Assembly (NCBI GenBank): GCA_963789715.1
Contig: CAWBLQ010000012.1
Coordinates: 132,333-196,332 of the forward strand
DNA from: Candidatus Binataceae bacterium
Lineage (GTDB): Bacteria > Desulfobacterota > Binatia > Binatales > Binataceae
DNA length: 64,000 nucleotides
Direction: 5' to 3'
A program made the translations under genes and the position numbers. The notes beneath the pieces are model-generated. The model worked only from the letters and a program-made list of their open reading frames with translations. It searched no databases and had not been told where the DNA came from. Position 1 is the first letter of the stretch; every line of letters starts with the position of its first letter. Below are positions 1 through 64,000 of the stretch, one piece after another.

Positions 1-467
1 TCGGCCCCGAAATCAAAGTCGGACAAAAGGCACCCAACTTCAACGTCGTCGGCAAGGGGATGGCGCCGGCGACGCTCGATCAGTTCAAGGGCAAGGTCAA
101 AATCATCACGACCATCCCGTCGATCGACACGCCGGTATGCGACGCGGAGACGCGCCGCTTCAACGTCGAGGCGGGCAATCTGCCCGGCGACGTGCAGATT
201 CTCACGGTCTCGATGGACCTGCCGTTCGCGCAGGCGCGATGGTGCGGCGCGGCGGGGGTGGACAAGGTCACCACGCTAAGCGACTGGCGCAGTGCGAGTT
301 TCGGCACGGGATACGGCGCGCTGATCAAGGAACTGCACCTGCTGGCGCGAGCCGTGTTCGTCGTGGACAAGAACGACAACGTGACCTACGTCGAATACGT
401 CAAGGAAATCGCCAACCAGCCCAACTTCGAAGCCGCGCTGGAAGCGGCGAAGAAAGCCGCCGCCTGA
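1..467 (+). CDS. tpx: Thiol peroxidase (atypical 2-Cys peroxiredoxin), 5' end outside window
   Basis: Frame open from base 3 (GPEIKVGQKAPNF...). Motifs PSIDTPVC, SMDLPFAQARWC and LLARAVFVVD. Confidence 0.93.
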   Translation, partial: GPEIKVGQKAPNFNVVGKGMAPATLDQFKGKVKIITTIPSIDTPVCDAETRRFNVEAGNLPGDVQILTVSMDLPFAQARWCGAAGVDKVTTLSDWRSASFGTGYGALIKELHLLARAVFVVDKNDNVTYVEYVKEIANQPNFEAALEAAKKAAA

Positions 468-523
468 TTTACTACGCGGGCGGACGTGTCGCGGACGCGT
501 CCGCCCGTGATAGATCTTGGTTG

Positions 524-1309
524 ATGCCCGCCGACGCGCCCAATCGACACGCCTTCACCGACGCGCTCAAGCGCGGGCTGTATGAGGCGATTTTTCGCCG
601 GCGCGATATCCGCGAGTTCATTCCCGATCCGATTCCCGACGACGTGCTGGCCCGGGTCCTCATCGCGGCCCATCATGCGGCCAGCGTCGGCTTCACGCAG
701 CCGTGGGACTTCATCGTGGTGCGCAGCGTCGAGCGGCGCCGCCGCGTGAAAGAGATTTTCGAGGCCGAGCGCGCCAAGAATGCGGCGCAGTTCAGCGGCG
801 AGCGCCGCGAAAAATACCTCCAGCTCAAGCTCGAAGGCATCCTCGAAGCTCCGCTCAACCTGATCGTCACCTGCAAGCCCGATCGCTTCGGCCCGGCCGT
901 GCTCGGCAAGACCAGCATCCGCGATGTCGAGATTTACTCGGCGTGCCTGGCGGTCGAGAATCTGTGGCTGACGGCGCGCGCCGAGGGCCTGGGCATGGGA
1001 TGGGTCAGCATCCTGCGCAATGACGCGCTCGCGGAAATTTTCGGCATCCCCGACGACGTCATACCGATCGCCTATCTATGCGTCGGCTACGTCCGCGAGT
1101 TTCCCGACCGCCCGATTCTCGCCAGCGCGGACTGGGCGAAGAGATTGCCGCCGCGATCGCTGATCCACTTCGATTCATGGAGCGGCCAGGGAGCGGCCGC
1201 CGATCGAGACCCCAACGCCGAATCTCTGCTCAAGAAGATCGACGACCATTCCATCTGGCTCTCAATCTTTCCCGAAGATTCCGCGGACGAGCCACCGTCG
1301 CGCGACTGA
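524..1309 (+). CDS. bluB: 5,6-dimethylbenzimidazole synthase (nitroreductase fold)
   Basis: RRDIREF, AAHHAASVGFTQPWDF, LKLEGILEAP, ENLWLTARAEGLGMGWVS; lies near cobT/cobS. ATG at 524 chosen within ORF 137..1309. Confidence 0.88.
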   Translation: MPADAPNRHAFTDALKRGLYEAIFRRRDIREFIPDPIPDDVLARVLIAAHHAASVGFTQPWDFIVVRSVERRRRVKEIFEAERAKNAAQFSGERREKYLQLKLEGILEAPLNLIVTCKPDRFGPAVLGKTSIRDVEIYSACLAVENLWLTARAEGLGMGWVSILRNDALAEIFGIPDDVIPIAYLCVGYVREFPDRPILASADWAKRLPPRSLIHFDSWSGQGAAADRDPNAESLLKKIDDHSIWLSIFPEDSADEPPSRD

Positions 1310-1327
1310 ATGGAAGAACGGTATCCG

Positions 1328-1819
1328 ATGAAAACGTACCGACTGCTCACCCTGTGCGCGCTGATCGCATTCGCCGGCTGCAGCTCGCAAAATCCCGCGC
1401 CCGATAACTCGTCCAGCCAGCAGCCGCAAAGCTCGGCTGCGGGCGCGCAGGCGAACAGCTCGATCCTCCAGCACAACGGATGCACCATCGACTTCGCGAA
1501 GGTCTGCCAGGCCTATATCGATCAGCCGGAATTCACCTACAACGGCGACAAGTACACCTGGCAACGCTTCCAGCAAAGCTCTCTCAGGCATCCCGACGTC
1601 GAGATATGGGCCAGGTTTCCCGACGGCAACGTACTCGCCGACATTGAGTGTCATGTGGACACGCAGAATCGCAAAATCAATTGGGCGCGCATCCTGCCCA
1701 ATCCGCCGATGAACGACAAGTCATGGGACTTCGCTAAAGGCCAGGGATGGTGTCAGGAGCAAACGCCTGATTACAGCGGATGGGCCGAGTACTGGCGCAG
1801 CGGAGTCACTCACCAGTAG
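1328..1819 (+). CDS. Hypothetical lipoprotein
   Basis: Signal peptide with lipobox (LIAFAG-C), then an S/Q-rich linker and a Cys/Trp-containing domain. Alternative ATG at 1310 abuts the bluB stop. Confidence 0.7.
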   Translation: MKTYRLLTLCALIAFAGCSSQNPAPDNSSSQQPQSSAAGAQANSSILQHNGCTIDFAKVCQAYIDQPEFTYNGDKYTWQRFQQSSLRHPDVEIWARFPDGNVLADIECHVDTQNRKINWARILPNPPMNDKSWDFAKGQGWCQEQTPDYSGWAEYWRSGVTHQ

Positions 1820-1825
1820 AAAGCT

Positions 1826-2305
1826 TCAGTGCTTCATCGCTAGCTCAATGAGGCGAGTCACTTCCCGATGCCTCCTCACGCGGGCGGGCTGATGGACCAC
1901 CTCAAACTTCAATCCATCGGGTCCCAGGAAGTAAACCGCGTACCATCCTTCGGGGTCGTAGGGGAACTCGCCCGGGCCGTCGAGGATTTGCGCGCCGAGT
2001 TTCTTCACCAGCTCACATGCCTCGTCAACTTGCTCGCGAGTATCCGTGTTGAACGCAATGTGATGAAGCCCCACTTCGTAGACCTGGAACGGATGCGCGG
2101 CAAACTCAGGCTTGGCCTCCCAGATGTTGAACACGGCTCCATTGCCGGTATTAACGTTGACCCATAGCCACTGCCCATTAGGGTCCTGGACGGCGTCGAA
2201 GATGTTGTAGCCGAGAAACTCGAGAAAGGGTTTGAAGAATCCCATCGCCCGCGTCAGGTCGCTGACCGTGATCGACACATGATTCATTGATCCAAGCATT
2301 GGCAT
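1826..2305 (-). CDS. VOC (glyoxalase/bleomycin-resistance) family protein
   Basis: NHVSITVSDL, GLHHIAF, YAVYFLGPDGLKFEVV. Confidence 0.85.
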   Translation of the reverse strand: MPMLGSMNHVSITVSDLTRAMGFFKPFLEFLGYNIFDAVQDPNGQWLWVNVNTGNGAVFNIWEAKPEFAAHPFQVYEVGLHHIAFNTDTREQVDEACELVKKLGAQILDGPGEFPYDPEGWYAVYFLGPDGLKFEVVHQPARVRRHREVTRLIELAMKH

Positions 2306-2327
2306 GTCGGGACATCGCCTCCGAGAG

Positions 2328-3218
2328 TCAGGGCGCCAGGGTCTTCTTCATGAAGTAGTGCGTATGCCCCTTCGGATGATCTTCCAGCGTGACGAAGACC
2401 TTGTAGTCAAGCTTTTCGTAAAGCGGGCGCGCCTGGAAATTGAACGTGTCGAGATAGGAGTAGCTGCATCGACGTTCCAGCGCGAGATGCTCGATCGCAG
2501 TCATCAGTTTGGTCGCGTAGCCCTTGCCGCGGATCGCAGTATCGACCCATACGTCAGAAACATAGAGCCATAGACCCCAGGTATTGCCGAGCGCTCCGCC
2601 CAGGATTTCGCCGTCGCCGTTTTGCAGGAAGACATTGGCGGCAGACCACATCTGCGCCGGGAGCCCAATCGCCGCATGGGCGTGTCCGTGGATACCGTCG
2701 TTGACGATCCTTTGCGCCTCGTCGGACGCATAGGGCTGCATCACGAGACTTGCACGATCGTGCAGGTCGCGGCGCTGGGCATCGATTCCAGTAAGGGTCC
2801 GCTTCGCCAGGTAATAGCGGCTATGGCCCTTCACCGGATGGTCCTTGATCTCACCGAATACGCGGTAGCCCAGCTTTTCGTACAAGGGCCGAGCCTCGTA
2901 ACTCGCGGTTTGCAGAGCGGCCGCGATGCATCCTTTGGCGATTGCGTATCGTTCCGCCGCGGCCATCAGTTCGGTCGCGTAGCCGCGCCCGCGCCACACA
3001 GGATCGACCCACAGCGATCGCACGTGCAACCATCCGCCGACGACGTTGCCAAACAGCCCGCCCAAAATCGCGCCGCCCGCATTCTTGATAACAAATCCCA
3101 CGGGATAGAACTCGACGATCCCGGTCGCCGCGGTATTGTGATTGCGCAGCCCTCGTTCGACTACCTCGGTCCAGGCCTTGGGCGCGTGCGGCTCAACAAT
3201 AATACTCAGTTCGCTCAT
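2328..3218 (-). CDS. Tandem-domain GNAT N-acetyltransferase
   Basis: Two similar halves, each with WVD..RG(R/K)GYAT.LM and ARPLYEKL.Y.VF. Start placed at MSELSII. Confidence 0.85.
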   Translation of the reverse strand: MSELSIIVEPHAPKAWTEVVERGLRNHNTAATGIVEFYPVGFVIKNAGGAILGGLFGNVVGGWLHVRSLWVDPVWRGRGYATELMAAAERYAIAKGCIAAALQTASYEARPLYEKLGYRVFGEIKDHPVKGHSRYYLAKRTLTGIDAQRRDLHDRASLVMQPYASDEAQRIVNDGIHGHAHAAIGLPAQMWSAANVFLQNGDGEILGGALGNTWGLWLYVSDVWVDTAIRGKGYATKLMTAIEHLALERRCSYSYLDTFNFQARPLYEKLDYKVFVTLEDHPKGHTHYFMKKTLAP

Positions 3219-3321
3219 AGCCCTCCGGCAACTGTCGTCCAAACCCCCGCCCCCAGGCAAGCCGCAAGCGCCGCACTCGTGTCCTTGTAAGGCGATGCGG
3301 CGCGTGATGCGATCACGCGGC

Positions 3322-4386
3322 ATGGCTATCCTTGAACAGACTGTCGCGTCGATACGGCCGCTCGACTACGAGGCGGCGTGGGCTGCCGACGAACGGCTCA
3401 ACGGACTGACCAAGCCTCCCGGCAGCCTCGGCCATTTGGAAGAACTCGTGCGCCGCTATGCCGCTATCCGGCACGACGAATCGGTAAAATCCGGGCGCGG
3501 CGCAATCGCGGTGTTCGTCGCCGACCATGGCGTCGCGGCCGAGAGCGTCAGCGCATTTCCACAGGCCGTCACGGCCGAGATGCTTCGCAACATCGCGGCA
3601 GGCGGCGCCGCGATCAGCGTGCTCGCGCGCCGCTTCGGCTATTCGCTCAAGGTCGTCGATGTGGGCGTCAAGGTTGATACCAGCAGCATCCCGCTCGCGG
3701 GTGTGACTTACCGGCGGATAGGAGCAGGCACGCGCAATTTCCTGGACGGCCCCGCGATGACACCTGACGAGACGACGCGCGCGCTCGAAGCCGGAATCGA
3801 GATCGCCCGCGAGCTCGCGGGCGGCGGCGCGACGTTGATCGGAATCGGCGAGATGGGAATCGCGAACAGCACGTCCGCCGCGGCGATCCTGTGTGCGCTG
3901 ACCGCAATCGCGCCCGACTCGATGGTCGGGCGCGGGACGGGGCTCGACGACGCGGGCGTCCGCCGCAAGACGGAAGTCGTCGCGCGAGGGCTCGAGATAC
4001 ATCGCGCAGCGATGGCCTCGGGCGAAGCGACGCTGGCAGCGCTGGGCGGGTTCGAGATGGCCGCGATGGCCGGCGCGTGCCTGGGCGGCGCCGCGTCAAA
4101 CGTCCCGGTCGTGGTTGATGGCTTTATCGCGACGGCGGCGGCGGCGGTCGCGGAGAAGATTCATCCCGGCCTGTTCGACCATCTTTTTTTCAGCCATCGA
4201 TCGGCCGAAGGCGGCCACGCGCTCGCGCTCGAGCACTTCAAGCTGCGTCCGATTCTCGACCTCGATCTCAGACTCGGCGAGGGCACCGGCGCCGCGCTCG
4301 CGATGAACGTAATCGAATGCGCGCTCGGCCTGCTGCACAACATGGCGACGTTCGCGGGCGCCGGCGTGTCCGGCAAGGTGCGATGA
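3322..4386 (+). CDS. cobT: Nicotinate-nucleotide--dimethylbenzimidazole phosphoribosyltransferase
   Basis: LTKPPGSLGHLE, ADHGV, GEMGIANSTSAAA, VVDGFI, LRLGEGTGA. Confidence 0.95.
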   Translation: MAILEQTVASIRPLDYEAAWAADERLNGLTKPPGSLGHLEELVRRYAAIRHDESVKSGRGAIAVFVADHGVAAESVSAFPQAVTAEMLRNIAAGGAAISVLARRFGYSLKVVDVGVKVDTSSIPLAGVTYRRIGAGTRNFLDGPAMTPDETTRALEAGIEIARELAGGGATLIGIGEMGIANSTSAAAILCALTAIAPDSMVGRGTGLDDAGVRRKTEVVARGLEIHRAAMASGEATLAALGGFEMAAMAGACLGGAASNVPVVVDGFIATAAAAVAEKIHPGLFDHLFFSHRSAEGGHALALEHFKLRPILDLDLRLGEGTGAALAMNVIECALGLLHNMATFAGAGVSGKVR

Positions 4387-5153
4387 GCGACGACGCGGGC
4401 GCGCCGGGCGGCGGTTTTCTGACCGAACTGCGGCTGGCTGTAAGCTTCCTCACGATCCTGCCGGTGATCGATCAGCGGCGCGCCTCAGAGGAGACCGTCG
4501 CGGCTTCGTTCGCATGGTTCCCGATTGTCGGTTTCGCCGTCGGCGCGATGCTATGTGTCGAGGATTGGTTGCTGGCTCACGTTTTTGCGCAGGTGGTTCG
4601 CTCGGTTCTTATCATCGTCTCTCTCACCGTCGTCACCGGCGCGGTCCATCTCGACGGACTGGCCGACACGGCTGATGCGCTCGGCGCGGGCCGCGATCGC
4701 GATCGCGCGCTCGACATTCTGCGCGACAGCCGGGTCGGGACATTCGGCGCGAGCGCAATCTTCTTCGACCTGACGTTGAAAATCCTCGCGCTGTCGACGC
4801 TCGCGGGTCATCGCCGATACGCTGCGCTAATCGTCGCGCCGATGCTGGCGCGCTGGGCGATGGTACTGCTCTCCTCAGGCCTACCCTATCTGCGCGCCCA
4901 AGGCTCAGGATCGACGCTCCTCGCGGGAAAGAAGTTCGGTCATAGCGCGGGTATCGTCACCGTTTTCACACTCGTCATTTGGTGGACGCTTGGCGCGATG
5001 CGCCCGATAGCGCTCGCCGTCGCGGTTGCACTCGCGATCGTGGCAGCGATGCGACTCTTCTACCGGCGATGGCTGGGAGGAGTTACGGGCGATTTGATCG
5101 GCGCGTGCGGCGAACTGGTCGAGATTGCGGTGCTCGTGACGATGGCCTCGTGA
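4383..5153 (+). CDS. cobS: Adenosylcobinamide-GDP ribazoletransferase (cobalamin synthase)
   Basis: FLTILP, TGAVHLDGLADTADAL, ILRDSRVGTFG, GGVTGDLIGA..E; ATGA overlap with cobT. Confidence 0.95.
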   Translation: MSDDAGAPGGGFLTELRLAVSFLTILPVIDQRRASEETVAASFAWFPIVGFAVGAMLCVEDWLLAHVFAQVVRSVLIIVSLTVVTGAVHLDGLADTADALGAGRDRDRALDILRDSRVGTFGASAIFFDLTLKILALSTLAGHRRYAALIVAPMLARWAMVLLSSGLPYLRAQGSGSTLLAGKKFGHSAGIVTVFTLVIWWTLGAMRPIALAVAVALAIVAAMRLFYRRWLGGVTGDLIGACGELVEIAVLVTMAS

Positions 5154-5274
5154 CTTTAGTCAAGCTTGAGTGGCACGCTACTTCATTGGAATCCGGGGCG
5201 TGCACGAAAGGCGTCGGCAGGGGGCGCTTCGCGATTTCAAAACCGGTACCGGCTTCGCTGGCGCGAAGCTGTCC

Positions 5275-5319
5275 GAGATCCTTCCCTACGCTCGCGTTAC
5301 TCGCTTCGGTCAGGATGAC
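5275..5319. repeat. REP-like element half (GAGATCCTTC...TCAGGATGAC type)
   Basis: GAGATCCTTCCCTACGCTCGCGTTACTCGCTTCGGTCAGGATGAC resembles the widespread GTCATCCTGA...GAAGGATCTC intergenic repeat class (recognised from memory). Confidence 0.5.
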
Positions 5320-5484
5320 GGGACTCGCGGTACTTGCTTCGGTTGGGATGACGGGACCTGCGTTGCTTGCTTCGGTCAGGGTGACGAGACCTGCGTTGGT
5401 CGCTGCGGTCTGGATTACGGGACCTGCGTTGGTCGCTGCGGTCTGGATTACGTGATACCTGCGTTGGTCGCTGCGGGATTACGG
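5291..5484. repeat. Degenerate tandem array of about six 33-bp units, consensus near CCTGCGTTGSTCGCTKCGGTCWGGATKACGGGA
   Basis: Units start at 5291, 5324, 5357, 5390, 5423 (35 bp) and 5458 (truncated). No spacers between units. Confidence 0.92.
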
Positions 5485-5511
5485 CGCTGGCGTCGCGAAC
5501 GATGCAAGGAA

Positions 5512-5542
5512 CCTAACCCCTAACCCCTTCCCCTTTTGGGAA
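5512..5542. repeat. REP-like hairpin (CCTAACCCCTAACCCCTTCCC-loop-GGGAAGGGGAAC type) interrupted by the IS
   Basis: The left part precedes the IS and the GGGGAAC tail follows it at 7193-7199. A degenerate second copy CTAACC..TTTCCGTGTGGGAAG lies at about 7226-7260. Confidence 0.6.
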
Positions 5543-5558
5543 GGCGAGTATCCGGAAG

Positions 5559-5588
5559 TTGACGGATACCGGTGAAAGCCGGTATTCT
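5559..5588 (+). promoter_or_regulatory. Putative sigma70 promoter, -35 inside the left IR, driving the passenger gene
   Basis: TTGACG (5559-5564), 18 bp, TATTCT (5583-5588). Confidence 0.5.
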
Positions 5589-5606
5589 ACTGAGTAGGTC
5601 GGGCGC

Positions 5607-6104
5607 GTGCGAAAGCGACGTTATGCGCTCCGGATCGGTATTGTTGTGCTGATTATGCTCGACACAATCAGGCGTAGTTTTCTTCAGCACGATGCATTCG
5701 ATCGCGCAATGTTCGTGATCGAACTGCTAGTTTTAGGACTGATCGCCATCGAAGGCATTGTTCATGTTGTCCACTGGCTGAAGTTCCATTGGCGTTTAAG
5801 ACGGGTACGACCGTTCCACCTTTCCGGCCTACTTTTGCAGGATGAATTTCGTCTGAAGTATCGAAGTAACCCCGATCCTGGTGCCGGAGTGGAATGGATG
5901 AAACGGGTGGATGATTGGACCGAAGCCGCCGCGCAGAAGATTAGGCGCTGTTCGCCTGATGCCGCCATAGCGTTTCGGCGCGATAGTGGTGGAGTAATCA
6001 GGCAATACGGAAATCAAAACAGCACGCAAGCAACCTATATGTGGCTTGAGACGCGCTTAAATAATCTAACGGAGATAATCGAAAACGCGCACGATTATTT
6101 CTAA
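5607..6104 (+). CDS. IS passenger gene, hypothetical membrane-anchored protein
   Basis: 165-aa ORF with one or two N-terminal hydrophobic segments, more AT-rich than its neighbours, inside the IS ends. Start uncertain. Confidence 0.65.
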   Translation: MRKRRYALRIGIVVLIMLDTIRRSFLQHDAFDRAMFVIELLVLGLIAIEGIVHVVHWLKFHWRLRRVRPFHLSGLLLQDEFRLKYRSNPDPGAGVEWMKRVDDWTEAAAQKIRRCSPDAAIAFRRDSGGVIRQYGNQNSTQATYMWLETRLNNLTEIIENAHDYF

Positions 6105-6192
6105 TGTTTTAAGTGTGAAAATCGAAACTCCAATTGAACCGGCTCGCTGGCGGCGTACTCAGATAGCTGAGACGGTCGCCAGTTCCCACGTC

Positions 6193-7132
6193 TCAGCACC
6201 CTGCTATCGCCTTCCCAAAGATGTCTTTTTCGTGGCGATTGTTGTAGCGGAACACGAACTCATTGATGTAAAGCGGCAGATATTTCTTGCTGACGCTGTG
6301 ATAGCTGCCCATAATGCCGCGCTTGAGCAGGCTCCAGAAGCCTTCAATCGTGTTCGTGTGAACGATGCCGCGCACGTATTCGCCGCTGCTATGGCGGATG
6401 ACGCCGTGCGGAAGGTCGAACTGCTCGCCGCCAAGTTCAAGCAAACGATAGCCGGAGTGCTCATCGGTCGCGATCAGGTCCACGCGTTCCCGATTGATTG
6501 CCTTGCGAACGAAGCTATCGAGTGTCGGTATCGGTGTTAGCGATCATTTGTGCGATCACGTTACCCTTGCGGCTGATCGCACCGATGACCGGAATCTTGC
6601 CCGCAGTTCCGACGTTGCCCGTGCGCTTGTTCCTGTGCTTGTTGGCTTCCTTCCCGCCGATATAGGTTTCGTCCACTTCGACAATTCCCATCAGTTGCCG
6701 GAACTCAGGGTCTTTCATCGCAGCGCGCAAGCGATGGCACATATAGAAAGCCGTGCTGTAGGAACCGGAACCGATCATCCGATGAATTTGAAGCGCGCTG
6801 ATTCCTTTCTTGCTTGTGAGCATCAGATAGAGAACGTGAAACCACACGCGCAGAGGGTATTTTGTGTTTTCAAAGATTGTCTTGACCGTCAGAGAAAATC
6901 GGTAGGCGTTTCCCTTGCGACACTCCGGATCGGCGCACTCCCAGTGCCACGGTTTGGCAATCGAATAGACGTGATCCTGTTTGCCACAACGCGGACAGAC
7001 CGCGCCGTTCGGCCAGCGGCGCGAGGCGAGATAAGCGCGGCACGAATCCTCATCGGGAAACATCCGCTCGAACTGGCCGATGGTCATTTGAGGCGTGAAC
7101 TTTGGGTTGTGCTTATCGCGTTTCGTTTCCAT
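6193..7132 (-). pseudogene. IS1595-family DDE transposase, frameshifted near 6520-6525
   Basis: Zn-ribbon CPRC...WEC...C, KKGISALQ, VEVDETYIGG in ORF 6515..7132. Continues as TDE, HTNTIEGFWSLLKR, YINEFVFRYN in ORF 6193..6483. Confidence 0.9.
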
Positions 7133-7138
7133 GCAAAC

Positions 7139-7167
7139 ACGATAGCGCAATCCTACTTATCCGTCAA
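7139..7167 (-). promoter_or_regulatory. Putative sigma70 promoter in the right IR driving a probably leaderless transposase mRNA
   Basis: Minus strand reads TTGACG, 17 bp, TATCGT, 6 nt, ATG (7132). No SD present. Confidence 0.55.
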
Positions 7168-7275
7168 GTGCCGGATACTCGCCTTCCCAAAAGGGGAACA
7201 GTCGGGGAGAGATGATGCAGGCGAGCTAACCTGGGCCTTTCCGTGTGGGAAGACGGGCAATCGCTCGCGGAACTA

Positions 7276-7797
7276 TCACCTCAGTTTTAGCGGGTAGCCC
7301 GCGACCATCAGTAGCACCTGATCGGCGACGGCCGCGATTTTTTGATTGGTCCATCCCAGTAGATCGCGGAACTGTCGCGACTCGGCGTGATCGGTCGGCA
7401 CGATTCCCGAGCCAACTTCGTCGGTCACGACGATGCTCGCGAACGGAGCCCGCTTCAGCGTTGCCGCGAGCTTGTCCGCCTCCGCCAGAACGGGGCCGTC
7501 ATCGGCGGCATGAAGCTGCATCAGGTTGGAGATCCACAGCGTCAGGCAATCGAGCACTACGAGGTCTGCGCTTTGGTCGAGTTTCTGGAGTGCGGCGACA
7601 AGCTGGACCGGCTCCTCGACGGTCTGAAAGTCCGGCGGCCGCGTCGTCCGATGGAATTCGATTCGCGCCGTCATTTCACCGTCGAGGGCCTGTCCGGTCG
7701 CGACGAAGAATTTGCGCTTGTACGGGGCCGCAAGCTGCAGTGCCTGCATGCTTTTGCCGCTGCGCGCGCCGCCGGTGATTAGCGTGATCGTGCCCAT
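7276..7797 (-). CDS. cobU: Bifunctional adenosylcobinamide kinase / cobinamide-phosphate guanylyltransferase
   Basis: LITGGARSGKS P-loop, DGEMTARIEFH, VLDCLTLWISN, DEVGSGIVP, FRDLLGWTNQ. Confidence 0.95.
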   Translation of the reverse strand: MGTITLITGGARSGKSMQALQLAAPYKRKFFVATGQALDGEMTARIEFHRTTRPPDFQTVEEPVQLVAALQKLDQSADLVVLDCLTLWISNLMQLHAADDGPVLAEADKLAATLKRAPFASIVVTDEVGSGIVPTDHAESRQFRDLLGWTNQKIAAVADQVLLMVAGYPLKLR

Positions 7798-7862
7798 GCG
7801 AATTATCAAGCGTACACGTTAGCGTCGCGCGTGACGAAGGTTTCGCGCGGCTGGAACGCGGG

Positions 7863-7891
7863 TTGACTAGCAACCGTGCCGCGCGTAACTT
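7863..7891 (+). promoter_or_regulatory. Putative sigma70 promoter for the riboswitch-btuB transcript
   Basis: TTGACT, 17 bp, TAACTT just upstream of riboswitch P1. Confidence 0.6.
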
Positions 7892-7900
7892 CGGCGTCGC

Positions 7901-8065
7901 ACCCGGTGCACGGGAAGCCGGTTCAAATCCGGCGCTGCCCCGCAACTGTGTGGGGGGACGACGGCCCATCATGCCACCGCTTATGCGGGAAGGCGGGCCC
8001 GAGGACGAACCCCAAGCCAGGAGACCGGCCGGGTCACAACAGTCTGCCTTCCGCGGGGAGGGTGG
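7901..8065 (+). ncRNA. Cobalamin riboswitch
   Basis: GGGAAGCCGGTTCAAATCCGG..CTGCCCCGCAACTGT, GCCAC..GGGAAGG and B12 box AGCCAGGAGACCGGCC. P1 ACCCGG/CCGGGT. Kissing-loop complement CCCCGC (7938-43)/GCGGGG (8053-58). Upstream of btuB. Confidence 0.95.
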
Positions 8066-8084
8066 CCTCAGGCACGATTTTCCT

Positions 8085-8124
8085 GAAGCCCGATTCCTCG
8101 ACCGCGAGGGGTCGGGTTTCTTTT
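8085..8124 (+). terminator. Intrinsic terminator, riboswitch expression platform
   Basis: GAAGCCCGATTCCTCG-ACCG-CGAGGGGTCGGGTTTC followed by TTTT. Confidence 0.75.
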
Positions 8125-8177
8125 GGTGCCCGATCGTTCCTCCGCGCGTGGGCGGCCTTTGAACTCGGAGGGAGTTC

Positions 8178-10259
8178 ATGCGGTCTTTCAATTTGATCCT
8201 GTCGGCGATAGTTGCGACAGCGCTTGGTGGGTCGATCGCGCGCGCGGAAGCGCCCGCCTCCGCGCCGTCGCAAGCGCAAACTCAGGGCCGGAAGTCTTCG
8301 CCGGCAAAGAAGAAAGCCCATCAGCAAGCGACACAGTCGGGCAAGCAGGAGGCGCAGCGGCTGAGTCCGGTGGTCGTTACCGCGACGCGAATCCCGCAGC
8401 CAATCGGCGAGATCGGTACGACGATCACGGTAGTCGAGGATCCTGAAATCCAGGAGCAGAAGATCCAGCGCGTCGCGGACGTGCTGCGGCAAGTGCCGGG
8501 CGTGCAGGTCACCCAAAGCGGATCGCCCGGCTCGGTGACCGACGTGTCTATTCGCGGCGCGACGCCGTCGCAGACGCTGGTGCTCGTCGATGGAGTCGAA
8601 GTCAACGCGGGCGCGACCGGCAGCTTCGACCTTGGCAACCTGACGACGGACAATTTAGATCGCGTCGAGATTTTGCGCGGCGCGGGCGGTTCGCTATACG
8701 GATCGCAAGCGATTGGCGGGGTCGTCAACGTGCTGTCGCAGGAGGGCGAGGGTCCGCCGACGGCGAGCCTGCTTTCCGGGGGCGGCAATCGCGCGAGCAG
8801 CCAGCAGGTCGCGAATGTGAGCGGCGCCGCGGGAAATCTCGGCTACTCGGGCGCGGTGTCGTACTTCTCGACTGACGGGTATCGGCCGGTCAACGACAAC
8901 TCCGACGACCTGGCGCTCAACGGGCGGCTCGATTATCACCTCGGCGACGACACCGTGATTCGCGGCTTTGCGCGTTATATCGCGTCGAACGTGAGCCTGC
9001 CCAACTTCCTGGTGTTCGACGGCGTGCCGCTCGATCGTACGGCGCATCAGCGCAACGAGTTCATGCTGTACAAAGGCGAAGTCGAGCATCACTTCGGCGA
9101 CAAGCTGCTCGCGCGGGCGAGCGCGTCGTTCGTGCGGCAGGACCTGCGGGTGAACGCGCCTCCGTTTCCAGGCGGCATCGTATTCGGCGTGCCCTACTTC
9201 GAGACGGATTCGATTCCGGAGGAGACGCGCGGCGGGAACGCGGAGGCGATCTACACGTGGGCGCCCGGCTTCCGCACGCTGGCGGGCTTCGATTCTCTGG
9301 ATCGCTGGCTGCGCACGGACAGCTCGTGCAGTTTTTGCGATCCAATTCCGCCGTTCGCGGCCGGGGTGAGCAAATTCCACGCGCGGCGCCAGGAGTACGC
9401 CGGCTACGTCGAGCAGGAGGGCAGTTTTGTAAACGGTCACGTGCTGGTCACCGGCGGATTTCGCGTCGATGGCAACAGCCAGTTCGGCGAGGAGGTCAGC
9501 CCGGCGTGGTCGATTGCGATTCCGATCACAAAAATCTCGACAACGTTGCGCGGCAGCTACACTGAAGGCTTTCGCGCGCCGGCATTCAACGAGCTATACT
9601 TCCCGGACTTCGGCAATCCGAATCTGAAGCCGGAGATTTCGAGCGAGTACGACGGCGGATTCACGACCAACTTCGGCGAGCGCGCGTCTTTCACCGCGAC
9701 CTACTTCTCGCGCCGGGTGAAGAACCTGGTCGTCACCGTGCCGTGCAAGACGTGTGTCTTCGGATCGGAAGCGGGCAACGCGTCGCGGGTGGATGTGCAA
9801 GGCGTCGAGATCGTGCCGAGTGTCACGCTCGCCAAGGGACTGACCTTCAGCGGCAACGTGACGGTGCTGGACGAGACCCACGTGGACGATCAACCTGGGA
9901 CAGCGGCGGCGCCGGCGCCCGCGCCGCTGCGGGTGGCGAAGCATACGGCGTCGGCGCTGCTGCAATACGTGCGGGGCGGGAATTTTCTGGCGCATGATAA
10001 AATCACGGCAAGCGTGAATTACATCTTCGTCGGCGACCGCGACGACATCACGATACAATCCACGGTCGCGAATCACTCGGCGTACAACCTGGTCAACGCG
10101 GTGGTGTCGTACGCGATTGGAATCCCGCTACGCCAGGTGCGCAACGAGGAGGTTTTCGCGCGCGTGAACAACCTGATGGATCGCGACTACTCGCAGGCGT
10201 TCGGCTTCAAGGCGCCGACGATTAACGTGCTGGCGGGAGTGCAGCTGGATTTCGAGTAG
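8178..10259 (+). CDS. btuB: TonB-dependent vitamin B12 receptor
   Basis: Signal peptide, VVVTATR TonB box, plug motif RVEILRG.GGSLYGSQAIGGVVN, GFRAP.FNELY; downstream of the B12 riboswitch. Confidence 0.88.
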   Translation: MRSFNLILSAIVATALGGSIARAEAPASAPSQAQTQGRKSSPAKKKAHQQATQSGKQEAQRLSPVVVTATRIPQPIGEIGTTITVVEDPEIQEQKIQRVADVLRQVPGVQVTQSGSPGSVTDVSIRGATPSQTLVLVDGVEVNAGATGSFDLGNLTTDNLDRVEILRGAGGSLYGSQAIGGVVNVLSQEGEGPPTASLLSGGGNRASSQQVANVSGAAGNLGYSGAVSYFSTDGYRPVNDNSDDLALNGRLDYHLGDDTVIRGFARYIASNVSLPNFLVFDGVPLDRTAHQRNEFMLYKGEVEHHFGDKLLARASASFVRQDLRVNAPPFPGGIVFGVPYFETDSIPEETRGGNAEAIYTWAPGFRTLAGFDSLDRWLRTDSSCSFCDPIPPFAAGVSKFHARRQEYAGYVEQEGSFVNGHVLVTGGFRVDGNSQFGEEVSPAWSIAIPITKISTTLRGSYTEGFRAPAFNELYFPDFGNPNLKPEISSEYDGGFTTNFGERASFTATYFSRRVKNLVVTVPCKTCVFGSEAGNASRVDVQGVEIVPSVTLAKGLTFSGNVTVLDETHVDDQPGTAAAPAPAPLRVAKHTASALLQYVRGGNFLAHDKITASVNYIFVGDRDDITIQSTVANHSAYNLVNAVVSYAIGIPLRQVRNEEVFARVNNLMDRDYSQAFGFKAPTINVLAGVQLDFE

Positions 10260-10272
10260 CGCCGCGCGCGGG

Positions 10273-13239
10273 TCAGCGGGCGATCGTCTGCTCGGCGGCG
10301 AAGTATCGATCGAAGATTGCGCGGATTCGATCGCGGCGCGCGGCCAGCTCGGCGAGCATCCGCGCCGCGCCGTCCGCGCCTTCGAAGCCCATCCGGCGCG
10401 CCAGCGGGCGCAGGCCGGCGGCGGAGGTCGGGATAGCCCAGGCGGGCTGATCGCTCTCGATGCGCAGCCGATTTTCCAGACGCGACAGGAAACGGTAGTC
10501 GTCTTCGAGCACGGCAGCGTCGGCGGCCGTCAGCAGACGGAGCCCGTCGAGCGCCTCGAGCAAGCCCATCGTGTCGCGAACGCGCAGCTCGGGATGGCGA
10601 TGGCCGTGACCGAGCGCCATCATTTGCGCGAGGAACTCGACGTCCACCAGGCCGCCGCGACCCTGCTTGATGTTGAGACGGGTCTTGTCCTCGGCGCCGA
10701 TCTCATTCTGCATCCGCCGGCGCATCGCGGCAATCTGGCCGACCTCGGCCGGCGTCAGTCCGCGGCCGTACACAAATTCCTGGCGCGCCGCTTCGACTTC
10801 GCGGCCCAGCTCCGGGTCGCCGGTGATCACGCGCGCGCGCACCAGCGCCTGCCGCTCCCAGACCTCCGAACTTTGCCGATGATAGTCGCGAAACCCCGCG
10901 AGCGACGTGACCAGCGGGCCCGCGTTGCCCGACGGGCGCAGGCGCAGGTCGAGCTTGTAGGCGTAGCCCTCGCGGGTGCGCGATTCGAGGATTGCGATCA
11001 ACTTTTGCGTGATTCGCGACGCGATTTCCCGGCTGCCGGCGGCGACTTCCGCGCGGTCGTCGTAGACAAAGATCAGATCGAGGTCGGAGTTGTACGACAT
11101 TTCGCCGGCGCCGAGCCGGCCCATCGCAATCGCGCACAGGCGCATCGTGGCGGGAATCGCGAAGCGCGCCTCGGTCTGAATCCGCGCGAGCGACATCGCC
11201 TCGTCCAGCACGGTTTCGGCCAGGGTGGTGAGCTCGCGTTCGACGTCGAAGAGTTCGAGATCGCCGGCGAGGTCGGCGATCGCGATGCGCAGGAATTCCT
11301 GATGGCGAAATGCGCGGAGCGCGTCGAGCTTGCTTTCGAAGTCCGGACTCGCCGCGATCAAGCCCGCCAACTCTTCGCGCAGCTCGGACGGACTGCGCCG
11401 GGTCGCCGCGAGATCGGAGCGCACGAGAGTATCGAGCATGTCGGGATGGCGGATGAAGATGGTCGAGAGGTAGGCGCTGGAGGCGAACAGCCGCAGCAGG
11501 ATGCGCCGGGTCGCGGGATGCTGCTCGAGCAGCGCGAGGAACGAAGTCCGCGCGCCGACGGCGGCGATGAACTCGGCGAGATTCATCAGCGCGAGGTCGG
11601 GATCGGGCAGCCGGCTGATCTCGTCGATCAGCATCGCGCCGAGCCGCTCGAGCAGCTCGCGCCGGCGCGGGCTGGTCGGGGCGTGGGAGGGTCCGCGTGC
11701 GAGCAGCTCGAGATGGCGCGCGCTTTCGTCGGCGCGCGCAAAGCCGAGCTCGCGGAGGTAGCGAGTCGAGGAATCGGGATCGAGCGCCGAGTTCCACGCC
11801 AATTCCGCGGCGGAGGAGACCGAGCGGGTTGACTCATCGTCGCCGCCGGCGAGCGTCTCGCGGAATTGGAGCTCTATAAGCGCGCGATGCGATTTCAGTT
11901 GCGCGCCGAATTTGTGGCGCGCGCGAGGCCCCTTGCCGAAACCCATTCGCGCCGCCAGCGCGCGCATCCCGTCGTCATCGGCGGGCAGCACGTGGGTCTG
12001 CAGGCCGGCGACGATTTGCAGCTTGTGCTCGACGTCGCGCAGGAACAGGTACGCGTCGGAAAGTTCGCGCGCGCTCTCTGACGGCAGATAGCCGAGCGCG
12101 TCGAGCTTTGCGAGCGCCGCGACCGTCTGCTCAATGCGCAGCCGAGGATCGCGTCCGCCGTAAATCAGAGTGAGGGCCTGCACGATGAATTCGAGCTCGC
12201 GGATTCCGCCGCGGCCGAGCTTGATGTTGCGTTCGATCATCGCGGGCGTTTTCAGCTCCGCCTCGATCTGATGCTTCATCGCGCGCAACTGGCGCAGCGT
12301 GTCGAAGTCGAGGTAGGTGCGGAACACGAAGTGATTGAGCTCGGCGCGCAATTGATGGCCGATTTCGAGTGCGCCCGCGACCGGCCGCGCGCGCAGCAGG
12401 GCAGCCCGTTCCCAGGTCTCGCCGAGGTTCTCGTAATAGTTGATCGCACCGTCGATCGGCGTAACCAGCGGCGCGGAACGGCCGCCGGGCCGGAGGCGCA
12501 GATCGATTCGAAAGCATCGCGCGGACAAAATTTCAGTGAACCATTCGCCCAGGCGCGCCGCCGCTTCGGAACTGACCGCCGAACCCGAGGACGCGTGAAG
12601 ATAAACCAAATCGACGTCCGAGCTGAGGTTCAGTTCGCGCCCGCCCAGCTTGCCCATCGCCAGGATGCAAAACCGCCCGATCACGCGCGCACGTTCGCCG
12701 AGAAAGCGGGTGGCGAGCTCGAGCGCGGTGCGGATGCATTGGTCGGCCAGCTCCGACATCGCCAGCGCCGTTTCGCCGACGCTCAGCCGGTCGAGCAGAT
12801 CGGCAATCGCCACCTGGACCATCATGCGGCGCATGAAGCGGCCGAGCACCGCGGCCGCGGCCGGCCGGTCCGGAGCGTCGATCCGGGCGCGTTCCGTGCG
12901 CATCGCAGCGACGAGGCCGTCGATCGTCTGCGCGCGCGCGTCGAGGAAAATTTCGGCCCATCCGGGTCCGGCCAACGACAGCTCAGTCGCAATCAGCTCC
13001 GACGAGCCGAGGCAGAAGACCAGGTCGCCGCCGGCGGCGCGATCGCGCAGCACGTCCTTCAGCGCGGCGGCGGAATTTTCGGCGAGCCTGGTTAGAAATG
13101 CGAGCGCCAACTGGTCGTCGGGCGCGCGCTCCTTGACGGCGGCCAGCGCGTGGTGCGCGAGGCGTTCGTTGCCCAGCCTGTCCTTAAGCCTGTTGGCAAG
13201 GATTGCGAGCTGCGGGGATTGCGCGACGGTGCGTGGCAT
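10273..13239 (-). CDS. glnE: Glutamine synthetase adenylyltransferase / adenylyl-removing enzyme
   Basis: Two nucleotidyltransferase domains (MGKLGGRELNLSSDVDL; MGRLGAGEMSYNSDLDL), DLRLRP twice, WER.AL.RAR, IKLGRGGIRELEF. Start uncertain (13239 or 13266). Confidence 0.93.
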   Translation of the reverse strand: MPRTVAQSPQLAILANRLKDRLGNERLAHHALAAVKERAPDDQLALAFLTRLAENSAAALKDVLRDRAAGGDLVFCLGSSELIATELSLAGPGWAEIFLDARAQTIDGLVAAMRTERARIDAPDRPAAAAVLGRFMRRMMVQVAIADLLDRLSVGETALAMSELADQCIRTALELATRFLGERARVIGRFCILAMGKLGGRELNLSSDVDLVYLHASSGSAVSSEAAARLGEWFTEILSARCFRIDLRLRPGGRSAPLVTPIDGAINYYENLGETWERAALLRARPVAGALEIGHQLRAELNHFVFRTYLDFDTLRQLRAMKHQIEAELKTPAMIERNIKLGRGGIRELEFIVQALTLIYGGRDPRLRIEQTVAALAKLDALGYLPSESARELSDAYLFLRDVEHKLQIVAGLQTHVLPADDDGMRALAARMGFGKGPRARHKFGAQLKSHRALIELQFRETLAGGDDESTRSVSSAAELAWNSALDPDSSTRYLRELGFARADESARHLELLARGPSHAPTSPRRRELLERLGAMLIDEISRLPDPDLALMNLAEFIAAVGARTSFLALLEQHPATRRILLRLFASSAYLSTIFIRHPDMLDTLVRSDLAATRRSPSELREELAGLIAASPDFESKLDALRAFRHQEFLRIAIADLAGDLELFDVERELTTLAETVLDEAMSLARIQTEARFAIPATMRLCAIAMGRLGAGEMSYNSDLDLIFVYDDRAEVAAGSREIASRITQKLIAILESRTREGYAYKLDLRLRPSGNAGPLVTSLAGFRDYHRQSSEVWERQALVRARVITGDPELGREVEAARQEFVYGRGLTPAEVGQIAAMRRRMQNEIGAEDKTRLNIKQGRGGLVDVEFLAQMMALGHGHRHPELRVRDTMGLLEALDGLRLLTAADAAVLEDDYRFLSRLENRLRIESDQPAWAIPTSAAGLRPLARRMGFEGADGAARMLAELAARRDRIRAIFDRYFAAEQTIAR

Positions 13240-13304
13240 CACCTGAACGATAACAGACGCGGCCATGCGCGCGCCGCAAGATTGCGACGGCCCGGCTGCG
13301 GCGG

Positions 13305-14405
13305 TCAGGTATTCTGCGCGACAGTCTTTTTCGAATGACGGGTCTTCGACGAAGTGGAAATATGGCGAGCGTGTGAGGCGTGCGACTTCCGCGCGCGTCT
13401 GGGCGCGAAGTCCGCCTTGATCGGCGAGGGCCGAATGGCGGGCTCGTCCTCGATGCCGGGGAAGTACTTGTCCTCGTCGCGATGCACCTGCAAGGCGGCA
13501 AGGAACTCCGCGTAGTAGTTCTTCACGGCAAAGCCGAAATGCGGCCCCTGGTAGTGCTGGACCATCTCCGAATAGTCGCCGCCGTAGATTCCGGCCGCGC
13601 GCGCCACTCCACCGGTGCCGTAATTGTATGCCGTAATCGCCAGCGGCCAATCGCCGAGCGTGTCGTAGTTGGAGCGCAGCAGCTTGGCGGCGGCGAGCGT
13701 CTCGCGCTCCGGAATCAGGCGGTCGTCGTGATAGCGCGTGATCCTCATGTAGTGCTTGCCGGTGTCGCGGGTGAACTGCCAGATTCCGACCGCGCCGGCG
13801 CTCGAGCGCGAAGCGCCGTAGAAGCCCGACTCGACGTGCGCTAGCGTCACCAGCTCGGGCGGGAGTCCGGCGCTGCGGAAAATCCGCTCCATCGTGGGCA
13901 TGTAGTAGCGGCTGCGGAGCAGGCCCTCGCGGAATTGTTCGCGCAGCCCTTCCTGCACGCGCAGGTTTTGCGCGGCCGCGGCATAGGCGCTCGGCGACTC
14001 GCCCTTGAACATCGCGGCGACTTCACGCTCTTCGTAGGTGGCAGGTTCGCGTCCCGACGCGAGCCGATTCAGAATGTCGCCGTATTTTATCTTGAGGTAA
14101 GAGTTCGCCCACTCGACGTCGCTGCGGGTCGGCTCGCCGTCACCGGGAAGATTGAAGACGTGGTAGATGCGCCCGACGTTGTCGCGATCGAGGATCACGA
14201 AGTCGCGCTCGGAGTACTTGGTGAAGACATCGACCCAGAAATCCACGTTGGGCTCGATCGATGCAGGACGGGGGAATGGGAGCTTGGTCTCCGACCGCGC
14301 GTCGGGCGCGGCGGCGACAAATGCAATCACGAGCGTGAGCGCCGCGAGTGCCTTTGCGATTCGGTTTGCGGACAACCTGGTTCCGGACAAGGCCTTCTCC
14401 ACCAC
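13305..14405 (-). CDS. Lytic transglycosylase (SLT/MltD-like, no LysM seen)
   Basis: LAHVESGF, SSAGAVGIWQF, LAITAYNYG; signal peptide; basic C-terminal tail. Confidence 0.88.
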   Translation of the reverse strand: MVEKALSGTRLSANRIAKALAALTLVIAFVAAAPDARSETKLPFPRPASIEPNVDFWVDVFTKYSERDFVILDRDNVGRIYHVFNLPGDGEPTRSDVEWANSYLKIKYGDILNRLASGREPATYEEREVAAMFKGESPSAYAAAAQNLRVQEGLREQFREGLLRSRYYMPTMERIFRSAGLPPELVTLAHVESGFYGASRSSAGAVGIWQFTRDTGKHYMRITRYHDDRLIPERETLAAAKLLRSNYDTLGDWPLAITAYNYGTGGVARAAGIYGGDYSEMVQHYQGPHFGFAVKNYYAEFLAALQVHRDEDKYFPGIEDEPAIRPSPIKADFAPRRARKSHASHARHISTSSKTRHSKKTVAQNT

Positions 14406-14507
14406 GAAACAGACCCTATGAATTACCCGCCAATGCCTCTGTAGTCAACAAATTTGATGCCTGGCAATGGGCATCCTCTGGTGCTGGAGTGGACAAAAGC
14501 GCCGGAT

Positions 14508-15491
14508 TTATTCGCCGCGCGATTGGAACGGGCGCGAAGCAAACTGGTTGGTCGCGCGGATCAGTTCCGCCGCGATGCCGGTGTTGGATGCGTCGTGCCC
14601 GGCGCCGTCGACGATCACGAGCCTGGCGCGCGGCCATGCGCACTTGAGATCCCATGCCCAGCCGATGGGCGCCTGAAAATCAAAACGACCGTTTACCAAG
14701 ACGCCGGGGATGTCGGCAATCGCGGCGGCGTCGCGCAGGATGCTCCCGTCCTCGAGCCACGCATAGTGGAGGACGTAGTGGGTCACGATGCGCGCAAACG
14801 CGAGTGCGTAGGCGGGATCTCTGAACCGCGGCGACAGTCCGTGAGCTGGAGGCCAGGCCGGGGTCGCGGACTCCCACGTGCACCACGCCTGGGCGGCCTG
14901 ATTGCGAATCGTCGCGTCGGCGTCGTGCAGCAGTCGATGGTAGGCCTCGACGATATCGCAATCGCGCAGAGCGGCTGGAACGGCGGCGCGCAGACGCTCC
15001 CAATCCTCGGGGAACAGGATGGCCACGCCGCCGCGGAATGACCAGTCGAACTCCTTGTGGCGACCAGTGGTGACGCCAAACAAAACGATCTCCGTGACGC
15101 GATTGGGGTGCCGCTCCGCGTAGGCGAGCGCCAGGGTGCTGCCCCAGGAGCCGCCCAACAACAGCCAGCGATCGACGCCGAGGTGCTGACGCAGTCGCTC
15201 GAGGTCCGCGATGAGGTTGATGGTGGTGTTGCTCGCGAGATCGGTATCGGTTGCGCTCGCGTGCGGCGTGCTGCGGCCGCAATTGCGCTGATCGAACAGC
15301 ACGATGCGATAGGCGGCGGGATCGAACAGCCTGCGATGCCACGGCGTGCATCCTGAGCCGGGACCGCCGTGGATGACGACGGCCGGCTTGCCGCGCGGAT
15401 TGCCGCACGTCTCCCAGTACACGCGATTGCCGTCGCCGACTTCCAACATGCCGTAATCGTAGGGTTTGATGGCTGGATACAGTTCTGTCAT
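14508..15491 (-). CDS. pip: Prolyl aminopeptidase
   Basis: HGGPGSG, FDQRNCGRSTPHA, GGSWGSTLALAYA, AGH. Confidence 0.92.
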   Translation of the reverse strand: MTELYPAIKPYDYGMLEVGDGNRVYWETCGNPRGKPAVVIHGGPGSGCTPWHRRLFDPAAYRIVLFDQRNCGRSTPHASATDTDLASNTTINLIADLERLRQHLGVDRWLLLGGSWGSTLALAYAERHPNRVTEIVLFGVTTGRHKEFDWSFRGGVAILFPEDWERLRAAVPAALRDCDIVEAYHRLLHDADATIRNQAAQAWCTWESATPAWPPAHGLSPRFRDPAYALAFARIVTHYVLHYAWLEDGSILRDAAAIADIPGVLVNGRFDFQAPIGWAWDLKCAWPRARLVIVDGAGHDASNTGIAAELIRATNQFASRPFQSRGE

Positions 15492-15557
15492 GAGGGATTT
15501 GCCGCCTTACTTACTTTCGCACCAACCGGGTTTTTTGCAAAAGCGGTGTTCACTCTC

Positions 15558-15615
15558 TTGACAGAATCGCGCCGCGGCCGTATGGTGAGCGAGTACTCAC
15601 TGATTATATACTCAG
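15558..15615 (+). promoter_or_regulatory. Sigma70 promoter with tandem TetR-type operators
   Basis: TTGACA, 17 bp, TATGGT. Palindromes GTGAG-N6-CTCAC (15585-15600) and CTGAT-N6-CTCAG (15600-15615). Confidence 0.75.
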
Positions 15616-15633
15616 TAAACGGCGAAGCGGACG

Positions 15634-16221
15634 ATGCAGGCAGCGACCCGGCGGGAACAGAAAGTGGTGACGCGGGACCGGTTGGTCAACGCGGCCATGG
15701 CGCTGTTCGCGCGCAAGGGGATAGTGGCGACGACCACGGCCGACGTCGCGAGATCGGTGCGCATGTCCCACGGCGTCGTGTTCCTGCATTTTCCCCGGCG
15801 CGACGACCTGGTGATCGCGGTGATCGACGAGTTCGGGCGCCGGCTGGCGGTCGAGTTCCGCCAGGCCTTCGAGCAGAACCTTGGGCTTCGCGCCGTGCTG
15901 CATGCGCATCTGCGGGTGCTGGCGGAGTTCGAGCCCTTTTACGCGCGGCTGGTGACCGAGGCGCCGATGCTGCCGCCGAAAGTGCGCAGCACGCTGATGA
16001 TGCTGCACGCGGCGGTGTCCGCGCGGATGTTCATGGCGCTGGAGCGTGACCGCAAGGCGGGCCGCGCGCGCAAGATCGAGCGGCCGCTGCTGTTCAACAC
16101 CTGGATCGGACTGGTGCATCACTACCTTGTCAATCGGGACGTGTTCGCCACCGGGGCTTCGGTGATCGCCGAGCGCGGCGACACCCTGGTGAATCACTTT
16201 ATGACACTCGTGAGACCGTAA
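15634..16221 (+). CDS. TetR/AcrR family transcriptional regulator
   Basis: N-terminal HTH: AAMALFARKG..TTTADVARSVRMSHGVVFLHF. Confidence 0.9.
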   Translation: MQAATRREQKVVTRDRLVNAAMALFARKGIVATTTADVARSVRMSHGVVFLHFPRRDDLVIAVIDEFGRRLAVEFRQAFEQNLGLRAVLHAHLRVLAEFEPFYARLVTEAPMLPPKVRSTLMMLHAAVSARMFMALERDRKAGRARKIERPLLFNTWIGLVHHYLVNRDVFATGASVIAERGDTLVNHFMTLVRP

Positions 16222-16235
16222 TAGGAGGTAAGACC

Positions 16236-16490
16236 ATGGCCGAAAAATGCCCAGCCTGTGGTTCATGCGGAATGCCGCTGGAGAAGCCCGAGGACTATGC
16301 CCTCGGCGACGTGACGCGCCCCTACTGCCGCTATTGCACCGACGCGCGCGGGGAGCTGTTGCCCTACGAGCAGGTGCTCGAGACCAACGCCCGCTTCTAC
16401 GTCGAGTCGCAGGGCGTCACGCCCGCGGCGGCGAACGCGATGGCGCGCGCGATGCTGGCGGACATGCCCGCGTGGCGCGGTCGAAATTAG
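16236..16490 (+). CDS. Small zinc-ribbon domain protein
   Basis: CGSCGMPL...YCRYC...G...MPAW; strong SD AGGAGG. Confidence 0.8.
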   Translation: MAEKCPACGSCGMPLEKPEDYALGDVTRPYCRYCTDARGELLPYEQVLETNARFYVESQGVTPAAANAMARAMLADMPAWRGRN

Positions 16491-16546
16491 TGGCGCGGTC
16501 GTAACCTAAGATTTGAAGAACGAAAATTCAGGACAAGGAGAGAGTT

Positions 16547-16909
16547 ATGTTCGATCATATCCAGATCAAGGTGAAGGACCTCAAGTCGAGCAAGCGGTTC
16601 TACACGGCCGCGCTGGCGCCGCTGGGATTCAGCGTGCAGTACGAGGGCGACGGAGTCCTGGGCTTCGGGCCCAAAGACGCGCCGGCGTTGTGGCTGGCTG
16701 AGGGCGAGTCGCGCGCACCGGTGCATATCGCATTCGCGGCGAAGAACCGGGCTGCCGTGAAGGAATTCTACGCCGCGGCTCTGCCGGCGGGCGGCAAGGA
16801 CAACGGCAAGCCCGGTCTCAGGCCGCAGTATCACGCCAACTACTACGGCGGGTTCGTGAAGGATCCCGACGGCAATAACATCGAGGCCGTCTGCCACGAC
16901 GAGGAATAG
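16547..16909 (+). CDS. VOC family protein
   Basis: MFDHI, HIAFAA, GGKDNGKPGLRPQYH..YYGGFVKDPDGNNIEAVCH. Confidence 0.9.
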   Translation: MFDHIQIKVKDLKSSKRFYTAALAPLGFSVQYEGDGVLGFGPKDAPALWLAEGESRAPVHIAFAAKNRAAVKEFYAAALPAGGKDNGKPGLRPQYHANYYGGFVKDPDGNNIEAVCHDEE

Positions 16910-16985
16910 CTGAAGGCGCGCGGGACTGCTTTGATCGGTCGCATCCCGGTCATAGCAGTCCCGGACGAGAACCAAGGAGGCTCTT

Positions 16986-17462
16986 ATGACTCTGGAAGGT
17001 GGATGTTCATGCGGAGCTATCCGCTACAAGCTGACCGAAAGCCCGCTCATCGTGCATGCCTGTCACTGCCGGGATTGCCAACGCGTGACCGGCAGCGGAT
17101 TTGTGATCAATATCTGGATCGAGAAGCGATTCGTGGAAAGCACTGGCGCGACTCCGAAGTCAGTCAGACTCAAGGGCGGCACCGGCAAGGATCACGAGGC
17201 GTTCTTCTGCGACAAGTGCGGCACCTACGTATGGAGTCGCTACCAGGTCGCGCCCGGCGGCGATGCTTTGTTCGTTCGGGCAGGGACGCTGGATAACCCG
17301 GACGCGGTGACGCCCGATGTTCACATCTTCACGAGGAGCAAGCTGCCTTGGCTGAGACTTCCGGAAGGTGCGACGGCGTTCGAAACGGGCTACAAGGTGG
17401 ATGACGTGTGGCCGGAGGACAAAAAGGAGCGTCTGCGCCGCAACGTCGCTGCGCAGAGCTAG
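16986..17462 (+). CDS. GFA (glutathione-dependent formaldehyde-activating / CENP-V) family protein
   Basis: GGCSCGAIRY, CHCRDCQR, FCDKCGT, HIFTRSKLPW. Confidence 0.9.
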   Translation: MTLEGGCSCGAIRYKLTESPLIVHACHCRDCQRVTGSGFVINIWIEKRFVESTGATPKSVRLKGGTGKDHEAFFCDKCGTYVWSRYQVAPGGDALFVRAGTLDNPDAVTPDVHIFTRSKLPWLRLPEGATAFETGYKVDDVWPEDKKERLRRNVAAQS

Positions 17463-17501
17463 TCGCGATCGTTGCTCAACGTGTAGCTGATATCGAGCTT
17501 G

Positions 17502-18023
17502 CTAGGGTTGCTGGGTGCCGCTGTTGTCGAGCCCGTCACGGCTTTGGGGAGTATCGAGCCCGCTGCGGTCGTAGGTTGAATCGAGCCCGTTGCGATTGTC
17601 GTTGAACAAGCTGGGCGGAAAGCGATCCGTCGTAGGCGACAGCCCGGTATCGTCGAGGAATCGATCCTTATCGGGAAACCTGGCGGAAGAATCGCCGAAT
17701 CTGCTCGCCGCGCCGGTTGCGCCAAACGCCGACCCCGGCCAGCGCGATTCCGCGGTCGATAGGCTCGCCATCGAGCCCGCGCGCGAATCGAAATCCGAAC
17801 CCGCGCCGGAAGCCGACGCGGCGCCGGCCCTATCTTCAAAGCTGCCACCCAAACCATTGGCGCCCCAGGTGTCCGAGCCTCCGCCGGCGCCCATCGAGCC
17901 GCCCCCGGTTGCGACTCCCGCCGTACTCGCGTACTCGCCCATCGTCTGCGCGCCGGCACGCGGCGTGAATGGTGCAAGCACCGCTATCAGCGCAGCCGGC
18001 ACGGCCAGCTTGATGAGTCTCAT
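17502..18023 (-). CDS. Secreted low-complexity hypothetical protein with short repeats
   Basis: SD GGGAGG, signal peptide ending AGA-Q, G/S/A-rich body, RF and GLD repeats. Confidence 0.65.
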   Translation of the reverse strand: MRLIKLAVPAALIAVLAPFTPRAGAQTMGEYASTAGVATGGGSMGAGGGSDTWGANGLGGSFEDRAGAASASGAGSDFDSRAGSMASLSTAESRWPGSAFGATGAASRFGDSSARFPDKDRFLDDTGLSPTTDRFPPSLFNDNRNGLDSTYDRSGLDTPQSRDGLDNSGTQQP

Positions 18024-18196
18024 GGCGTTCGACCTCCCCTGAGCCTACTGCCAGTAACGTTTGGTACTGTAATCGTAGCGTCAAGGACGAGGCAATAACC
18101 CTCCAACGCGGCCGTGGATGGACGCCGGCGCTTGAGACGGATCAACCCGCGCGGTTAATCTTAAAACGATCTTCAGGAAAGATACTCAAGACTGAC

Positions 18197-19489
18197 GTGG
18201 ACGAAATTGAAATCGCGCCCTTGACCGCCCCGCTCGACGCCCGCGTGGTGCTGCCCGGCTCCAAGAGCATCACGAATCGAGCGATGGTTCTGGCCGCGCT
18301 GGCGCAGGGACGGTCGGTCATCGACTCGGTTCTGCTGAGCGACGACACGCGCTACATGAGTGACGCGCTGCGGGTGATGGGCTTTACCGTCGAGATCGAC
18401 GAGGCCGCGCGCCGAATCACGGTCAGCGGCCGCGGCGGGACGATTCCGGCGCGTGGCGGCGAGATTTTCGTCGGCGGGGCAGGCACCGTGATGCGGTTTG
18501 TCGTCGCGATGGTCACGCTTGGCGAGGGACGCTTTCGGATCGACGGAAATCAGCGGATGCGTCAGCGTCCGATCGGTCCGCAGCTCGACGCGATGCAGCG
18601 CCTGGGCGCGAGCGTATACAGCGAGCGCAACAACCACTGCCCGCCGGTGATCGTCGATGCGTCCCGGGCGCGCTTCGAAGGCGGCGAAACTTCGGTCGAC
18701 GCGCGCGCGTCGTCGCAATTCGTCTCGGCGATGCTGATGCCGGCTCCGATTTGGAAGGCCGGCCTCAAGCTCCGGGTGATCGGCGATACCGCGCGGCCGT
18801 TCATCGAGATGACGCTGCGGACGATGGAGGCATGGGGAGCGCAGAGCTCGTCCGACGGCGAGATGATCGTGGTGCCGGGCGGTCAATGGTATCGGGCGCA
18901 GCGTTTCGTCGTCGAGCCGGACGCGTCGAGCGCGAGCTACTTTGCGGCGGCAGCGGCGCTGGTCGGCGGGCGGGTGCGAATCGAGGGCCTGACCTCGAAC
19001 TCGGTGCAGGGTGACATCGGTTTTCTCGGCGTGCTTCAGCAGATGGGCGCGCGCGTTTTGTGGCATCCCGACCACGTCGAGGTCGTCGGGACCGGGCGGC
19101 TCAGCGGCGTCGACGTCGCGATGAACTCGATGCCGGACATGGTGGCGACGCTCGCCGCGATTGCCCCGTTTGCTTCATCGCCGACGAAAATCCGCCGCGT
19201 CGCGTTCATTCGGCAGCATGAAAGCGATCGCATCCGCGCACTCGCGACCGAACTGAGGCGGCTCGGCGCAACGGTTGTCGAGAACGAAGACGGACTCGAA
19301 ATTGCGCCGTCGGCGATGCATCCGGCGGTAATCGAGACCTACGACGATCATCGAGTCGCGATGAGTTTCGCGGTGACGGGTCTGAAACTCGGCGGGGTGA
19401 AGATCAAAGATCCCGGCTGTGTCGCGAAGACGTTCCCGGACTTTTTCGACCGGCTCGCGGCGCTGAGGGTCGGTTCGCAGGCGGGCTAG
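18197..19489 (+). CDS. aroA: 3-phosphoshikimate 1-carboxyvinyltransferase (EPSP synthase)
   Basis: PGSKSITNR, AGTVMRF, SSQFVSA, EPDASSASYF, HESDRI, TYDDHRVAMSF. Confidence 0.96.
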   Translation: MDEIEIAPLTAPLDARVVLPGSKSITNRAMVLAALAQGRSVIDSVLLSDDTRYMSDALRVMGFTVEIDEAARRITVSGRGGTIPARGGEIFVGGAGTVMRFVVAMVTLGEGRFRIDGNQRMRQRPIGPQLDAMQRLGASVYSERNNHCPPVIVDASRARFEGGETSVDARASSQFVSAMLMPAPIWKAGLKLRVIGDTARPFIEMTLRTMEAWGAQSSSDGEMIVVPGGQWYRAQRFVVEPDASSASYFAAAAALVGGRVRIEGLTSNSVQGDIGFLGVLQQMGARVLWHPDHVEVVGTGRLSGVDVAMNSMPDMVATLAAIAPFASSPTKIRRVAFIRQHESDRIRALATELRRLGATVVENEDGLEIAPSAMHPAVIETYDDHRVAMSFAVTGLKLGGVKIKDPGCVAKTFPDFFDRLAALRVGSQAG

Positions 19490-19501
19490 CGCGCGTCCCG
19501 C

Positions 19502-20630
19502 TCAGGCTTCGCCGAGGGCGGCGCGAATCGAGCTATGGAAATGATCGAGCGCGTTCTCGTAGCGCCCGTAAACCACTTTTCTGATCGCGCCGGACTCGAA
19601 GCCGTGCTGAATCCCCTCGCCCAGCGTAAAATCCTGGTCGACCACGCCGAGCAGCAGATCCATCGTGCGCGACCATTTCGGCGACGGCTCGGGCGCCAGG
19701 ATGCTGATCGCAACGGCGCTCTCGCCAACGTGCGCGCCGGCCGGAAAGATGCGGTAGATCTCAGCGTGATCGGATTGCATCACGAGGATGGTGTTGGGAA
19801 ACAGGTTCATCAGGATGGTCGCGTGCGCAATCAGATCCCACTTCTCTTCGGGAAGATCGCGCAGCTTCTCGATCGACTTGCGCACGCCGATGTAGCGGGT
19901 GTTGCGCCCGAACGCGTCGAACATCGCGAGATTCTTCACGAACAGCGGGCCCACATTTCGCGCGTGCAGCACCTTTATGTGGTACGCCTCCCAAAATGTG
20001 TCGCTGACCAGCTTCCAGTTCATCCGGCGGCGGACGACGCGCGTTTCCTGATGCGCAAAACGAGCCGATGCCGTATGATTCGATGTCCTGGCCGAGCCCG
20101 GCCAGCATCGCGTCGATGTCGATCGCGTCGCCCGGCGCCGGCGTCACGAAGATGAGGCCGTACTTCTCGGCGACCGGCAGCGGGACCAGGCCGCTCGCCG
20201 TGCGATCGAGTCCTTCGAATCCGTAGTCGTCGGGAATCGCGACGAGGCGCCCGTCGGTGTCGTAGCTCCAGCCGTGATAGGGGCATGAAAACAGCTTCGC
20301 CACGCGGCCGCATCCGGCGGCGAGCTGCGCGCCGCGATGGCGGCAGACGTTGACGAAGGCGCGGAGCTGGCCGGAGGTATTTCGCACGATCAGGATTGGC
20401 ACGGGGGCGAGATCCTCGGCCAGGTAGTCGCCGGGATTCGGAATCTGCGAGCTGAAGCCGGCGACGATCGGATGATGGCGAAACAGCACCTCGCGTTCGC
20501 GGGCGGCGCGCTCAGGCGAGGTGTAGGCGGAGGTGTCGTTGCGGGTGAATCGATCGGCGATCGGGGGCATGCCGCGATCGATGGCGTCGAAGATCTGGTG
20601 AATGAGCTGGACCTGGGTTGAATGCTTCAT
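19502..20630 (-). pseudogene. Rieske non-heme iron ring-hydroxylating oxygenase alpha subunit, frameshifted (possibly a sequencing error)
   Basis: NVCRHRG and CPYHGW in ORF 19761..20630; NWK...EAYH...H in ORF 19502..20023. Removing one A from the run at 20057-20060 joins the frames. Confidence 0.85.
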
Positions 20631-20773
20631 AGTTCGAGCTGGAGATTAGCAGGCGTGCGGGAAAAGTCGCGAGCCGCGAGTGGGGTGTCTCGATCGCTTG
20701 ACACATCCGGTTGTCTAGCGGCAGGCTCGATCGGCGGATAAGACCGGCGCCAATATTCGGGCCGGACGGTCTG

Positions 20774-21109
20774 ATGGGATTGAGGGTTCACAAATTCGGC
20801 AGAGCAGCGGCGCGCGCAATCGCGATTTTCGGCGCAGTGCTGTTGCTCGTGTCGCAGACCGTAGGCGCGGCACATTTTCATGAGGTTGCGGGTTCGCGCG
20901 ACGGCGTCGCAAGCGCCGCGCTCAGCGCCGACCCGGGATTTTGTCCGGTTTGTCAATTGGCGTTGCATTCGCCGGGCTCGGTCGCCGCCACGGTGACCGT
21001 CGCATGGGCGCCAGCGACGGCAGGGACGATATTCCTGGCCGCGCGAGTCCGGTCCGAGTCGCCGGTGTTCTCGGCGGCGCGCGTGCGTGCTCCGCCCGCA
21101 TCGAGCTAA
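20774..21109 (+). CDS. DUF2946/CruR-like leader protein with CxxC and C-terminal RAPP arrest motif
   Basis: Hydrophobic N-terminus, HFH, CPVCQLALH, C-terminal RVRAPPASS; directly upstream of a TonB-dependent receptor. Confidence 0.8.
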   Translation: MGLRVHKFGRAAARAIAIFGAVLLLVSQTVGAAHFHEVAGSRDGVASAALSADPGFCPVCQLALHSPGSVAATVTVAWAPATAGTIFLAARVRSESPVFSAARVRAPPASS

Positions 21110-21218
21110 GCCCCCTTTTTCGACAATCGAACTTGTTTTGGCGCACGTGACCGTTTCGCGCGACGCCACTCGCGTCTGAAGGGCGCGGGCGAAACATTCA
21201 GAGTTATGGGAGCTTACG

Positions 21219-23630
21219 ATGCGACGGAATTTTATTGCCGGGGTCTCGATTGCCGGGATCCTGATTCAACTGGCTATTTGCATGCCGGCGGTGGCGGCTG
21301 AACTGAAGACCACGACGACCACGAAATATCGAGTCACGGGCGTGGTGAAAGACGCGCTCGGCAGACCGCTCAAGCAAGCGGCGCTGTCTCTGCAGGCGTC
21401 GAGCGGGCGGGTGGTGGCTCATTCGACGAGCAACGACGAGGGAGAATTTTCGTTCAACGCGATCGCGCGCGGCACTTATGCGGTGGTGGCGAGCAAAGGC
21501 GGGTTCAAGACGGCGACGGCGATCGTGACGGTCTCGGCGAAGGGCGCTGCGCCGATGGTGCTCGCGATGGAAGCGGAGAAGGAAGTCAGCCTGAAGGTCG
21601 CGGCGACGCGGCTGAACCAGGCGCGCAACTCGCTGTCGCCGAACACCGGTGGCAGCAAGTACACGTTCACCCAGCAGGCGATCCAGGAGCTGCCGCAGGG
21701 CGCGAATACGCCTCTGAACCAGGTGATACTACAGGCGCCGGGCGTCGCGCAGGACTCGTATGGGCAGCTCCACGTGCGCGGAGACCATGCCAATCTTCAG
21801 TACCGCGTAAATGGGGTCCAGCTTCCCGAAGGCATAACCGGGTTTGGACAGGTGCTCAGTCCGCGCTTCGCACAATCGATCAGCCTGCTGACGGGTGCGC
21901 TGCCGGCAGAATACGGCCTGCGCACGGCCGGGGTAATCGACATCAAGACCAAGGATGGGCTGCTCGACCCGGTCGCCGACGTGGATTTTTACGGCGGGCA
22001 GCGCGGGACGACTGAGCCGAGCTTTGAGTACGGCGGGTCGAAGGGCAACTTCAGCTATTTCATGACGGGGCAGTACCTGGGCACCGATCGCGGAGTCGAG
22101 CCGCCGACGTCAGGACCCACGGCGATTCACGACACCAGCAACCAGGGCGCCGGCTTCGGATACTTCTCGTACTTTCTGAATTCGACGACGCGGCTGAGCC
22201 TGATCACGGGAACCGCGATCAATCACTTTCAGATTCCCGCGAACCCGAATCAGCCCCAGATTTTCGAGCTGGCAGGGGTGCCGGTCTATCCGTCGGCGAA
22301 AGTCCGCGAGAACCAGTCCGAGCAAAACTATTTCGGCGTGCTGGCGCTGCAGGGCGTCATTGGAGAAAATGTCGACTACCAGATCGCGCCGTTCAGCCGA
22401 TACTCGGCGGTTACTTTCAATCCCGACCACGTGGGCGACCTGATTTATGATGGCGCCGCGGCGAGAGTTTTTCGCAGCGACTGGGGCAACGGTTTTCAGC
22501 TCGACACTGCTTATCACGGGATTGCCAATCATACATTTCGCCTCGGCGGGTATTTCGACGCGGAGCGCGCCGAGATCGACAATCACGAGTCGACCTTCAA
22601 GGCCTTCCCCGATGGCACCCAGATGCCTCCTTTCGTACCGATCTCGTTCGTTGACGATGTCGCGCTGCAGACCTGGATTTACAGCGGCTATATGCAGGAC
22701 GAATGGAAGCTGTCGGAGAAACTCACGTTTAACTATGGCGTCCGCTTCGACTTGTACGACGGCCTGGTGCGAGCAGATCAGGCCAGTCCCCGCGCTGCGG
22801 CGGAGTACAAGCTGTTCAAGGGCACCACGCTGCACGCCGGCTACTCGCGCCAGATGACGCCTCCGGAGACCGAGCTGGTGCTGATCAGCGATATCAAGCA
22901 GCTCGAGGGCACGACAGGAGCGCCTCCGTCGAAAGGCAACGGCACTCCGACGGTCGAGCGCGACCATCTATTTGACGCGGGAGTGACGCAAGAGATCATG
23001 TCCGGACTGAACGTCGGGATCGATTCGTACTACAAGAAGGCGGCGGACCTGATCGACGAAGGGCAGTTCGGGCCGGCGCTGATCTTCGAAACGTTCAACT
23101 ACCGCAAGGGGCGCGTTTGGGGAGTCGAGTTCACGGGCTCGTACTCTCATGAAAATATCTACGCGTATGAGAACTTCGCCTATAGCGTCGCGCAGGGCAC
23201 GCAGGTGGAGTCGGGGCAATTCAACTTCGCGCCGGACGAACTGCGGTACATCAATAGTCATTATATCTTTCTGGATCACGACCAGACGTTCACCAACTCC
23301 GCCGGGGCGGTATACAACTGGCGTGGCTGGATGTTCAGCATCGACGGGATTTACGGCAGCGGGCTGAGGAGCGGGTTCGCTAACACGGGAAACCTGCCAT
23401 TCTATATCCAGGTCGATGCCGGCATCACCAAGCGCGTGCCGGTACCCAACAATGGCGGGGTGCTCGAGTTTCGCGGCGCGATCGTGAATCTGAACGACCG
23501 CACTTACCTGGTTCGAAACGGCACCGGGATCGGCGTGTTTGCCGATCAATTCGGGCCTCGCCGGGCGTTGTACGGCGGGATAAAATGGGAACTTCCATTT
23601 ACAAAACCCGCGAGCGTGCAGGCGCCATGA
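21219..23630 (+). CDS. TonB-dependent receptor with N-terminal carboxypeptidase-regulatory-like domain
   Basis: Signal peptide, GVVKD..G.PL, plug motifs APGVAQDSYGQLHVRGDH and GALPAEYG.RTAGVIDI, barrel motifs. Confidence 0.9.
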   Translation: MRRNFIAGVSIAGILIQLAICMPAVAAELKTTTTTKYRVTGVVKDALGRPLKQAALSLQASSGRVVAHSTSNDEGEFSFNAIARGTYAVVASKGGFKTATAIVTVSAKGAAPMVLAMEAEKEVSLKVAATRLNQARNSLSPNTGGSKYTFTQQAIQELPQGANTPLNQVILQAPGVAQDSYGQLHVRGDHANLQYRVNGVQLPEGITGFGQVLSPRFAQSISLLTGALPAEYGLRTAGVIDIKTKDGLLDPVADVDFYGGQRGTTEPSFEYGGSKGNFSYFMTGQYLGTDRGVEPPTSGPTAIHDTSNQGAGFGYFSYFLNSTTRLSLITGTAINHFQIPANPNQPQIFELAGVPVYPSAKVRENQSEQNYFGVLALQGVIGENVDYQIAPFSRYSAVTFNPDHVGDLIYDGAAARVFRSDWGNGFQLDTAYHGIANHTFRLGGYFDAERAEIDNHESTFKAFPDGTQMPPFVPISFVDDVALQTWIYSGYMQDEWKLSEKLTFNYGVRFDLYDGLVRADQASPRAAAEYKLFKGTTLHAGYSRQMTPPETELVLISDIKQLEGTTGAPPSKGNGTPTVERDHLFDAGVTQEIMSGLNVGIDSYYKKAADLIDEGQFGPALIFETFNYRKGRVWGVEFTGSYSHENIYAYENFAYSVAQGTQVESGQFNFAPDELRYINSHYIFLDHDQTFTNSAGAVYNWRGWMFSIDGIYGSGLRSGFANTGNLPFYIQVDAGITKRVPVPNNGGVLEFRGAIVNLNDRTYLVRNGTGIGVFADQFGPRRALYGGIKWELPFTKPASVQAP

Positions 23631-23675
23631 AACGCAACTCGGCGCCGGGCGTCAGATCGTAAGGAGAACTGATTA

Positions 23676-24347
23676 ATGCAGGAGCTAGGAGTAGCGTGGA
23701 ACGCGATCAGGTACGGCGGCGCGATGGTGTATCCGCTGCTGGGGCTGGGCGTCCTCGCAATTGCGATAATTATCGACCGAAGCGTGCTCTATGCGCGATG
23801 CCTGCGGCTGCCGTCGACAGTCGCCGAACTGGTCGAGACGTTCGGATTTTCGTGGGCCGAACTCGAAAAGCAATTGCACAAACTCGGGCCGCGCAACGCG
23901 TATGGACGCTTCCTTCAAGTGATCGCCGACAATCGCAACAAGCCCGCATGGTGGGTCGAATCGAGGGCGGGCGACGAGGCCGGTCGAATTGAGAAGACGC
24001 TCACGCGCGGACTGTGGGTGCTCGAGACGATTGTGACGGGGGCGCCGCTGCTGGGCCTGCTCGGCACTATCACGGGCATGATGCAATCGTTCAACGTGAT
24101 CGGAGCGTCAACCCTGGTTGCGCCGACGCAAGTAACGGCGGGCGTGGCGCAGGCGCTGATTGCGACGGCGCTCGGTCTGCTGATCGCGGTGATCTCACTG
24201 TTCGCGTTCAACCTGTTTTCGCGGATGCAAACGCACGCGCTCGACGTGATGGAGCGGCTGGGCTCGCGGCTGGTCGATCACATACGGCTCGACCAGGAAG
24301 GCGGCAACGAGTCGGCGGTTGAGCGGCGTCAGGCGGTGGCGCGATGA
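23676..24347 (+). CDS. exbB: MotA/TolQ/ExbB proton channel protein
   Basis: APLLGLLGTITGMM.SF, GVAQALIATALGL. Confidence 0.88.
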   Translation: MQELGVAWNAIRYGGAMVYPLLGLGVLAIAIIIDRSVLYARCLRLPSTVAELVETFGFSWAELEKQLHKLGPRNAYGRFLQVIADNRNKPAWWVESRAGDEAGRIEKTLTRGLWVLETIVTGAPLLGLLGTITGMMQSFNVIGASTLVAPTQVTAGVAQALIATALGLLIAVISLFAFNLFSRMQTHALDVMERLGSRLVDHIRLDQEGGNESAVERRQAVAR

Positions 24348-24372
24348 GCGCACTGGGCGGCGCGGAAATGCG

Positions 24373-24774
24373 ATGAAGTTGCAAAGAGCGCGCCATTTTC
24401 GTCACGGGCGAATCGAAATCATCCCGATGATCGACGTGATGTTCTTTCTGCTGGTGACGTTCATGCTGGCGTCGCTGTCGATGCAGACTCTCAACTCGAT
24501 CACGGTCAATCTGCCCAAGGGCGACGCCGAGTCGCTGGAGCATCGCGAGCCGATCACCCTGACGGTCACGCACGACAATCACATCTTCGTCGACAAGACC
24601 CCGACCACGCTCGAGCAACTGGCGTTCGTGCTCAAGCCGCTGCTCAAGGCGAATGACCTAGGCGTAGTGGTCAACGCCGACGGCGATGCGGCCGAAGGCA
24701 CGGTAGTGCAGGCGATGATCCAGGCGCGGCGCGCGGGCGTCGAGCATTTTCTGATTGCGGTGAAGCGTCAATAA
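24373..24774 (+). CDS. exbD: Biopolymer transporter ExbD
   Basis: IEIIPMIDVMFFLLVTFM, VNLPK, NAD. Confidence 0.9.
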   Translation: MKLQRARHFRHGRIEIIPMIDVMFFLLVTFMLASLSMQTLNSITVNLPKGDAESLEHREPITLTVTHDNHIFVDKTPTTLEQLAFVLKPLLKANDLGVVVNADGDAAEGTVVQAMIQARRAGVEHFLIAVKRQ

Positions 24775-25517
24775 TGACCGATGCGGCGCGCATCCTTATT
24801 CGTTTGCCGGAGTTGGACGAACCGGCGCGGCGCCTGCTGTGGATCATCCCGGCAGCGATCGCGATCTGGACGATCCTGCTGAGCGGGTTTTCGCTCATTT
24901 TGATGCGCACCAAGGCGCCGCCGGCGGAGCTGAAGCCGATCGATGCGCGGCTGATCGAGATACCGCCGGACGTCGGCGGTCTGCAGGGCAACGGCGGCGC
25001 GGTCCATCCGGCGGCGCCGGCGATTCCTCATCCAAAGGCCGCACCCATCGTCAGACCTCATCCGGTGATTCACGTGAAGAAGGTCGCGCCGCTGCCGCCG
25101 GTGATTCGCTCTCCCTACGGCACCGAAAAGTCGACGGCGGCTCCGGGCGTCGAGGAGACACCTGGCGCGAGCTCGGGGAGCGCGGCTGAGAGCGGCGCGA
25201 GCGGGGGTTCGGAGACGGGCGAAGGATCGGGCGGCGGGATCGGCAGCGATACGGTGGGCGCGCGGGCGATTTACGCGCCGACGCCGGTGATACCGGACGA
25301 TCTTCGCGAGGATGTGATTCAGACCGAGGCCGTCGCGCGCTTCAACGTGTCGTTCGACGGCACCAGCGTGGTCACGCTGGAACAGCCGACCTCGAGTCCG
25401 CGCCTGAACCAGGTGCTGCTCGACACGCTCAAGCAGTGGAAGTTTTTCCCGGCGGTGAAGAACGGCGTCGCGATTGTGTCGTCGTTCGAAGTTCGAATAC
25501 CTATTTCAGTTCAGTAA
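24774..25517 (+). CDS. tonB: Energy transducer TonB
   Basis: N-terminal TM segment, Pro-rich linker, C-terminal domain ..LKQWKFFPA.KNG. Confidence 0.82.
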   Translation: MTDAARILIRLPELDEPARRLLWIIPAAIAIWTILLSGFSLILMRTKAPPAELKPIDARLIEIPPDVGGLQGNGGAVHPAAPAIPHPKAAPIVRPHPVIHVKKVAPLPPVIRSPYGTEKSTAAPGVEETPGASSGSAAESGASGGSETGEGSGGGIGSDTVGARAIYAPTPVIPDDLREDVIQTEAVARFNVSFDGTSVVTLEQPTSSPRLNQVLLDTLKQWKFFPAVKNGVAIVSSFEVRIPISVQ

Positions 25518-25518
25518 A

Positions 25519-26706
25519 TCACGCGGCGCAGCACAGGCGTTCGATCACCTTGTGAATCATCGCAGGGCCGCGTTCGAAGGCGTCGCGGCGGACGTGCTCG
25601 TTGGGCTGATGCGCCTGATCGAGATCGCCGGGGCCGCAGATGAGCGAGGTGATGCCCGCGCCGGTGAACCATCCGCCGTCGGTGGCATAGAGCGCGCCGC
25701 CAGAGGTGTTCGCGCCGGTGACGGCGAACAGCGCGGCTTCCAGAGCCGACCCGCGCGGCGAGTCGAGCGGCGGCACGACGTTCAGCAGCGCGATTTCGAT
25801 TTTCGCGCGATGCTCGCGGCCGGCATAGTCGAGGCCGTCGAGCGCGTCGAGCCGGCGCTCGATCTCACGGTAAACGTCGAGCGGATCGGCGTCGGGCAGC
25901 GCGCGATAGCTGGTGCGCAGCCTGCATTCCTCGGCGATCATGTTGAGCGCGATTCCGCCGCGCACCGTCCCGAAATTCAGCACGTCGTGCGGCGCGTCGG
26001 GAAAAATCTCGGCATATTCGGCGGGCCGGCGCGCGGCGAGCTCCTGCTGATAGCGGCCGATGGTGTCGATGACGCGGGCCATCACGGCAATCGCGTTGAC
26101 GCCCCGGGCCGGTGCGCCGCTATGGCCGCCGATGCCGCGGACGGTTACGCCGAACGAAACGATGCTCTTGTGCGCGTGAGACACTCCCCACGAAGTCGGC
26201 TCGCCGATCCACGCCAGGCGAGGGACGGGAGTGTCGCTCAGGATTTGTTCGAGCGCCGGCGCGACGCTATGAGCGCCGAGACACCCGACTTCCTCGCTCG
26301 CGGTGAAGACAAAGACCAGCGGCCGCTTGAGCCGGGCCGAATCGAGGGTGCGCGCCGCGTCGAGGCATTGCGCGATGAACCCTTTCATGTCGGTGGTGCC
26401 GCGGCCGTAGATTCGCTCGCCGGCGACTTCGAGCTTGAGCGGCGCGCGGTCCCATCCGGGCTGTCCGTCGAAGGGGACGGTGTCGACGTGTCCGGAAATT
26501 ATCAGGCCGTCGGCGCGCGGCGGTCCAAGCCATGCTACCAGGTTGGTCTGCGCGACTCCGAGCAGCTCGACCGGTTGGAGCGCGGTTTTGAATCCCCGCG
26601 GCGCGAGCTCGCCCGCAATATATTCCATCGCGTCTCGGTCGCTTTTCGCGCTGACCGTGTCGAACGCGACCAGCCGGCTTGCGACGTCATACAAATAATC
26701 AACCAT
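25519..26706 (-). CDS. argE: M20 family metallopeptidase, acetylornithine deacetylase-like
   Basis: SGHVDTVP, YGRGTTDMKGF, EEVGCLG, IGEPT, GPGDLDQAHQPNE. Confidence 0.8.
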   Translation of the reverse strand: MVDYLYDVASRLVAFDTVSAKSDRDAMEYIAGELAPRGFKTALQPVELLGVAQTNLVAWLGPPRADGLIISGHVDTVPFDGQPGWDRAPLKLEVAGERIYGRGTTDMKGFIAQCLDAARTLDSARLKRPLVFVFTASEEVGCLGAHSVAPALEQILSDTPVPRLAWIGEPTSWGVSHAHKSIVSFGVTVRGIGGHSGAPARGVNAIAVMARVIDTIGRYQQELAARRPAEYAEIFPDAPHDVLNFGTVRGGIALNMIAEECRLRTSYRALPDADPLDVYREIERRLDALDGLDYAGREHRAKIEIALLNVVPPLDSPRGSALEAALFAVTGANTSGGALYATDGGWFTGAGITSLICGPGDLDQAHQPNEHVRRDAFERGPAMIHKVIERLCCAA

Positions 26707-26874
26707 GATGGCACCGGGGCAGGAACTTCGGTCTGGAGAATCGCACAATTGACCGGTCGATAACAAATCGATGTCTTATAACATGGCGGAAATACTCGTG
26801 TATCGATGATTGTGGTGCAAGGATAGGCAATGGACCTCGCGGACGGCTAGAATGCGTGGCCAGGATGGGGGCGG

Positions 26875-29178
26875 ATGAGCATGGATGAGCTTATGGTGAG
26901 TCAGACGGAAAATCCCGGGATAGTTGCCGCGACGACAGTTGCGAATGTGCCGGCGCCTCAGAATGGGGGCGTTGGCGATTCGACGGCAGCGGCCAATCCC
27001 GCCGGCGGGTCGTTTGCGGCGGTCGAGAAGACGCTGCCACCGCGAATCGACAAGGACCTCATCTCGCCCGACCTGTTCCTCAATCGTGAGCTCACCTGGC
27101 TTGCCTTCAATCGACGCGTTCTGCATGAAGCGGAGGACGAACGAAATCCACTGCTCGAGCGGCTGAAGTTCCTGGCGATCACGGCGTCCAATCTCGACGA
27201 GTTTTTCATGAAGCGCATCGGCGGCCTGAAGCAGCAGGTGGTCGCGGGGATGCAGGAGTTGACCGTTGACGGGCGCACGCCGCAGCAACAGATCGCGGAG
27301 TGTTACCTGGTGGTGCGCGAGCTCGAGCAACGGCAGCGCGAGCTGGGTCCGCAGATTCTGGGCCAACTCGAGAAATTCGGCATCCGCGTCCGCCCCTACG
27401 CCAGCCTCTCGGACGAGGAGCGCAAATCGGTTCGCGACTACTATTACAAGAACATCTTCCCGCTGGTGACGCCGCAGGCGATGGACCCTGCGCATCCGTT
27501 CCCGTTCGTGTCGAACCTGTCGCTCAACCTGCTGGTCACGGCGCGCTACCAGAACGACTCGGACCCGCTGATGGCGCGGGTGAAAGTGCCAGTCGGTTTT
27601 GGAATCCCGCGCTTTCTGCGGGTCGGCAAGCAAAATGATTTTGTGCGGCTCGAGGACGTTGTAGCGAACAATCTCGATCTGCTGTTTCCTTCGATGTTGA
27701 TCGACTCGTACGAGCTTTTCCGGGTGACGCGCAACGCCAACACCGAGCGCGATGAGGACGAGGCCGACGACTTGCTGGCGCTGATCGAATCCGAGCTGCG
27801 CGACCGCCGGTTCGCGCCGATCGTGCGGCTCGAAGTGATGACGGGAATGAATCCGGTCCATCGCGGAATGCTGGCGGCGGAACTTGGACTGGACGAACGC
27901 GCCGACGTGTTCGAAGTCGAGGGGATGCTCGCGATACGCGACCTGGGAGAGCTGGCGGGGATCGACGCACCCGCGCTGCACGACCCGCCGCATCACCCGG
28001 TGGATCATCCGCGGCTGACCATCGGACGCAGCATCTTCCACGTCATTCGCGACGCGGGCTCGTTCCTGCTGCTGCATCCGTACGAATCGTTCTCGACCTC
28101 GGTGGAGCGGTTTTTGCGCGAAGCCGCGGACGACCCGAAGGTCCGCGCGATCAAGATGACGCTGTACCGGACCTCGCCGGACTCGAAAATCATCGGCTAC
28201 CTGTGCGACGCGGCGCGCAACGGCAAGCAGGTGGCAGTGGTGGTCGAGCTGAAGGCGCGCTTCGACGAAGCCGCCAACATCCAGTTCGCGACGCGGCTCG
28301 AGGAATTCGGAATTCACGTAACCTACGGGGTCGTGGGGCTGAAGACTCACAGCAAGGTGATCCTGGTCATTCGCCAGGACTACAACGGTCTGCGGCGCTA
28401 CGCGCACATCGGCACCGGCAACTATCATCCGGTGACGGCGAGATTTTATGCCGACTTCGGGCTGCTGACTTGCGACAATACTATTGGCGAAGACCTGACC
28501 GAGTTATTCAACTACCTGACGACTGGCTATATGCCAAATCGCCGCTATCGGAAAATCCTGCCCGCGCCGACCGTGCTGAAGCGCGCGCTGCTGGCGCGAA
28601 TCGAACGAGAAATCAAGGTCACCTCGGCGGCGTCGCCGGGCCTGATTCAGTTCAAGATGAACGCGCTCGAGGACGTGGACATCACGCGGGCGCTTTATCG
28701 CGCCTCGCAGGCAGGAGTGAAAGTGGACCTGATAGTGCGCGACACTTGCAGGCTGCGTCCGGGAATCCAGGGGCTGTCGGAACACGTGCGCGTGGTGAGC
28801 ATTGTCGGCAGATTCCTCGAGCACGGGCGCATCTACTACTTCCGCAATGGCGGAGCGGAGGATTTTCTCATCGGCTCCGCCGACTGCATGAAGCGCAACC
28901 TTGAAAGCCGGGTCGAAGTCGTCGCTCCGGTCGAGGATCCACAACTCCGCAAAGAGTTGCGCACCGTGATTGACATCCAGCTACGGCCCAACCGATGCCA
29001 GTGGGAAATGATGGCCGACGGCACTTACGTCAGGACGGCGGCCGCCGACGCCGCCCCGGCCTGCCAGCAGGCAATGATAGATTTCGCCGAGACTCGGCAA
29101 ACGGAGGCGACCAAGGTCAATAAGCGTCGCGCCAAAGGATTTGCCCGCCGCGCGGTTCGAGAGCGAAATTCCGATTGA
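26875..29178 (+). CDS. ppk1: Polyphosphate kinase 1
   Basis: NRELTWLAFNRRVL, SNLDEFFMKR, ELKARFDE, LKTHSK, HIGTGNY, GRFLEH, GSAD.M.RNL..RVE. Confidence 0.96.
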   Translation: MSMDELMVSQTENPGIVAATTVANVPAPQNGGVGDSTAAANPAGGSFAAVEKTLPPRIDKDLISPDLFLNRELTWLAFNRRVLHEAEDERNPLLERLKFLAITASNLDEFFMKRIGGLKQQVVAGMQELTVDGRTPQQQIAECYLVVRELEQRQRELGPQILGQLEKFGIRVRPYASLSDEERKSVRDYYYKNIFPLVTPQAMDPAHPFPFVSNLSLNLLVTARYQNDSDPLMARVKVPVGFGIPRFLRVGKQNDFVRLEDVVANNLDLLFPSMLIDSYELFRVTRNANTERDEDEADDLLALIESELRDRRFAPIVRLEVMTGMNPVHRGMLAAELGLDERADVFEVEGMLAIRDLGELAGIDAPALHDPPHHPVDHPRLTIGRSIFHVIRDAGSFLLLHPYESFSTSVERFLREAADDPKVRAIKMTLYRTSPDSKIIGYLCDAARNGKQVAVVVELKARFDEAANIQFATRLEEFGIHVTYGVVGLKTHSKVILVIRQDYNGLRRYAHIGTGNYHPVTARFYADFGLLTCDNTIGEDLTELFNYLTTGYMPNRRYRKILPAPTVLKRALLARIEREIKVTSAASPGLIQFKMNALEDVDITRALYRASQAGVKVDLIVRDTCRLRPGIQGLSEHVRVVSIVGRFLEHGRIYYFRNGGAEDFLIGSADCMKRNLESRVEVVAPVEDPQLRKELRTVIDIQLRPNRCQWEMMADGTYVRTAAADAAPACQQAMIDFAETRQTEATKVNKRRAKGFARRAVRERNSD

Positions 29179-29197
29179 CCCGAGCCGGCGTTCCAGA

Positions 29198-30814
29198 CTA
29201 AGGAGGGAAATCGTCGCCCTGCAGCGGAACGTGAAGCGGCGAGTCCCAGATCATCACCGTATAACCATCGATCTGCTTGAGCTGGAGCGGAGGACCCCAG
29301 GTTGTAACTGCCTTGAACGGACCAGCGCCGAAAGCTTTGTCCTTGTAGATCAGAAATCTTGCATCCTTCATCGCGTACCACTGCTCGGAGGACGACCAAC
29401 GAAGTGGCACAATACCTTCGCGTGCGCCGCCTACCTGGCGCACCACAAGCTTTCCCTCCGATAGCACGCTCAGGATACTTGCGCTCCAGTAGGAGCCGTA
29501 GCCTTCTGTCAACCCATTGTCCTCGAGGAACTTGACCACTGTCATGGGCGGTTTCGCGATCGGTTCGAACATCTGAGCCGCGATCGCGCTAAAATAAGCG
29601 CACGCGACGACTGGTAGTAGATACAGAGCATATTTCCTGACGATCACCCTTTGCCACGACATTGCAGCTATCAGGGCACCGAAGATCGGCACCGTGGTAA
29701 GGTACCGCCCGCCGCCTGCTTGCCTGTCCGAAAAAACGAATTCGATCGCAGTAAGCACCAGCGAAGCGCACAGCAAAGTAGTCATCAGGTTCTCTTCTCT
29801 CCTCAGAGCGCGCACGCTGGCTTCGCAGACAAGCCAAAGCACCAGTATCATGACAGCCGCATGAACCAGGATCGCGGCAGTTCCCGCATTAAAAACATTT
29901 CGCCCGAAGAAGTCGGCTCCAAACAGATCGAGGATCGACACCCATAACAGATATATGTTTTGCGAAAGCTGGTCCGCTGACACGAAGTGCGCGATTATAG
30001 GAAGCTGTTTGAAGCCGCCTGCCAGCATCATCGTCGCCAGGGCGATCTTCGAAACAATCACGCACGAGACACTAAATACAGCCAATCGTAAGTAATGCCG
30101 CGGATCCATTAGGCCGAGCCAAAGCCCAACAACTGCGAGCGGAAGATTTCCAATGTACAAAGCTAATGGGTCGCCGATAGCGGCCAGGACCAAAGGCAAG
30201 GCGGCAAGCACGAGGCTATAGTCCGCGACGATGAGATGAAAAGTCAGGAGTACGCACAAAACGGTCGATACGTGAGCTATGTAGTTAACGTTAAAGTCGG
30301 TAATTAAAGTGGAAGGAAGAGCAACAACTGCGAACAGCAAACACATGCCGATGAGCCTGTTGCGTGGTTCTGTGTACACCCAGCCGATAGCCAGACAGGC
30401 TATGACTGTAAGTGCGTAGATTATGGGATTAACCAAGTACAAGAGCAGAGACAGCCGCGGCACAAGCAGACCACCTATTGCATAGAGAGGAAGGACCACT
30501 GCGTAGTAGCTGTCAAGTGCGATGGACCAGCCTCGCAATAGGATGTTGCCGCCAAGGATGTCCTGAGCTTCTTGCACGAAGCTGGCGTCGTCCGAGCTTT
30601 TGGGCCGGCTGAACGACAACTGGATGTAGACAGCCGTCAGGACCACAAAGATAACGGTCAGCGCGATAGCGCCCAGGATCCTGCTATGGCTCCCGAAGAG
30701 TCGCTGGACACCGCGATAGGTATCGTCGAGCCGCGGTCTTGAAGCTGCCGAAGTGGAAACGCGAACTCCGGGTGAACCTCCGCCGTTATCGTCCTGGCTC
30801 AGTTCGCGGCTCAT
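29198..30814 (-). CDS. Polytopic membrane protein, possible GT-C (polyprenyl-phosphate-sugar-dependent) glycosyltransferase
   Basis: About 11-13 hydrophobic segments, acidic SSDDA in the first loop, C-terminal soluble domain with GYGSYW; lies near a GT2. Confidence 0.6.
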   Translation of the reverse strand: MSRELSQDDNGGGSPGVRVSTSAASRPRLDDTYRGVQRLFGSHSRILGAIALTVIFVVLTAVYIQLSFSRPKSSDDASFVQEAQDILGGNILLRGWSIALDSYYAVVLPLYAIGGLLVPRLSLLLYLVNPIIYALTVIACLAIGWVYTEPRNRLIGMCLLFAVVALPSTLITDFNVNYIAHVSTVLCVLLTFHLIVADYSLVLAALPLVLAAIGDPLALYIGNLPLAVVGLWLGLMDPRHYLRLAVFSVSCVIVSKIALATMMLAGGFKQLPIIAHFVSADQLSQNIYLLWVSILDLFGADFFGRNVFNAGTAAILVHAAVMILVLWLVCEASVRALRREENLMTTLLCASLVLTAIEFVFSDRQAGGGRYLTTVPIFGALIAAMSWQRVIVRKYALYLLPVVACAYFSAIAAQMFEPIAKPPMTVVKFLEDNGLTEGYGSYWSASILSVLSEGKLVVRQVGGAREGIVPLRWSSSEQWYAMKDARFLIYKDKAFGAGPFKAVTTWGPPLQLKQIDGYTVMIWDSPLHVPLQGDDFPP

Positions 30815-31051
30815 CGTTCGCTCGGTATGAGACCAGTAATAAGTAAATTGGGAGATTTATCGGCGAACCCGCCCCGCGGCGCCGTCCAGTGTAAAAGATC
30901 GGTATCGACGTGGCGCGGGTCGCTATGGCAGGGTACTCGCACAGGCACAGCGCCCGCAGTATCCCGCGAATGACCGCTTATTGTCCAGACGATGGGGTGA
31001 GCTATCGCAGGTATTGAAAAAGGAATTGCTTTACGCCGAAATTGCAGACAA

Positions 31052-31762
31052 ATGAGTAATTGCGGCTCTAACGACTCTTCTGACTTCGACCAGTACGCAA
31101 ACTCCTATGATCGCGCTTTGGCGCGGGGGCTCGCCGCGACCGGAGAAGATCGGAGCTACTTCGCGCGACGGCGGGTCGAATGGCTAAGAAGATGCCTCGA
31201 TCGCATGGAATTTACACCCAAGCATACGATCGAGTTCGGATGCGGAACCGGCTCCAATGTACCGTTCCTGATCGAACTGGCCGGCGCGGCCTCGGTAGTG
31301 GGAATCGACACCTCCGGGAGATCACTTGAAGTCGCCCGGAATACATTCGGGTCGCCGAGAGCGCGGTTCTGTGGTTTGGGAGAGTATGAAGCTCAGGGCT
31401 GCGCCGACCTGGTCTTCTGCAACGGGGTGTTCCATCACATTCCGCCGCCCGATCGTGCAGCGGCGGTCGAGTACTTGTACCGCTGCCTAAGACCGGGTGG
31501 ATTGTTCGCGCTATGGGAGAACAATCCGTGGAACCCGGGCACTCGCTACGTCATGAGCCGCATTCCGTTCGACCGTGATGCGACTATGCTGAGCCCGCTT
31601 GAGTCGCGGCGGATGGCGAGAGCGATGGGATTCGAGGTAGTGAGGACGGATTGTCTCTTTATCTTCCCGCACTTCCTTCGATGGCTGCGCGCTCTGGAGC
31701 CGCGCCTGGCGGCGCTGCCGATTGGGGGGCAATACGAGCTTTTGTGCCGCAAACCGACTTAG
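31052..31762 (+). CDS. Class I SAM-dependent methyltransferase
   Basis: IEFGCGTG, GID.S, GVFHHIP, LRPGG...WENNPWNP. Confidence 0.88.
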   Translation: MSNCGSNDSSDFDQYANSYDRALARGLAATGEDRSYFARRRVEWLRRCLDRMEFTPKHTIEFGCGTGSNVPFLIELAGAASVVGIDTSGRSLEVARNTFGSPRARFCGLGEYEAQGCADLVFCNGVFHHIPPPDRAAAVEYLYRCLRPGGLFALWENNPWNPGTRYVMSRIPFDRDATMLSPLESRRMARAMGFEVVRTDCLFIFPHFLRWLRALEPRLAALPIGGQYELLCRKPT

Positions 31763-32457
31763 CCGATCTTCTCGGCGACGATCACAACATATTCACCCCA
31801 CCAGATTTGGCGATCGAAGATGCGCAGCAAGGGTATCAGTGCGGTGGGGGTGTTGTTCTGCGAAATCATCCCGGTGGTGAGGCTGCTCACGACTCGCAGT
31901 CCGCATCGGCGAAGATCCTTTTCCAGGGACTTTGCGCTTGACTTGAGGACGCCGCGCTCCTCGCGAACCAGCAGCGAGAAGGCAAGCATCACGGGATTGT
32001 AGCGGTTAGGCTCCAGCAGCACGATGTACCTGCGGCTTACGCGCCTCATCTCGCTGATGACTCGTTCGCGCGCCGATACGTGATGAAGTAGGTTGGCTTC
32101 GAAGACCATATCGAACGCGCCGCCGCCGAAGGGCAGCGCGGTCGCGTCGCCAACGGTCAGCCGGCGATGCGGATTCTGATCGAGCAGGTGCGGAGAAAGA
32201 TCAACGCCAATCACCGAAGCGCCGGCGGCGGCGAAGCGTGCCGTGAAGATGCCGTTGCCGCAGCCGACGTCGAGGATTTGCCCCTCGATCGGCGCGTGAC
32301 GCCCGATGAACTCGAGCTTCGGCTCGGCGTACGCGCCGACGACCGGATCAAAGGCGCCGCGATATCGGACCTGGTTGAAATACCTGGACTGTAGGGAGGC
32401 GGCGTCTTTGGACAGATGGTTCTTCCTTGCGGTCGTGTCGCAATTGACAGGTATCAT
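31759..32457 (-). CDS. Class I SAM-dependent methyltransferase
   Basis: ILDVGCGNG, GDATALPF...FD, LLHH, EPNRYNP; ATGA coupling to the GT2 gene. Confidence 0.88.
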   Translation of the reverse strand: MIPVNCDTTARKNHLSKDAASLQSRYFNQVRYRGAFDPVVGAYAEPKLEFIGRHAPIEGQILDVGCGNGIFTARFAAAGASVIGVDLSPHLLDQNPHRRLTVGDATALPFGGGAFDMVFEANLLHHVSARERVISEMRRVSRRYIVLLEPNRYNPVMLAFSLLVREERGVLKSSAKSLEKDLRRCGLRVVSSLTTGMISQNNTPTALIPLLRIFDRQIWWGEYVVIVAEKIG

Positions 32458-33647
32458 CGATGATCGAGGTCCACAAAGCTGAGCATGAACGCGGACAGAA
32501 CGGTCTGGAAGCCCAACGCAACCAGGGTAGCGCCTGGAACCACAAGCCGCATCGTGCGGGCGTAGTTCAGCGGACCGAAATCGGCGAGCCGCCATTGATT
32601 GATGGCAAGTCCGAGTAGGACCAGACCCAGGATCATCGCGGAGGCGGCAACTGCCAGGCCCACTTCAAGGTTGACGGTATTGAAGAAACGGCTGAAGCGC
32701 AGGTTGGACGGTAACAGGCCTTGTTTGACCGCGAGCGTCTTGGCGAAAATCGCGAAAAATACCGACTCGTACCCGCAGAGCATCGCGAGGCTTCCAAATA
32801 GGAGAGTGTGGGCGTCGAACCTTACTCGATGCAGAGTCACTCCAGGCAGTGCCAGGCCGTAGGCCACGATGCCGAGCAGGATAAGTATCACGCCCGGCAC
32901 CAGGAACAATCTGCGCGGAGTACACAGCAGGAAAAAGCGCATCGTTCGCCATCCGTCGCGAAATGTTTTCAGGTGCCGTGCGTGGACCTTGCGGCCGTCC
33001 GGATGAAGCGTGATCGGCACCTGAGCGGCGTTTGCCTGCAGCAGAGAAGACTTGATGATCATCTCAGGGGCGAACTCCATACCGGTGCATCGCTGATCCA
33101 GCCGCTCGTAGTGCGACTTTCTGAAGCCACGCATTCCGCAGTAGATGTCTTGGATGTGCGAATGGAACCATCGCTGCCCCATCCGCGAGAAAATCGGATT
33201 GCCGATCCAACGATGCAGAAAGGGCATCGCTCCCGGCATGATCTTGCCGCCGCCGGACGGCAGACGGCATCCCTGCACAAGGTCGTACCCTTCGCGCAAT
33301 TTTTCCACAAATCGGGGAATCTCAAGAAAATCATAGCTGCCGTCGGCATCGCCCATGATGATGAACTCGCCCCGAGCGGCAGCGATACCCCCCATCAAGG
33401 CACTGCCATATCCTTTCGCGGGAACATGGACCAGGCGCGCGCCGAGCTTGACCGCTATTTCAACCGACCCATCATCGCTGCCATTGTCTGCGACGATGAC
33501 TTCGCCCGCGATTCGATTTTCGCGGATAGCCGTTTGCGCAGTCCTGACGCAGTCGGCCAAGGTGTCAGCTTCATTCAGACAAGGAATCACCACGCTGAGT
33601 TCGATTTCATGAGCGTCGCGGCTGCGGTCATTCGTAGGACTGGTCAT
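32454..33647 (-). CDS. Glycosyltransferase family 2 (dolichol/polyprenol-phosphate sugar synthase-like) with C-terminal TM helices
   Basis: SVVIPCLNE, ADNGSDDGS, GYGSAL, MGDADGSYD, GMEFA.EM, LKTFRDGWR. Confidence 0.9.
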   Translation of the reverse strand: MTSPTNDRSRDAHEIELSVVIPCLNEADTLADCVRTAQTAIRENRIAGEVIVADNGSDDGSVEIAVKLGARLVHVPAKGYGSALMGGIAAARGEFIIMGDADGSYDFLEIPRFVEKLREGYDLVQGCRLPSGGGKIMPGAMPFLHRWIGNPIFSRMGQRWFHSHIQDIYCGMRGFRKSHYERLDQRCTGMEFAPEMIIKSSLLQANAAQVPITLHPDGRKVHARHLKTFRDGWRTMRFFLLCTPRRLFLVPGVILILLGIVAYGLALPGVTLHRVRFDAHTLLFGSLAMLCGYESVFFAIFAKTLAVKQGLLPSNLRFSRFFNTVNLEVGLAVAASAMILGLVLLGLAINQWRLADFGPLNYARTMRLVVPGATLVALGFQTVLSAFMLSFVDLDHR

Positions 33648-33840
33648 CTTGATGTCAACTGCATTCGGCTAGGAATTATGCTACCGGAAGTAGAGCCAGA
33701 GGAAATAATGCCTGAGAGGGCGAAAGATCGCCCGGAAAACCGCTGTCAACGACTGGAGGCCGCGGGGGTTTGTGAAATTCGGAGCTGCTGAGGACGATCG
33801 GATGGGTAGCGGCGCGAGTCCGAGCCTGGTCAACTCACGA

Positions 33841-33875
33841 CGGCCAGCCTGAGGCTCACAACCTGAGGCTGGCCG
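33841..33875. terminator. GC-rich hairpin downstream of gene 33905..34267
   Basis: CGGCCAGCCT...AGGCTGGCCG perfect 10-bp stem; no U-tract. Confidence 0.4.
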
Positions 33876-33904
33876 CTCGAATCAGAATGCGGGAGCGAGC
33901 GCGG

Positions 33905-34267
33905 CTATTCGCCGGGACGCGGAGGAATCGCGACGTAGTTGCCGGGATTCGCCGCCATCGCCTCGCGAACATCCGGATGCGCGGAGAAGAACGCGCCAAG
34001 TGCGGGATGCTTCTTCGCATAGGCGTCGTCACTGATCAGCGCGGGCTTGTACGCGAGCTGGCTGGCGACCTTGGGATGCTGGCTAGCGAAGTCGTGCCAG
34101 AGCTTGAGCTTGTGCATGTCGATATCGCGGCTATCGGCAGCTTTAAACACGGTCGTGGTATTTCCATTGACGACGGTGCCCAGCGTATTTCCTTCCTGCG
34201 CGATTGCGGGAGCAGCAAAAGCAACCGGAAGAGCGAGCGCGACCAACAGAGAAGATATGCGGTTCAT
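33905..34267 (-). CDS. Secreted hypothetical protein with HP repeats
   Basis: Signal peptide AIA-Q; repeated (F/Y)..xHP.V...xP units. Confidence 0.7.
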   Translation of the reverse strand: MNRISSLLVALALPVAFAAPAIAQEGNTLGTVVNGNTTTVFKAADSRDIDMHKLKLWHDFASQHPKVASQLAYKPALISDDAYAKKHPALGAFFSAHPDVREAMAANPGNYVAIPPRPGE

Positions 34268-34375
34268 GTCTTCAGTCTAGAGCTTCGCGCCCGGAAAGCA
34301 AAAATTCCGGGCGTGCTGTCAGGAACACAAAGACACGAATCGGCTGAACGAGGAACCGCATCCCGGTGCGTCGAT

Positions 34376-35035
34376 TTAATCCGCTGACACTCGAGCGCTC
34401 CTGGAGTAGTTGAGTTTCGGCGGCGCGGCGGCGCCACCCGACATGATGAAAGTCATCGCTTCATTGATTGTCCAATCGAGCATCACGAGGCGGCTGGTCG
34501 GAACCAATTCCATGTAGCCCGAGGTCGGGTTCGGCGTGGTCGGGACGTAAACGGCGGCGATCTCCTCGCCGGTGTCGGCGTCGTTGAAAATCCTGGTCAC
34601 GAGGCCGACGGTTTTCATTTCCGGCGACGGGAATTCGATCAACACGACGCGCTGCGAAGCGCCGGGCTTGGTCTGAAAGCTGGTGACGAGTTGCCGCGCA
34701 GCGCCGTAGATGGACTGTACGACCGGAATTCGCGCCATCAGGTAGTCAAACGCGGCGAGCAATCGGCGTCCCGCCACGGCGGTCGCGACCTCACCGAGGA
34801 CGTAAAGGGCCGCGAGCACGATCGCGATCGAGATCGTCGCTTGAAACCACGGCGCGGAAAACCCCTCGGCGAGCGTCGGCGAATGAATCCGCAGCCACGA
34901 TACCGACACTCTTACGAACGGACTGCCGAGCGCAACCAGCAGCCCGACAAGGAAACTGATCACCCATACGGTGATCCAGATGGGAATAAAGGTCAGGATT
35001 CCCGCCACGACATTGCGACGGATCTTTGTGAGCAT
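34376..35035 (-). CDS. DUF502 domain membrane protein
   Basis: RIPVVQSIYGAARQL, VVLIEFP, VYVPTTPNPTSGY, IMSGG. Confidence 0.9.
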   Translation of the reverse strand: MLTKIRRNVVAGILTFIPIWITVWVISFLVGLLVALGSPFVRVSVSWLRIHSPTLAEGFSAPWFQATISIAIVLAALYVLGEVATAVAGRRLLAAFDYLMARIPVVQSIYGAARQLVTSFQTKPGASQRVVLIEFPSPEMKTVGLVTRIFNDADTGEEIAAVYVPTTPNPTSGYMELVPTSRLVMLDWTINEAMTFIMSGGAAAPPKLNYSRSARVSAD

Positions 35036-35163
35036 CGATCGACTCCTCCCCGCTGCGCGCTTGGGCCTTCCGCGGGCTCGGCGGCGGCGCGATGCTGAAC
35101 AATCTACGTCAGGACGACGCGTTGTTGCGACGACGACTCAGGGCGACGAGCGTCGGCGGGGGC

Positions 35164-35784
35164 TCAGCCGCTCGCGTGCGCGAGTTCCGTCGCGCGCCGT
35201 CGCAGCGCGATCGCGGCGAATACCGTGACCGCGATCGCGACGATTGCGATCGCCAGGAGCATCCAGAAGTAGGCTTCCACTTCGGTGCCAACCACGGCTG
35301 CCAACGCGAGCACGGCGCTGACCCAGTAGAAGCTTCGGTCGATGTGCACACCTGCCATGAAGCAGGTCACCGCGAGAATTACCAATGTCACCAGCGCAAC
35401 CGCGTCGGCGTCCATCTGCCCGCGCTCGAGTTGCAGGAAAATTATCCGCACTGCAACGATCGGCCCGAGCCAGTGCAGCGTCTGCCGGAGGATCCGCTTC
35501 CACACCGGCCCTTCGTGACGACTGGGCCCGACTAGCTCGTGCCAGAGGCTCGCGATGCCGAAGATCGGAAACATCGCGCTCCAGTAGAACCGCGCGCGGA
35601 GGTGATTCACGTTGGTCAGAAACATGCCGATCATCACGAGCACGCACAGGGCGCCGACGAGCAGCAACCGTCGCAGCAGCACCGATTCGATCCGGCTCGT
35701 CCACGAAGCCGGCGCCGGCGGCGACGCGAGCGTCGGGCGATCAGGCGGGCTCTGCGCAACAGTCTTTGATTCCGTTTCGCTCAC
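35164..35784 (-). CDS. Hypothetical integral membrane protein
   Basis: About six hydrophobic segments. Start uncertain (35784 GTG or 35811). Confidence 0.7.
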   Translation of the reverse strand: MSETESKTVAQSPPDRPTLASPPAPASWTSRIESVLLRRLLLVGALCVLVMIGMFLTNVNHLRARFYWSAMFPIFGIASLWHELVGPSRHEGPVWKRILRQTLHWLGPIVAVRIIFLQLERGQMDADAVALVTLVILAVTCFMAGVHIDRSFYWVSAVLALAAVVGTEVEAYFWMLLAIAIVAIAVTVFAAIALRRRATELAHASG

Positions 35785-35854
35785 ACTCAGGTCCCGATGC
35801 TTTAACAACAATCGCGAACGCGCAAGCTGCTTAACAAGTGCGGTGCGCCACCCG

Positions 35855-38800
35855 TCACCAGCTATCGACGTTGGGACGTTTCTTGCCGTTGCGCGGCGTC
35901 TTCGGCGGCGTCGAGCGCAGACCCGCGACGATCCATTTGCGCGAGTCGAGCGGATCGATGACGTCGTCGATCTCGAAGTGCGAGGCGGTGTTCACCGCCT
36001 TGCCGTGCCGATACATCCGCTCGACCATCTCGTCGAAGAGTTCCTTGCGCTTCCCGGGCTCCTCGACCGCGGCGAGCTCGTTGCGATAGCCAAGCTTCAC
36101 CGCTCCCTCCAATCCCATGCCGCCGAACTCTCCGGTCGGCCATGCGACCGTGAAAATCGGGGCCTTGAAGCTGCCGCCCGCCATCGCCTGCGCGCCCAAG
36201 CCGTAGCCCTTGCGCAGTATGATCGTAAAAAACGGCACGCTGATGTTTGCACCCGTCACGAACATCCGCGACGCATGCCGCACCAGCGCCGTCTTCTCGA
36301 CCTCCGGGCCAACCATGATGCCGGGAGTGTCGCACAGGAGCAGCAGCGGAATGTCGAACGCGTCACAGAGCTGCATGAACCGCGCGGCCTTGTCGGCGCC
36401 GTTGCTGTCGATCGCGCCCGCGAGATGGACCGGGTTGTTGGCGATGAGCCCGACCGGGCGTCCTTCGATCCTGATCAACGCCGTCACCATCCCGGGACCG
36501 AAGTGGCGCCGAACCTCGAGCACCGACCCGGTGTCGGCCAGCGTCTCGATGACCGCGCGGACGTCGTAGATGCGAAGGCGGTTCTCGGGAATAATCGTGC
36601 GCAACAAGCGCTGATCGGCGCATAGCCAGTCGCGAACCTCTCCCTGAAAATAGGATAGGTACTTCTTCGCCACTTGTACTGCTTCGGCTTCGTCGGCGAC
36701 GGGAATGTCTACTACGCCATTAGCTACTTGCACCTCCAGCGGACCTACTTCTTCCGGCCGGAATATACCCAGTCCGCCGCCTTCGATCATCGCGGGACCA
36801 CCCATTCCGATGTTCGATCCTTTCGTCGCGATTACTACATCGCAACATCCCAGCAATGCCGCATTGCCGGCGAAGCACCGGCCCGAGTTGATACCAACCA
36901 GCGGCACGAGCCCGCTCAATTTTCCCCAGTAGTTGAACGCCATGCAGTCGAGTCCCGCGACGCCCAACCCGTCGGTATCTCCCGGGCGGCCGCCGCCGCC
37001 CTCGGTGAAGAACACCACTGGCAGGCGCGACTTCTGCGCGATTTCGAACATCCTGTCTTTCTTGCGATGGTTCTGTTGCCCCTGCGTACCGGCGAGCACG
37101 GTGTAGTCGTACGACATCAGGATGCACTGTGCTTTGGATTCCTCGAACAGGTCGCCGTTGACGCGCCCGATGCCGGCGACCATGCCGTCGGCCGGCGTGT
37201 TTTTGATCAGGTCCTCGATCGTGCGCCGCCGCCGCTGCGCCGCGATCACCAGCGGACCGTACTCGACGAAGGTGCCCGGGTCGCACAGGTCGTCGATATT
37301 TTCGCGCGTGGTGCGCTGTCCCGTCTTGCGCCGGCGCGCGACCGCGTCGGGCCGCGCCGCGTCGAGTCCCAACGCGTGACGCTCGGCCACTTCCGCAAGG
37401 TCGGGCCGCACGCGATCCAAATCCAGTTCCTCGGCCTCGGCGCTATTCGTCGTTTCGACGTCGGCCTCCTCGATGAACGCCAGCGGATGCCCTTCGAAAA
37501 TTGCATCGCCCTTGGCAACCGTGATGCGCCGCACGATTCCGCTCTTGTCGGCGCCGATAACGTGTTCCATTTTCATCGCTTCCATGACGAACAATTGCTG
37601 GCCGCGATGCACCCTGTCGCCTTCGCTGACATCGATCGAAACGATCGTGCCCTGCATCGGAGCCTCGATCGCCACCGTGTTTTCCGGCGCCGTGATGTCG
37701 TGCACTTGCGGCGTCACGACCGTTGCGGACGCCGCCAACGGCGACGCCGCGTCACTCCCGGATTTGCCGTGATGGAGCACCGCCAGCGGATCGCTGGCGT
37801 CGATCTTTGCTCCCGCTCGCCGCGCGCCGGCCGGTTCCGCACCCGCTCTGGGAGCCGGCGTCGAACGATCGAAGAAAAGCCGCCGATGTCCGGATTTTTC
37901 GCTTTCGCTGCCAACCAGTGCCGCGATATTGTCCTCGACGAAGCGGGTGTAGATGCGATTCGCGATGAACTCGGGATGCTGCAGCAGGCTCTGGAGAAAT
38001 CCGATGTTGGTCGGCACGCCCTCAATTTTGAATTCGCACAGCGCGCGATAGGTCCTCGTCACTACGTCGGCGAAGTCCGCCGAATGCGAATGCGCGATCA
38101 GCTTGGCGAGCAGCGAATCGAAGTGCGAGCTGGTCGCGTAGCCGGCGTAGGCGAACGAATCGGTCCGCACGCGCGGCCCCGACGGCGCCTCGAACGCGGT
38201 GATCGTCCCGCCCGCCGGCTTCGCGCTGCCATCGGCGCGCATCGACTCCATGTTGATTCGCACCTGCATCGCGAACCCGCGCGGCCTGGGAATTTCCGCC
38301 TGTCGCATCCCGAGCTCCGCGAGCGAGCTGCCCGCCGCCAGTTGAATCTGCAGCTTGACGAGATCGATGCCGGTCACCTCTTCCGTGACCGTGTGCTCGA
38401 CCTGGAGGCGCGGGTTGGCCTCGATGAATGCGAAACGCGCCTCGTCGTTCTTCGCGGACGCGTCGGCGTTGACGAGAAACTCGAACGTGCCGAGATTGTC
38501 GTAGCGCACCTCCTTCGCCATCCGCACCGCGGCCGCCGTCAGCCGATCGCGAAGCGCCGGCGCCAGCCCCGGACTCGGCGCTATCTCGACGATCTTCTGG
38601 TTGCGGCGCTGGATGCTGCATTCGCGCTCCCAGAGGTGGCTGACGTTGCCCGAGCCGTCGCCGACGATCTGCACTTCTATGTGCCGCGCGCGCGGCATCA
38701 ACTGCTCGACGTACACGTCGCCGTTGCCGAACGACGCACGCGCCTCGGACTGGCAGCGCTTGTATGCTTCCTCGATTTCTTCGGGGCGCGACACGGCGCG

Positions 38801-39307
38801 CATCCCGCGGCCGCCACCGCCGGCGACGGCTTTGATCATCATCGAAGCGCTCTCGCCGAGCGACAAGAAAAACGCCCGCGCTTCATCGAGGCTCGTCGGC
38901 CCGAGGCTGCCGCGCAGGATCGGCACGCCGCATCGCTCGGCCAGCGCTCGCGCCTGTATCTTGTCGCCGAAGAGCTCGAGTATTTCGGCACGCGGTCCTA
39001 CAAACGTAATACCTTCGATGGCGCATCGCCGGGCGAAGCCGGCGTTCTCGCTGAGAAAGCCGTAGCCGGGATGGATCGCGTCGCAGCCCGCCGTTTTGGC
39101 GAGCGCAATAATCTGTTCTCCATCGAGATACGCGGCCGCGCCCACGCCGCTCAGACGGCGGGCCTCGTCGGCCTTGCGCGTGTGCAGCGAATTGGAATCG
39201 TCGTCCGGGAAAACGGCCACGGTGCGGATGCCCATCTCGGCGGCCGCGCGGATGACGCGAATTGCGATCTCGCCACGGTTGGCGATCAGAAGACTGTTCG
39301 GAGTCAT
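35855..39307 (-). CDS. Single-chain biotin-dependent acyl-CoA carboxylase (BC + BCCP + CT fused)
   Basis: ANRGEIA, HPGYGFLSEN, RECSIQRRNQK, EAMKME biotin site, YDYTVLAGTQG, CDTPGIMVGP. Confidence 0.93.
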   Translation of the reverse strand: MTPNSLLIANRGEIAIRVIRAAAEMGIRTVAVFPDDDSNSLHTRKADEARRLSGVGAAAYLDGEQIIALAKTAGCDAIHPGYGFLSENAGFARRCAIEGITFVGPRAEILELFGDKIQARALAERCGVPILRGSLGPTSLDEARAFFLSLGESASMMIKAVAGGGGRGMRAVSRPEEIEEAYKRCQSEARASFGNGDVYVEQLMPRARHIEVQIVGDGSGNVSHLWERECSIQRRNQKIVEIAPSPGLAPALRDRLTAAAVRMAKEVRYDNLGTFEFLVNADASAKNDEARFAFIEANPRLQVEHTVTEEVTGIDLVKLQIQLAAGSSLAELGMRQAEIPRPRGFAMQVRINMESMRADGSAKPAGGTITAFEAPSGPRVRTDSFAYAGYATSSHFDSLLAKLIAHSHSADFADVVTRTYRALCEFKIEGVPTNIGFLQSLLQHPEFIANRIYTRFVEDNIAALVGSESEKSGHRRLFFDRSTPAPRAGAEPAGARRAGAKIDASDPLAVLHHGKSGSDAASPLAASATVVTPQVHDITAPENTVAIEAPMQGTIVSIDVSEGDRVHRGQQLFVMEAMKMEHVIGADKSGIVRRITVAKGDAIFEGHPLAFIEEADVETTNSAEAEELDLDRVRPDLAEVAERHALGLDAARPDAVARRRKTGQRTTRENIDDLCDPGTFVEYGPLVIAAQRRRRTIEDLIKNTPADGMVAGIGRVNGDLFEESKAQCILMSYDYTVLAGTQGQQNHRKKDRMFEIAQKSRLPVVFFTEGGGGRPGDTDGLGVAGLDCMAFNYWGKLSGLVPLVGINSGRCFAGNAALLGCCDVVIATKGSNIGMGGPAMIEGGGLGIFRPEEVGPLEVQVANGVVDIPVADEAEAVQVAKKYLSYFQGEVRDWLCADQRLLRTIIPENRLRIYDVRAVIETLADTGSVLEVRRHFGPGMVTALIRIEGRPVGLIANNPVHLAGAIDSNGADKAARFMQLCDAFDIPLLLLCDTPGIMVGPEVEKTALVRHASRMFVTGANISVPFFTIILRKGYGLGAQAMAGGSFKAPIFTVAWPTGEFGGMGLEGAVKLGYRNELAAVEEPGKRKELFDEMVERMYRHGKAVNTASHFEIDDVIDPLDSRKWIVAGLRSTPPKTPRNGKKRPNVDSW

Positions 39308-39454
39308 ATTTCTCTCGTTTCGCGTTTCAGTTCGCTGAATCGTCGCCTGAATCTGTATCTAAAGCATGATGACCCCGCCGCGTGAAAGCGGCGCACTCCG
39401 GTCCCGTCAGAGCGGCCACGTTGAGCGAGCGCCGATGCACAGCTATAGTTCTCG

Positions 39455-40336
39455 GTGACTGATGGTATGCGATTCCGCGTCAAACACGTCACGCGATACG
39501 TCTACGAACGGCCGGCCTCTCATTCGCACAACGACGTGCGGCTGACTCCAATCGACGCGCCCGATCAGAAGCGCGTCGCTTTCAAGCTCGATGTCACGCC
39601 GGCGGCCGAGATCTCCGAGTATCGGGACGCCTTCGGCAACCTCACGCATTCGATCCATATCCAGCCGCCGCACACCGAGCTGATAATCAGCTCGGAATCG
39701 GTGGTCGACCGGATCGCGCTGCCCGCTCAACCGTCCACGCGGATCACGGTTCACGATTACCTGGCTGGCGATTCGGACAGAATAAAGGAATACGCGGAGT
39801 TTCTGAATCCCAGCCGCTACGTGCCATTCAGCGATCGGTTGCGAAAGTTTTTCTGGTCAGTGCGCCCCCAGCTATCCGAAGATATCACGGCGTACACCGA
39901 GCGCATGATTCTTTATGTGCGCAATCAGTTTGGCTATGACGGCGGCACCACCAACGTCCATTCCACCGTTGACGACATACTCACCAGCGGCGGCGGAGTA
40001 TGTCAGGACTTCGCGCACCTCAGTATAGGTCTGCTCCGCCTGGCGGGGATTCCCGCCCGCTACGTTTCCGGCTATCTCGCTCCCGACCCGGCCCGCAATG
40101 CCAAGTCTCCGCCACCCGAACTGGCAAGCCACGCGTGGATCGAGGCGCTTTTGCCCGGTGCCGGATGGACCGGATTCGATCCGACGCATAGAACGCGTAC
40201 CATGATTCGCCACATTCGCCTCGCGGTCGGCAGGGACTACAATGACTTACCTCCAGTGTCCGGGGTTTATAACAGCGGGGGTGGCGACCGCCGCATGGCC
40301 TATGAGTTAGAAGTAAGTCTCGTAGCAGCGGCCTAG
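39455..40336 (+). CDS. Transglutaminase-like family protein (bacterial transglutaminase N-terminal domain + core)
   Basis: H.TRY.Y, DAFGN, GVCQDFAH, IPARYVSGY, HAW, GFDPT, GRDY.D..P..G. Confidence 0.9.
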   Translation: MTDGMRFRVKHVTRYVYERPASHSHNDVRLTPIDAPDQKRVAFKLDVTPAAEISEYRDAFGNLTHSIHIQPPHTELIISSESVVDRIALPAQPSTRITVHDYLAGDSDRIKEYAEFLNPSRYVPFSDRLRKFFWSVRPQLSEDITAYTERMILYVRNQFGYDGGTTNVHSTVDDILTSGGGVCQDFAHLSIGLLRLAGIPARYVSGYLAPDPARNAKSPPPELASHAWIEALLPGAGWTGFDPTHRTRTMIRHIRLAVGRDYNDLPPVSGVYNSGGGDRRMAYELEVSLVAAA

Positions 40337-41211
40337 GATTTGATCTCCTCGGAGCCGTCCAGTCGCTTCGATAGATCGATCGGGTCGCCTACTCTAACCT
40401 GAGCAGGATCGACCTGGTATGCCCATACCTCAAACCTGGTCAGGCGCGCAGGTCCATAGACAGTCGCAAAGGCGCACTCGACTGCGTCCAGCCCTTGCGC
40501 GATCTTTATTCGCCCTATCCTGGGTTCGTTGTAGCGCGCGTCAAAGACGTGCCATTGGCCGCCAAGATACACTTCGCTGTACGCGTGAAAATCCATCGGC
40601 GATCCGGGATCGACGTGTCCTATGTCCGGCAAATGGCCGGTGACGTATCGCGCCGGCAGGTTGAACGTCCGGCACAGCGCAATCGTGCAATGAGCAAAGT
40701 CGCGGCAGACGCCATAGCCTCGTTCGATGATTTGCGCGGCTGAAATGTCCGGTCTTCCAGAGCCGAAGCGGTACTCGATGTTGTTATGGACCCAGTCGGA
40801 GATGGCCTGCACGCGTTCACCCGCGTCGTATATGTGTCCAAACTTCTCCCTGGCGAATGCGAACAGCTTGTCTGAATCGCAATACCTGCTGGGCAGGAGG
40901 TAACGCAAAAAAGCGGGCTCGAGCGTGGCGACTAATGGCGCGTCGCCGAGTTGCTCGGGCTTGTCTGTGGCGGTGGGCACGTCCACCAGCGCGTCGTGCT
41001 GAATCTCGTTCAGGCCGGTGTCCAGAATGACGCGGTAGGCGACGTTGCCGTCGGCGTCGGCGAACGTTTCGGACTTGGTGGCGCGCCCGAAGTCGAGCTT
41101 CTCGTGCCGTATGGGCCGGTCGGCGTCGAATCGCGGATTGACCAACAGTATAACCGTTGCCGCCGATTCGCATTCAAAATGAATGTTACAACCAACGCGG
41201 ACCGTAAGCAT
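40333..41211 (-). CDS. Transglutaminase-like family protein
   Basis: YLLPSRYCDSD, GVCRDFAH, PARYVTG, MDFHAY.EV.LGG.W..FDAR. Confidence 0.9.
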   Translation of the reverse strand: MLTVRVGCNIHFECESAATVILLVNPRFDADRPIRHEKLDFGRATKSETFADADGNVAYRVILDTGLNEIQHDALVDVPTATDKPEQLGDAPLVATLEPAFLRYLLPSRYCDSDKLFAFAREKFGHIYDAGERVQAISDWVHNNIEYRFGSGRPDISAAQIIERGYGVCRDFAHCTIALCRTFNLPARYVTGHLPDIGHVDPGSPMDFHAYSEVYLGGQWHVFDARYNEPRIGRIKIAQGLDAVECAFATVYGPARLTRFEVWAYQVDPAQVRVGDPIDLSKRLDGSEEIKS

Positions 41212-41239
41212 CCAGCACCTTCAAACGCAATGCGAATAG

Positions 41240-41863
41240 CTATCCGCCATTGCGAAGCCGATCGAAGAACTCGGCGAACAACGGAAGGTAAAGCGGATCT
41301 CGTTCGGGATGATATTGGACTCCTATCACGCAAGGATGCGAGCGCAATCTCGCCTGTTCGACTATTCCGTCGCTCGCCGACCAGGCCTCGACCTCGATGC
41401 CGTCGGCCAGCTTCTCGAGGGCCTGGTGATGCGAGCTGTTCACCGCCGCGAATCGATGAATCGCGTTCGAGCTGTGGCGGAGCGGCTGGATGTTCCCCGT
41501 CTCCGCATTGTCATGGCCGGGAATATCGATATGCAAGGTCCCACCGATCGCGACATTCAGCACCTGCAGACCTCGGCAAATCGCGAGGATAGGTTTTCCT
41601 GAGGAGAGCGCTTCGCTGACCGCCTTGAACTCCCACTCGTCGCGCTCGCTGTCGGTATCGACAATCAACGACGGCTGCGCGATTGGCTGGCGCAGAAAGC
41701 CGGGCGAAATGTCGCCGCCGCCAGTCAACATCAACGCATCCATTTGCCCCAGATCGACCGGATGCGATCGAGCGTTATGCACCGTCAGATGCGGATAACG
41801 GCTGAATATGATGGTGAACCAATGTTCGTCGCATTGGCGAACCCACGTCGCGACACTCGGCAT
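41240..41863 (-). CDS. Gamma-glutamyl-gamma-aminobutyrate hydrolase family (peptidase C26, class I glutamine amidotransferase fold)
   Basis: LTGGGDI, AICRGLQVLNVA.GG.L, VNSSHHQA, GVQYHPE. Confidence 0.88.
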   Translation of the reverse strand: MPSVATWVRQCDEHWFTIIFSRYPHLTVHNARSHPVDLGQMDALMLTGGGDISPGFLRQPIAQPSLIVDTDSERDEWEFKAVSEALSSGKPILAICRGLQVLNVAIGGTLHIDIPGHDNAETGNIQPLRHSSNAIHRFAAVNSSHHQALEKLADGIEVEAWSASDGIVEQARLRSHPCVIGVQYHPERDPLYLPLFAEFFDRLRNGG

Positions 41864-42028
41864 TTCTAACCTGTCTGGAAAAACTCGATCATTAGAATCG
41901 ATAACGGCAATGCTCGCTATTGAGACTACGGCTACCCCGCGATTGTCGCAAATTCGACCGCAGCTCCGCTCTTGCGACGAATCCGTGCGCCACCTATGTA
42001 CAGTGTCACCTCGAGGGGGCGGGAGCGC

Positions 42029-43753
42029 ATGAAGATTCACAAATCCGGGTTGGCGGTATTGATCGCGACGCTTTGCTGCGTCGCCGCGACCGGCTTGACC
42101 AGCGCCGCCAGCTCTCCGGCGGCAAGTCCGACCCTCAACGCTGCCCCGCCTGCCGGCGCCGCAGCTCCGGTTCCGGGCGATCTCGGCACTCTGATCGCCG
42201 CAGGCAAGATCCCGGACTTGCGCTGGCCCGACTTCACTGACTATCGCGACGATGTAAAAAAATTCTACAGCCAGGGTGGCGATTCGCTGGCGTGGATCCA
42301 GAACGGCAAGGCCAGCCCTCAAGCCGTCTCGATGATATTGCTCTTTCAGCAGGCCGCTTCGATGGGCCTCAACCCCGAGGACTATGACGCTTCGCGATGG
42401 GACGCGCGACTGGCCAAGCTGCAACCGTCGGCGCCGAAGGCGTCAGCCTCCGACCTCGCAGTTATCGATCTGGCGCTGACTGTATCCGCGATGCGCTATA
42501 TTTCCGACCTGCATGTTGGAAGGGTGAACCCGCAACGCTTCAAATTCGGCTTGACCGTCGGGCCCGCGCGGATTGACCTGGCCGAGCTGCTGAGGACGCA
42601 GGTGCTTCCGGCGTCGGACATTCCCGCAGTCCTTGCGAAAGTCGAACCACCTTACGACGGTTACCGACGCGCCGAAGACGCGCTCCTCACCTACTCGAAG
42701 ATGGCGAGCGCGGGCGACGCTCCGCTCATCCCGGTGCCGCAAAAGGGCGTACGTCCCGGAAATTCCTTTGCGTCGATACCTCAGCTAGCCGCTCGACTGC
42801 GTCAGCTCGGCGACCTCCCGGCCAACGCCGACGTGCCGGCCGACTCGACCGTCTACAGCGGCGCGGTCGTTGCCGCGGTGAAACATTTCCAGCGTCGGCA
42901 TGGGCTCGATACTGACGGCGTGTTGGGCAAGGGTACGGTGACGCAACTGAACGTGCCGCTCAAAACTCGCGTGCAACAACTCCAACTCACGCTGGAGCGC
43001 TATCGCTGGATACCGCCGGACTTCCCCGACCCGCCAATCGTTGTCAATATCCCCGAGTTTCGACTGCGTACTCTGCGCCACCAACCGGCCAACTACCTGA
43101 CGATGAGAGTTGTCGTCGGCAGGGCGATGCATACGCAGACGCCCGTGTTCGCGGACAACATGAAGTATTTGATCTTCCGCCCGTATTGGCTGGTTCCGCT
43201 CTCGATCCAGCGCAACGAGCTGGTTCCAAAAGCCCGCCGCGATCCCAACTACCTGGCAGACCATGGATTCGAAGTTGTAGACGGAAGCGGCAGCGTCGTC
43301 GCTTCATCGCCGGCGTCGGACGACGTGATAAGCGGCCTTCGTTCCGGCGCACTGAGCGTCCGGCAAATACCCGGGCCCAAGAATGCGCTCGGCCTGGTCA
43401 AGTTCATCTTCCCCAATCAATACAACGTGTACCTGCACAGCACGCCGGAACCGGAATTGTTCTCGCGGTCGCGCCGCGACTTCAGTCACGGATGCATCCG
43501 GGTTGAGGATCCGGTGGCGCTGGCGGCGTGGGTGTTGCGCGACAAGCCCGAGTGGACGGTGGACAAAATCCGCGCCACGATGAACGGCGATACCACCGTA
43601 CAAGTGAATCTCGACAAGCCTATTCCAGTACTCATTCTATATAGTACTGCGGTAGTGGAGCCCGATGGCGAAGTCCGTTTCTTCGACGACATATATGGCT
43701 ATGACAAGTCGCTGGAACAAGTACTAGCGAACGGCCCTCCATATCCAGGTTGA
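42029..43753 (+). CDS. L,D-transpeptidase, YcbB/LdtD-like, with PG-binding domain
   Basis: AVKHFQRRHGL..DG, VNIPEF, NALGLVKF.FPN...VYLH.TP, SHGCIRV. Confidence 0.92.
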   Translation: MKIHKSGLAVLIATLCCVAATGLTSAASSPAASPTLNAAPPAGAAAPVPGDLGTLIAAGKIPDLRWPDFTDYRDDVKKFYSQGGDSLAWIQNGKASPQAVSMILLFQQAASMGLNPEDYDASRWDARLAKLQPSAPKASASDLAVIDLALTVSAMRYISDLHVGRVNPQRFKFGLTVGPARIDLAELLRTQVLPASDIPAVLAKVEPPYDGYRRAEDALLTYSKMASAGDAPLIPVPQKGVRPGNSFASIPQLAARLRQLGDLPANADVPADSTVYSGAVVAAVKHFQRRHGLDTDGVLGKGTVTQLNVPLKTRVQQLQLTLERYRWIPPDFPDPPIVVNIPEFRLRTLRHQPANYLTMRVVVGRAMHTQTPVFADNMKYLIFRPYWLVPLSIQRNELVPKARRDPNYLADHGFEVVDGSGSVVASSPASDDVISGLRSGALSVRQIPGPKNALGLVKFIFPNQYNVYLHSTPEPELFSRSRRDFSHGCIRVEDPVALAAWVLRDKPEWTVDKIRATMNGDTTVQVNLDKPIPVLILYSTAVVEPDGEVRFFDDIYGYDKSLEQVLANGPPYPG

Positions 43754-43800
43754 TTAGCCACTCCAATAGTCATTCGTATAGTCACTCGCATATGTAAATT

Positions 43801-44637
43801 TCAGGCGACGCCGTGCTCCTTGAACCAGGCCTGCATCCGCTTCCATCCATCTTTGGCGGCTTGCGGATTGTAGCTGGGACGATAGTCGGCGTTGAAGCCG
43901 TGGCCGGCATCGGGATAGATGACGATTTCGGACGGCTTGCCCGCGGCCTTGAGCGCGGCGCGCATCTGCTCGACCTGCGCAACCGGGATTCCCATGTCGG
44001 CGCCGCCGTAGAGACCGAGAATCGGCGCGTTGATCTGATCCACCAAATCGATCGCGTTCTTCGGCCTGATGTCCGCCTTCGGCGGCTGCAGCGGCCCGTA
44101 CCACGCTACGCCAGCTTTGAGTGACGGGTTGTGCGCGGCATAAAGCCAGACTTGCCGGCCGCCCCAGCAGAAGCCGACGATGCCGAGTTTCGTGGTGTCA
44201 GCGTTGCCCGTGCTTTTCGCCCATGCGACTGTCGCGTCGAGATCCGAGGCAACCTGTTGGTCCGGCACTTTGGCGACGACCTTCGCGATGATCTGCTTAA
44301 CGTCACTCATGCTCGTGACGTCGCCCTCACGCGAATAGAGCAGCGGCGCCACCGCAAAGTAGCCCAGCTTGGCCAGCCGCCGGCAAATGTCCTTGATATG
44401 TTCGTGGACGCCAAAAATCTCGTGCACGACCAGCACGGTCGGAAAAGGTCCTCCGCTCGCCGGCATCGCGCGATACGCGGGAATCTCGCCGCCTGCGACC
44501 GGAATCTTGACCTCGCCGGCGACCAAGCCGTTGCTGTCGGTCGTAATGGTGTCGGCCGACACCGGCATCGCGGCCAGCGCGAAGCCGGCAGCTAGACTGC
44601 CCACCACGAATGCGCGACGCGATAGTTGAGTTTTCAT
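43801..44637 (-). CDS. Dienelactone hydrolase family protein (Tat signal)
   Basis: [33 protein letters not shown]. Confidence 0.9.
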
Positions 44638-44660
44638 ATTTCTCAGTTTCTCCAAGACAG

Positions 44661-45608
44661 TTAGCTGGAACGCAAGGGAGTTTCGCGCATGAAGCGGATG
44701 GTGTCGTCCAAATCGCGGATGCCCGCGTCTGAGCCGAGGCCTTGCGCGACCATCGCCGCCGCGGCATTGCCGAGCTTCATGCATTCCGGCGGCGGCCAGC
44801 CCAGCCGCAGAGCGCGAATGAAGCCGGCGCAATACGCGTCGCCACATCCCGACGTGTCAACCACCGTAATATCGTGCGCCGCCAGAAACACACGACCGCG
44901 CGCGGTCGTCAGCATGCTGCCCTCGCCACCCATCGTGAGCACAACTCCACCGATGCCGAGGAGGAGCAGCTGGATGGCTGCCTGTTCCGGGGTGCGTGAC
45001 TCCGTCAGTTGGCAAGCTTGATCGGCGTTGGGCATGAACCAATCGACGAACGGCAAGCACGGCTTCAGGATGTCGAGCAGCCTGGGCGAGCCTTCGCTCA
45101 AGATGTCCATGCTGGTGGTCGCGCCGCCATCACGCGCGCGCCGGAGGATTTGCGCGGCTCCATTGCGCCCGAGCCCGCGCATCGAATCGCTGCCGCCGAG
45201 ATGCAGATGCGCGGCGTTCTCGATCAACGACCAGGGTACGTCGTCGATCGAATAGGCGGCGTTGGCTCCGATCGCGTGAAGCGCGGGCCGGTCTCCGTTT
45301 GGTCGAATTGGAAGTATGCTCGCCGAGGTTTGTACGCCGGGCTTGCGAACAACGTGGCTGGTATCGACGCCGAAGCTGTTCAACGCGCGGATGAGCAGAT
45401 CGCCAAGCGCATCGTCGCCGACAGCGCCCGCCGTCGCAACGGAGAGTCCCAATTTCGCCAGGCCGACCGCGGTGCCCGCCGCAGACCCGGCCGGCGCGAG
45501 GCGAATCTCGTCGAGCAGCACGCTGCCCTGGCCCTCGGGGATGTGAGTGACGTAGCGGCCGAGGATGTCGAGGATGTGCGCGCCGAGCGTCACCACCTGG
45601 CCGCTCAT
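44661..45608 (-). CDS. PfkB family carbohydrate kinase
   Basis: AGSAAGTA...[24 protein letters not shown]. Confidence 0.9.
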
Positions 45609-46339
45609 CAGCGACTCGGCTCCGGCGCGCGAGCAGCCTGCTTGCGCGCGATGCTGCGTTCTTGCTTGCGCGCGATTTCGCGATCCTGGCGCGCGATGAC
45701 CGCGGCATGAAGCTGTGCGACGGTCTTCTCAGGAAGAACGGTCACCGGCATCCCGGTCGCGAGCGCCTGCATGTAGATCGTGGCGGATTTCTCGAGCAAC
45801 TCCACAAAGGTGAAGGTCTTGTCGAGGTCGGCGCCGACACACAGCGTGCCGTGGTTCTGAAGTATGTAGCAATGGCATCGATTGGCGAGCTTGCGCGCGA
45901 CGTGGTCGTGCAGTTCGCGCGAGCCCGACAGGGCATACGGCACGACGTCGATAGTATTGCCTATCGCCAGCGTGACCTCGTCGAACAGGGGCGGAATCGG
46001 CTGGTTCAGCACGCTGAGCACGCTCGCGAATGTTTGATGAGTATGAATGACGGCGCTGACGTCGGCGCGCACCCTGTAGGTCGCGACGTGCATGGGAGTT
46101 TCGATCGACGGCTTGCGCTCGCCCTCGATTTTAGCGAGGTCGAAGTCCACGACGCAGATGTCCTCGACCGTCATCGTGTCGTACGGGATGCGCGTCGGCG
46201 TGACGACGACGGCGTCCTCGCCCTCGACGAGCATCGAGACGTTGCCCGCGCTGCCCGACTTGGATCCGAAGAAGCCATCCGCCGACAGCCGCCGGCTGAC
46301 GCGCAGGACGTGCTGTTTGTAGTCGTCGTAGCGTCCCAT
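45608..46339 (-). CDS. Class II aldolase/adducin family protein (FucA-like)
   Basis: AGNVS, PSIETPMH...Y, VIHTH, LQNHG. Confidence 0.88.
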   Translation of the reverse strand: MGRYDDYKQHVLRVSRRLSADGFFGSKSGSAGNVSMLVEGEDAVVVTPTRIPYDTMTVEDICVVDFDLAKIEGERKPSIETPMHVATYRVRADVSAVIHTHQTFASVLSVLNQPIPPLFDEVTLAIGNTIDVVPYALSGSRELHDHVARKLANRCHCYILQNHGTLCVGADLDKTFTFVELLEKSATIYMQALATGMPVTVLPEKTVAQLHAAVIARQDREIARKQERSIARKQAARAPEPSR

Positions 46340-46344
46340 TTCAG

Positions 46345-46396
46345 AAAAACGCCGCCCCCGGGTATCGCTTGAATCTCACGATACCGCGGGGGCGGC
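46345..46396 (-). terminator. Intrinsic terminator after the aldehyde dehydrogenase gene
   Basis: Minus strand GCCGCCCCCGCGGTATCG...CGATACCCGGGGGCGGC followed by GTTTTT. Confidence 0.75.
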
Positions 46397-46409
46397 AAAT
46401 CTCAACACA

Positions 46410-47819
46410 CTAGGAGAGCTTGACGGAGTTCACGACCTGGATTTCCGTGAAGCCGAGCAGCCCCCACGGGCCGTTTTCCACGCCGATCCCCGACCACTTG
46501 GCGCCGCCGAACGGCAGATTCGGCGCGATCGCAAGATGCTGATTGACCCACGCCGAGCCGCATTCCAGTTGCGACGCCACCTCGGCGCCGCGCGCGGAAT
46601 CGTTGGACCATACGGAACCGCTCAGCCCGTAGTGAGTCGCGTTCGCGCGGCGGACCGCGTCATCGACATCCTTGTACGGAATGACTGGCAGCGCGGGGCC
46701 GAACTGTTCTTCGTCGACGAGCCGCACGCCGTCGGAAATATTTCCGACGATCGTCGGCGCGAAGAAGTAACCTTCCTTGCCGACGCGCGCGCCGCCGGAA
46801 ACGATTTTGGCGCCGTGCTTTTTCGCGTCCTCGACCAGCTCGGTCACGCGCTCGAATTGAGGCTTGTTGTTGATTGGACCCAGCTGGGTGCCGGCCTCGA
46901 GCCCGTCGCCCACTTTGACGCCGCGCGCGAGCTCGCCGAGGTTCTCGAGCAGCGCGGCGTACATCTTTTCGGGAACGTACACGCGCTTGATCGCGCTGCA
47001 GATCTGTCCGGAGTTCTCGAACGCGCCCCAGAAAATCTTCGGCGCGACCGCCGCCGGATCGACGTCCGCCAGAATGATCGCGGCGTCGTTGCCGCCGAGC
47101 TCGAGCGTCACCCGCTTCAAGTCCGGCGCGGCCGCGGCGGCGACCTTCTTGCCCGTTTCAACCGACCCGGTGAATGAAATCTTTCGCGGCACCGGATGAC
47201 TGGTCATCCACGCGCCGAGCTCGTCGCCGCCCGAGACGACGTTGATGACTCCGGGCGGAACGATGTCGCGCAGGATCTCGCCCAGCATCAGCGTCGTGAT
47301 GGGCGTGAACGGCGAGGGCTTCAGCACGATGGTGTTGCCCGCGAGCAGGGCCGGCGCGATCTTCCACATCCCGAGCATCAACGGGTAATTCCAGGGCGTG
47401 ATCGCAGCGACGACGCCGAGCGGCTTGCGCTTGATTTCGATTTTGCCTTGCGGCGTGTCCTGAAGCACCTCGCTGGGCAAATCAAGCATCGCGGTGTATG
47501 CGCACCACATCGAGGTGCCCATGATTTCCTGGCCCGCCTTGTCCAGCGGCTTGCCCTGCTCGAGCGTGAGCGTCCGTGCCAGCCCTTCGGGCGGCTGTTG
47601 CAGCGCGGCCGCGCATTCCTGGAGAACTTTGCGGCGCGCGTTGATGTCGCGGCTCCAGGCGGGAAACGCCTTCTGAGCGGCGGACATCGCCTGATCGAGC
47701 TCGGCCTTGGTGCAATCGGGAACCTCGGCGAAGATTTTTCCGGTGGCGGGATTGATCACGCCAGTGGATTTCGATCCCTTCACCGACTTGCCGTCGATGG
47801 TCATGGTGTATCCGGGCAT
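46410..47819 (-). CDS. NAD(P)-dependent aldehyde dehydrogenase
   Basis: ITPWNYP, FTGS.ETG, LELGGND, NSGQICSA, EEQFGP, PFGG.K.SG.G. Confidence 0.94.
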   Translation of the reverse strand: MPGYTMTIDGKSVKGSKSTGVINPATGKIFAEVPDCTKAELDQAMSAAQKAFPAWSRDINARRKVLQECAAALQQPPEGLARTLTLEQGKPLDKAGQEIMGTSMWCAYTAMLDLPSEVLQDTPQGKIEIKRKPLGVVAAITPWNYPLMLGMWKIAPALLAGNTIVLKPSPFTPITTLMLGEILRDIVPPGVINVVSGGDELGAWMTSHPVPRKISFTGSVETGKKVAAAAAPDLKRVTLELGGNDAAIILADVDPAAVAPKIFWGAFENSGQICSAIKRVYVPEKMYAALLENLGELARGVKVGDGLEAGTQLGPINNKPQFERVTELVEDAKKHGAKIVSGGARVGKEGYFFAPTIVGNISDGVRLVDEEQFGPALPVIPYKDVDDAVRRANATHYGLSGSVWSNDSARGAEVASQLECGSAWVNQHLAIAPNLPFGGAKWSGIGVENGPWGLLGFTEIQVVNSVKLS

Positions 47820-47914
47820 GTGAGTCTCCTTATTGAGGGAATGATGCGGGCGAATCTCATTGATTCATTACAACGTCGGTCGCATCGCGCGCAAACCGCT
47901 GGCGCGTCTGTTCG

Positions 47915-49300
47915 TCAGCCGGCGATGTCTTCTTTCAATCCCGCCACCTTCAGCGCTTTTCGCTTTGCGCCTTTCAGGTCGTAGTACCTTCGCGTGACGA
48001 TTCGCTGCGCGTAGAGTCCGCCGCCGGCCTGCACGTTGGTGACAGCTTTCCACCCGCCATAAGCGTCGGCGGTCAGGTCGCGAATCGCGTGAAACAGCCG
48101 CGCGCGATATTCGCCGTCGATTCCATTGCTGGTGCCCATGTACTTGCGAACCAGCGGGCCGGTCACTTCGTTCTCGAGATCGGCGACGCCCGGCGCGGTC
48201 AGGATCGAGCCGCCGGAGATGTCGTGCAGATGGCGCACCATCAGGTTGTAGTTCGCGGCGCCGTGATACTTGCCGGCGTTGGTGTAGAGCTCGTCGGGGA
48301 AGGCGCCTTGGTCGGTGATCTGGCAGTTCGCGATCGCGGCCTCGAGCGCCGCGCGGATCAAAGTCGCGTGGATGAGCATCTCGGAGATCTTTTCCTTGAT
48401 GTGCCCTTCGCCAGCCAATCCGTTGGCTTCCGCGACGAGCTGCGCGAAGCCGACCAGCTGATCGCCCTCCTCCGCCATCGCTGAAAGCCCGCCGAGCCGC
48501 TCCCAGAGCCCAAGCGAATGCGCGAAGACGGCGGCCTGCGCGACCGCCCCGTCGAGGAAGATGCGCTCGTTCGGCACGAAAACGTTGTCGAGGATCACGA
48601 ATCCCTCGGGCATATGGATTTTCGCGGAGACCGGGAACACGCGGGTGTCGGGATGGCGCGGCGCGAAAGTAGTGTCGATGATCTTGACGCCGGGGGAGTT
48701 TACCGGGACCGCGCAGCCGATCGCGTAGGCCTCCTCGCCGGGCTTCATCGCCTTGGTCGGGATCACCATCAGGTCGTGGCTCATCGAGGCGCCGGTGATG
48801 TGCAGCTTGGCGCCGCGGATCACAACGCCGTCGCTCCGCCGCTCGACGACGCGCGTGTACGCGTCCGGATCGTCCTGCTTGCCCGGTGGACGGCTGCGAT
48901 CGCCTTTTGCGTCCGTGATGCATTCGACGATGCGAATGTCGCGGCGCTGCGCGGCCTGCACGTAGTGGCGGATGCGTTCCGCATACTCAGGCAGAGCATC
49001 CGCGATGCGGGTTGCCGCGGTCGTCAGCGTCATGATCGACTGGTAGGTCACGTTGGCAACGATGTCGGACTCGAGCAGCAGCGGAATCCGATCGCGCAAC
49101 TCATTCGCCGAGCGCGGAATCGCCATCAGCGGACTGACTGCGCCGGGCGCGGGCGAATAGAAGCGGTCGTAGCCATCCGCTATTCGCGAGACGCATTCGC
49201 CCAGCAGCGGATGAGTGACGATGTCGCGCACGCGTTCGCCTTCGAAGTAGGTTTCGCGGTTGTCATCCAACGACTTCTTGTATTGCTGTCCGGTCATCAT
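47915..49300 (-). CDS. 4-hydroxyphenylacetate 3-hydroxylase (HpaB) / 4-hydroxybutyryl-CoA dehydratase fold flavoprotein
   Basis: MTGQQY..SL.D.R..Y..GE.V.D...HP, TDAKGDRS, G.VIRGAK.HIT, DNVFVP.ERIFL. Confidence 0.82.
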   Translation of the reverse strand: MMTGQQYKKSLDDNRETYFEGERVRDIVTHPLLGECVSRIADGYDRFYSPAPGAVSPLMAIPRSANELRDRIPLLLESDIVANVTYQSIMTLTTAATRIADALPEYAERIRHYVQAAQRRDIRIVECITDAKGDRSRPPGKQDDPDAYTRVVERRSDGVVIRGAKLHITGASMSHDLMVIPTKAMKPGEEAYAIGCAVPVNSPGVKIIDTTFAPRHPDTRVFPVSAKIHMPEGFVILDNVFVPNERIFLDGAVAQAAVFAHSLGLWERLGGLSAMAEEGDQLVGFAQLVAEANGLAGEGHIKEKISEMLIHATLIRAALEAAIANCQITDQGAFPDELYTNAGKYHGAANYNLMVRHLHDISGGSILTAPGVADLENEVTGPLVRKYMGTSNGIDGEYRARLFHAIRDLTADAYGGWKAVTNVQAGGGLYAQRIVTRRYYDLKGAKRKALKVAGLKEDIAG

Positions 49301-49598
49301 CGCGGTTTTCTCCCAGTGCGCTTCGCGCGCGCCAACTCGCCGGCGCGTCGCGTGTGCAGTCGCGCAAAAGCCTAATGCGAAATGGCGTCAGATAAAAGGT
49401 CTGCAAGCGGAATAGCGGGGCAAGGCTTCCGGATTGTAACGTCGCGACAACTTCCGATCCCGGAAGCTTAATCGCCGCTTCACACAAAACTCGTGCGAAT
49501 TAAATTTTACTCTAATCACCGCGTAATCATCGTTCTCTATTCTCCCGCTGCCGAAATCATCCAGATCGCTTTCAACCGAACGGGGAGGAACAAAAGGA

Positions 49599-51218
49599 AT
49601 GCGAAGAAAAATCGCGCGATGTGTTGCATTGGTCCTGGTGGGCCTGCTCAGTCAACAGGGCTCTGGTGCTGCCGGTGGTCCTCCGAAGGAATTTCCTCCG
49701 CCAACCGCTACGCGCATAAAGAACCTGGTCGTCATCTTTCAAGAGAACGTTTCGTTCGATCACTACTTCGCCACGTATCCGGTCGCGGCCAACCCTGGGA
49801 ACGAGTCACCTTTCTTCGCTCAGCCGGGCACGCCGAACCTCAACGGACTCACCGGCGCGCTGCTGACGAACAACCCGAACTTTCTGAACTCCGCGAACGG
49901 CGCCGGCGCGATCAATCCGTTTCGCCTCGATCCGAGCCAGGCCGCGACCGCGGACCAGGACCACTCCTACACGCCTGAGCAGGAGGCGGTCGACAGCGGG
50001 CTGATGGATCTGTTCCCGATGTCGGTCGGAGTTGCCGGCTCACCGCCAAGTCCGCCGCCGTCGGGCGTTACCACCAAGGGCCTGACGATGGGCTACTACG
50101 ACGGCAACACCGTCACGGCGCTATGGAACTATGCGCAGCGCTTTGCGATGAGTGACAACTCATACGATACAGGTTTCGGGCCATCCACACCGGGGGCGGT
50201 GAACCTCATTTCCGGGCAGACGAACGGCGCCGTGCCGATGACGGGCAGCAACGTCAGCGCCGTGACGACCTTGAACACCGACGGTTCGCTCACCTTGACC
50301 GGCGACGCCGACCCGACGGGCGACGTCTGCTCGACGTCGAGCAGGCAGGTGTCAATGACCGGGCCGAACATCGGCGATCTGCTCAACGCTGCGAACCTCA
50401 CCTGGGGATGGTTCAACGGCGGGTTCAATCTGTCACTGACCAATCCCAATGGAACCACCGGCTGCCACCGCACTACCACCTCGGCGGTGACGGGTGTGAC
50501 GGAAAGCGACTACATCCAGCATCACGAACCGTTCCAGTACTATACGAGCACGCAGAACCTGACTCATGCGCGTCCGAGCTCAGTGGCGAGCATCGGACAC
50601 ACCGACGCGGCCAATCATCAGTACGACATCGAGGACTTCTTCGCCGCGCTCAAGGCGAACAACCTGCCTTCTGTGAGCTTCCTCAAGGCGCAAGGCTTCC
50701 AGGAGGGGCATGCGGGATATTCCGACCCGCTCGACGAGCAGACCTTTATCGTGACCGTGCTCAACGCGATCCAGCAGTCGCGCCAGTGGACTTCGACCGC
50801 GGTGGTGATTGCGTGGGATGATTCGGACGGGTGGTACGATCACCAGATGTCGCCGATCCTCAATCAGTCGGCCAGCTCGATGGACGCGTTGAGCGGCCCA
50901 GGGCAGTGCGGCACCGGTGCGGCCTCCCTGCCTGGCGTCAATCCGACTGCGCTGCCGCATGCGCAAGGCCGCTGCGGTTTCGGACCGCGCCTGCCGTTCC
51001 TGGTGATCTCGCCCTTCTCGCAAATCAACTTCGTAGATCATACGCTGACCAACCTGTCCTCTGTCATTCGCTTCATCGAGGATAACTGGCTTGACGGGAC
51101 ACGGCTCGGGGCTGGCTCCTTCGACGCTCTATCCAATTCGATCGCCTCGATGCTGGACTTCGAGCGTGGACCGGTGTACTCACCGCTGATTCTGGACCCG
51201 ACCACCGGCGAGCCATAG
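49599..51218 (+). CDS. Secreted phosphoesterase (phospholipase C / acid phosphatase AcpA family)
   Basis: Signal peptide, VVIFQENVSFDHYF, GPSTPGA.NL.SGQT, DDSDGWYDH, GPRLP.LVISP. Confidence 0.88.
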   Translation: MRRKIARCVALVLVGLLSQQGSGAAGGPPKEFPPPTATRIKNLVVIFQENVSFDHYFATYPVAANPGNESPFFAQPGTPNLNGLTGALLTNNPNFLNSANGAGAINPFRLDPSQAATADQDHSYTPEQEAVDSGLMDLFPMSVGVAGSPPSPPPSGVTTKGLTMGYYDGNTVTALWNYAQRFAMSDNSYDTGFGPSTPGAVNLISGQTNGAVPMTGSNVSAVTTLNTDGSLTLTGDADPTGDVCSTSSRQVSMTGPNIGDLLNAANLTWGWFNGGFNLSLTNPNGTTGCHRTTTSAVTGVTESDYIQHHEPFQYYTSTQNLTHARPSSVASIGHTDAANHQYDIEDFFAALKANNLPSVSFLKAQGFQEGHAGYSDPLDEQTFIVTVLNAIQQSRQWTSTAVVIAWDDSDGWYDHQMSPILNQSASSMDALSGPGQCGTGAASLPGVNPTALPHAQGRCGFGPRLPFLVISPFSQINFVDHTLTNLSSVIRFIEDNWLDGTRLGAGSFDALSNSIASMLDFERGPVYSPLILDPTTGEP

Positions 51219-51322
51219 CATAACGAAGGCCAGCTGGCTGCTAGGTTCGCAGTACTCCAACGGGCACGCGCTCTTCACGGGCGCGTGCCCGTCAATTTAC
51301 CAACGAGAGGGATGAGCAAGAG

Positions 51323-52984
51323 TTGCCGATCACGCGACGGGAGTTCTTGAGAAAAAGCGGCTTGCTGGGAGTTGCGCTGACGGCGACGTCGATGCGCGGG
51401 TTCGTCCGACCGGCGCCTAAATTCCGCCCGACTCTCAACACCGACGCGCTCGCGCGGTTCGTCGATCCGCTGCCGATTCCTCGGATCGCTCGCGCGAGCG
51501 GACTCCGCAAAGCTCCCACTGGCGCCGACGTGCCGTTCTACCGAATTGAGATGCGCGAATGCCAGGGCCGGCTGCATCGCGATCTCAATCCAACCCGGCT
51601 GTGGGGCTACGGCTCAACCTTCCCCGGCCCGACCATCGAGACGAGCAGCGGTGAGGGGCTGATGGTCGAATGGCTCAACGCTCTGCCGCCGGCACATATC
51701 TTTCCGATCGATCACAAGCTTCACGGCGCGGAGCCAAACGTTCCGCAGGTTCGTTCCGTCGTTCATGTTCACGGCGCGAAGGCGCCGCCCGACAGCGACG
51801 GCTATCCCGAACACTGGTACCCGCCCGGCAAGTCGGCCCTTGCCTGGTATCCGAACCGCCAGGACGCCGCGATGCTCTGGTATCACGACCATGCGATGGG
51901 GATTAACCGGCTCAACATCTACGCCGGGCTGGCGGGACTGTTCATCGTGCGCGACGACGCCGAGGCCGCGCTGAATCTTCCGTCGGGAAAGTTTGAAATC
52001 CCGCTGGTGCTGTGCGACCGCCTGCTCGATCGCGACCATCAGCTCTACTACCCGGATTCGGGACTGCCCGGCGCGCCCTGGATTCCCGAGGTTTACGGCA
52101 ACGTCCTGCTCGCCAATGGCAAAATCTTCCCCTACCTGGACGTGGAACCGCGCCGCTACCGCATCCGCGTGCTCAACGCCGCGAACTCGCGATTCTTTTC
52201 GTTGTCGCTCGGCAACGGTGGGTCGTTCCATCAGATCGGAACCGACTTGGGATTGCTGCCGGCGCCGGTCGAGTTGCGGAGCCTGCTGCTGTATCCCGCC
52301 GAACGCGCGGACCTCATCTTCGATTTCAGCGGTCACGCCGGCGAGCGAATCGTGCTGAAGCATCAGGCGATGGACGTGATGCAATTCCGGGTCGCGCGCG
52401 ATCCCGCACAGGAGGCCGGCGTCATGCCGTCGAAGCTCCGTCCGGTCGCTAAGCTCGCCGAGTCGGCCGCCGTCGTGACGCGGATGCTGACGCTAGTCGA
52501 GTACGACGATTACGTCGGCAACTCGATGGTGATGCTGCTGAACGGCTCGCATTGGAGCGACCCCGTTACAGAGCAGCCGCTGCTCGACTCGGTGGAAATC
52601 TGGAACCTCATCAACCTCACCGAGGACGCGCATCCCATCCATCTGCACCTGGTTCGTTTCCAGATTCTCGACCGCCGGCCGTTCGACGTTTTCGCCTATC
52701 AGCAGAATCGAACGCTGCGTTATCTCAGACCCGCCATGCCGCCCGATCCGAACGAAGCGGGCTGGAAGGACACCGTCCGCGTCGACTCCGGCGTGGTGAC
52801 GCGGATCATTGCGCGCTTCGAGGGTTTCGCCGGGCGCTACGTATGGCATTGCCACCTGCTCGAGCACGAGGACAACGAGATGATGCGCCCGTACGAAGTC
52901 GTCACCGCGGAGTCCCAGCGGGTCGCGGCGCTCACACCTCCACCGGCTCCGATGTGCATCGGCGGTCTCGCGCAGCGCAGATAG
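51323..52984 (+). CDS. Multicopper oxidase (CotA/bilirubin oxidase-like), Tat-exported
   Basis: TRREFL, HVHG, WYHDH, HPIHLH, WHCHLLEHEDNEMM. Confidence 0.92.
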   Translation: MPITRREFLRKSGLLGVALTATSMRGFVRPAPKFRPTLNTDALARFVDPLPIPRIARASGLRKAPTGADVPFYRIEMRECQGRLHRDLNPTRLWGYGSTFPGPTIETSSGEGLMVEWLNALPPAHIFPIDHKLHGAEPNVPQVRSVVHVHGAKAPPDSDGYPEHWYPPGKSALAWYPNRQDAAMLWYHDHAMGINRLNIYAGLAGLFIVRDDAEAALNLPSGKFEIPLVLCDRLLDRDHQLYYPDSGLPGAPWIPEVYGNVLLANGKIFPYLDVEPRRYRIRVLNAANSRFFSLSLGNGGSFHQIGTDLGLLPAPVELRSLLLYPAERADLIFDFSGHAGERIVLKHQAMDVMQFRVARDPAQEAGVMPSKLRPVAKLAESAAVVTRMLTLVEYDDYVGNSMVMLLNGSHWSDPVTEQPLLDSVEIWNLINLTEDAHPIHLHLVRFQILDRRPFDVFAYQQNRTLRYLRPAMPPDPNEAGWKDTVRVDSGVVTRIIARFEGFAGRYVWHCHLLEHEDNEMMRPYEVVTAESQRVAALTPPPAPMCIGGLAQRR

Positions 52985-53086
52985 GCCAGATCACATTCCT
53001 GCAACATAGCCCTGATGTGCCCGCAAGCTGCGCGACGTATATGTGCCGCTCGCAACGCCAGAAAGATTCCGACAGGGGAGACCGCT

Positions 53087-54696
53087 GTGGCAGCGACCGT
53101 TGAACGCTCAATTCCGGCAAATGTTGCGATCGGCGAAAAGCTTTCCAGACGCCCGGGCGCCGGTGGAATCATTATCTTTGGATTGATTCTCGCCGCGGGC
53201 CTGTTTTATGTGGCTAGCCATCTGGTCTCCGACCTGAGTGTCGAGCGGATTACCACGATCCGCCCATACCTGATGCTGGGCGGCGCGCTGCTGATAGCGC
53301 TCGGCTTTGAGTTCGTCAACGGGTTTCACGACACTGCCAACGCGGTTGCGACCGTAATCTATACGCACTCGCTGGAGCCGCACGTCGCGGTCACCTGGTC
53401 GGGAATCTGCAATTTCTCGGGAGTGCTGCTGTCCAGCGGCGCGGTAGCGTTCGGCATTTTGTCACTGCTGCCGGTCGAACTGATTTTGCAAGTGGGCAGC
53501 GCGGGCGGCTTTGCGATGGTTTTCGCGCTGCTAGTCGCTGCGATGATCTGGAATCTCGGAACATGGTACCTGGGCCTTCCGGCATCGAGCTCTCACACAC
53601 TCATCGGATCGATCATCGGGGTCGGTATCGCCAACCAGTTGATGGCCGTGAAGACGGGCACCAGCGGCGTGGATTGGGGGCAGGCTGCTAATATTGGTAA
53701 GTCGCTGCTGGTATCGCCGATAGTGGGATTCGCGCTGGCCGCCGGGCTGCTGCTGCTCGCGAAAGCGCTGATCACGGACAAGCGCCTGTATGAGGCTCCT
53801 GAGGGAACCGAGCCGCCCCCATTTTGGATTCGTGGCCTGCTGATTCTGACCTGCACGGCTGTGAGCTTCGCGCACGGCTCGAATGACGGTCAGAAGGGCA
53901 TGGGACTCATCATGCTGATTCTGATAGGTCTCGTGCCAACCGCCTATGCGCTCAATCGCGCCGTGCCGGCAAGCGCTACGGCGGACTTTGTCGCGGTGTC
54001 GACGCAGGCCGTCCAGGTTCTGGATCAGCATGTTTCCAAGGACGCGGTCGTCCCGGGAGATCCACGCGACGTCGTGCAGGAGTACATCCGGTCCAAGACT
54101 TTTACCCCCGACACGATGCTAGCCCTGCGTCAGATCGTCAACGATATCTCCAACGAGCTGAGAATGTACAAGGCGATGGCCAACGTGCCGCCGCAGTACA
54201 CCCGTAACTTCCGCAATGACATGTACCTCACAAGTGAGGCGTTCCGGCTTATGAAGAAGCAGGCTAACCCCGCTTTTTCCGCGAGTGATTGGACGGCGCT
54301 CGACAACTACAAGAAGCACATCGATCTGGCGACCAAGTTCATTCCCGGATGGGTAAAGGTCGCTGTCGCGATGGCCCTTGGCTGGGCACGATGGTCGGCT
54401 GGAAGCGAATCGTCGTTACCGTCGGCGAAAAGATCGGCAAAGATCACCTGACCTACGGACAAGGAGCGGCTGCCGAGATCACCGCGGCAGCGACGATTGC
54501 GGCCGCCGACTACTACGGGCTTCCCGTCAGCACTACCCATGTGTTGTCATCGGGTGTCGCAGGCACGATGATGGCCAACAAGTCCGGGCTGCAACTCGAG
54601 ACGGTGCGCAACATCGCGATGGCATGGATTCTAACGCTGCCGGCTTCGATTGTGCTCGCGGCGTTCCTGTTCTGGCTGTTCCGCAATGTGTTCTAG
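53087..54696 (+). pseudogene. pit: Pit family inorganic phosphate transporter, frameshifted near 54382 (possibly a sequencing error)
   Basis: NGFHDTANAVAT, PASSSH and HGSNDGQKGMG in the first frame; GTMVGWKRIV.TVGEKIGK and PVSTTHVLSSGVAG in the second frame. Confidence 0.88.
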
Positions 54697-54725
54697 GCGT
54701 CATGCGCATGTGCTAGGGAGATGAC

Positions 54726-55160
54726 ATGGCATTCCCGTTCAAACGAATCCTGGCTCCGGTGGACTTCGACGAAAGCTCGCTCAGCGCGCTCGAGCTCGCC
54801 GCGCAACTGGCCAAACCGAACGAGGGCACCGTCTTCATTCTTCACATAGTCCCGGTCGACATGGACGTGAGCGGGATGCCGCAGTACGTGGATCTCATCA
54901 AGCGCCAAGAGAGCGTCGATCGCGACAAGCTAACAGCTATTGCCAAGCAACATCTGGCGGACGTGAAATGGGAGATCCTCGACCAGATGGGCCCGCCCGC
55001 GGAGGTCATCGCCGAGGTCGCGGCCACGCTGCCCGCGGACTTGATCGTGATGGTTACGCACGGCCGGCGCGGACTGGCGCGGCTCGTCGAAGGCAGCATC
55101 GCCGAGAAAGTGTTGCGCAATGCTCCGTGCCCGGTCCTCGCCGTCCGCAAGGAGCAATAG
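54726..55160 (+). CDS. Universal stress protein
   Basis: ILAPVDF...S, DLIVM.THGR.G.....GS.AEKVLR.APCPVL. Confidence 0.92.
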   Translation: MAFPFKRILAPVDFDESSLSALELAAQLAKPNEGTVFILHIVPVDMDVSGMPQYVDLIKRQESVDRDKLTAIAKQHLADVKWEILDQMGPPAEVIAEVAATLPADLIVMVTHGRRGLARLVEGSIAEKVLRNAPCPVLAVRKEQ

Positions 55161-55268
55161 GAAATCGGATTCGATTGACTGCATCGATACGCCGCGCCGG
55201 CGGGGAGGCCTCGCGGCACGAAGTGACTGACTTACCTTAGCTCGCGCAAAGCGCAACAATTATTCGCG

Positions 55269-56675
55269 ATGCCTGAATTCGATTTCGACCTCGCTGTCGT
55301 CGGCTCCGGTCCAGCCGGACATCATGCCGCCATCCAGGGCGCCAAGCTGCGCAAGCGCGTCATCATGATCGAGCGCAAGCCGATCGTCGGCGGCATCTGC
55401 GTCAACGTCGGAACCATTCCGAGCAAGACCATGCGCGAAGCCATCATGTATCTATCGGGCTATCGCGAACACGCTATCTACGGCGATTCGTACCGGGTCA
55501 AGGAAAAGATCACTTTTCAGGACCTGCTGGTCCGGGTCGATCCGGTTGTGCGTCACGAGATCGACGTATTGCGCCATCAGCTCTTGCGCAACGGCGTCGA
55601 ACTCACCACGGCGCGAGCGAGCTTTGTCGAACCGCACGTTCTCCACCTCGAAGATAAATTGAGCGGCCTGCAAAGACGTATAAGTGCTGCCACGATCGTG
55701 CTGGCCGTCGGCACCGAGGCGGTCCGCGACGGGCGCGCGCCCCTGGATGGACACCTTATCTTTTCCAGCGACGACGTCATGCAGCTCGACGAGCTTCCGC
55801 GCACGCTCGCCGTAATCGGCGCGGGCGTGATCGGCTGCGAATACGCGAGCATGTTTGCGGCGCTGGGCGTGCGCGTGACGCTGATCGACATGCGCCCGCG
55901 GCTGCTGGACTTCGTTGACGTGGAAATCGTCGAAAGCCTCATTTACCACTTGCGCGAACGGCGCGTGACGTTGCGCCTGGGCGAAGAAGTCTCGTCTATC
56001 GAGGTGTTCCGCGAGAACGGCCAGAACCACGTGCGCACCTGCCTGGCAAGCGGAAAACAGATCGTCACCGACAAAGCCCTGTCGAGCATGGGCCGCAACG
56101 GAGCGACCGGCGATCTGAATCTCGCCGCCGCGGGCCTCGCCGCCGACGCGCGCGGCCGGCTGAAAACCAACAGCGACTACCAGACCGTCGTCGAGCACAT
56201 CTACGCGGTCGGCGACGTAGTCGGGTTCCCCAGTCTCGCGTCCACGTCGAAAGAGCAGGGACGCATCGCAGTATGCCGCGCCTTCCATGTCCCCGCGACC
56301 CATTCGCCGGAATTGTTCCCTTATGGAATCTACACCATTCCCGAAATCTCATTCGTCGGCGCCACCGAAGAAAGCCTGACCAACAAGGGCGTCCCGTACG
56401 AAATCGGCAAGGCGGCCTACCGCGAAGTTGCGCGCGGCCAGATTATCGGCGACAGCAGCGGAGTCTTGAAACTGATCTTTCATCGAGAGACCCGCGAATT
56501 GCTCGGCGTCCATATCATCGGCGACGGCGCCGTAGAGCTGGTGCACATCGGCCAGGCCGTCATATCGCTGAAAGGCACGATCGACTACTTCGTGAATACG
56601 GTTTTCAACTATCCTACCCTTGCCGAGTGCTATAAGAATGCGGCACTCGACGGCATCAACCGCCTAAGCGCCTGA
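55269..56675 (+). CDS. sthA: Soluble pyridine nucleotide transhydrogenase
   Basis: GSGPAG, C...GTIPSKT (single Cys), GAGVIGCEYA, GDV.GFPSLASTS.EQGR, FNYPTLAECYK.AA. Confidence 0.9.
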   Translation: MPEFDFDLAVVGSGPAGHHAAIQGAKLRKRVIMIERKPIVGGICVNVGTIPSKTMREAIMYLSGYREHAIYGDSYRVKEKITFQDLLVRVDPVVRHEIDVLRHQLLRNGVELTTARASFVEPHVLHLEDKLSGLQRRISAATIVLAVGTEAVRDGRAPLDGHLIFSSDDVMQLDELPRTLAVIGAGVIGCEYASMFAALGVRVTLIDMRPRLLDFVDVEIVESLIYHLRERRVTLRLGEEVSSIEVFRENGQNHVRTCLASGKQIVTDKALSSMGRNGATGDLNLAAAGLAADARGRLKTNSDYQTVVEHIYAVGDVVGFPSLASTSKEQGRIAVCRAFHVPATHSPELFPYGIYTIPEISFVGATEESLTNKGVPYEIGKAAYREVARGQIIGDSSGVLKLIFHRETRELLGVHIIGDGAVELVHIGQAVISLKGTIDYFVNTVFNYPTLAECYKNAALDGINRLSA

Positions 56676-56715
56676 CGCGTTGCGCCAGCGCGCGAAGAAA
56701 TCCGGGTTGGCGGTC

Positions 56716-58575
56716 TTAGTGATGAAACCTAATGCACTCGACCACGCGCGCGCCGAAATCGGCGAGTTTCTTTTCGCCCATCCCGCGGATGTGACGCAGC
56801 GCTTCCATGCTTGTGGGCCGGACGCTGGCGAGTTCGCGCAGCGTGGCGTCGTGGAGAATGACGAAGGCCGCGACGCCGCGCTCTGCGGCTATTTCGCGCC
56901 TCAGCTTGCGCAGACTCTCGAAGATAGCCTCGTCCACATCGCGCCACGACGCCTCTTCGATTCGGGTTCTTCCAGGTTTGGACTCCTTTGCCTTCAGCAT
57001 ACTGACGGCGCGTTTGCCGCGCATCACTTCCCATGACAGCGCGTTCAGCTTCAGCGCCGGGCGATCGCCGGGCGTGCGCTCCAGCAGGCCCGCATCGACT
57101 AGCTGATAGACCAGGTTGGTCAAGGTCTTGCGCGGCACATCCTTCATGATTCCGTAGGTCGAAAGCTTTGCGTGATCCCATCGCCGGATCCGTTCGCTAA
57201 CAGCGCCGCTCAGCACGTCCACGACGTGCTCGACGCCGAAGCGCTGCTCGACGCGCGCAACGCACGACAGCACCTTCTGCGCGAGCACGGTCGAATCCGC
57301 AACGCCCTCGACTTCGCCCAGGCAAAAGTCGCACGCGCCACAGTTCGCTCCCGGGTAAGTCTCGCCGAAGTATGCCGACAGCGCGGCGTGACGGCATCGA
57401 ACGACCGTGGCGAAGCGGCGCATTTCTTCAAGCAGCCGCTTGCCACTCTCTGCCACTTCAGGAGCGGCCGCCGCTTCCTCGGCGCTTCGCTCCATCAGGC
57501 TGTGCCAGCGAATCACATCGGCCGCCGAGTAGAACAGCACGCACTCCGCGGGCAGGCCGTCGCGGCCCGAGCGGCCCGTCTCCTGCTGGTAGGCCTCGAT
57601 CGATTTCGGGATCGCCGCGTGGATCACGCAGCGGATGTCGCTGCGGTCGATTCCCATCCCGAACGCGACCGTCGCCACCACCACGTCGATTTCCTCGGCG
57701 GCGAAGCGGTCCTGCGTGCGGCGGCGCTCGTCCGCTTCCATCCCGGCATGATAGGCCGCCGCGCGGACACCCTCCGATGCCAGGTACCGGGCTATTTGCT
57801 CGGTGTCTTTCCGACTGATGCTGTAGACGATCGATGCCTCACCCTTATGCCGCCGAATCGTCTCAGCGATTTGCGCGTTCACATCCAGTTTCGGACGGAC
57901 CCGGTAGAGAAGATTCGGGCGATCGAACGATCCGACGAGCACCGCCGAGTTTTCGAGCCCGAGTTGCTCGATGATGTCGCGGCGCACGCGCTCGGTCGCG
58001 GTCGCCGTGTATGCGTGAATGCTCGCTTTCGGAAAGCGCGTCTTCAGCTCGGCGAGCTTGCGATATTCGGGCCGGAAATCGTGCCCCCATTGGCTGATGC
58101 AGTGCGCTTCATCGATCGCGAAGCTGGAAACCTTTAGACGCGCGGCAAGCTCGAGGAATCGCGGCGTGAGCAACCGCTCGGGTGCGACGAATATAAGATG
58201 ATGGCGGCCGGCGGCGAGCTCGCGTTCGACCTGACGAATCTCCGCGGGGTCGACACCGCTATGCAGCGCCGCGGCGGGATAACCGGATGCGCGCAGCGCA
58301 TCGACTTGATCTTTCATCAGCGCGATAAGCGGTGAGACCACGATGTCGGTTCGTCCGGCGACTGCGGGCGGCACCTGGTAGCAGAGCGACTTCCCGCCAC
58401 CGGTCGGCATCACGACCAAAGAGTCGCGCCGCTCGAGTCCGGCCTGGATCGCCTCCAACTGCAGCGGGCGCAAACTCACATAGCCCCAAAAGCGCCGCAA
58501 AACGGCAAGCACCCGGTCAGAGGCGCCCCCGCTCGCGCGATGTGCCTCGTCTCCCGCCTCGACCATCGTCTTCAC
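56716..58575 (-). CDS. recQ: ATP-dependent DNA helicase RecQ
   Basis: MPTGGGKSLCYQ, DEAHCISQWGHDFRPEY, ATVAFGMGID, Zn-binding Cys, RQC and HRDC domains. Confidence 0.95.
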   Translation of the reverse strand: MKTMVEAGDEAHRASGGASDRVLAVLRRFWGYVSLRPLQLEAIQAGLERRDSLVVMPTGGGKSLCYQVPPAVAGRTDIVVSPLIALMKDQVDALRASGYPAAALHSGVDPAEIRQVERELAAGRHHLIFVAPERLLTPRFLELAARLKVSSFAIDEAHCISQWGHDFRPEYRKLAELKTRFPKASIHAYTATATERVRRDIIEQLGLENSAVLVGSFDRPNLLYRVRPKLDVNAQIAETIRRHKGEASIVYSISRKDTEQIARYLASEGVRAAAYHAGMEADERRRTQDRFAAEEIDVVVATVAFGMGIDRSDIRCVIHAAIPKSIEAYQQETGRSGRDGLPAECVLFYSAADVIRWHSLMERSAEEAAAAPEVAESGKRLLEEMRRFATVVRCRHAALSAYFGETYPGANCGACDFCLGEVEGVADSTVLAQKVLSCVARVEQRFGVEHVVDVLSGAVSERIRRWDHAKLSTYGIMKDVPRKTLTNLVYQLVDAGLLERTPGDRPALKLNALSWEVMRGKRAVSMLKAKESKPGRTRIEEASWRDVDEAIFESLRKLRREIAAERGVAAFVILHDATLRELASVRPTSMEALRHIRGMGEKKLADFGARVVECIRFHH

Positions 58576-58929
58576 CGTTTAATCCCCGCCATAACAGGCC
58601 ATTTCCGGACTCATAAGTCTCAACATCACACAAGTCCGGAAAACCAGCCGCTAACGACCCGCGCCAACTTCGAACTGACCATCATCTTACGCCGCAATCA
58701 AGCGCGCTGCTTCGAGAGACGAACGCATTGCAACGAGTAGCTAATCGCGATGTCTCAGTGCGTTAATATAACAGTAGCAACTTGCTAATACGTTAATCAC
58801 TAGTTCCTATTCCATTCTTCAGCCTCAGTTCACCTTTTGTGTAGTTGTCGAAGCTTCGATCTGATTGCATGTCAGAAGGTGGAGTCGTGTTGCAGTCATG
58901 CAAGGCAAGGTGGGGAGGAGGGGTAGGCC

Positions 58930-59724
58930 ATGGATTCAACCAGGTATTACCGAACGATCTGGATATCCGATGTTCATCTCGGAACCCGTGCATGCAAGGC
59001 AGGCGCGTTACTCGATTTTCTTCGCCGCCACATTGCGGAGACTCTCTACCTGGTTGGCGACATAGTCGACGGGTGGAACCTCGGACCTTCATGGTACTGG
59101 AGTGAGGCGCAACAAGAGCTGGTGGATGAGATCGTGCGATGGCGCCGTCGTGGCGCCAACGTGGTGTTCCTGTGGGGAAATCACGATGAGTCCAAGGTCA
59201 GCCTGGTCGAAGGACTGTTCGGCTACATTCCCTCTACCAGTTCCCTAATCCACACCACCGCCAGCGGTGCGAGGATGCTCGTAATCCACGGGCATCAGTT
59301 CGATGGCTCGCTCAATCCAAATCGTCTGCTGCCGATCATCGGACCTTACGCGTACGCGCGTGCGCAGCGGATTCATGACTGGTACAACCGGCGGTCCCCG
59401 GACGAGGGCGACGAAGGCCGCTCACTTTCCGACTACATCCGTTATCCGGCCCGCAAGGCCCTCGAGTTCTTCACCGACTTCCGCGATCGCGCGGTACTGG
59501 CGGCCGCCCGCGACCACAAGGCCGACGGCGTGATCTGCGGACACATACATCGTTCGGAACATCGCCTGATCGGAAGCATCCTGTATGTGAACGACGGCGA
59601 TTGGGTGCAGAACCGGACCGCGGCGGTGGAGGAGCAGGACGGGGCGCTGCGGGTCATCCGATGGAATGGATCGCGCCAGAACATTTCGGTCTCCGAGCCG
59701 AGGTCGGAGGGGGTGAGTCCGTGA
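58930..59724 (+). CDS. Calcineurin-like metallophosphoesterase, UDP-2,3-diacylglucosamine diphosphatase / PlcP-like
   Basis: ISDVHLG, LVGDIVDGW, GNHD, HG..FD, GVICGHIH, Y.NDGDWV. Confidence 0.85.
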   Translation: MDSTRYYRTIWISDVHLGTRACKAGALLDFLRRHIAETLYLVGDIVDGWNLGPSWYWSEAQQELVDEIVRWRRRGANVVFLWGNHDESKVSLVEGLFGYIPSTSSLIHTTASGARMLVIHGHQFDGSLNPNRLLPIIGPYAYARAQRIHDWYNRRSPDEGDEGRSLSDYIRYPARKALEFFTDFRDRAVLAAARDHKADGVICGHIHRSEHRLIGSILYVNDGDWVQNRTAAVEEQDGALRVIRWNGSRQNISVSEPRSEGVSP

Positions 59725-60977
59725 CAACTTTCGGTTTGGAATCGACGAATCATCGAGATGCACAAGTCGACCTGATCTACTTCGACGCAGGCGGTGGACA
59801 CCGCGCGTCGGCAAAAGCCCTCATCTCGGCGGCCGAGCAACAACATCGTGCATGGCAGATCAATCCAATCAACCTGCGCGATCTGCTCGAACCGGCCGAC
59901 GTGATTCTTCGCGTGACTGGGGTTCGCGTGGAGGACTTCTATAACTCGCAGCTCAAATCCGGTCTGACCATCGGCACCGGCCCGCTGCTGCGGATAACCC
60001 AGATGCTGATTCGGCAGCTCGAGCCGGAGATGATCAAGCTACTCGCTGATCACTGGCAGCGCTCGCGGCCGGACCTGGTAGTCTCGATGATCCCCAATTT
60101 CAATCACGCGATTCTGGAAGGCATCCGGCAAGCCGACGCGATGCTGGCGCGAGCCGAAACGCCGATGGTCACGATTCTTACCGACCTGGCCGACTGTCCG
60201 CCGCATTTCTGGATCGAGCGCCAAAGGCAGTACCTGGTCTGCGGCACCGCTGCCGCGGCCGAGCAGGCGATCGCGATGGGACACGCGCCGGAGTGCGTGT
60301 TTCGCACTTCGGGAATGATCGTGCGTCCCGAGTTCTATAGCCAGATGGAGCTGTGCCGCGAAGCCGAGCGAAGCCGGCTCGGGCTGGATCCGAAATTGCC
60401 GACAGGTATCGTGATGTTCGGCAGTTACGGCTCCGCCCAGATGGCGACTATCGCGAGAAGAATCGAAAGCGCCGGGCTGCAGACTCAGCTGATTTTCATT
60501 TGCGGTCACAACGACAAGCTGCGCGAGCATCTCGAAAGCATGAAGCTGTCCTACCCCTTTCATTGCGTCGGCTTCACTCAGGAAATTCCCTTCTTCATGA
60601 AGCTGGCGGATTTTTTTGTCGGCAAGCCGGGTCCCGGCAGCATCAGCGAAGCGCTGGTCATGGGCCTTCCCATAATAGTGGAGCGCAATGTCTGGACGAT
60701 GGTGCAGGAGCGGTTCAACACCGATTGGATCGCGCAAAATCGGCTCGGAATAGTGCTGCCCTCGTTCCGGCAGATCGCCAGCGCGGTCTCGACGATGCTC
60801 GATCGCGAGCAGTTCGTCCGCATCCGCGCCAGCGTGACGGCGTACCGCAACCGTGCGGTGTTTGAGATTCCCGAAATCCTGGAGGCCCTGATTTCCCGCC
60901 ATGTATCCGCAAATTCGGGATTCGAGCACGATTCGACCGCCACGCAATTCCTGCCAGAGATTCAACACGGTACTTGA
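59721..60977 (+). CDS. Monogalactosyl/glucosyl-diacylglycerol synthase-like glycosyltransferase (GT28)
   Basis: DAGGGHRA, TILTD, ICG.N, GF...I...M..AD...GKPG..SISEA; GTGA overlap with the upstream gene. Confidence 0.82.
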   Translation: MTTFGLESTNHRDAQVDLIYFDAGGGHRASAKALISAAEQQHRAWQINPINLRDLLEPADVILRVTGVRVEDFYNSQLKSGLTIGTGPLLRITQMLIRQLEPEMIKLLADHWQRSRPDLVVSMIPNFNHAILEGIRQADAMLARAETPMVTILTDLADCPPHFWIERQRQYLVCGTAAAAEQAIAMGHAPECVFRTSGMIVRPEFYSQMELCREAERSRLGLDPKLPTGIVMFGSYGSAQMATIARRIESAGLQTQLIFICGHNDKLREHLESMKLSYPFHCVGFTQEIPFFMKLADFFVGKPGPGSISEALVMGLPIIVERNVWTMVQERFNTDWIAQNRLGIVLPSFRQIASAVSTMLDREQFVRIRASVTAYRNRAVFEIPEILEALISRHVSANSGFEHDSTATQFLPEIQHGT

Positions 60978-61005
60978 CGATCAGTTCCGCCCCGGCCACC
61001 GCATT

Positions 61006-61782
61006 TTGAAAACTACGCTCCTGGTCGTGTTCTCCCTGGTCGGGAGCGCGATGGTTTGGGGAAGCACGGCTGCATTCGAGAAAGATGAGAAGGGCGCCTT
61101 CGATTTCGGCGCGCTCGAGTTGAAAGTCTTGAGTCCCGACGGCAAGCAGACGATCGGGTCAACGCGTTTCACCGTCTCGCGCGACAACTCAACCGTAGAG
61201 GTCAAGGGCGAGACCAGGTACCTGGACGGCGAGCATGACAATGAATCCGAACGGCTTCACGTCGGAAGCCCTGACTCCACGCCCCGGCTCGACAGTTACG
61301 AGCACTGGTTTTTCAACGCCGACGGCACGCCTTACATGGTCGACAGGCTCGATGCCAAATCCGGGGTCGCCTCATGCACGAGCTATGCGGCGGGCAATAT
61401 AAAGATGCGCACGTCTCGGCTCGAGGTCCCCGCCGATTCTTTCGCTGGCGCATCGGAGCTGATGATGGTAGTCGGCAGCCTTCGGCGGCGGACGCATGAA
61501 ATCAGATTTCACGCGTTCGCATGCGTGCCCGGACCCGAGCTCTTCAGCGTCGCGGCGTCGGTTCCAGACCGATCGCAGCATTGGCTCTTATACCCCGGCG
61601 ATCTCGTCCGGCTCGATATGCGGCCCGACCTCGGAGTGCTGAATCTGTTGCTGGCGCCGTTCATGCCGACGATGGACGCGTGGTTCAATCCCAACGACGG
61701 TTGGAGCTACGTCGGCGGCGAGTTCGACCGCTATTTCTGCGGACCTCACGTGCTGACGGTGCGCGTCTCGCCGCCCGATTGA
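61006..61782 (+). CDS. Exported hypothetical protein
   Basis: Hydrophobic N-terminus after TTG 61006, beta-rich body; follows the GT28 gene. Start uncertain. Confidence 0.6.
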   Translation: MKTTLLVVFSLVGSAMVWGSTAAFEKDEKGAFDFGALELKVLSPDGKQTIGSTRFTVSRDNSTVEVKGETRYLDGEHDNESERLHVGSPDSTPRLDSYEHWFFNADGTPYMVDRLDAKSGVASCTSYAAGNIKMRTSRLEVPADSFAGASELMMVVGSLRRRTHEIRFHAFACVPGPELFSVAASVPDRSQHWLLYPGDLVRLDMRPDLGVLNLLLAPFMPTMDAWFNPNDGWSYVGGEFDRYFCGPHVLTVRVSPPD

Positions 61783-61850
61783 GCGGCGAGACCACGAATC
61801 CTGCAAGGTAGGCCGGCGCTGGTTCAGCTCGCGTGCGTCGGCAGGATTAT

Positions 61851-62354
61851 TCAGCGCGGCTCTTTCTCGCCGCGGTACCTGAGGGACATCTCCGCGACTC
61901 CGGCCGCGACGTTCAAGCCGTTCTGCCCTTCGACCGATACCGGCTGAAGCGCGATCGACTTTTCGAAGCCTCCAACCAGCACGTTTGCGCCCGCACCGAC
62001 CCCCAACGAGACGCTCGCGGTCACGCCGCCGTAGTGCCCGGCCAACGCGCCGGGCTTGAGATCGTTGGTCGTCGCGGCGACCGCCCACAAGATCACCGCT
62101 GACTTTAGATAACCTATGTCCGCGCCGAACTTCGAGACGCTTCCGCTGTAGTACTCGACTCTTCCGCCACTGGCGGAGTATGAGCATCTGAGTTCGCGCG
62201 AAGATCCGAACACGAATCCCCATCCCGAGGCTTCGTGGCAAGTCAGATAGCCCGTCTTGACCGTGTACTTATTCTGGGCGTGCGCCGGCAACGACCAACA
62301 ACTCACGAAGAGAATACTCGTTGCGGCAAGCGCGATGCGAAGTCCTGGTTTCAT
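61851..62354 (-). CDS. DUF992 domain secreted protein
   Basis: G.LTC....GWGFVFGSSR.L.C.Y, GALAG.Y.G......GVGAGANVLVGG....IALQP.SVEGQ.GLNVAAG; SD AGGAG. Confidence 0.88.
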   Translation of the reverse strand: MKPGLRIALAATSILFVSCWSLPAHAQNKYTVKTGYLTCHEASGWGFVFGSSRELRCSYSASGGRVEYYSGSVSKFGADIGYLKSAVILWAVAATTNDLKPGALAGHYGGVTASVSLGVGAGANVLVGGFEKSIALQPVSVEGQNGLNVAAGVAEMSLRYRGEKEPR

Positions 62355-62594
62355 CTCTCTCTCCTGTAGGTAAGGTCGTGGACGATCACTGATCAAGGTC
62401 AGCAAAAAGCAGAGGCGCGGTTGCGCCTCATCGGTTCCAACTCTCCTTGTAGACCGAACCGCCTCTCTCGGCAAGGCTTGGTTGGATTTCGCGGCCCGAT
62501 TCGATGAAGCGATAGCACCTCAACTTGACCTCCAAAGGTTGTTGGGTGACAGATCTGACTCTGTGGTGAGATCACGTGGGAGGCCGAAAGATCA

Positions 62595-63512
62595 ATGAGC
62601 AATGAAATCGCACCCGCCAAACTCCGCGCTAAGTCTCAGATGCTGACGACTTCAAAAGAGTTCCTTCAGCAGGTGTTTCGCGATTTCTCCAAGGACGAAT
62701 GTCCCTCGATGGCGGCGGCTTTGGCCTACGCGACGCTGTTCTCGCTGCCCTCTCTCCTGCTGATCGTCATTTACATTGCAGGCCTCGTGCTGGGTCCGCA
62801 GGCCGCCAGCGGCCAAATCGAATCGAAGCTCAGCGGTGCGATGGGCACGCAGGCGGCCGCGCAAATCCAGACCATGGTGAGCAACGTGGCTCAGAACCAT
62901 GCCGGTGGATTGATCGCGACCGCGTTGGGATTTGCCGGCCTGATCCTTTCGGCGACCAGCGTGCTGCTGCAACTTCAGCAGTGTCTCAACAAGGCGTGGA
63001 AAGTAAGGGTGGTTGGTTCCGGCCTGAGAAATTTCGCGATGAAACGCCTCCGCTCAATTCTTCTGCTGATTGGAGCCGGGATCCTCGCGATGGTCTCGGT
63101 GGCGGCAAGCTCCGCGATTTCGGTGCTCGCGCACATGATACCTTTCCCCGGCGCCGCGCACGCCGGCGAGATGGTCACGTCACTGGCAATGTTCGCGGTA
63201 GTTTTCGCGGCGATACTGAAGGTCATGCCCGACGTCCAACTGCGCTGGAGCGACGTATGGGTGGGCGGCCTGTTCATCGCGGTGTTGTTTGTAGTTGGAA
63301 AATTTCTGATCGGCATCTACCTGGGTCACGCGGGCAAGGCCAGCGCCTACGGAGCCGCCGGCTCGCTGGCTGTGATCCTCTTGTGGACCTACTACTCCGC
63401 GCTGATCTTCCTGCTGGGAGTCGAATTCACTCAGGTCTGGGTACGCCGGCAGGGCCAGGAAGCGCCCCCAAAACAAGGCGCCGCCCGCCTGGAGCCGCTG
63501 GCTGAAAGCTAG
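62595..63512 (+). CDS. YihY/virulence factor BrkB family membrane protein
   Basis: AAALAY.TLFSL, LNKAW, YGAAGSL...LLW.YYS..I.LLG.EF. Confidence 0.9.
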   Translation: MSNEIAPAKLRAKSQMLTTSKEFLQQVFRDFSKDECPSMAAALAYATLFSLPSLLLIVIYIAGLVLGPQAASGQIESKLSGAMGTQAAAQIQTMVSNVAQNHAGGLIATALGFAGLILSATSVLLQLQQCLNKAWKVRVVGSGLRNFAMKRLRSILLLIGAGILAMVSVAASSAISVLAHMIPFPGAAHAGEMVTSLAMFAVVFAAILKVMPDVQLRWSDVWVGGLFIAVLFVVGKFLIGIYLGHAGKASAYGAAGSLAVILLWTYYSALIFLLGVEFTQVWVRRQGQEAPPKQGAARLEPLAES

Positions 63513-63535
63513 CGGACCATCCGCAGCTCCGGGCG

Positions 63536-64000
63536 CTACCTCAGATCGCGGCCGGTGTAGCCGAGGATCGAGCGCGCGATGATCAGGCGCTGGATTTCGC
63601 CGGCGCCCTCATAGATGTCGAAGATGCGACCGTCCCGGAAGCATCGATCCAGCGGATGGTCTTCCGCGAGCGCCTCCGGCCCGAGCAACTCGATGCATCC
63701 CTGGGTAATCTTTCTGGCGGCCTTGCCGCCCGCCGCTTTCGCGATCGACGCTTCCACTTTCGGCGGTACGTCCTGCTGCTCAAGCCACTTGGATCGCAGC
63801 ACCGTCAGCAACGCGGCTTCGTAGATGGCCTCCAGCCGGATGAAACGATCCACGACTGCGGAGCGGCTTCGCATACCGCCGCGGTAGCTGACTTCGATTC
63901 CGCGCTCCGCGAGCTTTTCGCGCGTGAAATCCAGCGCCGCGCGCGCGACGCCCAGCGCCATCGCGCCGACCATCGGCCGCGAGTCGTTGAACACCGACAT
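63536..64000 (-). CDS. Acyl-CoA dehydrogenase, C-terminal part (5' end outside window)
   Basis: RP.VGAMALG.ARAA, EASIAKA, FRD.RIFDIYEG..EIQRLIIAR. Confidence 0.9.
   Translation of the reverse strand: MSVFNDSRPMVGAMALGVARAALDFTREKLAERGIEVSYRGGMRSRSAVVDRFIRLEAIYEAALLTVLRSKWLEQQDVPPKVEASIAKAAGGKAARKITQGCIELLGPEALAEDHPLDRCFRDGRIFDIYEGAGEIQRLIIARSILGYTGRDLR

Follow-up and report, generated by a model that had tools for sequence, protein, structure and literature searches.

Within the window, the 64,000-nucleotide stretch of Candidatus Binataceae DNA analysed here, a short ORF precedes four genes for a TonB-dependent uptake system. The ORF, its motifs and the genes that follow are located as follows.

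20774..21109, + strand: leader ORF of 111 aa, a divergent DUF2946/CruR relative (PF11162, E 3.4e-4, 21.8 bits), traced through homologues, alignment, profile search and ESM Atlas
20774..20872, + strand: predicted export signal, residues 1-33, basic then hydrophobic and ending in G-A-A (hydropathy and the -1/-3 rule, a heuristic)
20873..20881, + strand: H34-F-H36 (HFH), the predicted first three mature residues; HxH is invariant in 54/54 and 72/72 aligned sequences
20942..20968, + strand: C57-P-V-C60...H65, a putative metal-ligand motif CPxCxxxxH, from conservation in alignments
21086..21097, + strand: R105-A-P-P108, putative arrest motif three codons before the stop, from the ORF translation and conservation
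21219..23630, + strand: TonB-dependent receptor (TBDR), 803 aa, CarboxypepD_reg domain at the N-terminus (E 3.5e-15), barrel E 3.4e-19
23676..24347, + strand: exbB (PF01618, E 2.4e-25)
24373..24774, + strand: exbD (PF02472, E 5.7e-25); the ATG at 24373 was chosen, a TTG at 24319 being also open
24774..25517, + strand: divergent tonB, sub-threshold with both TonB_C (18.4 vs 24.6 bits) and tonB_Cterm (25.9 vs 27.1 bits)

The leader runs from an ATG at 20774 to a TAA stop at 21107-21109 and carries all of the elements listed for it in an earlier note on this DNA, namely 111 residues, a hydrophobic N-terminus, HFH, CPVC with a following histidine and RAPP three codons from the stop, the intervening residues being A-S-S. 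The gap between CPVC (residues 57-60, 20942-20953) and RAPP, previously put at about 45 residues, counts 44 and is consistent with that estimate. A signal-peptidase I site of the AxA type is predicted immediately upstream of H34, and cleavage at this site predicts a mature peptide beginning with H-x-H; among 110 family representatives, position -1 is A, S or G in 93, position -3 is A, G or S in 103, and a hydrophobic 12-mer lies upstream in 107.

Homologues of the leader number 128 at E<=0.01. HxH, C57, P58, C60, A63 and H65 are invariant in the 54 that were aligned, and so is RAPP, whose lack of conservation in orthologues had been named beforehand as a refuting result; in a wider alignment of 72 sequences, C57 and C60 are still invariant and H65 is kept in at least 90%. 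Of 34 related genome loci, 33 match the window in the exact succession of CxxC, 44 residues, RAPP, three residues and stop. A profile search returned 123 cluster representatives, 112 of them with the leader architecture, and in these the spacer measures 44 residues in 105 (42-45 in the remainder), RAPP occurs in 104 and the three-residue tail in 84. Conservation is poor in the stretches between the motifs (mean column identity 35% in the wide family), and across loci identity is 56-77% for the leader against mostly 75-90% for the receptor, a faster divergence of the leader that fits constraint on the motifs only. Nowhere in the leader gene are synonymous sites as uniform as in its last three codons and stop (0.91-1.0). 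At 62% GC, long ORFs often arise spuriously, and a 180-aa antisense ORF overlaps the leader (20627-21169), as would be expected if the leader were a chance ORF and not a gene; however, motifs, spacing and gene order recurring in 33 of 34 loci, with motifs invariant in all 54 homologues, are more than chance. This explanation is refuted by the homologues, by motifs that stay invariant while codons vary and by a conserved promoter and synteny, and its probability is negligible.

The four genes TBDR-exbB-exbD-tonB, previously noted 109 nt downstream of the leader, are borne out by domain matches and recur in conserved order: among 34 related loci the receptor is found in 33, exbB in 31, exbD in 29, tonB in 30 and all four in 28. 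In the window, the tonB start overlaps the exbD stop (TAATG). The Plug domain of the receptor is sub-threshold in Pfam (20.4 vs 23.9 bits), no OprC-type, copper-receptor or other named receptor model of NCBIfam or Pfam matched the protein, and its best PDB sequence matches are weak (E about 8e-4). No copper genes were found near the operon or elsewhere in the window. The receptor is the only TonB receptor of the genome besides a riboswitch-controlled cobalamin one.

The conserved export signal and five-ligand Cys/His set could also suit a functional exported product, such as a periplasmic metal-binding partner of the receptor or a chaperone, made without regulation through RAPP, or else a monitor of Sec export, and RAPP peptides that monitor Sec or YidC are known (PMC10987492, PMC7897499). 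In particular, the RAPP/RGPP arrest peptides ApdA and ApdP and SecM-type monitors have, as reported, a C-terminal RAPP in a small exported or membrane protein upstream of a regulated gene (PMC10951233, PMC7897499, PMC12992588), but they monitor Sec/YidC and regulate localisation genes, whereas the leader carries Cys/His ligands and precedes a TonB uptake operon (TBDR, exbB, exbD and tonB) with no secA, secDF or yidC downstream. Moreover, the 44-residue ruler, RAPP near the stop, the first-gene position and the long structured spacer are hallmarks of the regulatory family, and the low conservation between motifs speaks against a functional product as well. We consider this explanation very improbable.

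A search with the DUF2946 profile (Pfam PF11162), a check proposed in the earlier note, gave an in-register alignment of the leader spanning the metal motif through RAPP (residues 33-108 on profile positions 32-117 of 117) at E 3.4e-4, though its 21.8 bits lie below the gathering cut-off of 23.7. The profile matches 20 of 54 clade members at E<=0.01, and among the 112 representatives of the wider family 7 reach the Pfam cut-off, 22 match below it and 83 have no match. A 47%-identical relative (P0125) bears the NCBI annotation DUF2946 family protein, and the second-nearest ESM Atlas cluster is DUF2946 (score 0.96). Judged by these comparisons, the leader is a homologue of CruR, a divergent sub-threshold relative of DUF2946, and thus more than the analogous sensor of the earlier note, whose CruR-type likeness stands. 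Due to the sub-threshold score and the few representatives reaching the cut-off, it is filed as a divergent sister subfamily within the DUF2946 superfamily, below Pfam-threshold membership. The host, Candidatus Binatus/Binataceae, is indeed the different lineage that had been supposed.

The prototype of DUF2946/PF11162 is CruR (Bp2923) of Bordetella pertussis (Roy et al. 2022, PMC9426467). Its small gene is described as opening the operon and as encoding a signal peptide, CxxC and, at a fixed distance, RAPP three residues from the stop; a TonB-dependent transporter follows after an intergenic region that is long and structured. The leader shares with it CxxC, RAPP plus three residues, the fixed spacer and the export signal (by hydropathy and the -1/-3 rule), and its locus shares the first-gene position, an intergenic region of 109 nt and the TBDR downstream (33/34 loci); the logic would be shared as well, an uptake system being expected off with its own metal (PMC9426467). 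Toeprinting places the CruR stall with two proline codons in the P and A sites, and a class of RAPP/RGPP uORFs before TonB-dependent receptors, widespread in Gram-negative bacteria, is already published (PMC12992588). The leader differs from CruR in size (111 vs 145 aa), spacer (44 vs 45 residues), host (Binatia vs Proteobacteria) and downstream partners (exbB-exbD-tonB vs a PepSY_TM protein), and in having an invariant HxH, predicted to begin the mature peptide, together with H65, against no more than a semi-conserved Cys in the CruR family. It extends the known CruR mechanism and is no new kind of mechanism.

Regulatory elements lie on both sides of the leader and within its end.

20698..20727, + strand: putative sigma-70-type promoter, -35 TTGACA (20698-20703), 18-nt spacer, -10 CAGGCT (20722-20727), inferred from the upstream-region alignment
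21091..21115, + strand: 5' strand of a predicted long-range helix, from the Pro107 codon through the stop plus GCCCCC, complementary to the receptor SD and AUG
21110..21138, + strand: conserved post-stop tract, GCCCCC..CGACA.ATCCGATT, candidate Rho-loading (rut) site
21139..21189, + strand: two GC hairpins side by side (21139-21168, 21169-21189), not followed by a U-run (RNAalifold, 24 loci)
21208..21228, + strand: 3' strand of the predicted helix, with the SD GGGAG (21208-21212), the AUG (21219-21221) and the first receptor codons (RNA folding)

In the upstream alignment of 31 loci TTGACA is invariant and GGCAGGCTCGAT nearly invariant; a generic promoter scan did not pick up the promoter at 20698..20727 because its -10 is weak. 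The intergenic spacer of 109 nt (21110-21218) starts with G-CCCCC-TTTTT-C, as previously read save that the T number five and not six. The GC hairpin region seen earlier before the receptor SD consists of the two adjacent hairpins, which are paired in 97% and 98% of cells across 24 loci with compensatory changes in 2 pairs, and a terminator scan of the spacer reported no terminator-like (intrinsic) site. The post-stop tract is C-rich and G-poor in relatives and predicted to be mostly unpaired; by analogy with CruR it may function as a rut site, and Rho is encoded in the genome (701.6 bits).

In the minimum free energy fold, 21091-21115 and 21208-21228 pair in a helix of 19 bp, and the AUG has a probability of 0.01 of being unpaired. 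When this structure, derived from the window's own fold, is scored across 24 loci, pairing reaches 81% and 91.5% in its two halves and drops to 30-63% once the partner strand is slid. In single-locus folds at least 10 bases of the initiation region pair with the leader end in 23 of 24 loci, and in a 511-nt context the pairing is found in 23 of 33 loci against 7 of 33 with the leader end shuffled, the initiation region of this GC-rich RNA being largely paired even then (13-22 of 24 nt). Compensatory change occurs in 3 of the 19 helix pairs, a thin covariation due to the sequences being close relatives, and duplex shuffling in 15 loci was significant in 3 (the window, L059 and L057; p<=0.01), marginal in L046 and not significant in 11. 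Furthermore, Pro-Pro codons are anti-SD-like anyway, so some of the helix pairing comes free. The sequences show a conserved potential for pairing between leader end and receptor start. Part of the 5' strand of this helix would lie under a ribosome stalled at RAPP, and in a model with a -12/+15 footprint the probability of being unpaired rises from 0.01 to 0.35 for the AUG and from 0.33 to 0.38 for the SD, a partial opening of the AUG and hardly any of the SD.

That the stall is predicted to change the pairing of the SD only slightly would suit a leader of the same CruR type whose control is essentially transcriptional and whose long-range helix is incidental. The stalled ribosome would block Rho, which after release would load post-stop and terminate before the receptor gene; Rho-dependent termination is the mechanism demonstrated for CruR in B. 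pertussis (PMC9426467), and the Rho gene in the host, the conserved and mostly unpaired C-rich, G-poor tract directly 3' of the stop and the spacer devoid of an intrinsic terminator all fit. On the other hand, the C-rich tract extends over only about 30 nt and typical rut regions are longer, the pairing of leader end and initiation region is specific with respect to shuffles and kept across loci, and Rho control and RBS masking are not mutually exclusive. Essentially transcriptional control with an incidental helix is unlikely.

The predicted helix is absent from the CruR model in its published outline, and it has a parallel in CutF of Rhodobacter capsulatus, DUF2946-like and also an exported nascent metal sensor, in which a C-terminal proline-motif stall is proposed to melt an mRNA stem shielding the downstream RBS (PMC9973294, 10.1101/2025.02.05.636593). 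RBS-shielding stems of the CutF branch are already published; here the shielding strand would be the leader's own last codons, whereas in CutF it is a separate stem-loop, and CutF has CxxxC and PPP before a copper-induced detoxifying multicopper oxidase in place of CxxC and RAPP before an uptake system. A CutF-like polarity would have metal switch the operon on: the ligand domain would be exported to the periplasm, Sec pulling or disulfide formation would release the stall and metal would prevent release, as proposed for the CutF branch, which requires a signal peptide (10.1101/2025.02.05.636593, PMC9973294). The conserved signal peptide and AxA site just before HxH suggest, in agreement with this, that the ligands act after export. 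However, induction of an uptake system by excess metal is physiologically implausible, and RAPP and the spacing are those of CruR and not of CutF as described; the inverted polarity is accordingly given a low probability.

Motifs, exact spacing, DUF2946 homology and conserved synteny can be read directly from the sequences, and every sequence-level test run supports the earlier reading of a nascent-chain sensor before a receptor operon. The ORF thus probably encodes a regulatory leader of the CruR type, in which a metal-binding peptide bound for export arrests at RAPP while still nascent and gates TBDR-exbB-exbD-tonB. At the stall, Pro107 would occupy the P site and Pro108 the A site, with the invariant 44-residue spacer filling the exit tunnel and the ligands H34, H36, C57, C60 and H65 just emerged. 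Occupying part of 21091-21115, the stalled ribosome would keep the receptor initiation region (SD and AUG, 21208-21228) open and may also keep Rho off the C-rich post-stop tract, and by either route the four genes would be expressed. Metal binding to the emerged domain would fold it and pull the chain, releasing the arrest so that the ribosome terminates; the helix would then re-form, or Rho would end transcription, turning uptake off. We infer the arrest, the polarity of control, how much RBS masking and Rho each contribute, and that the operon is controlled as a whole; family precedent suggests copper as the sensed metal, and not all DUF2946/CruR members are copper-specific (PMC9973294).

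A more specific reading, which we put forward tentatively, is that of a separate subfamily, mostly missed by Pfam and with its centre in Binatia, combining sensing through an exposed H-x-H with arrest codons used as an RNA switch. An N-terminal H-x-H resembles an amino-terminal Cu/Ni site or a histidine brace, and in this subfamily Cu(II) or Ni(II) in the periplasm would be sensed on the nascent chain by the cleavage-exposed H-x-H and CPxCxxxxH, while the arrest-site and tail codons would form the anti-SD/anti-AUG strand, about 25 nt doubling as peptide end and switch. If so, this switch would gate the sole non-cobalamin TonB receptor together with its private energiser.

Metal-sensing arrest-peptide leaders of the CruR/CutF type thus probably reach an uncultured soil and peat lineage, in a large sister subfamily missed by the Pfam model underlying published surveys (7 of 112 cluster representatives reach its cut-off) and recognisable by an H-x-H start, CPxCxxxxH and the exact 44-residue ruler. 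The design is compact, with the putative arrest site overlapping the strand predicted to mask the start of the next gene, and this overlap could make RBS unmasking and Rho control separable by synonymous recoding.

The leader and the genes that follow it are reported below with the predicted promoter, and all of the elements that the earlier note had read in the leader, namely an ORF of 111 amino acids with a hydrophobic N-terminus, HFH, CPVC and RAPP three codons before the stop, were located at 20774-21109:

20698-20703 and 20722-20727: predicted promoter, -35 TTGACA and -10 CAGGCT separated by 18 nt, proposed from the conservation upstream of the leader
20774-21109 (+): leader ORF, 111 aa, stop TAA; basic-then-hydrophobic N-terminus (residues 1-33), HFH (34-36), CPVC (57-60), 44 residues, RAPP (105-108), A-S-S and TAA
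21219-23630: TonB-dependent receptor; Pfam barrel (E 3.4e-19), N-terminal CarboxypepD_reg (E 3.5e-15), Plug sub-threshold
23676-24347: exbB (E 2.4e-25, Pfam/NCBIfam scan)
24373-24774: exbD (E 5.7e-25, same scan)
24774-25517: divergent tonB; TonB_C 18.4 bits and tonB_Cterm 25.9 bits, each slightly under its cut-off

The spacer between CPVC and RAPP, which had been estimated as about 45 residues, is of 44, and the order TBDR-exbB-exbD-tonB after a gap of 109 nt was borne out by the Pfam/NCBIfam matches, slightly sub-threshold in the case of tonB. The gap begins with GCCCCCTTTTTC, as previously described apart from the T run, in which five T were counted and not six. The stop codon of exbD and the start codon of tonB share TAATG, and the unit is bounded 3' by a convergent M20 peptidase gene (Pfam). 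This M20/M28-type metallopeptidase gene, 25519-26766 (-), abuts tonB and occupies the same position in 28/34 related loci, which may be due to the simple relatedness of these loci. A generic scan reported neither a sigma-70 promoter nor a terminator in the leader or in the spacer.

The search against DUF2946 (PF11162) that the earlier note had proposed gave a match in register, extending from residue 33 to RAPP over profile positions 32-117 of 117 (E 3.4e-4), and its 21.8 bits are below the gathering score of 23.7 bits. A word-indexed search retrieved 128 leader homologues at E<=0.01; where a source is named, it is mostly Candidatus Binatus, and none carries a precomputed Pfam domain. In the alignment of 54 sequences out of the 120 homologues listed, H34, F35, H36, C57, P58, C60, A63, H65, S100, R103 and R105-A-P-P108 are invariant, so that RAPP is conserved in all 54, and DUF2946 is matched at E<=0.01 by 20/54. 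A search with a profile among 1.84 billion cluster representatives produced 124 matches at E<=0.001; 123 of these were examined, and in 112 of them the C-terminal part is built of a CxxC, a spacer, R-x-P-P and a short tail. In 105/112 this spacer counts exactly 44 residues, the arrest motif is RAPP in 104/112 and is followed by a three-residue tail in 84/112; the Pfam cut-off for DUF2946 is reached by only 7/112, a sub-threshold match is found in 22/112 and none at E<=0.01 in 83/112. When 72 diverse members were aligned, H34, H36, C57, C60, R105, P107 and P108 were invariant and Q28, H65 and A106 were present in at least 90%. That such an ORF should occur by chance is a practically negligible possibility. 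In addition, a relative with 47% identity bears the NCBI annotation ‘DUF2946 family protein [Candidatus Binataceae bacterium]’, and the closest cluster of the ESM Atlas is from Binatota and lacks a Pfam family, the second being a DUF2946 cluster (score 0.96). The DUF2946 match, the counts of the profile search and these annotations indicate that the leader is homologous to the CruR family, in a sister subfamily mostly missed by Pfam; thus, the suggestion of a CruR analogue in a different lineage holds for the host, a member of Binatia, and falls short in that the relationship is one of homology and not of mere analogy.

The distribution of the leader was followed by a genome scan with one genome per species, which identified 34 leader loci, 33 of them in MAGs labelled Binatus, Binataceae or ‘delta proteobacterium’. 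The arrangement CxxC-44-RAPP-3 residues-stop is present in 33/34 (the pattern mismatch is L035), and downstream of the leader a receptor is found in 33/34, exbB in 31/34, exbD in 29/34, tonB in 30/34 and the complete set of receptor, exbB, exbD and tonB in 28/34. Among the incomplete sets, two loci (L021, L029) reach the contig end, two (L007, L016) are without exbD and two (L024, L031) are without most of the genes. Identity to the window is 56-77% for the leader and mostly 75-90% for the receptor, and this faster divergence of the leader is as expected if only its motifs are constrained. The leader was present in 31/151 genomes of a class sample, in 16/17 further sampled genomes of the family to which the window belongs and in 3/201 genomes of an even phylum sample, tallies that take in one unpublished genome (G282), on which alone none of the conclusions depends. 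Beyond the class Binatia, Pseudomonadota and Armatimonadota are hinted at by the ESM Atlas only. A spacing of exactly 44 residues also holds for 27/29 additional loci (L041-L069); the downstream gene is a receptor with an N-terminus like the window's in 11 (by-eye comparison of the printed sequence), a protein of ~450-480 aa with an N-terminal coiled coil in 8, all of which keep the ruler (L043, L045, L057, L061, L063, L065, L067, L069), and is of unclear type in another 8. Pfam on six of the coiled-coil proteins returned two sub-threshold porin matches only (Porin_O_P, 16.7 bits; BBP2, 16.8 bits); the protein may represent a further class of outer-membrane channel, controlled in the same way.

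A second leader copy, L024:5932-6480, occurs in the same MAG as locus L014. The spacer and the first receptor codons are retained, the receptor ORF is absent downstream, and the copy is probably the remnant of a duplicated switch. By eye, the ORFs downstream resemble undecaprenyl-diphosphatase and an ABC transporter, and the opposite strand encodes cupredoxin-like protein(s) and two Sco-like (CPGPC) proteins.

The kind of element to which the leader belongs is already known from publications on CruR, CutF and RAPP/RGPP uORFs. The defining features of CruR/DUF2946 are CXXC, a spacer of 45 residues, in place of the exact 44 found here, and a RAPP followed by the last three residues, and its more than 2000 homologues, mostly proteobacterial, come first in operons that also contain TBDT and PepSY_TM genes (Roy et al., 2022; PMC9426467). 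Arrest by CruR has been demonstrated in vitro, with a toeprint that puts the two Pro in the P and A sites, and RAPP/RGPP uORFs with signal peptides precede TonB-dependent receptors across Gram-negative bacteria (PMC12992588). Öztürk et al. (2023; PMC9973294) distinguished 29 clusters of CutF-like proteins, whose sites contain Cys, His or a mixture, and the present subfamily may fall into one of these clusters; in the supplement text of PMC9426467 and PMC9973294, figures and further tables aside, ‘Binat’, ‘ExbB’ and ‘ExbD’ do not appear. With respect to the known kind, the features proper to this leader are H-x-H with CPxCxxxxH and the exact 44-residue ruler, the Binatia host, the attached exbB-exbD-tonB set and, from the RNA modelling described below, a predicted masking strand built from the arrest-site codons themselves.

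From motifs, ruler, homology, synteny and pairing potential we infer that a CruR-type switch, which we regard as reasonably probable, is the most likely mechanism, and the earlier interpretation is supported to this extent. The ribosome would arrest at RAPP with Pro107 in the P site and Pro108 in the A site, and the ruler would set CPxCxxxxH and HxH just beyond the exit tunnel. The stalled ribosome would mask part of the anti-SD/anti-AUG strand, turning the operon on, and may also hold Rho off a C-rich tract; metal binding would free the arrest, allowing the ribosome to terminate and turning the operon off. The opposite polarity, as proposed for CutF, seems unlikely. TonB-like proteins are frequent neighbours of CutF-like proteins, not all of which are copper-specific (PMC9973294), and in the CutF preprint stalling is proposed to melt a stem-loop shielding the cutO RBS (10.1101/2025.02.05.636593).

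At the RNA level, the leader-receptor spacer is strongly conserved across loci. The GC hairpin region noticed before the receptor SD consists of two adjoining hairpins, 21139-21168 and 21169-21189 (RNAalifold, 24 loci), which are 97-98% paired over these loci with compensatory changes in two pairs; both lack a U-run on the 3' side, and the generic scan gave no terminator-like site in the spacer. No Rfam family was found in 20600-21300, the sole match being a chance sub-threshold CRISPR-DR20. In the MFE fold of the window both hairpins are enclosed by a long-range helix of 19 bp (segments of 4, 7, 5 and 3 bp) formed by:

21091-21115: 5' strand, comprising the Pro107 codon, the tail codons, the stop and GCCCCC
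21208-21228: 3' strand, comprising the SD GGGAG, the AUG and the first receptor codons

The helix halves are 81% and 91.5% paired over 24 loci, vs 30-63% with the 3' strand shifted by 1-3 columns, and at least 10 bases of the initiation region pair with the last 42 nt of the leader in 23/24 singly folded loci. In a 511-nt fold with the entire leader, pairing of at least 10 bases is predicted in 23/33 loci, vs 7/33 with the leader end shuffled, and pairing of the AUG with the leader end is complete in 18/33 vs 2/33. Within the gene, codon choice is most uniform in the tail (GTA 0.91, TCG 0.96, CTC 1.0, TAA 0.97, scored among sequences with the majority amino acid). However, compensatory changes affect only 3/19 helix pairs and the structure put to the test came from the fold of the window; Pro-Pro codons (CCN CCN) are anti-SD-like by nature, so that some of the pairing would arise even in the absence of selection, and the initiation region is mostly paired by prediction even in the shuffled controls of the 511-nt fold. 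Moreover, a stall footprint of -12/+15 raises the predicted P(unpaired) of the AUG merely from 0.01 to 0.35 and that of the SD from 0.33 to 0.38, and in a duplex-energy shuffle of 15 loci the window, L059 and L057 are significant (p<=0.01), L046 is marginal and 11 are non-significant.

After the stop, the tract CGACA.ATCCGATT (window 21119-21138; L003-L036) is conserved despite its predicted unpaired state. This conservation is accounted for neither by the helix model nor by the hairpins, and the tract could act as a rut or a binding site.

A purely Rho-dependent control, in which the helix would have no part, has a low probability in our judgement: Rho is encoded in this 95% complete genome (701.6 bits), and the TonB transporter BfrG is under copper- and Rho-dependent control (Roy et al., 2022; PMC9426467); on the other side stands the excess of pairing over the shuffled leader ends.

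The sequence ahead of HxH is compatible with cleavage by signal peptidase I: of 110 representatives, 93 have A/S/G at position -1, 103 have A/G/S at -3 and 107 carry a hydrophobic 12-mer upstream. If the leader peptide is cleaved at the predicted site, its new N-terminus would be H-x-H. Cu(II) or Ni(II) is preferred by sites with an amino-terminal X-X-His or an N-terminal His, and the start of the predicted mature leader may share this preference. That the leader is an exported peptide with a function of its own, or a monitor of Sec, is a reading that we hold quite improbable. The terms ATCUN, ‘histidine brace’ and HXH are absent from the main text of PMC9973294.

Only two receptor barrels are detectable in the genome (PF00593), together with four ExbD-family genes and three TonB_C matches. 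The second barrel, 8178-10256 (+), lies downstream of a cobalamin riboswitch (7887-8047 (+); RF00174, 102 bits) and adjoins cobT, cobS and cobU-type genes (3142-5150, 7279-7809). On the basis of these upstream elements, the two receptors appear to be under riboswitch control and putative peptide-leader control, respectively, and, since the only other barrel sits in a cobalamin context, the exbB-exbD-tonB set is plausibly private to the leader-preceded receptor. The substrate of the latter cannot be deduced from its weak PDB sequence matches (YncD, PqqU; E of about 8e-4) and the lack of an equivalog-level NCBIfam match. Within the 64-kb window there is no pointer to a particular metal, and an AMO-family search of the genome gave 0 matches, as did the control search, so that this result carries no information on a copper demand.

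In two peat metatranscriptome runs of one study, 20774-20975 and 20924-21110 are matched at full identity by short contigs, which jointly cover nearly exactly the leader ORF, contig ends not being transcript ends. We rejected a reading of attenuation from the missing cover of the receptor gene, as these contigs come from RNA libraries in which DNA carry-over is possible.

Upstream of the leader, an imperfect inverted repeat, TGACA-N8-TGTCT at 20699-20716, overlaps the -35 box; its right arm is only partly conserved (TGTCA in many relatives), and it could be the operator for an additional transcriptional regulator. The ~40 nt between the predicted -10 and the leader ATG (window 20728-20773) are absent in L005, L015, L018, L027 and L028, in which the ATG lies a few bases past the -10 and the leader mRNAs may be leaderless. 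Finally, the divergent Rieske oxygenase gene, 19502-20630 (-), looks split: the ORF 19761-20630 has the Rieske domain and then a low-complexity tail, apparently out of frame, and is overlapped in another frame by the ORF 19502-20023, which resembles the C-terminal catalytic part, an arrangement that could result from a frameshift or an assembly error.
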